From: an uncultured Candidatus Melainabacteria bacterium
GTDB lineage: Bacteria; Cyanobacteriota; Vampirovibrionia; Gastranaerophilales; Gastranaerophilaceae
DNA length: 26,297 nucleotides
Direction: 5' to 3'
NCBI GenBank assembly: GCA_946622835.1
Contig: CAMOQI010000001.1
Span: 1 to 26,297 of the forward strand
The notes beneath the pieces were generated by a model. That model had not been told where the DNA came from. It saw only the letters and a list, made by a program, of their open reading frames with translations, and did no database searches. Positions within the stretch are counted from its first letter, which is position 1. Each line of letters begins with the position of its first letter. The position numbers were made by a program, and so were the translations under genes. Shown here piece after piece: positions 1 through 26,297 of the stretch.

Positions 1-17
1 CAATTTTTTTTGGTTAG

Positions 18-317
18 GGAAAAAGGGGTTACATTATAACAACCAAAAGAGGGGATGCTTCGGCGATTTTGGAATATTTACCGGAAGATTTTGAAATTGA
101 TTTTGCATTCATTGATGCTTGCAAAAAACAATATTCGGATTTTTTCCGTCTTATTGCACCGCACCTAAAAGTTGGAGGATATATTGCTTGCGATAACGTG
201 ATTTCACACGCTTCAAAAGTTCAGGATTTTTTGGAAGAAATTGACAATAATCCAAACTATGAAAACGTTGTATTACCGCTTCCTGCAGGACTGTCATTAG
301 CTAAAAAAATCAGATAA
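18..317 (+). CDS. Class I SAM-dependent O-methyltransferase, C-terminal fragment (5'-truncated)
   Basis: Frame is open from 18 and reads ...ITTKRGDASAILEYLPEDFEIDFAFIDACKKQY...GGYIACDNV, matching the GDA / FIDAxKxxY / GGxIxxDN motifs of O-methyltransferases. The ORF track starts it at TTG 69, but family-like sequence extends upstream to an in-frame TAG at 15-17. Confidence 0.8.
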   Translation, partial: GKRGYIITTKRGDASAILEYLPEDFEIDFAFIDACKKQYSDFFRLIAPHLKVGGYIACDNVISHASKVQDFLEEIDNNPNYENVVLPLPAGLSLAKKIR

Positions 318-327
318 GGAGAAAATA

Positions 328-642
328 ATGAGTGAAGATTGTATTTTTTGCAAAATTATAAACGGAGATTTTGGCACAGAATTTGTGTATGAGACAGAAA
401 ACACGGTAGTCTTCAATGATATAAACCCTAAAGCTCCCATACACATGCTTGTATGCCCCAAAAAACATGTGGCATCTTTGAATGAATTGGAAGATAAAAA
501 TTTAATGGCAGAACTTTTACAAACAGTAAAAGATGTCACAAAAAAGATAGGTTTAAAATCATACAAAACCTTAATAAACACCGGCAAAGAAGCCGGACAA
601 GAAGTTTTTCACCTGCATATTCACATCTTAGGTGAAATTTAG
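328..642 (+). CDS. hit: HIT-family (histidine triad) nucleotide-binding protein
   Basis: N-terminal CIFCKI, DINPKAPIH and C-terminal GQEVFHLHIHIL (HxHxH). SD AAGGAG upstream. Confidence 0.95.
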   Translation: MSEDCIFCKIINGDFGTEFVYETENTVVFNDINPKAPIHMLVCPKKHVASLNELEDKNLMAELLQTVKDVTKKIGLKSYKTLINTGKEAGQEVFHLHIHILGEI

Positions 643-1517
643 ATATTCATATTTTCTAATTTTTTTATCCTGTCATCTATATTCGGGTGAGTTGACATTA
701 AATTTGCAAATAACCCGCTTTTAAAAGGATTTGAAATATAAAGATGTGCAGTTGCTTCATTTGCAACAGGCAAAATTGAACTATCATTTTTAATTTTGCT
801 TAAAGCCGATGCCAAATATTCAGGATGAGCGCAAAATTTTGCACCTTTCGCATCCGCCATATATTCTCTTGAGCGCGAAATCGCAAATTTAATCAATGTT
901 GCTATTAAAGGAGCAGCCAAAGCAAAAACTATTCCGACAATTGCACTGATTCCGGAATCATCTCTTCTTCTAAAACCTGACAATAGACTGCTGCGCGAAT
1001 ATATGTTTGCAAAAATTCCGATAAAACCAACCAAAATTGAAACTACAGACATCAAAAACATATCTCCGTTTGCAATATGTGACAATTCATGCCCGACAAC
1101 ACCACTCACTTCATTTAAAGATAATCTTTCCAAGAGTCCTCTTGTAACCGCAACAATAGCTCTATCTTGATTTCTTCCTGTTGCAAAAGCGTTTAAAGCA
1201 CTTGTATTGATTAAATACAAACGAGGCATTTTTATATCATTTCTGCTGCACATTTCGCGAACCATCGCATAATATTCCGGCATATCTTCTTCTTGAATCG
1301 GTACAGCACCCGAAGACTTTATAACTAAAGTATCAGAAAAAAAGTACGAAACGAAATTCAAAATCCCTGATATAATTAACGCAATCCAGACTCCCATAAG
1401 CCCATACCCGAGCATATCCGAAATAAAATATCCTAACCCCACAATTATTGCGGTCATAATTATCATATAAAAGAAAACTTTTGTCCTGTTTGATTGCACA
1501 ACATCGTTTGAATACAT
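639..1517 (-). CDS. htpX: M48 zinc metalloprotease HtpX
   Basis: Two N-terminal TM segments, NAFATG, HELSH (HExxH), AISRSREYMAD and THPxxxxRI. SD-like AAAGGGG upstream. Confidence 0.93.
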   Translation of the reverse strand: MYSNDVVQSNRTKVFFYMIIMTAIIVGLGYFISDMLGYGLMGVWIALIISGILNFVSYFFSDTLVIKSSGAVPIQEEDMPEYYAMVREMCSRNDIKMPRLYLINTSALNAFATGRNQDRAIVAVTRGLLERLSLNEVSGVVGHELSHIANGDMFLMSVVSILVGFIGIFANIYSRSSLLSGFRRRDDSGISAIVGIVFALAAPLIATLIKFAISRSREYMADAKGAKFCAHPEYLASALSKIKNDSSILPVANEATAHLYISNPFKSGLFANLMSTHPNIDDRIKKLENMNI

Positions 1518-1608
1518 TTTATACCCCTTTCTATAGTTTATTATATATCACTTCTTTTTCAATTACAATTTATATTTTTAACAAAATCTTGATACAGTGG
1601 AATAATAT

Positions 1609-1636
1609 TTGAAAAGATATTTTTACGTGATAATAT
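1609..1636 (+). promoter_or_regulatory. Predicted sigma70-type promoter of speE
   Basis: TTGAAA (1609-1614), 16-bp spacer, extended -10 TG-A-TAATAT (1628-1636). Confidence 0.55.
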
Positions 1637-1639
1637 AAG

Positions 1640-1667
1640 TAGGTGCGAAAATTCGCACCTATTTTTT
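1640..1667 (+). promoter_or_regulatory. Perfect hairpin plus T-tract in the speE leader (terminator-like element or operator)
   Basis: TAGGTGCGAA (1640-1649) and TTCGCACCTA (1652-1661) are exact reverse complements, followed by TTTTTT (1662-1667). Confidence 0.7.
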
Positions 1668-1686
1668 ATGAAAGGGAAAGCAAAAA

Positions 1687-2538
1687 ATGAAAAACGGAAT
1701 AGAAAACGGTTACTACCACGAAATTACCCCCGACGGGTTTGGAATAGCAATAAAAGCAGGAAAAGTATTATTTTCAGATAATTCACCATTTCAAAAAGTC
1801 GAAGTTTTTGAAACAGAATCCGCCTTGGGAAGAGTTTTGACCCTTGATGATTTAATGATGACAACCGAAGGTGATGAATATCATTATCATGAAATGATAG
1901 CACATATTCCTATGATGCAGCATCCATGCCCAAAAACAGTCCTTGTAATAGGCGGCGGAGACGGCGGAACAATAAGAGAAGTTCTAAAACACAAGACCGT
2001 TGAACGTGCCGTTTTATGCGAAATTGACGGAATGGTTATTGATGTTTGCAAAAAATATCTTCCCTCTATTTCTTGTGAACTTGATAATCCGAAAGTTGAA
2101 ATTCTTGTTCAAGACGCTATTGAGTATATTAAAGATAAAAAAGATGAATTTGATATTGTTTTAATTGATTCAACAGACCCTATGGGACCCGGAGAAGGAC
2201 TATTTACGGATGAATTTTACACAAATGTTAAAAATTCACTCAAAAAAGGCGGAATAATGGTTGCACAATCAGAATCCCCTTTTGCACAGAAAGAATCCGT
2301 TCAAAAAATGTACAAACAGCTTAAAAAAGTATTCCCGACAGTTGCAACATACACATCAAACATACCGACTTATCCGGGGGGATACTGGGCTTGGGCTTTT
2401 TGCTCGGCAGATGTAAAACCGCTTGAATACTATAATGATGAACGTGCGGCAGAAATTATTCCGACCTGTAAAATTTACAACAAAGAATACCACAACGCAC
2501 GTTTTGCGCTTCCGAATTACTTAAAAGAGTTGTTATAA
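1687..2538 (+). CDS. speE: Spermidine synthase (polyamine aminopropyltransferase)
   Basis: SPFQKVEV, TTEGDEYHYHEMIAH, VLVIGGGDGG, CEIDGMV, DSTDPMGPGEGLF and PTYPGGYW motifs. Confidence 0.96.
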   Translation: MKNGIENGYYHEITPDGFGIAIKAGKVLFSDNSPFQKVEVFETESALGRVLTLDDLMMTTEGDEYHYHEMIAHIPMMQHPCPKTVLVIGGGDGGTIREVLKHKTVERAVLCEIDGMVIDVCKKYLPSISCELDNPKVEILVQDAIEYIKDKKDEFDIVLIDSTDPMGPGEGLFTDEFYTNVKNSLKKGGIMVAQSESPFAQKESVQKMYKQLKKVFPTVATYTSNIPTYPGGYWAWAFCSADVKPLEYYNDERAAEIIPTCKIYNKEYHNARFALPNYLKELL

Positions 2539-2540
2539 AA

Positions 2541-2927
2541 TTACAAAGTATGGTAATACTTCATATAATCCGATAAGATTAAAGAACTTGTGCCATTTGC
2601 CAAATTCGCTTTTATAATCTGATCTTTATCGTTTGTTGTTTTATTTTCAATCTTAGAGGTTTCATCATTTTTAGGGTTCATCTCCTGCTGCCTTTGAGCT
2701 TCCTGAACCTGTTCAATAAATTGCTCAATTTTTTCCATAACTTGAGAATGAAGTTTTACATCTCCTTCAAATGAACCCGTAGATTGAACACCTGCAGTTT
2801 CTAAATCTTGTAAAATTTGTTCCCACTGAGAATAATTTGTAACGGAAGAACCTTGAGCTTGCGCTGCTGCCTGTGCTTTGCGTAATTCATCAATTGATTT
2901 TATATCTTCAATGTTGTCCATACCCAT
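2541..2927 (-). CDS. Hypothetical Gln/Glu-rich helical protein (128 aa)
   Basis: Open frame with SD AGGAG 8 nt upstream of the ATG and a plausible TTGGCA...TATAAT/TAATAT promoter (about 2954-2982). No recognisable domain. Confidence 0.8.
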   Translation of the reverse strand: MGMDNIEDIKSIDELRKAQAAAQAQGSSVTNYSQWEQILQDLETAGVQSTGSFEGDVKLHSQVMEKIEQFIEQVQEAQRQQEMNPKNDETSKIENKTTNDKDQIIKANLANGTSSLILSDYMKYYHTL

Positions 2928-3012
2928 GTTATGCTCTCCTTATTTCTGTTCATATATTATAAAAATTTTCGGATTTTGCCAATTTCATCATACAAATTTT
3001 TCGTAACAAATA

Positions 3013-3927
3013 TTAATAATTAAAATGATTGAAAATTTTATTTTCTACATCTGTTTTTGAATAATGTATCTTTTTGCCATTCAACAGCATATCAACACCA
3101 AGACCTTTTTTAGCGTACCCGATTTGAGTTCCGCCAATATCATATTTCTCAGGAACAACTGCTAAAATTCCATAATCCTCACCACCAAAAAGCACAAAAT
3201 CCTCCCAGTTAAGAAATTGTTTAATATCACCATCATACGGGATTTTTGCAAAATCAACCTCTAATAAAACACCGCTTTCATTTGCTATTGTTGATAAAGC
3301 ATCCATAAGCCCATCTGATGTATCCATCATTGCATAAGGTTCTTTAACTGTTTGCGCTATATTTATTGCAAAATCACTTTGAATTTCCGGAGTTAAATGA
3401 GCTTTTATGAATTTGTTACTAAAATCTTTTGAACCGCTTTTTAAAAATTGAAATCCCGCAGCAGAAGATCCATGCAAACCCAATACAACAATTTTATACC
3501 CCTCTTTTGCTTTTGAACGAGATGAAATATTTCGCCCTTTTGCACTCCCAAGCGCACAGACAGATACAAAAATTTTATCAGAACCCGTTAAATCTCCTCC
3601 AATAACTTTTACATCACCGGCGCAAGCATCTTTGACCCCTTTATAGAATTCTTCCACAAAAGAATTATCTGCAAAAGACGGTAACGACAGAGAAATTGTT
3701 ATATATTTAGGAATCCCTCCGCTTGCATATATATCTGAAAGATTTACCATAACTGATTTATAACCTAATTTGTACCCGTCGGTATAGTCAAGAGAAAAAT
3801 GTACCCCCTCAACCAAACTGTCTTGGGTTACTACAAGTTCAAAATCATTCAAATAAGCACAATCGTCCCCAATATACTCAGAACCGGAAATATTTTTTAT
3901 TATATTAATAAGCTCTTTTTCTTTCAT
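3013..3927 (-). CDS. thiL: Thiamine-monophosphate kinase
   Basis: IGDDCA, QDSLVEGVHF, NLSDIYASGG, IGGD, MDTSDGL and GGEDY motifs. Confidence 0.95.
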   Translation of the reverse strand: MKEKELINIIKNISGSEYIGDDCAYLNDFELVVTQDSLVEGVHFSLDYTDGYKLGYKSVMVNLSDIYASGGIPKYITISLSLPSFADNSFVEEFYKGVKDACAGDVKVIGGDLTGSDKIFVSVCALGSAKGRNISSRSKAKEGYKIVVLGLHGSSAAGFQFLKSGSKDFSNKFIKAHLTPEIQSDFAINIAQTVKEPYAMMDTSDGLMDALSTIANESGVLLEVDFAKIPYDGDIKQFLNWEDFVLFGGEDYGILAVVPEKYDIGGTQIGYAKKGLGVDMLLNGKKIHYSKTDVENKIFNHFNY

Positions 3928-3929
3928 GA

Positions 3930-5837
3930 TTAAACTATATCATGTTCCAAAAGCGAAATAAATTCTTTAACAAGGTTCCGGTTCCATTTTTTGCCCGCAT
4001 CGGATTTAATCACCTCTAAAGCATCCTTACTTGACAATTTATTGCGATAAGGCCTTTGTTCAATAAGGGCAAAATACTCATCAAGTATCAATATAATTTG
4101 TGAAGTTATAGGAATATCATCATGCGCTATTTTATTAGGATATCCTGTTCCGTCCCAATTCTCATGGTGATGTTCGATTATTGGCAAAACATCTTGAATA
4201 TATGAAATCGGTTTCAAGATATCTCTTGCGGCAATAACCGGATGATTTCTAATTTTTTCTTTTTCTTCGTCTGTTAGAGGTGTTGCCTTTTGCAATAATT
4301 CATCGGGAATCATAAGGTTACCTATATCATATAATAATATTGCAACCCTGAGATTATCAATATCTGTTTTTGAAATATCAAATCTTTTTGCAAGACTTAC
4401 ACCCATTAAAACCTTATTTTTAAACGTTCCTGAAGTGTGCATCGGGTTATATAATCTTGCCAACATATCCGCAACAGCATACAACGAATCCTTTGAAATT
4501 TCATCCTTATTTGCCGGAGCGCTGAGTTTTTCACATAATTCTTTTGACAAGTGCTGAGCTTTTGGGATTCTATTTTTAGATAAAATATCAATAAAAGTAT
4601 TAACAGCAATATCTTGCCAAGAAGTTTCATTAATATTCTGAGCGACAGTAACCCTATTTCTTCCGTTGCGTTTAGATGTGTACATGGCTTGATCGGTTAA
4701 CTCCAATAACTCTTCCACATTATCACTGTGTTCTAAATAAGTTGCAACACCAAGGCTGCCTGTTATATGACCAATAGTGTCAATTTCAACCTCTTCAATT
4801 GATTTGCGAATTCTTTCCGCGGCAATTTTAGCACCTTCTGAGCCGACACCCGGTAATAATACGTTAAATTCTTCCCCCCCAATACGCGCAGGAACATCAA
4901 CAGAACGGGCATTTTTCTTTAATACGTCTGCGATAGTTTTTATTGCCAAATCTCCAAAAGCATGACCGTAAGTATCATTAATTTTCTTCAAAAAGTCTAA
5001 ATCTATACCAATAATAGAAAACGGCTGCATAATACGTTTTGTACGTTGAACTTCTTTGGCTAACGCCTCTTCAAAATATCTTCTGTTATAAAGTCCTGTC
5101 AAAGCATCAGTCACAGCTTGCTCTCTGACGGCTTGAAATAAATCCGCAATAGTTATAGCCAATTCTACTTGTTTAGCAAACATTCCCAAAAAATCCATCT
5201 CCGAAATTGCCAATTCATCCCTTGATGAAAACACACAAAACCAACCAAATTCCTTTTTCTGTACATATAAAGGAACGACAATTATTGATTTTACCGGTTG
5301 ATTTGTAATAACCTGATGTATAACTTCTTCATCCACCTCAGGTAATATGGATTTTAGTGATAAATCAATGGATTTTGATTGAATAATATTTTGCTGACGC
5401 AGACTATCAGCAAAAATGCTGTCTTTTGAATAACTCAAACGTCTGGTCTGAATTGCCGGCGAACCTATTATATTATTTAACCTGTCTATAAGTCCGTCAT
5501 TTGATTGCGCGATAATATGAAGATATTCTCCCTCCGCATCTTGGTGTTTTCTTATAATTGAACAATGCATATACCCCAATTCACCTTGGGTACTGTTCAC
5601 AATAGCCTCCAAAACGTTTTCTAACGGGGTTGAAGAATTCATCATATCCAAAATGTGCTGCAAAGTAAACATCCGTTTATTTGCAACATCCAACTCTTTT
5701 GTCCTTTCCGTAATTTCTTTTTCAAGTTGAAGATTACGTTCATATATCTCAAGATAATCACGTTTTTCGTGATATATACTGTTTTCTACTTCAGAAACTT
5801 TTTTTGTTACTTCTTTAAATTTATCAAATAAACCCAT
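3930..5837 (-). CDS. Diguanylate cyclase: coiled coil, GAF, GGDEF (GGEEF), degenerate HD-GYP domain
   Basis: GAF-like segment, DALTGLYNRR, DLDFLKKINDTYGHAFGD, RSVD I-site 5 residues before GGEEF. C-terminal LLYDIG...HP...HHENWDGTGYP...RPYR. No TM helix evident. Confidence 0.92.
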   Translation of the reverse strand: MGLFDKFKEVTKKVSEVENSIYHEKRDYLEIYERNLQLEKEITERTKELDVANKRMFTLQHILDMMNSSTPLENVLEAIVNSTQGELGYMHCSIIRKHQDAEGEYLHIIAQSNDGLIDRLNNIIGSPAIQTRRLSYSKDSIFADSLRQQNIIQSKSIDLSLKSILPEVDEEVIHQVITNQPVKSIIVVPLYVQKKEFGWFCVFSSRDELAISEMDFLGMFAKQVELAITIADLFQAVREQAVTDALTGLYNRRYFEEALAKEVQRTKRIMQPFSIIGIDLDFLKKINDTYGHAFGDLAIKTIADVLKKNARSVDVPARIGGEEFNVLLPGVGSEGAKIAAERIRKSIEEVEIDTIGHITGSLGVATYLEHSDNVEELLELTDQAMYTSKRNGRNRVTVAQNINETSWQDIAVNTFIDILSKNRIPKAQHLSKELCEKLSAPANKDEISKDSLYAVADMLARLYNPMHTSGTFKNKVLMGVSLAKRFDISKTDIDNLRVAILLYDIGNLMIPDELLQKATPLTDEEKEKIRNHPVIAARDILKPISYIQDVLPIIEHHHENWDGTGYPNKIAHDDIPITSQIILILDEYFALIEQRPYRNKLSSKDALEVIKSDAGKKWNRNLVKEFISLLEHDIV

Positions 5838-5880
5838 TTAAAACCTAATCATATTCATCTCAGCAACTCATTTTAACACA

Positions 5881-6933
5881 TTACTTATCAAATATCAACC
5901 TGTTTGCAGCTTCTACAACATCAGCAGGATTTGGAAATTCAACACAAGCGTTAATATTTTTATGCAAGCGGCATTTTCTTTTAAAACATGGTTGGCACGG
6001 AAGCCCGGCTCCCCCCATTGATATGTATTTCATAGGATTTCCGTATGGTCCAAGAACTTCTTTTGGGGTACAAGTGAATATTGCAATGACTGCCGGTTTT
6101 CCTGTTGCCCATGCCAGATGCGCGCTTCCGCTATCCGGAGCAATTACAAGATTTGCCCTTGAGAAAACTTCTATAAGTTCTATTATTTCCGTTTTTCCGG
6201 CAAGATTTATAAATTTACCACCGCTTATATATTCTATTAATTCATTATCCGCAGGCCCGCCCGTAAAGACTATATTACAATCTTGCGACAGGTTATTTAC
6301 AACACTTTTCCAATTATCCCTATCCCAATGTTTATTGTCCCACGTCGTTGCAGGAGCAATTACTACAAGTGGTTTTGTTTTATCTAAATCCTCCAGCAGC
6401 ATATCAATTTTTTTGATTTGTTCTTCGCTGCGCGCCGGCAATGTCACTCTTATTTGCTCCGGATTTATTCCGAGATAATTTGCGTATTTAAGATAATTCA
6501 AGACTATTGGGGAATTGGGAGCATATGAAATTTCATCTATCCATTCATTTGCGCCCAAAATTGCCAATTCTCTCGCTTCTTTGGAAATTATCCTGCGTTT
6601 TGCACCGCAAAACAACATCCAATAAAGACTTTTTAACATCATTTGAGAATCGATTGCTATATCATATTTTTCCGCCCTAATCCGCTTTAAAATTTCCAAA
6701 TATTCTTTAAAACTTTCAAAAGAAAATCCTCTCTTTTTCCACTTTACAACAGGAGCAAGTATTGCCTTATCGACACAAGGATTATTCTTTACAACCTGAA
6801 TTCCCTTTTCAGAAACCAGCCAACTCACTTCATAACCGGCGTCTTTCAAGGCATTTGCCAAAGGGATATTAAATACAACATCCCCTAAAGAAGATAATTT
6901 TATTAATAATACTTTTTTCTTTTCTTTTTCCAT
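5881..6933 (-). CDS. Glycosyltransferase family 9 (LPS heptosyltransferase WaaC/WaaF-like)
   Basis: LLIKLSSLGDVV N-terminus, PATTWDNKHW, NLAGKT and DSGSAHLA motifs. Confidence 0.9.
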   Translation of the reverse strand: MEKEKKKVLLIKLSSLGDVVFNIPLANALKDAGYEVSWLVSEKGIQVVKNNPCVDKAILAPVVKWKKRGFSFESFKEYLEILKRIRAEKYDIAIDSQMMLKSLYWMLFCGAKRRIISKEARELAILGANEWIDEISYAPNSPIVLNYLKYANYLGINPEQIRVTLPARSEEQIKKIDMLLEDLDKTKPLVVIAPATTWDNKHWDRDNWKSVVNNLSQDCNIVFTGGPADNELIEYISGGKFINLAGKTEIIELIEVFSRANLVIAPDSGSAHLAWATGKPAVIAIFTCTPKEVLGPYGNPMKYISMGGAGLPCQPCFKRKCRLHKNINACVEFPNPADVVEAANRLIFDK

Positions 6934-6950
6934 CTGTTAGTCCAACACTT

Positions 6951-7018
6951 TGTCATTCTGAGGCGGAAATATTGAGATTCTTCGCTTTGCTCAGAATGAC
7001 GATACCGCCGAAGAATCT
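6951..7018. repeat. CGTC-tagged REP-like palindromic element, nested/permuted copy
   Basis: GTCATTCTGAG (6952-6962) pairs with CTCAGAATGAC (6990-7000). AGATTCTTCG (6975-6984) pairs with CGAAGAATCT (7009-7018). GGCGG (6962-6966) pairs with CCGCC (7005-7009). Confidence 0.8.
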
Positions 7019-7067
7019 TTTCCTATACACTGTGCAAAATCATTATAATTTAATTATAATATTTCGT

Positions 7068-7607
7068 CTATTTCTTAATAAAAGTGATAAATTTATCAGA
7101 GTATTTTTTCTGTTTTATTACATTGTAACCGTCAAAATCAAGTTCTGTAACATGTTCTGCAATAATTATTCCATTACATATTTTTGATGCGGTTTTTAAA
7201 CTTTTTTGATAAATCTCTGAATAATATGGCGGATCAATATAAATAATATCAAATTTTACGTCACTTTGAGCCTTTCGGCGAAGAATCTCATCAATCTTCA
7301 AACAATCACCCAATATCAGTTGAATATCGCTATCTTTTTCGTATCTTTTAATATTTGATTTTATAACATTATAAACTTTTCTGTCCTTTTCAACCATAAC
7401 AACTTTTGAGAATCCGCGCGACAACGCTTCCAGCCCCATAATTCCGGAGCCTGCATACATATCCAAAAAACTTGCCCCCTCAAAATCAATCATAGCCTGC
7501 AAAGTATTAAAAACACTCATCCTAACCTTTGATAATGTCGGTCTTGTAATATTTTCATCAGGAGCCTGAATTTTTTGCCCTTTATATTTTCCCGCTGTTA
7601 TATTCAT
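7068..7607 (-). CDS. rsmD: 16S rRNA (guanine966-N2)-methyltransferase
   Basis: ITAGKYKG, TRPTLSKVR, LDMYAGSGIMGLEALSRG, DPPY and IIAEH motifs. Confidence 0.94.
   Translation of the reverse strand: MNITAGKYKGQKIQAPDENITRPTLSKVRMSVFNTLQAMIDFEGASFLDMYAGSGIMGLEALSRGFSKVVMVEKDRKVYNVIKSNIKRYEKDSDIQLILGDCLKIDEILRRKAQSDVKFDIIYIDPPYYSEIYQKSLKTASKICNGIIIAEHVTELDFDGYNVIKQKKYSDKFITFIKK
7259..7289 (+). repeat. Half-unit of the same palindromic repeat embedded in-frame in rsmD
   Basis: CGTCACTTTGAG-CCTTTCGG-CGAAGAATCTC matches the arms GTCATTCTGAG...CGAAGAATCT of the 6951-7018 element. It encodes RsmD E107-D116 (EILRRKAQSD). Confidence 0.75.
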
Positions 7608-7613
7608 GCGTAA

Positions 7614-7622
7614 ATATTATCA
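7614..7622 (-). promoter_or_regulatory. Extended -10 box of a probable leaderless rsmD transcript
   Basis: TG-A-TAATAT on the minus strand, 6 nt before the ATG. No SD. Confidence 0.6.
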
Positions 7623-7780
7623 CAAAACAAATAAAAGATATACCATAAATAGCTTGAAATCAGTATTTCTAAGCTTTTGTTAACAAATGTAACAAAAATA
7701 TAACATGTTGAAATCAGATAATTAAAAAAAACTTTATATATACAGATGAGAGCAATTTAATTTTAATAAGGAGACGAGAT

Positions 7781-8113
7781 ATGGCATTTTTAGCATTGGC
7801 AAGTCAAAAAAGTTTATTGACATTGCAGAAGAACTTTTTACAGTTCCAACAAATCAGTATTATGAATCAAACTCACTATTGGGCAACTATGGCAAATAAC
7901 ATTCAAAGAGAATTATCTGCCCAAGAAAACAAAGATTATACCAATGACCCGAGTTTTATTTACTACAGCGAAATGGAACAACAACTTGAAACCGAAAAAG
8001 ATTCAATCGAAACACAAATAACTGCGATTGAAAACGAAATTTCCGGTTTGAAGACACTTGTAAACAACAATATCAAATCAAGCTGTACGCTTAACTTAGC
8101 ATCAGGCGGCTAG
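7781..8113 (+). CDS. Hypothetical small coiled-coil protein (110 aa)
   Basis: Strong SD TAAGGAG. C-terminal heptad-like segment EMEQQLETEKDSIETQITAIENEISGLKTLVNNNIKSS. Confidence 0.85.
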   Translation: MAFLALASQKSLLTLQKNFLQFQQISIMNQTHYWATMANNIQRELSAQENKDYTNDPSFIYYSEMEQQLETEKDSIETQITAIENEISGLKTLVNNNIKSSCTLNLASGG

Positions 8114-8115
8114 AT

Positions 8116-8955
8116 TTAAGCAGAAAACTTTTCAAACAGTTCCACAGTGTTAAGCATCAATGACGCAATAGTCATCGGGCCGACACCACCGGGAACAGGT
8201 GATATGTATGATGCTTTTTGAAAAGCACTTTCAAAGTCTACGTCTCCTCGGGTTTTCCCGTTAATATCTTTGAAAATGCCGACATCTACAATCACACAAT
8301 CAGATTTTAACATTTCCCCTTCTATAATATTTTTCCCTACTGCTGAAACAACAATATCAGCAGTTTTTGTTATTTGAGCAAGATTTTTTGTATGACTGTG
8401 ACAGACGGTTACTGTCGCATTTCTGTTTAATAACATTTGCGAAAGCGGTCTGCCAACAACATTTGAACGACCGATAACAACAATATGTTTCCCCTCAAGC
8501 TCAATGCCGTATTCATCCAATAATAATAATACTCCCTTTGGGGTGCAGGGATAAACAATGGGTTTTTCTCCGGAAAACAGCTTTCCAAAATTATACGGCG
8601 TAAAACCGTCAACATCTTTTTGCGGGGATATCGCATTTATCACATTTTCTTTTGAAATATGCTCCGGCAAAGGAAGCTGAACTAATATGGCCGTAACTTC
8701 TTTATCATTATTTAACTCTTCTATTTTAGCCAAAAGCTCCGATTCTGAAATATTTTCAGGATAATTTAAAACAACAGAATTTATACCCAGTTTTTCTGCG
8801 GTTTTTTTCTTATTATTAACATAAATTCTACTTGCAGGATTATCACCGACCAAAATAACGACCAATGTCGGTTTTTTATCAAATCTGTCAAGTTTTACCT
8901 TTAATTCGGTAAGAATTTTATCTCTTAAGTTTTTCCCGTCTAATATAACTGCCAT
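8116..8955 (-). CDS. folD: Bifunctional methylenetetrahydrofolate dehydrogenase/cyclohydrolase
   Basis: ILDGK, LVQLPLP, KDVDGF, PCTPKG, VVIGRSNVVGRP and PVPGGVGPMT motifs. Start moved to MAVILDGK (8955) because the 22-aa ORF-track extension is non-homologous. Confidence 0.96.
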   Translation of the reverse strand: MAVILDGKNLRDKILTELKVKLDRFDKKPTLVVILVGDNPASRIYVNNKKKTAEKLGINSVVLNYPENISESELLAKIEELNNDKEVTAILVQLPLPEHISKENVINAISPQKDVDGFTPYNFGKLFSGEKPIVYPCTPKGVLLLLDEYGIELEGKHIVVIGRSNVVGRPLSQMLLNRNATVTVCHSHTKNLAQITKTADIVVSAVGKNIIEGEMLKSDCVIVDVGIFKDINGKTRGDVDFESAFQKASYISPVPGGVGPMTIASLMLNTVELFEKFSA

Positions 8956-8961
8956 AGTCAA

Positions 8962-8970
8962 ATTATAACA
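8962..8970 (-). promoter_or_regulatory. Extended -10 box of a probable leaderless folD transcript
   Basis: TG-T-TATAAT, 6 nt before the ATG at 8955. No SD. Confidence 0.62.
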
Positions 8971-9118
8971 CAACAAAATAAATACTACATCACCTGCCTT
9001 CATTTGAATAACAAAAGCCAAAACAAAGGTTGCAATTATTAAAAAATAATAAATTTACCTTGTTTATTTAATTTGATACTTTATAATATTTGTATATGAT
9101 GTTATGAAGGGAAAAATT

Positions 9119-9679
9119 ATGAGCGAAAAAAATTCAAACCCGTTCAAAAACGAAGAAATTATAACAGACGAAGAAACGCAAAACCAAGAAGATTCTGAAA
9201 ATTTATCTGAAGAACCCTCTCAACAAGACTCTAAAGATAAACTGCAAGAAGAATATGACAAGCTTAATCAGCAATATATAAGACTTGCCGCTGATTTTGA
9301 AAATTACAGAAAACGTCAAGCCCAAGAGCGCGAAGCCCTTATAAAATACGGTACGGAAAGCGCTTTAACAAATTTACTTGAAATTCTTGATAATTTTGAA
9401 CGCGGTAAAAAAGCTTTAGAAAACACAGATGATGTTGAAAAAGTTAAAGAAAGTTTTAACCTGATTCACAAGCAAGTATTTGACACTTTGACAAAGCTTG
9501 GCTTAGAAGAAATTAAAGCTGTTGGAGAAGAGTTTGACCCTAATTTTCATGAGGCGGTAATGCAAACCCCAAGTGAAGAACACCCCGAAAATATTGTAAT
9601 CGCGGAACTACAAAAGGGTTATAAAGTAGGAGATAAAGTTATTCGCCCAACTATGGTGAATGTAGCAACAAAAGGGTAA
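9119..9679 (+). CDS. grpE: Nucleotide exchange factor GrpE
   Basis: Acidic N-terminus, RLAADFENYRKR, FDPNFHEAV and LQKGYKVGDKVIRPTMV. Start placed at 9119, downstream of SD-like AAGGGA. Confidence 0.95.
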   Translation: MSEKNSNPFKNEEIITDEETQNQEDSENLSEEPSQQDSKDKLQEEYDKLNQQYIRLAADFENYRKRQAQEREALIKYGTESALTNLLEILDNFERGKKALENTDDVEKVKESFNLIHKQVFDTLTKLGLEEIKAVGEEFDPNFHEAVMQTPSEEHPENIVIAELQKGYKVGDKVIRPTMVNVATKG

Positions 9680-9729
9680 TTTTAAATTATATCAATTTAC
9701 CCGACCCAAAAAGGAAGTAGAAAAAATTA

Positions 9730-10854
9730 ATGTCAGATTATTATGAAATATTAGGGGTATCAAAAAATGCCACCAAAGACGAAATAAAATCGGCTTTTCG
9801 CAAAAAAGCCCGAGAATTACATCCTGATGTAAACAAAGCCCCTGATGCTGAAGAAAGATTCAAAGAACTCGGCAAAGCTTATGACACTCTATCAGATGAT
9901 AACAAGCGCGCGACATATGATCAATATGGAGAAGACGGATTAAAAAATGCAGGATTTGATACAGGCGGCCCGTTCGCAGGCGGTTTCGGAGATTTAAATG
10001 ACATATTTGAAAGCTTCTTTGGCGGCTTAGGCGGTTTTGGTTTTGGTGCAAGACCTGATCCAAACGCCCCTCAACGAGGCGATGACTTAAGATATGATAT
10101 CAAATTAAGCTTTGAAGAAGCAGTTTTTGGAGTAAATAAAACTATTGAATTTAATCATCTTGAATTATGCCACGAATGCAACGGAACAGGAGCCGCTAAA
10201 GGGTCTGCAAGAAAAACTTGTACTAAATGCGGCGGTTCAGGGCAAATAAAAACAGTTACTCGCACCCCGCTGGGAAATTTTGCACAAATAACAACATGTC
10301 CGTTATGCCATGGAGCAGGCACCGTAATAGAAAAACCATGCCCGAAATGTCAAGGACAAGGAGTGGTTAATGCCGACAAAAAAGTCGAAATAAAAATTCC
10401 CGCAGGGGTTGATAATATGTCAAAAATCCGAGTATCAGGCGAGGGGGATTGCGGAATAAATTCAGGTCCAAGCGGAGATTTATTTGTTGTTGTTTTCGTT
10501 GAACCGTCAAAATATTACAAACGCGACGGAATAAATGTTTTCACAGAACTTGAAATTTCTCCCGCTCAAGCGGTTTTGGGAGATGTCATAACAATAAAAA
10601 CTCTTGATGGAGAACAACAGGTTACAATTCCTGCAGGAATTCAATACGGCGAATTTGTAAAAATCAAAGGGGCAGGAGTTCCGATAATTTCAAGACCTTC
10701 TCAAAGAGGAGATCACATTGTAATTGTTAAAATTGCAATACCGACAAAATTGACAGATGAAGAGAAACAGTTGTATGATAAATTATACAGACTAAACGGA
10801 GGACAAAAACCTCAAGATTCGATTATGTCTAAAGTTAAAGGAGTATTTAAATAA
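9730..10854 (+). CDS. dnaJ: Chaperone DnaJ (class A)
   Basis: J-domain with HPD, G/F-rich linker, four CxxCxGxG zinc-finger repeats and C-terminal peptide-binding domain. Confidence 0.97.
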   Translation: MSDYYEILGVSKNATKDEIKSAFRKKARELHPDVNKAPDAEERFKELGKAYDTLSDDNKRATYDQYGEDGLKNAGFDTGGPFAGGFGDLNDIFESFFGGLGGFGFGARPDPNAPQRGDDLRYDIKLSFEEAVFGVNKTIEFNHLELCHECNGTGAAKGSARKTCTKCGGSGQIKTVTRTPLGNFAQITTCPLCHGAGTVIEKPCPKCQGQGVVNADKKVEIKIPAGVDNMSKIRVSGEGDCGINSGPSGDLFVVVFVEPSKYYKRDGINVFTELEISPAQAVLGDVITIKTLDGEQQVTIPAGIQYGEFVKIKGAGVPIISRPSQRGDHIVIVKIAIPTKLTDEEKQLYDKLYRLNGGQKPQDSIMSKVKGVFK

Positions 10855-12269
10855 TGCGAAAATTTCTGGCAATAATTTGTTTGAGCTTTTTACTTGGAAC
10901 CGGTGCGTTGGCAAAACAAATTCCTCAACCGGTGCAAGATTTTATAAATAAAGACTTCCCTCAGACAAATTTCAGATTTGACGGAGCAATTATCTTGCCT
11001 GATAATACAATGTATTTACCTGTATTCCCAGCAAAAACAAGCGATAATACAGAACTTACAATAAAAACAAGTTATCCCGTTAACAGCACTATGAAACAAA
11101 AACCGGATATGATTATACTTGATAATAATTTTGTCCTTTTAAAAGTTTTAAACATAAACGGTAAAAAAACCGTCATAAATCTTGCCGAAACACCTGAAGA
11201 ATTACAAACAGGCCTGTTACCTCAAGATATACTGCTGCCTAAAGGTCTTGTAATACCAACAAGCTTGGAAGGAATCATAGGAAATATCGACGTAACAGTA
11301 ACTCAAGATACCGGACTAAGAATAAATAACACACGTGCTAAAGGTAAAAATTCCACAACCCCTGTTGAACCCTTAAATGGAAAAACTTTTTTTATCTCAT
11401 CAGGAGCAAATAAAAATATTCAAGTGGTAAATTCTAATACCCAAAAACCTGAATATGCACTTGAACAAGCTTATATCATAAACGATATGAAAGCTTACAA
11501 TAATGAATTTTTACTTGTAACATACTACGATTTTAAAAGTATGAATATAATCTCCCTGATGGATGAAAAAGTAATCAAACAAGTTAATTTAGATTCTGTA
11601 CCGGAACAAATTTTGATAGACAGCAAAAATAAACTTGCTTACATAACTTCAGGTTCAAATTCAAGTGTATATATATTTAGTCTTGAAACAATGACTCTTA
11701 AAAAACAACTTAAAATAAACGGTAAATGTGAAAAATTTACTCTTGCTCAAGACGGCTCAAAACTTTTCTACGTTGACAGAAATACTAATAACATATGGGT
11801 TGTAGACTTTGAAGAAAATTACAAATTGAAAAATATCGGAAATTTCCCAAATATTTCAAAAATTGCATACTCAAACGGCAAAATATATATTACAAGTCGT
11901 ACAAAAAACAGGATGGCTATTGTTAATTACGAAACTTTAGAATTCATAAACGAATTGGAAGTTTGCGAAAAACCGGTTGAACTATACGCAACAGGAGATG
12001 ATTTATTTATTCTTGGCGCACAAGAAAATATTTTAGAAGTGCTCAATACCAAAGATGACGTAATCACAGATAAATTATTTTTGAACACCAACTCTTTTGC
12101 AACAAATATCACTCCAATTGAAAACAGCGATTTAATAATGATTACCAATGCTCTTCCGGGCTTATATTCAGTTGTCGATACAGAAATTAAAGAAGTGATT
12201 AAAACAAGTCCTTTGGATATTCCGGTGAGAGTAATAGTTATAACAGATACCGTAAAAACTATTAAATAA
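10854..12269 (+). CDS. Exported protein with C-terminal YncE/YVTN-like beta-propeller
   Basis: Signal peptide MRKFLAIICLSFLLGTGALA. Repeated blade-like motifs such as KLAYITSGSNSSVYIFSLET, KLFYVDRNTNNIWVVD and KIYITSRTKNRMAIVN. TAATG overlap with the dnaJ stop. Confidence 0.75.
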   Translation: MRKFLAIICLSFLLGTGALAKQIPQPVQDFINKDFPQTNFRFDGAIILPDNTMYLPVFPAKTSDNTELTIKTSYPVNSTMKQKPDMIILDNNFVLLKVLNINGKKTVINLAETPEELQTGLLPQDILLPKGLVIPTSLEGIIGNIDVTVTQDTGLRINNTRAKGKNSTTPVEPLNGKTFFISSGANKNIQVVNSNTQKPEYALEQAYIINDMKAYNNEFLLVTYYDFKSMNIISLMDEKVIKQVNLDSVPEQILIDSKNKLAYITSGSNSSVYIFSLETMTLKKQLKINGKCEKFTLAQDGSKLFYVDRNTNNIWVVDFEENYKLKNIGNFPNISKIAYSNGKIYITSRTKNRMAIVNYETLEFINELEVCEKPVELYATGDDLFILGAQENILEVLNTKDDVITDKLFLNTNSFATNITPIENSDLIMITNALPGLYSVVDTEIKEVIKTSPLDIPVRVIVITDTVKTIK

Positions 12270-12310
12270 AGCTCAACAGGTATCTTATTACAGTTCATTA
12301 AATCATATTA

Positions 12311-13432
12311 TTATCTGATTTGAACAGGCATAATCAAACAAATAAAATCTTCATCACTGTTTGGTTTGATTACGGTTGCAGAAAGGCTTGCATTTAAGCC
12401 TATAATAATTTCTTCACTTTCAATAATTTTTAATGTATCAAGTACAAATTTATAGTTAAATGCAATCAAAAGTTCCTCTGCTGTATACTGAATATCCAAT
12501 TTATCCTCAGATTTGCCGGCATCTTGAGTATCAGCAGATAGTGTCAATTCATTATCCGCAAAGTGCATTTTAACAATACTTGTTTTTTCGTTTGCCATGA
12601 CAGAAACCCTATCTAATGCAACAATTAGTTGAGAAACATTAACAATTGCCTGTTTTGGACTTTGCGCCGGTATTAATTGATTATATTTCGGGAATTGACC
12701 TTCTAAAAGTCTTGATATAGTCAATGTTTTTTCTGTTTTTAATACAATTGTCGATTTATCCTTGCAGATTTTAATTGTTTCGTCATCCATAAATGAACCC
12801 ATTTTCATAAATTCATTTAAAGTTCTTGAAGGGATAATCAATTGAGTTTGCTCGGTTATGTCAGAATTGATTTTTTCTCTAACTCTTGCAAGTCTGTTTC
12901 CGTCAGTTGACGCAATTTCTAAAATTCCGTTTGAAAAATCGCAAACAATCCCTGATAAAAGATTGCTGACTTCGTAACTTGCCGCAGCAAATCCGGCTTG
13001 TCTTATGGCTTTTAAAAACGGTTTTAATTCAACATCAAAACATTTTGCATCATCAATATTATAATTTGTAACCTCCGGAGGAAATTCGGATGCACAAATC
13101 CCTATTATATCAAATTTTGATTTTTGGCATGAAATATTTACTGTCGTTCCATTTTCTTCGGTTTCTATTGTCACTAACTCATTGCCCAGTTTTGATACTA
13201 TTTCATTTAATTTTTTTGCAGGCAATGTAATCTTGCCTTCTTTTTCAACTTGAGCATCTACCGTTGTTATAATTGTCAAAACTAAATCTGTTGCGGTTAA
13301 TCGGATTGCGTTATTACCGACTGTTTCAATTAAAATGTTGTACAAAACAGGTTGAACCGCTTTTTGAGATGTTGCACGTTCAACAATTTTGATTCCGTCA
13401 AATAAATCTTCTTTTCTGACAATAAATTTCAT
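12311..13432 (-). CDS. dnaN: DNA polymerase III beta sliding clamp
   Basis: LTATDL, ASTDGNRLA, SRLLEGQFP, AFNYKFVLD and C-terminal LIMPV. Length 373 aa. Confidence 0.97.
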   Translation of the reverse strand: MKFIVRKEDLFDGIKIVERATSQKAVQPVLYNILIETVGNNAIRLTATDLVLTIITTVDAQVEKEGKITLPAKKLNEIVSKLGNELVTIETEENGTTVNISCQKSKFDIIGICASEFPPEVTNYNIDDAKCFDVELKPFLKAIRQAGFAAASYEVSNLLSGIVCDFSNGILEIASTDGNRLARVREKINSDITEQTQLIIPSRTLNEFMKMGSFMDDETIKICKDKSTIVLKTEKTLTISRLLEGQFPKYNQLIPAQSPKQAIVNVSQLIVALDRVSVMANEKTSIVKMHFADNELTLSADTQDAGKSEDKLDIQYTAEELLIAFNYKFVLDTLKIIESEEIIIGLNASLSATVIKPNSDEDFICLIMPVQIR

Positions 13433-13565
13433 ATATCCCTGCTCCTTATATATCTCTTTGCTAAATTATAGAATAAATATAGCGAAAATGATATCAGACA
13501 ACTGATATTTATTAAGAAATGTATAATGGCGAGATTCTTTGAAATATTTTATTTATTCACTGTTT

Positions 13566-14249
13566 TTAAACTTTTTTTCCCAAGGATTTTGATATTTTAG
13601 AATGAATCACATTTGCTTGATTTAAATATGAGGTTAGTTTCTCGTAATTTTTTGCTTTTTCACCATAAGGAACATTCATTTCCACAAGCTCATCAACGCT
13701 TTTACTTATCTCTGATAATTGTTCCAAAGAATCTGATAATGTGACAACCGAATTAATTTTTTTGGAGAGTTTTGCCAATATCTTATGTGACACAAAGTGC
13801 TGAATTTTATATATTAACGGCATTGTTTGTTTAAATTTTTCATGAGAAAAGTTATCACTTAAAGTTTTTTCGCCATACATTTGCTGCTTTCTTAACATTG
13901 TAAGCTCTTGAGAAATCCTTTGGCGTTTTGCTTTTAAACCTAAAGCCTCATTTTGAGTCCCATATGTATCCGCAGTTTTTATTTTTGAATCCAGTTCTTT
14001 TATTGCAGATTCTTTTTCTTTTATTCTATACTCAAGGCTCAAATTTTCTTCTTCGACTCTTTCAGTATTTGTGTTATTTAATATTGCCGAATCATAACCA
14101 TTTATACGTTTTGTTGATGTCTGTACAACATCACGTGAATTCGCAGGTTCAACCGTTAAATCCGTATTGAAAGGATTTACATTAGAAAAATTATATTCTC
14201 TGCTGAATATATTACTGCCTATTTGATTTTTATTTCCGCTGCTATTCAT
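13566..14249 (-). CDS. Hypothetical coiled-coil protein (227 aa)
   Basis: Long open frame with a low-complexity Asn/Ser N-terminus, a central heptad region and a helical C-terminus. TAAAAT lies 6 nt before the ATG. Confidence 0.8.
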   Translation of the reverse strand: MNSSGNKNQIGSNIFSREYNFSNVNPFNTDLTVEPANSRDVVQTSTKRINGYDSAILNNTNTERVEEENLSLEYRIKEKESAIKELDSKIKTADTYGTQNEALGLKAKRQRISQELTMLRKQQMYGEKTLSDNFSHEKFKQTMPLIYKIQHFVSHKILAKLSKKINSVVTLSDSLEQLSEISKSVDELVEMNVPYGEKAKNYEKLTSYLNQANVIHSKISKSLGKKV

Positions 14250-14302
14250 ATGTACATTTTAAAACATAAAAAAAATTTTTTTGACCATTAAAAGTATGAT
14301 TT

Positions 14303-15439
14303 CTATGAAATTGTGTAAACTTTTTTATAATAAAGTAAAATTCCCCAAATAGTAAGTACAATATTAGGCAGCCACGCTGCAATCAACGGAGTTAAAGATC
14401 CTGCTTCCCCAAACGAAATAGCAAGCGCTCTTACAACATAATAAGCAAAGATTATCAAAATGCTGAATAAAAATCCCCTGTTATACCGCACCCTTGGAGG
14501 AGTAATCGCCAGCGGTACTCCGATTAGCACAAATACAATCGTCGTAACAGGAAGAGCTATTTTATCATGCAGTGCTATCGTATAAATCTGCCTATCTTTT
14601 TCTTGTAAGCCTGATTTTTTCAAATACTTCAACAATTTTGAAAAATTCATCTCTTTTGCAAGGTTTTTATTCATTTCTTTGGTTAAATCTATACCAAATT
14701 GTACAGTTGAAGTATCAAATAATGTCGTATTCAAAACTTGCCCGCGTTTTCCTATTGTATATGTTGCGCCTTTTTCAAAGATCCAGCCTTCAGGAGATGT
14801 TCTCCCCTCTTTTGCTTGTAAAACTTGTAAAGTTCCATCCTTTGCATTATCTAATACCGTTATATTATACAAAGTTTTATCCTTACACGTACCGACATAA
14901 AATAATCGTTTTAACGCACCGCTATCGTTAAGTTCTTTAAATACAAAATTCTCTTTACCGTTTGGAATATTTTTCTGACCCAATGCCCATAGCGCTAAAT
15001 CTTTTGCTTGCCTTGTCATTACAGGAACTATGCTCTCATTTATTATAAAACTCGATAATGACATTACAACCGCAAATATAAATATTGATTTGGCAATCCT
15101 GTTTATACCTATCCCACAAGCCCTCATAACAGTAATCTCAGAGGACAAACTCAGACGATTTAAAGTCATAACTGTTGATAATAGGACCCCCATAGGTATT
15201 GTCATTACAATAATTGATGGTAAATTTAACAATATAATTATGAATGCAACCTTGAAAGGAATCCCGAATCTTGCAATTTGCTTAATTAAGGTAATAAACG
15301 TATCTGATGCAAAAATAATCGTGGTAAATACAAAAACACCCATTATAAAAAGCTCAATCACCTGTTTTATAATGTATTTATCCAATATTTTTAAATTATT
15401 GTATTTATCTTTAATTTTCGCAATTATTTCTTTAAACAT
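14303..15439 (-). CDS. LptF/LptG-family LPS export permease
   Basis: KILDKYIIKQ N-terminus, three TM helices, RLSLSSEITVMRACG, periplasmic beta-rich domain, three C-terminal TMs with AAWLPN. Confidence 0.92.
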   Translation of the reverse strand: MFKEIIAKIKDKYNNLKILDKYIIKQVIELFIMGVFVFTTIIFASDTFITLIKQIARFGIPFKVAFIIILLNLPSIIVMTIPMGVLLSTVMTLNRLSLSSEITVMRACGIGINRIAKSIFIFAVVMSLSSFIINESIVPVMTRQAKDLALWALGQKNIPNGKENFVFKELNDSGALKRLFYVGTCKDKTLYNITVLDNAKDGTLQVLQAKEGRTSPEGWIFEKGATYTIGKRGQVLNTTLFDTSTVQFGIDLTKEMNKNLAKEMNFSKLLKYLKKSGLQEKDRQIYTIALHDKIALPVTTIVFVLIGVPLAITPPRVRYNRGFLFSILIIFAYYVVRALAISFGEAGSLTPLIAAWLPNIVLTIWGILLYYKKVYTIS

Positions 15440-15504
15440 AAAACTATCTTAATCTAAACATATGTCTAAATCAAATATTAAAGTTTAAAATAATAATTTA
15501 TCTT

Positions 15505-17121
15505 CTAACCCATTTTTTTCTCATAATCTTTACCGCCAACAATACGTAAATGACGGCTGTCACCTTCACCGACAGATTTACTTTCAAGATTATGTTGTTC
15601 AACAAGCTCATGTTGAAGCTTTCTTATTTGAGTATTTTGAGGAGTTAATTCAACATCACCTTCACCTGCCAAAACTTTTTCTATAGCTGCCTTTGCTTCA
15701 TCAAGAGCCTTTTCGGTAATATCATAAAATGTTTGTCGTTCATTTAATTCTGCAATATCCAATGCATCTTTTATAACTTTTTGTATTTGTGCCATTGAGT
15801 TTGTTTTAACATAAAATATTTGAAGTCTGTTTTCTTCCGCAGTAGACAAAACTTTTGCGCCTCCTTTGATAAAATTTTTATGCGCAATTACAATATCTGC
15901 ATCATCAATATTTCTTGTAATTTCTGCATTCAAATCAAGACGCTCTATTACTTTTTCTGCAATACTTCTTGAAACTGCATACAAATATATTTTCTTATAC
16001 TTCTTAACTTCTTCGACATACTTTTGTCTTGAAAAACTGAATTTTAAACTTTCAGGATGCTCAATTTTATCATCTAAAGAGTTAATTTTATCAATCACCG
16101 TAGGTGTTTTTGACTGTTCTGCGGTATTTTGCGTGAATGTATATGTTTGATCAACTTTACGTATTTCAGGACGTATCGGCCATCCTCTTAAAATATAATC
16201 CACCGCTTCTACAGTATCTTTGTATACCGCTAGGGTATTTCTGTCTAAAATTTCTATTACAATATCAAATGTAGGTTGTTTTTCACGTTCTAATACAGTC
16301 TTTTGAGAAGAACGACGTTTTGCTTCATCATCTCCTAACGTAACAGATTGAATTCCTCCAACCAAATCCGATAAAGTCGGGTTTTTAATTAAACTTTCCA
16401 GACTATTACCATGTGCTGTTGCAATAAGCATAACACCACGTTCTGCTATTGTTCTTGCAGCCTGAGCCTCTGCTTCTGTTCCGATTTCATCCACCACAAT
16501 AACCTCAGGCGTATGGTTTTCTACAGCCTCTATCATGATATCTTTTTGATACTCGGGTTGACGAACCTGCATACGTCTTGCATGCCCGACAGCAGGATGC
16601 GGAGTGTCACCATCTCCGGCAATTTCATTTGATGTATCCACTATTATAACACGTTTACCAAGCTCATCCGCCATAAGTCTTGAAATTTCTCTAAGTTTTG
16701 TTGTTTTACCAACCCCCGGACGCCCAAGGAAAAGTATACTCTTATTCTGTAAACAAATATCTTTTATACAAGAAATCGTACCGGTGACAACACGACCAAT
16801 ACGACACGTCAAACCTACAACCTTGCCCTGTCTGTTTCTTATTGCACTTATTCGGTGCAATGTTCCGGGAATACCGGAACGATTATCCGACGTAAATTCT
16901 TGTACTCGCGACGTTATAAATTCTATATCGTCTAGAGTAACCTTTTCTTGACCCAAATATTCAATCCTACCATCAGAATGTCTGATTTCCGGAACCCGAC
17001 CAAGGTCAATAACTATTTCAATGGCATCGTCCATTACGGAAAAGTCCAAACGGGCTTTAATTCCTTCGGGCAGAATTTCAATTAATTTATCTAAATCATT
17101 TTGAAATTGTATATTGCTCAT
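15505..17121 (-). CDS. Ycf45-like SpoIIIAA-family AAA ATPase with C-terminal R3H domain
   Basis: IDLGRVP, RSGIPGTLHRISAIRN, Walker A GRPGVGKT, DTSNEIAGDG, IVVDEIG, ATAHG. R3H-like tail RKLQHELVEQHNLESKSVGEG. Confidence 0.9.
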   Translation of the reverse strand: MSNIQFQNDLDKLIEILPEGIKARLDFSVMDDAIEIVIDLGRVPEIRHSDGRIEYLGQEKVTLDDIEFITSRVQEFTSDNRSGIPGTLHRISAIRNRQGKVVGLTCRIGRVVTGTISCIKDICLQNKSILFLGRPGVGKTTKLREISRLMADELGKRVIIVDTSNEIAGDGDTPHPAVGHARRMQVRQPEYQKDIMIEAVENHTPEVIVVDEIGTEAEAQAARTIAERGVMLIATAHGNSLESLIKNPTLSDLVGGIQSVTLGDDEAKRRSSQKTVLEREKQPTFDIVIEILDRNTLAVYKDTVEAVDYILRGWPIRPEIRKVDQTYTFTQNTAEQSKTPTVIDKINSLDDKIEHPESLKFSFSRQKYVEEVKKYKKIYLYAVSRSIAEKVIERLDLNAEITRNIDDADIVIAHKNFIKGGAKVLSTAEENRLQIFYVKTNSMAQIQKVIKDALDIAELNERQTFYDITEKALDEAKAAIEKVLAGEGDVELTPQNTQIRKLQHELVEQHNLESKSVGEGDSRHLRIVGGKDYEKKMG

Positions 17122-17144
17122 ATATTCGCTGCCTTTCTATTTTG

Positions 17145-17153
17145 ATTATATCA
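17145..17153 (-). promoter_or_regulatory. Extended -10 box of the Ycf45-like gene
   Basis: TG-A-TATAAT, followed by a short leader containing SD-like GAAAGG. Confidence 0.55.
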
Positions 17154-17464
17154 AAATATCTGTCGGCTATTACCTGCGGTATGTATGGGAGTATATCTTC
17201 TACATATATTATAACCCATGTAACGGCATTTTTTCCATTAATGTTTACTATTTTTGTAGTAATTTTAACAAAACTTTACATTCTCGAGTAGGTTGTATTC
17301 GTGTCATACCAACACTTTTCACTTTTAAATATAAAAAATTTTTATGCAGCTCAATCAATAGATTGAACTTTCAAATATTACTTTACAATCAGAAATAATT
17401 AGAAAATTTTCAGTTAATATAAATTTACACAAGAGTAAAAACTTTAATAAATTTGTTTATCAAC

Positions 17465-18271
17465 TTAGTGTATAATCATAAATGATTTTAGGACTCTACC
17501 GCCGTTATCGCCAATAGTCGAGATTACTTCTATTTTATTTTTATAATTCATTGAGGTTGAGCTGCCGCCGTCAAAACCCATAGCTCTGTCAAGACCGAGT
17601 TTTTTACACAAAGCTTGGACCTCATACATATCCATTGGATTTTCGTCTGTAATTATAAGTATGTGACACTCGTCTGTACCTTTTAATCCGATTATTGTTC
17701 TTGATGTTTTATGCAAAACCGAAGCAGACTCTCTTATTACATTACCTTCCGAATCTTTTACAACAAAACCTTCTTCTTCCAATCTTAATTCAGGATAAAT
17801 TAATGGCCCGCCCTGCGCCGAAGTTTGAAGCATACAACCAAAAGGGACTTCTGATTTATGGTTTGTTATTGCATACTCAAATTTGTTCCCGCACTGCATA
17901 ATTCTAAATTCACTGCGGTTTAAAATTTTGTTCATATTCTGTCTGAAAAAAGGATTTGCTAACAATGATGGGTTGAACATCGGATCGGCTGTTGTCATTC
18001 TATCTGTAACAACAAAAGATATTGTTTTCCCGTTTTTAGGATCAAAAAATCCGGCATTTACAGTCAATATGCCTTTACCTTTTATATGCGCTTCTCTGTT
18101 TGTTATCAAGTCTTCTGATACAACAAACTTTATTCGTTTTTTTATTTTTTCACCTTTCAATACAATATGATATATGCCGTTGTTTTTATCAATAGAAATA
18201 TTTCCGGCATTCACGGGAGAGCAAAATATAAATACAAATAACACTGATATTAATATTTTTATTAACTTCAT
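17465..18271 (-). CDS. Exported phosphodiester glycosidase (NAGPA-like) family protein
   Basis: Signal peptide MKLIKILISVLFVFIFCSPVNA, then VNAGFF, GGPLI, SRTIIGL and AMGFDGGSS motifs. Start moved to 18271, one nt after the upstream permease stop. Confidence 0.85.
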   Translation of the reverse strand: MKLIKILISVLFVFIFCSPVNAGNISIDKNNGIYHIVLKGEKIKKRIKFVVSEDLITNREAHIKGKGILTVNAGFFDPKNGKTISFVVTDRMTTADPMFNPSLLANPFFRQNMNKILNRSEFRIMQCGNKFEYAITNHKSEVPFGCMLQTSAQGGPLIYPELRLEEEGFVVKDSEGNVIRESASVLHKTSRTIIGLKGTDECHILIITDENPMDMYEVQALCKKLGLDRAMGFDGGSSTSMNYKNKIEVISTIGDNGGRVLKSFMIIH

Positions 18272-18272
18272 A

Positions 18273-19391
18273 TCATAAATCCTTTGACTTGTAAAAACCA
18301 TATATTGCAATACTGAACGCAATTATAGGAAAGACTGAGGTTATATATGGAGATAAGATTTCTTTTTCCGCCAGCAAATCAAAAAATGGCAAAGTAATAT
18401 AGTATAAGAAAATACATCCGATTGCAATTGTAAAACCAACCAGCCTTTGCTCCCTTGGTTTACTGAAACCTAATAAACAACCTAATATTGCTAATAATAT
18501 ACAAACTAACGGGTGAGTATACCTTTGAAGATATTTATTTAAAACATAACTGTATTCTTCTGAAGCGCTTTCATGTTTTAAAAGGTTCGCATAACGTTTC
18601 AATCTCGAATTTGAAATGTCACGCTCTTTCATAGCAGAATATGTCATCAAAGTATACGCATTTTTCGCATCTTTTCCTTTTAAAATATCCATTTTATTTA
18701 TTTTACTTATATCAATATAAATTCCGTCAGGCGAAATTTTATAATTAGTAACTTTTCTCAATTCCCATCTGTCTTCGTGAGCATAACCATTTTTCGCTGC
18801 ATAAATATTGGATAATTGGTGAACATCTTTATAAATGCGTGATGAAAAATCAAGAACAATAACTCCGTTTAATTTCCTGTCATACGATTTTGAAACAACG
18901 ACCGCAGCCAAAGGGTGACCTGTTGAATCCTTTTTAATATAAATATATTGAGTACTGCGAACACTGCCTAATATTGCTCGTGATTTTTCGGCGGCCATAG
19001 GTATACCTTTATCTCCGGTAATAAAACAAAAAATTGTAAAAATTACGCTAAGAACAATAACAGGAGCAATAATTCGTTTAAACGACATCCCAACAGCCCT
19101 AAATATGGTTAATTCAGAATCTTTACTCATTTTATCAAAAGTAAAAATCGTTCCCAGAAGCAAACTTACCGGAAAAGCCTTATCCAAAATCTTGGGCAAC
19201 TCGTAAAACAATAACAAAACTGCCGTTTTCATTGAATATTCACCGGCTAACGCTTCTTTTAAGGTATTCAATAAAATTTCGGGTGCTATCCAAACAATTG
19301 TAAACAAAAGCATCGCAACCATTGACGCAAGGAATACTTGTTTGAACATATATCTGTCATATACTGTTATTTTAGGAATTTGAAATTTCAT
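18273..19391 (-). CDS. LptF/LptG-family LPS export permease
   Basis: VYDRYMFKQ N-terminus, 3+3 TM layout, KMSKDSELTIFRAVG and a periplasmic beta domain. Directly downstream of lptB. Confidence 0.92.
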   Translation of the reverse strand: MKFQIPKITVYDRYMFKQVFLASMVAMLLFTIVWIAPEILLNTLKEALAGEYSMKTAVLLLFYELPKILDKAFPVSLLLGTIFTFDKMSKDSELTIFRAVGMSFKRIIAPVIVLSVIFTIFCFITGDKGIPMAAEKSRAILGSVRSTQYIYIKKDSTGHPLAAVVVSKSYDRKLNGVIVLDFSSRIYKDVHQLSNIYAAKNGYAHEDRWELRKVTNYKISPDGIYIDISKINKMDILKGKDAKNAYTLMTYSAMKERDISNSRLKRYANLLKHESASEEYSYVLNKYLQRYTHPLVCILLAILGCLLGFSKPREQRLVGFTIAIGCIFLYYITLPFFDLLAEKEILSPYITSVFPIIAFSIAIYGFYKSKDL

Positions 19392-19392
19392 A

Positions 19393-20118
19393 TTACAGTG
19401 AGAAATCCTTTCCTAAATAAAATTCTCTTGCTATTGGGTTATTGGCAACATCTTCACTCTTACCCTGAACTTTTATTTTTCCGTCAAATATTACATATGC
19501 TCTATCTGTGATAGATAACGTTGCTTTCGGATTATGGTCTGTTATAAGCACACCCAAACCTTTATCTTCCGATAATTTTCTAATATTTTCTTTAATTTCA
19601 CCGATTGCAATAGGGTCAATCCCTGTAAATGGTTCGTCCAACAAAATAAAATCCGGACTTGCCGCCAAAGCTCTTGCTAATTCCACACGCCTGCGTTCTC
19701 CGCCGGATAATGATACTGCTGTCGCTTTTCTGAGTTTTATAATCCCAAATTCTGATAATAATTCTTCCAATTTTTTTGATTTTTCCGTTTCGGTAAGCTT
19801 TTCATTCATTTGCAAAACCAATTTTATATTATCTTCAACCGAAAGACTTCTGAAACTTGAAGCCTCTTGCGGCAAATATCCAATACCTGCTCTTGCTCTT
19901 ATGTGCATTGGCCAAGATGAAATTTCTTCCCCGTTCAAAACAATATTGCCGCCATTTGGTTTAATAAGCCCTACAACCATATAAAATGTCGTTGTTTTTC
20001 CGGCTCCGTTCGGACCCAAAAGACAAACAACTTCACCTTTGTTAATGCTGAAAGTTACATCATCAACAACTTTTCTTGCACCGTATATCTTTACCAAATT
20101 ATTTGCTTCTATTTTCAT
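19393..20118 (-). CDS. lptB: LPS export ABC transporter ATP-binding protein
   Basis: GPNGAGKTTTFYM, GIGYLPQE, LSGGERRRVELARAL, LLDEPFTGIDP, LITDHN and terminal YLGKDF. Confidence 0.95.
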   Translation of the reverse strand: MKIEANNLVKIYGARKVVDDVTFSINKGEVVCLLGPNGAGKTTTFYMVVGLIKPNGGNIVLNGEEISSWPMHIRARAGIGYLPQEASSFRSLSVEDNIKLVLQMNEKLTETEKSKKLEELLSEFGIIKLRKATAVSLSGGERRRVELARALAASPDFILLDEPFTGIDPIAIGEIKENIRKLSEDKGLGVLITDHNPKATLSITDRAYVIFDGKIKVQGKSEDVANNPIAREFYLGKDFSL

Positions 20119-20191
20119 TTTATCCCCTTTGTAATTAGTTTTATTTTAACCAAAACATACTCTGAATGCAAATTTCCTTAATTCCTGTTTA

Positions 20192-20220
20192 TTTACTTTT
20201 ATTTTAGATTGATGTAACAT
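20192..20220 (+). promoter_or_regulatory. Predicted promoter of a probable leaderless licD-family transcript
   Basis: TTTACT (20192-20197), 17 bp, TAACAT (20215-20220), 6 nt, ATG. No SD. Confidence 0.5.
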
Positions 20221-20226
20221 GTTATT

Positions 20227-21132
20227 ATGAAAAAGGATAGTTTTTGGAAGTATGTATTTTCTATAGACACAAAAAGTTCAAATCGAATAATTATCTATTT
20301 TTTGGGAATAAAATTTAGGCATCTAAAATCAAAAATAAAAAATTCCGGAAATGCATTTATAAAACTTAATTGTCCGATTACCGAAATTCCTCCGGCTGTC
20401 GGAAAATTAAGACAAATTCAACTTGATAATCTTTCAGCAATGGAATTTTTTAATAATATATGCGAAAAATACGGTTTGGAATATTGGCTGGATTTTGGAA
20501 ATCTTTTAGGCGCTGTCAGACACAAAGGTTTTATCCCTTGGGACGATGATGTTGATTGTGGCATGCCCAGACAAGATTATGAAAAATTTATTGAATTCTT
20601 CCAAAATGGTTTTTCTGAAGATAATAACTATTATTTAAAATACAACAACAACGGTAAAAATAAATGTTTTGTAAAAATTTTACATAAGCAAATACCCCAC
20701 ATAGCAATAGATATTTTTCCTTATGACTTATACTATAAACGGACAAATGATGAAGAAAAAATTATCCTTACCAAACACATAAAAAAGATAATTAATACAA
20801 AATTTTACAAATTACTATACCCGTTTTTTATTAACAATCCGGAAGGTATGCGAAAAAGATTTTTTAAGCTTCGTGATGAAAAAATTTTAAATGGAAATAC
20901 GGTTGATAAAAGTACAAAACCTTCATTATTTTTCGGTATAGATTTCCCACATAATCATAAAAATTTAGTCGTTGACTATGAAACTATTTTTCCTCTGAAA
21001 AAAATTTTTTATGAAGGAAAGTATTTTTCATGTCCGAACAATGAAGATGCATTGCTAAAAGCTGAATACGGGGATTATATGGTACTTCCAAATGACTGTT
21101 ATCCCAGACATTTCAATACAGAAGAAGAATAA
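20227..21132 (+). CDS. LicD-family phosphotransferase (nucleotidyltransferase fold)
   Basis: YWLDFGNLLGAVRHKGFIPWDDDVDCGMPR, IDIFPYD and C-terminal YGDYM motifs. Confidence 0.92.
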   Translation: MKKDSFWKYVFSIDTKSSNRIIIYFLGIKFRHLKSKIKNSGNAFIKLNCPITEIPPAVGKLRQIQLDNLSAMEFFNNICEKYGLEYWLDFGNLLGAVRHKGFIPWDDDVDCGMPRQDYEKFIEFFQNGFSEDNNYYLKYNNNGKNKCFVKILHKQIPHIAIDIFPYDLYYKRTNDEEKIILTKHIKKIINTKFYKLLYPFFINNPEGMRKRFFKLRDEKILNGNTVDKSTKPSLFFGIDFPHNHKNLVVDYETIFPLKKIFYEGKYFSCPNNEDALLKAEYGDYMVLPNDCYPRHFNTEEE

Positions 21133-21133
21133 A

Positions 21134-22375
21134 TTATAATTCAAGCATCTTTACGCAATCTGCGCGATTAACGGTAACTTGTTTACCTGTTTCCAAGTTT
21201 TTTATGGAAATCTGATTTTTTGCCATTTCATCTTCTCCCAAAATTAGGGCATACTTTGCAATTTTTGATGCTTTTTCAAGCTGCTTTACAAACTTTCTGT
21301 CACCCATTTCAAAATCAACACTCAAACCCTCTCCGCGTAATTCTTCCGCTAAAATAAAAGCGTCTGTTTTGAATTTTGACACAATATATGCATCTAAAAG
21401 ATTCGGCTGTCTTTCTTCTAAAAGTGATATTAATCTTTCCATTCCCATCGCAAAACCGATTGCAGGAGTCGGGCTTCCGCCAAGTTGTTCAACAAGGTTA
21501 TCGTATCTGCCTCCGCCGCAAACTGCATTTTGAGAACCCAAATCTTTTGATTTGATTTCAAATACTGTTCTGTTATAATAATCCAAACCTCTTACAAGAA
21601 GCTTATTTTCTGCATATTTAACATTCATTTTGTCTAAATACATCTTTAGTTCTTCATAATGATTTTTACAATCATCACACAAGAAATCTGAAGTTATAAC
21701 TTTTTGTATTTCTTTTTTTTGATAAATCTTTTTACAATCCTCAACTTTACAATCCAAAAGCCTTAGCGGATTTTTTTCAAATCTTGTATTGCAATCTTCA
21801 CATAATTCATTCAAATAAGGTTGAATAACCTTTTTTAATTCATTTTTAAAATTTTCTCTACACTTCGGACAACCCAAAGAATTCAATTCAACTTCCAAAT
21901 CCGTAAGCCCCAAAGATTTTAAAAAGTTTATTGCAACAAGTATAACTTCTGCATCGACTGTAGGTTGACTAACGCCAAATACTTCCACCCCAACCTGATG
22001 AAATTGTCTTTGACGTCCTGCTTGCGGTCTTTCATATCTGAACATCGGACCTTTGTACCACAATTTTACAGGCATAGACTGTCTGTACATTCCGTTTTCT
22101 ATAAAAGAACGAACTACTCCTGCCGTATTTTCCGGTCGCAATGTTATTGAACGTTTATTCTTTTCAAAAGTATACATCTCTTTATTTACGATATCTGTGG
22201 TATCTCCAACCCCTCTTGAAAATAATTCCGTCATTTCAATTATAGGTGTTCTTATTTCTTCAAAACCGTATCGCGAAAAAACTTCCTCTGCCGTCTTTTC
22301 CACAAAATGCCACATATGCACATCCTGAGGTAATATATCTTTCGTTCCTTTTATTACTTTTAATATCTCGTTCAT
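21134..22375 (-). CDS. hisS: Histidine--tRNA ligase
   Basis: KGTKDILP, KEMYTF, LRPENTA, FRYERPQAGRQRQFHQ, RGLDYY and GGGRYD motifs plus an anticodon-binding domain. Confidence 0.97.
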   Translation of the reverse strand: MNEILKVIKGTKDILPQDVHMWHFVEKTAEEVFSRYGFEEIRTPIIEMTELFSRGVGDTTDIVNKEMYTFEKNKRSITLRPENTAGVVRSFIENGMYRQSMPVKLWYKGPMFRYERPQAGRQRQFHQVGVEVFGVSQPTVDAEVILVAINFLKSLGLTDLEVELNSLGCPKCRENFKNELKKVIQPYLNELCEDCNTRFEKNPLRLLDCKVEDCKKIYQKKEIQKVITSDFLCDDCKNHYEELKMYLDKMNVKYAENKLLVRGLDYYNRTVFEIKSKDLGSQNAVCGGGRYDNLVEQLGGSPTPAIGFAMGMERLISLLEERQPNLLDAYIVSKFKTDAFILAEELRGEGLSVDFEMGDRKFVKQLEKASKIAKYALILGEDEMAKNQISIKNLETGKQVTVNRADCVKMLEL

Positions 22376-22381
22376 AAAAAA

Positions 22382-22417
22382 ATTATATCATAAATATTTT
22401 AAAAACTATGATATAAT
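22382..22417. promoter_or_regulatory. Back-to-back divergent extended -10 promoters (hisS leaderless, gloA leadered)
   Basis: ATTATATCATA (22382-22392) and TATGATATAAT (22407-22417) form an 11-bp inverted repeat, each arm containing TG-A-TATAAT on its own strand. Confidence 0.65.
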
Positions 22418-22442
22418 CATATAAAATACTTAGGAGGTTTTT

Positions 22443-22826
22443 ATGAAATTGCTTCACACAATGATAAGAGTAAAAGATGCCGAAAAAAGTATTAAGTTTT
22501 ATACTGAACTTTTAAATATGAAATTAGACAAGAAAAAAAGGCTTGAAGATTGTTATTTATACTTTTTAACCGATGAAGACGGCACTGTTCAACTTGAATT
22601 AACGCATAATGATGAAACCCCGAAAGACGGTTATTCTTTAGGAAACGGTTTTGGTCATTTAGCTTTTTCTGTTGATTCATTGGATGAATTTAGCGAAAAA
22701 TTAAACTCTTTAGGCTACAAATATCTGTACGAACCCTTTGATCTTAACGGAAAAGGTTCTAAAATCGCATTTATACAAGATCCGGACGGTTATGAAATTG
22801 AAATGATTGAAAAGGTTGTTTGGTAG
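22443..22826 (+). CDS. gloA: Lactoylglutathione lyase (glyoxalase I, VOC family)
   Basis: LLHTMIRV, LELTHN, GNGFGHLAF and DPDGYEIE motifs. SD AGGAGG. Confidence 0.93.
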   Translation: MKLLHTMIRVKDAEKSIKFYTELLNMKLDKKKRLEDCYLYFLTDEDGTVQLELTHNDETPKDGYSLGNGFGHLAFSVDSLDEFSEKLNSLGYKYLYEPFDLNGKGSKIAFIQDPDGYEIEMIEKVVW

Positions 22827-22827
22827 A

Positions 22828-23400
22828 TTAATATTGTGCCCCAAACCAATCTAAAATCGGGCGAATTTGTCCATGATTAAATTCGTATTTTTTTGCTGTT
22901 GGACTTTCTAAAACCTTATCTATTCTTAAATTTTTCGGGTAAACATCTTCCATATCCAGTGTTTTTGTATTTTCATCATAAACATTTGCAAAATTTAATC
23001 CGTAATGAACACATCCCGGAAGCCTTACACAATCTTTTATATCATCATAATAACAAACCCCGAAAGTTCTGCAAATTATTCCGCGATATTTATATACACA
23101 ACACTCATCATTTATCAAAAACGGACATTTATGCTCAAATCTTTCGCCTGAAAAATTCTTTTTTTCTTCCAATAAGTTTTTTATATTATTTTGAACTATT
23201 ACTTTTATCTGTGCCGGAAGTTTTATATAACCATCCATCAAATATGTAAATTCTAATTGTGAAAAAGGATAATCTCCTTGCCGGCAACAAAGCGAACACC
23301 CTTTTTTGCATTTTATAAATTCTTTTTGCTTTTCAAAGATTTCTTCAATTTCAATATTGAATTCTTCCAGAAATTTTTCATAATTTTCTAATAAATTCAA
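22828..23400 (-). CDS. YkgJ-family Cys-cluster (Zn/Fe-S) protein
   Basis: CKKGCSLCC and CPFL...CCVYKYRGIICRTFG motifs. TTG start immediately after the upstream stop. Confidence 0.88.
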   Translation of the reverse strand: MNLLENYEKFLEEFNIEIEEIFEKQKEFIKCKKGCSLCCRQGDYPFSQLEFTYLMDGYIKLPAQIKVIVQNNIKNLLEEKKNFSGERFEHKCPFLINDECCVYKYRGIICRTFGVCYYDDIKDCVRLPGCVHYGLNFANVYDENTKTLDMEDVYPKNLRIDKVLESPTAKKYEFNHGQIRPILDWFGAQY

Positions 23401-23401
23401 T

Positions 23402-25096
23402 TTATTTATCCTTTGATTTTAACATTGTATAACGTCTGCCGGTTTTTATAATTTTATATTCCGCATTTTCGACATTCAATAAGTCTTTATTTTTCACAAT
23501 AACTATATTATTTTCTTTGTTTAAATCTTCTTCCAGTAATTCTTTACTTATTTCATAAGATTCGTTATAATCTGCTTTTTTATCATTGTAATATATCAGA
23601 GAATATTTTCTATGCATTCCAAAAGATGAAATTGTATAATTTTTTTCTTTTGCATATTGCGCAAATTCAATCAAATCCTGCTGCCCGAATTTATAATCTA
23701 TTTTAAAGAATTTATCCGTGGCAAAACCGGAAATAAATGCCATAAACAAAACATAACAAATAAATATTCCAATATATTTTTTATATTTTAAACATAATAA
23801 TGTGCCTATCCCAAAAGATAATAAACACACAATAGTTACTATTTTTGCATCCGAGATATCGGCGTTTAATTGAGCAGGCAAATAATATTGCGTGAAAATC
23901 GCCCCAAAACCGGCAATTGCACAAAGCCAACCAAATATTTTCACAGTTAGATTAATCGTTTTTTCATATTGTTTTTTATTTATATAATCATCCCAAAAAG
24001 AGGCTGTAATTATTGCCAACGGAAAATATACAGGGAGAATATATGTAACCAATTTTGTTGATGATGCGGAATAAAACAGCAAAATAAATAACAAACAAAC
24101 CCAACTTAATGTTAAAATTTTACCCCTATTATCTAATTTTTCAAAATCAAAAGTTTTTATCTTACTCATCAAGTCAAGGTTTTTTATATTTTTTAATTTT
24201 TGTACCAATACCCCGACAAAAGAGAAAATCCACGGTACAAAACCCCATAAAATTACAACAAAATAATAATAAAACGGTTGTTTTCTGCCGATTTCATTAT
24301 TTTCTGTATTCAAAAATCTGTGCAGATGATGTTTTACAATATATTCTTCATAAAAAAGCGGATTATGTTTAATAAACATAACAATATGCCAAGGCAATAC
24401 CGACAATAAAAATACCAATATTCCGGGTAACATATATATCGGTCTGAAATTTTCTTTAAACCTTCTTGCTATTATAGAACAGAAAAACGCTACTCCAAAC
24501 GGAACAACAAAGCCCGGTACTCCTTTTGACATAACCGCAAGTCCTGAAAATAAATAAAATAACCACCAAAAATATTTTTTATTTTTTTCCTGACAGAAAA
24601 ATGTTTGAAAATAAACAATCAACGCCAAACCTATATAAAATGTTAATACAATATCCAAAATTGCATATTTTGCAAGAATTATAAATTCTAAAGATGTTGC
24701 CAAAACCAAAGATGCAACAACCCCAAATCCTCTGTTTACAATCTTTTTAAACGTAAAATAAACTATATAAGAAAATAAAAATCCTAATAAAGCAACAGGA
24801 AATCTTGCACTCCATTCGCTAACTTTTCCCCACAGAGCAAAAGATAAACACTCTTGCCAAAAATATAGTGGCGGTTTTTCAAAGAAAAATTCACCGTTTA
24901 AAAACAGAGTCAAAAAATCCTTTGTATTATACATATCTCTTGCCATTGAAACATATCGTGTTTCATCAACATCCATCAGGGGGTATGTTCCTATTGCGTG
25001 GAAAAATACCAAATAAAAAATTATACCCAAGGTTAATATTGTTAATATCTCAATATTTTTTTCCGTTATTTTTTTTAAATTATTTAAAATCTCCAT
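23402..25096 (-). CDS. ArnT/PMT-like (GT83/GT39) lipid-carrier-dependent glycosyltransferase
   Basis: DVDETRYVSMARDM, FFEKPPLYFW, SARFPVAL, KGVPG and many TM helices. Start moved to 25096 (SD AGGAG 5 nt upstream). Confidence 0.9.
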   Translation of the reverse strand: MEILNNLKKITEKNIEILTILTLGIIFYLVFFHAIGTYPLMDVDETRYVSMARDMYNTKDFLTLFLNGEFFFEKPPLYFWQECLSFALWGKVSEWSARFPVALLGFLFSYIVYFTFKKIVNRGFGVVASLVLATSLEFIILAKYAILDIVLTFYIGLALIVYFQTFFCQEKNKKYFWWLFYLFSGLAVMSKGVPGFVVPFGVAFFCSIIARRFKENFRPIYMLPGILVFLLSVLPWHIVMFIKHNPLFYEEYIVKHHLHRFLNTENNEIGRKQPFYYYFVVILWGFVPWIFSFVGVLVQKLKNIKNLDLMSKIKTFDFEKLDNRGKILTLSWVCLLFILLFYSASSTKLVTYILPVYFPLAIITASFWDDYINKKQYEKTINLTVKIFGWLCAIAGFGAIFTQYYLPAQLNADISDAKIVTIVCLLSFGIGTLLCLKYKKYIGIFICYVLFMAFISGFATDKFFKIDYKFGQQDLIEFAQYAKEKNYTISSFGMHRKYSLIYYNDKKADYNESYEISKELLEEDLNKENNIVIVKNKDLLNVENAEYKIIKTGRRYTMLKSKDK

Positions 25097-25145
25097 AAAT
25101 TCTCCTGAAAGATTACAAAATGTAAAAGTTTTATATTTTAAGGTT

Positions 25146-25154
25146 ATTTTATCA
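25146..25154 (-). promoter_or_regulatory. Extended -10 box upstream of the ArnT-like gene
   Basis: TG-A-TAAAAT on the minus strand, about 50 nt before the 25096 start. Confidence 0.5.
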
Positions 25155-25231
25155 CAAAAAACGGGTACATGATATATGGAAACATCCATTTTCTTTTTCT
25201 TTATTTTCTCCTACACACTAACCTTTTACCG

Positions 25232-25258
25232 AAAAAAGCCGTATAAGCGGCTATTTTT
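25232..25258. terminator. Short, possibly bidirectional terminator-like hairpin
   Basis: A6-flanked AGCCG-TATAAG-CGGCT followed by ATTTTT. Confidence 0.55.
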
Positions 25259-25283
25259 ATTGCGGGGGTAAATATATCTAATT

Positions 25284-25316
25284 AAAAAAGGCGGGCAAAG
25301 CTTATCGCTTTGCCCG
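25284..25316 (-). terminator. Intrinsic terminator downstream of the 25368-26162 gene
   Basis: 10-bp stem CGGGCAAAGC/GCTTTGCCCG with a 5-nt loop, followed on the minus strand by CCTTTTTT. Confidence 0.8.
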
Positions 25317-25338
25317 TTGTTACGTTGTTATTTACCCT

Positions 25339-25358
25339 GTTGGGCTGGAAAGCCCAAC
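25339..25358. other. 8-bp hairpin in the 3' UTR of the 25368-26162 gene
   Basis: GTTGGGCT-GGAA-AGCCCAAC, 9 nt from the stop codon, with no U-tract on the minus strand. Confidence 0.65.
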
Positions 25359-25367
25359 TTACATATT

Positions 25368-26162
25368 TTATTTTTTCAATAAATGTTGCACTTTATCATT
25401 TATTTTTGCCATAAAATCAGTTGTTCTTTTTTGAAAATCTTGAGTTAATTTATTTACTTCTTGTTCTTTACCTGTAAGCCTTGCAATTCTTCTAAATTCT
25501 TTACTTTCCGGAGCTACTTGAATATTTGCACCGTACATATCACCATATCTTGCTTGTGCTTGAAATTTTCCTGCTTTGCGAGATACATTTAATGCAATAT
25601 CATCTGTTAACGCATTTAATGATTTACCACCATCTAAAAATGCATTTGCTGTAACAGCTTCACCTTTGCGACCAAGAGATAATCTTGCTTTTATAACATT
25701 ATTTGCCGCTCCGGGATTTGTCATAGAAACAGCACCTGTTCCGATAACACTTTTACCATCCATAAATCTTACACCTGCAACAGTATATCCTGAACCTTGC
25801 TCTGTAGATTTATAAGAAATTTTTATTTTTGGATTTTTTGTTCGTTTTAAAAATTCTTTTAAAAATGGTTTATTTTTTGTCGGAACAAGCCTTAATTGAG
25901 TTTTTGTTAAGGTAAATGAACCTTCTGTACCTTTTAATTTTAATAAAGATTCATATACTTTTTCTAAAAGTGATTTTTTAGGTAATTTTATTTCCGGAAT
26001 TTTTTCAAAATCAAATTTTGCAACCTTAACTTTTCCATCAAAATTTATACCTTTCAATGCCCCTTTGTTCAAAACTTTTGCCGCATTTTTTACATAATCT
26101 CTTGCAACAACTTTTGCTGCAATTTTTTCTGCTGCATACATACCAATCTTTCCAATTCCCAT
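25368..26162 (-). CDS. Hypothetical Lys-rich basic protein (264 aa)
   Basis: Long open frame, SD AAGGAG 8 nt upstream and its own terminator. No recognisable domain. Confidence 0.85.
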   Translation of the reverse strand: MGIGKIGMYAAEKIAAKVVARDYVKNAAKVLNKGALKGINFDGKVKVAKFDFEKIPEIKLPKKSLLEKVYESLLKLKGTEGSFTLTKTQLRLVPTKNKPFLKEFLKRTKNPKIKISYKSTEQGSGYTVAGVRFMDGKSVIGTGAVSMTNPGAANNVIKARLSLGRKGEAVTANAFLDGGKSLNALTDDIALNVSRKAGKFQAQARYGDMYGANIQVAPESKEFRRIARLTGKEQEVNKLTQDFQKRTTDFMAKINDKVQHLLKK

Positions 26163-26174
26163 AATAATTTCTCC

Positions 26175-26218
26175 TTTACTTTCTAAATGTGTTTCCCCTT
26201 ATACTTTTAGAAAGTAAA
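26175..26218. promoter_or_regulatory. 13-bp inverted repeat abutting the RBS of the 25368-26162 gene
   Basis: TTTACTTTCTAAA (26175-26187) and TTTAGAAAGTAAA (26206-26218), 18-nt spacer. Confidence 0.65.
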
Positions 26219-26242
26219 ATCGGCTCAAAAGATTGCTATACA

Positions 26243-26272
26243 CCCATCCCATCATATCATATCATATCATAT
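26243..26272. repeat. Pentanucleotide tandem repeat (CCCAT)2 / (ATCAT)4
   Basis: Directly visible: cccatcccatcatatcatatcatatcatat. Confidence 0.7.
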
Positions 26273-26297
26273 AGGGCATTATAACTGGGTTTGAGCC

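What the first reader, a model, noticed from the sequence alone, without database searches (positions are those of the whole stretch)
7259..7289. The same repeat is inserted in-frame inside rsmD and translated into protein
Seen: RsmD residues 107-116 (EILRRKAQSD) are encoded by GAGATTCTTCGCCGAAAGGCTCAAAGTGAC(G). The intergenic unit GAGATTCTTCGCTTTGCTCAGAATGAC(G) would encode EILRFAQND. The arms match except at two positions, the loop is one codon longer and keeps its own mini-hairpin (GCC-TTTC-GGC), and the CGTC tag is retained. It lies in the variable helix between GD and the catalytic DPPY motif. Established precedent: Rickettsia palindromic elements insert in-frame into housekeeping genes. 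Inference: an analogous repeat-to-peptide process operates in this lineage, where I am not aware of it being described. This is the strongest candidate for an undescribed system in the window.
Basis: partly seen in the sequence, partly recalled or inferred. Interest (0 to 1): 0.78.

Follow-up and report, generated by a model that had tools for sequence, protein, structure and literature searches.

The report
Hairpin repeat translated inside rsmD
A 30-base copy of a small hairpin-forming DNA repeat that litters this gut bacterium's genome sits in frame inside the ribosomal RNA methylase gene rsmD and now encodes one surface helix of the enzyme. This is a real but already described kind of event, seen here at a spot where related bacteria carry several other versions of the same repeat.

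Summary
Observation confirmed. Window 7259-7289 is a slightly decayed copy (CGTC tag kept, 2 arm mismatches) of a dispersed repeat, GTCATTCTGAG-variable stem-loop-CGAAGAATCT. The repeat has 24 copies in this 1.36-Mb MAG and 0 in a reversed-genome control. The copy is 26/29 identical to a loop subfamily found in sister species.

None of 24 same-genus RsmD orthologues has the segment; they are 4-7 residues shorter there. Among the 120 closest metagenomic RsmD clusters, 20 carry repeat-derived peptides at exactly this site. These occur in both orientations, as a dimer, and as a repeat nested in a repeat's loop. All are in frame. The insert is present without indels in contigs of four independent gut-metagenome studies. 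In an AlphaFold model it forms helix 106-115 between strands 3 and 4.

The repeat is a CGTC-tagged REP (Di Nocera 2013) of the kind now tied to Ssn GIY-YIG single-strand nucleases (Chenal 2025). In relatives, 92-101-aa GIY-YIG genes lie among such hairpins, most with a hairpin close to each end, and two sit next to this very family. Repeat-rich genomes carry such a gene (14/17 against 9/24), whereas Y1 transposases show no association.

Intragenic REPs are in print, and this scan has noted them on other DNA (Wolbachia, CPR, Sphingomonas, Clostridia). Verdict: new member of a known kind. The recurrent hot spot is the most useful part.

The parts
7259..7289 (+). Decayed CGTC-tagged hairpin repeat (REP/SRM-like). 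It contains the tag CGTC (7259-7262, overlapping arm A), arm A (7260-7270, 2 mismatches), the loop CCTTTCGG (7271-7278) and arm B (7279-7289, exact). The repeat's forward orientation is on the plus strand. It is read on the minus strand as RsmD residues 107-116.
7068..7607 (-). rsmD, 16S rRNA m2G966 methyltransferase, 179 aa, intact. It has the SAM motif (GSG region) and the DPPY motif. Pfam PF03602 is assigned on its cluster. PDB relatives are 2fhp, 2esr and 2fpo.
7260..7292 (-). Codons for predicted helix 106-115 (DEILRRKAQS) between strand 94-99 and strand 119-124. The helix is almost wholly repeat-encoded. pLDDT is about 70 here against about 90 in the flanks.
6951..7018 (.). Intergenic reference copies of the same family in the rsmD-glycosyltransferase spacer. 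A perfect unit lies at 6975-7000 (minus orientation), nested in the loop of an outer unit whose arms are at 6952-6962 and 7009-7018. The composite folds at -22 kcal/mol (z -2.7).

Best explanation
Window 7259-7289 is a copy of a CGTC-tagged hairpin repeat. The repeat is a REP of the NTS/SRM type that in related genomes surrounds small Ssn-like GIY-YIG nuclease genes.

The copy entered the rsmD reading frame in an ancestor of this species group. It replaced about 12 bases of the short helix between strands 3 and 4 and added 18 bases net. Because it landed in one of the four open frames of the repeat, at a surface helix whose length varies among RsmDs, the gene stayed intact. The repeat is now translated as residues 107-116. 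Since then it has drifted: 3 changes from its subfamily consensus, and no significant hairpin is left. It is best seen as a tolerated passenger that has become ordinary protein sequence.

The site is a hot spot. Relatives carry other loop subfamilies, the opposite orientation, a dimer, and a young perfect unit inserted in the loop of an older one. This suggests that a resident hairpin attracts further copies.

Shown here:
- repeat identity;
- lineage-restricted insertion;
- frame preservation;
- presence in independent samples;
- co-occurrence and adjacency of the repeat family with Ssn-like genes in relatives.

Inferred:
- translation;
- near-neutrality;
- loop-targeted insertion;
- any role of the Ssn-like nuclease in moving the repeats.
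For: Repeat family: 24 copies against 0 in the control. Copy number per genome across the order is 0-158 and patchy. The tag is C or T before GTC in 22/24 copies. Loop stems covary: GGC/GCC, CC/GG, GGGT/ACCC, GAC/GTC.

Insertion: 24/24 congeners lack the segment, as do 100 of the 120 nearest clusters.

Same site in relatives: near-perfect units in DNA at L188, L190, L184, L183 and L197, in both orientations, as a dimer and nested. Well-supported small clades mix states. The nested form differs from a 93%-identical sister gene by a 42-nt block holding a perfect unit.

Real in nature: contigs of 4 runs from 4 studies span it without indels, and a synonymous 7266 T>C variant restores the consensus.

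Structure: helix 106-115. The PDB homologue 2fhp has a helix of similar length there.

Second gene: argS carries the unit in the same frame. It is perfect in G020, and about 25 of 100 clusters read EILRSAQND.

Enzyme link: small GIY-YIG genes lie among tagged hairpins, most with one close to each end, and two genes are adjacent to this family. Co-occurrence is 14/17 against 9/24. The literature is PMC11893778.
Against: - No Ssn-like gene was found in this genome, though it is only 73% complete.
- The repeat does not fit the published degenerate SRM search string, nor the stem, loop and tail figures given for CGTC families.
- The exact insertion boundaries cannot be fixed, because the nearest uninserted genes are only about 80% identical.
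- The RsmD tree is poorly resolved and places the window's protein apart from the other inserted forms at weak support. The number of independent events is therefore uncertain.
- No expression or protein data exist.
- In argS the unit replaces a segment of nearly equal length, which fits patch-like conversion better than simple insertion.
Confidence: 0.8

Rival explanations
1. One ancestral insertion of a repeat dimer at this site, followed by differential deletion and decay, rather than repeated insertions. In this reading the single-unit forms in either orientation are leftovers of one event.
For: P0005 carries a left forward unit and a right reverse unit. The left unit is the same type as in P0014, and the right unit has the long loop of the window's copy. 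Residues HN/NN next to the units are shared between forms. Inserted forms cluster in one part of the tree. Dimers are the commonest arrangement of CGTC REPs.
Against: At least three loop subfamilies occupy the site: CAAAG forward, CCTTTAGG-type reverse and CGAAG/CGCAG-type reverse. They cannot be derived from each other by simple deletion. The nested form has a perfect inner unit in a decayed outer unit, and it differs from a 93%-identical sister by that block, which looks like a recent gain.
Confidence: 0.3
2. The repeat sequence was copied into rsmD and argS by short-patch gene conversion or replication template switching at microhomologies, not by cut-and-paste or copy-and-paste of a mobile unit.
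For: The uninserted rsmD sequence already resembles both repeat ends: GAAAAACTT and AATGAA against GAGATTCTT and AATGAC. In argS the unit occupies a segment of the same or nearly the same length as in uninserted relatives, and G020 has a perfect unit where others have decayed ones.
Against: The arms are only 11 nt, which is short for homologous recombination. The copy nearest to rsmD has a different loop. Insertions of whole units with tag and flanks into hairpin loops look like transposition.
Confidence: 0.2
3. The intragenic copy is kept for a function. It could be a recognition site for an Ssn-type single-strand nuclease that modulates recombination or transformation around rsmD, or an adaptive lengthening of the helix.
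For: The CGTC tag and arm B, said to matter for SsnA recognition of NTS, are intact. The insert restores a helix length seen in distant RsmDs. In argS, 4 of 5 changes from the consensus are synonymous.
Against: The rsmD copy has lost its hairpin (z +0.27). 2 of its 3 changes are non-synonymous. Most congeners do without it. No Ssn-like gene was found in this genome.
Confidence: 0.08
4. Chance resemblance or assembly artefact.
Against: Shuffle and reversed-genome controls gave 0 hits. Identity to a subfamily is 26/29. Near-perfect units lie at the same site in relatives. Four independent studies hold the sequence, and the protein cluster is seen on 8 contigs.
Confidence: 0.01

Closest known systems
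CGTC-tagged REPs (Di Nocera, De Gregorio and Rocco 2013, PMC3733652), including Neisseria dRS3 and Rickettsia RPE-4/RPE-6
   Same: A short palindromic unit with an unpaired CGTC or TGTC head. The stem starts with A-T and T-A. Copies are dispersed and mostly intergenic, often in inverted pairs. Distribution among species is patchy, and there is no link to Y1 transposases. Some copies lie in frame inside housekeeping genes, tRNA synthetases among them.
   Different: The stem here is 5 bp, then a conserved tandem G-A/A-G mismatch, then a variable 2-4 bp helix. Loops are 3-13 nt rather than 4-5. The tail is CTC, CTA or CTT in this genome rather than CCA. The host is a low-GC gut Melainabacteria-like genus, not a proteobacterium.
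NTS/SRM hairpins and Ssn GIY-YIG single-strand nucleases (Chenal et al. 2025, PMC11893778)
   Same: The head CGTCATTC and the tail GAATC are shared with NTS. In relatives, single-domain GIY-YIG genes of 92-101 aa lie among tagged hairpins, most with a hairpin close to each end, and each gene has its own variant. The Tyr, Tyr and Glu spacing is as for the published Y6, Y17 and E64. Genome-level co-occurrence is present.
   Different: The repeat does not fit the published degenerate SRM string, which was built on GC-rich stems. cd10448 membership could not be tested. No such gene was found in the window's own genome. The paper does not deal with copies inside genes, and whether Ssn moves the repeats is open.
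Rickettsia palindromic elements (RPE; Ogata et al. 2000, as cited in PMC3733652)
   Same: Selfish palindromic repeats inserted in frame in housekeeping genes, translated, and tolerated on the protein surface.
   Different: RPE-1 is 100-150 bp and adds 30-50 residues. Here one 27-30 bp unit adds 5-6 residues and takes over an existing helix. The host is not an obligate intracellular bacterium.
REPIN-RAYT systems (Nunvar 2010; Bertels and Rainey 2011)
   Same: Hairpin repeats in inverted doublets. A single-copy enzyme gene is flanked by its own repeats.
   Different: Those repeats are GTAG-tagged and served by a Y1 HUH transposase. Here Y1 genes show no association, and the one RAYT-like gene looked at has its own GTAG hairpin.

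Membership tests
CGTC-tagged REP superfamily | Short (20-40 bp) palindromic unit in many dispersed, mostly intergenic copies | tested here: met
   24 copies of 26-34 nt in 1.36 Mb against 0 in the control; only 2 lie inside long ORFs
CGTC-tagged REP superfamily | Unpaired CGTC (or TGTC) motif at one end | tested here: met
   C (12) or T (10) precedes GTC in 22 of 24 copies; the rsmD copy has CGTC
CGTC-tagged REP superfamily | [quoted passage not shown] | tested here: met
   ATTCT pairs with AGAAT in all copies
CGTC-tagged REP superfamily | Stem of 8-9 bp, loop of 4-5 nt, 3-nt tail near CCA | tested here: not met
   5 bp plus a tandem G-A mismatch plus a 2-4 bp variable helix. Inter-arm segments are 5-13 nt. 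Tails are CTC, CTA or CTT in this genome. Copies next to GIY-YIG genes in relatives do end in ATCCA.
CGTC-tagged REP superfamily | No dedicated Y1 (RAYT) transposase | tested here: met
   PF01797 is present in 10/17 repeat-rich and 11/24 repeat-poor genomes, p 0.53. Y1 genes of this genome are not flanked by the repeat.
Ssn-related motif (SRM/NTS-like) repeats | Fits the published degenerate SRM search string | tested here: not met
   My transcription of the string matched none of the 12 gene-bearing loci scanned, neither this repeat nor any other hairpin in them
Ssn-related motif (SRM/NTS-like) repeats | Copies flank a small single-domain GIY-YIG gene in inverted orientation | tested here: met
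   Met in relatives only. L211-L216, L219 and L220 have a tagged hairpin close to each end of the gene, in most of them in inverted orientation, and L217 and L218 have hairpins around it. This family lies 15 nt after the gene at G023:C13 and 50 nt before it at G024:C113. Not found in the own genome.
Ssn-related motif (SRM/NTS-like) repeats | Genomes rich in the repeat encode the nuclease | tested here: met
   14/17 against 9/24, odds ratio 7.8, p 0.01. Within the genus 9/10 against 4/15. Kin are not independent.
Ssn-related motif (SRM/NTS-like) repeats | Bound and cut by the cognate nuclease as single-stranded DNA only | not testable with these tools
   Needs purified protein and oligonucleotides
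Ssn nuclease family (cd10448) | Membership of the relatives' GIY-YIG proteins in CDD cd10448 | not testable with these tools
NCBIfam gave no family and PDB only a weak UPF0213 hit. The size of 92-101 aa and the Tyr10, Tyr21, Glu68 spacing match the published Y6, Y17, E64.
RPE-type in-frame repeat insertion | Repeat copy inside an intact ORF, in frame and without stops, absent from orthologues | tested here: met
RPE-type in-frame repeat insertion | Insert lies on the protein surface and leaves the fold and catalytic motifs intact | tested here: met
   Model pLDDT 86. The insert is helix 106-115 between strands. Motif I and DPPY are conserved. This is prediction only.
RPE-type in-frame repeat insertion | The decorated protein is expressed | not testable with these tools
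   No RNA or proteome data were laid on it. Only DNA contigs were examined.
REPIN-RAYT | GTAG head and association with a RAYT gene | tested here: not met
   The head is CGTC/TGTC. There is no association with PF01797.

The most novel reading that the evidence does not exclude
The loop of a resident hairpin is itself the preferred landing site for new copies of this repeat family. One accidental insertion in a gene therefore seeds a self-renewing hot spot, which would explain the mix of orientations, dimers and nested units in RsmD helix C and in the spacer at 6951-7018. The Ssn-like GIY-YIG nuclease, so far known only to cut such hairpins, would be the enzyme that starts these moves. That would make this genus a natural system for answering whether Ssn-hairpin cassettes are mobile elements.
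Probability: 0.25. Interest if true: 0.65.

Novelty: new member of a known kind. Interest (0 to 1): 0.42.

Why it matters
It gives a clean, well-controlled example of selfish hairpin DNA turning into protein sequence. Here the repeat takes over a whole secondary-structure element of a conserved enzyme rather than adding a floppy loop.

The series of natural alleles at one site is the useful part. It runs from empty, through single units in either orientation, to a dimer, a nested form and decayed forms. It offers material for working out how CGTC/NTS-type repeats move, which is still unknown, and whether the recently described Ssn nucleases are involved.

On the practical side, these repeats break MAG assemblies, create spurious small ORFs, and can mislead alignment of housekeeping proteins.

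Tried and rejected
- Rfam scan of 6800-7400 at a permissive E-value found only chance snoRNA and miRNA hits.
- A hammerhead reading of the CUGAG...CGAAG core was considered and dropped. Short-loop copies cannot form stem II, and the core lacks the invariant residues (own reasoning and 13 data).
- Folding of the single units is weak (-5 to -6 kcal/mol, z about -0.8), and the rsmD copy is indistinguishable from shuffles. An RNA-structure role for the coding copy was therefore dropped.
- Y1/RAYT as mobilising enzyme showed no co-occurrence and no flanking copies.
- The small GIY-YIG gene of this genome (C30) is a UPF0213/YhbQ-like syntenic gene without repeats.
- A literal search of papers for the arm sequence found only unrelated primers.
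- A proteome scan for the four open-frame peptides found only RsmD and ArgS inside real genes, so coding copies are rare here.
- The RsmD tree with the insert masked is too poorly resolved to count events.
- No DNA could be fetched for P0019.
- NCBIfam and PDB gave no name for the Ssn-like proteins.

Full report
**1. What is at the coordinates**

The minus-strand ORF 7068-7607 encodes a 179-aa RsmD. Its protein cluster carries Pfam PF03602. It matches solved RsmD-type methylases 2fhp, 2esr, 2ift and 2fpo.

Residues 107-116, EILRRKAQSD, are encoded by 7260-7289. On the plus strand the stretch 7259-7289 reads:
- tag CGTC;
- arm ACTTTGAG (with the GTC of the tag: GTCACTTTGAG);
- loop CCTTTCGG;
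- arm CGAAGAATCTC.

The spacer 50 bases downstream of rsmD (6951-7018) holds a perfect unit, GTCATTCTGAG-CAAAG-CGAAGAATCTC. It is nested in the loop of a second unit.

**2. More than chance**

- The 12-mer shared by the coding and intergenic copies occurs twice in the window against 0.06 expected.
- In the whole assembly (1.36 Mb, 262 contigs, 35% G+C, 73% complete), a scan for both arms 0-25 nt apart with at most three mismatches found 24 copies. The reversed genome gave none.
- The inter-arm segment varies from 5 to 13 nt but stays self-complementary (GGC/GCC, CC/GG, GGGT/ACCC, GAC/GTC across genomes). The unit is therefore a 5-bp A/T stem, a conserved tandem G-A/A-G mismatch, a variable G/C helix and a loop.
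- The base before GTC is C or T in 22 of 24 copies.
- One loop subfamily, CCTTTAGG, found in G005, G011 and G024, is 26/29 identical to the rsmD copy.

**3. It is an insertion**

All 24 same-genus genomes and 16 more from the order have rsmD. None has this segment. Congeners read LK-VCEKLNEK-F or close to it and are 4-7 residues shorter between GD and DPPY. The only indel in the alignment is at the repeat.

Contigs from four runs of four different gut-metagenome studies span the segment with no indel, and the protein cluster is on 8 contigs. It is therefore not an assembly artefact. Two of the runs carry 7266 T>C. This is synonymous and restores the repeat consensus at that arm position, as expected if the copy is decaying from the consensus.

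**4. The site is a hot spot**

Among the 120 nearest RsmD clusters in metagenomes, 100 have the short form and 20 have repeat-derived or decayed inserts at exactly this place. DNA fetched for nine of them shows the units directly:

| Locus | State at the site | Peptide |
|---|---|---|
| L188 | reverse-orientation unit, near perfect | EILRFAQNG |
| L190, L189, L199 | reverse-orientation units, more decayed | |
| L186 | long-loop type, like the window | EIFRLKAQND |
| L184 | forward-orientation unit | SHSEQSEES |
| L183 | forward unit, 27-nt spacer, then reverse long-loop unit | 32 residues against 8 in the empty site |
| L197 | perfect CGTC-tagged forward unit inside the loop of a decayed reverse unit | 27 residues |

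All are in frame, although two of the six frames of the repeat contain stops.

L197 differs from a 93%-identical sister gene (L189) by a 42-nt block. Its layout, with an AAATATT linker next to the inner unit, mirrors the nested copy in the window's own spacer.

A tree with the insert masked is poorly resolved. However, two well-supported small clades mix states: reverse with forward, and reverse with nested. At least three loop subfamilies occupy the site. I read this as recurrent events, probably helped by insertion into or next to a resident hairpin. One ancestral dimer with differential loss remains a partial alternative.

**5. What it does to the protein**

An AlphaFold model built on 66 sequences has mean pLDDT 86 and pTM 0.85. 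It places residues 106-115 in a helix between strand 94-99 and strand 119-124, just before DPPY. Confidence there is about 70 against about 90 in the flanks. The repeat thus encodes nearly the whole helix.

Distant RsmDs such as 2fhp have a helix of similar length here, so the site tolerates length change. Catalytic motifs are intact. Translation is inferred from frame preservation, not shown. The coding copy no longer folds better than shuffles.

**6. A second gene**

- At the same place G020 has a perfect unit reading EILRSAQND.
- G002 and G011 have decayed ones.
- About 25 of 100 homologue clusters read EILRSAQND.
- Others are 2-4 residues shorter.
- In this genome 4 of the 5 departures from the consensus are synonymous, which suggests the peptide is now under ordinary protein-level constraint.

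**7. What the repeat is**

It matches the CGTC-tagged REP superfamily in several respects: the CGTC/TGTC head, a stem opening with A-T, inverted pairs, patchy distribution, no Y1 transposase, and intragenic copies including in tRNA synthetase genes (PMC3733652). It departs in stem, loop and tail figures.

Exact-arm copies occur in MAGs and isolates of many phyla. Within the order, copy numbers range from 0 to 158 per genome. 11 of 24 congeners have none.

A note from this scan led me to Chenal et al. 2025 (PMC11893778). That paper reports that:
- Neisseria NTS, which contains dRS3 (a CGTC-1 REP), is bound and cut as single-stranded DNA by SsnA;
- SsnA is a 94-aa single-domain GIY-YIG protein;
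- its gene is flanked by its own hairpins.

I tested this here.
- Relatives carry 92-101-aa GIY-YIG genes with tagged hairpins around them, most with one close to each end, and each has its own variant.
- This very family lies 15 nt after such a gene in G023 and 50 nt before one in G024. These are the two congeners richest in the repeat.
- Repeat-rich genomes (5 or more copies) have such a gene in 14 of 17 cases against 9 of 24 repeat-poor ones. Within the genus the figures are 9/10 against 4/15. Kin are not independent.
- PF01797 shows no association.
- The own genome has no such gene at E 1e-8, but it is incomplete. Its only small GIY-YIG gene is a UPF0213-like one without repeats.
- The repeat does not fit the published SRM string, and cd10448 membership could not be checked.

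**8. Organism**

Proteins of loci fetched by the pattern scan were compared with this genome. They are 87% identical for a rumen MAG (L125), 71% for a Melainabacteria MAG (L089) and 65% for a Gastranaerophilales MAG (L085). The runs holding the window are bovine, sheep and other gut metagenomes. The host is most likely a gut member of Melainabacteria.

**9. Verdict**

The kind of event is in print and has been met repeatedly in this scan on other DNA. The added value is threefold:
- the lineage;
- the replacement of a structural helix;
- the allele series at one site, together with the link between intragenic copies and Ssn-associated hairpins.

How the repeats move remains open.

Noticed in passing
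L063-L182 (pattern scan of genome contigs): Units with exactly these two arms occur in MAGs and isolates of very many phyla: Nitrospirota, Chloroflexota, Acidobacteriota, Bacteroidota, CPR, Omnitrophota, Planctomycetota, Campylobacterota, Firmicutes and others. Such identity across phyla is unexplained. A shared recognition protein or horizontal spread are both possible.
   Followed up: partly
G000 contig C164 1092-1117 (L031), argS: This is the second coding copy of the repeat, in the same reading frame as in rsmD. G020 (L056) has a perfect unit at the same place with no length change against some relatives, which looks more like a converted patch than an insertion.
   Followed up: partly
G000 contig C24 5036-5088 (L032): A repeat dimer overlaps the 5' end of a 257-codon open frame for a protein with a signal-peptide-like start. 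The ATG inside the repeat arm (peptide LRMT) may serve as the start codon.
   Followed up: no
window 6952-7003 and many contig ends (C144, C147, C158, C182, C222): Contig depth spikes at the repeat, and several contigs begin or end in a unit. This repeat family is probably one reason why the MAG is in 262 pieces.
   Followed up: no
G000 contig C141 3665-4000: A RAYT-like Y1 gene (198-codon frame) has a GTAG-tagged hairpin just upstream. The genome therefore holds a separate GTAG REP family beside the CGTC one. Further hairpin families (CCCTCCCC...GGGGAGGG and GTTGGGC...GCCCAAC) sit next to many units.
   Followed up: no
L216 (G025:C20) 824-1488: Next to an Ssn-like gene, four units of the ATTGCGAG variant recur at an exact 213-nt period and alternate with inverted units. 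This is a tandem array of a composite element.
   Followed up: no
window 7292-7300 against orthologues: The empty site in congeners (GAAAAACTT then AATGAA) already resembles the two ends of the repeat. This may be chance, or microhomology used at insertion.
   Followed up: no
L197 1501-2079 and window 6951-7018: The nested unit inside RsmD of P0026 and the nested unit in the window's spacer share the same layout: outer arm, 4 nt, an AAATATT-like linker, then the inverted unit. The composite may therefore be a propagated form rather than two separate accidents.
   Followed up: partly
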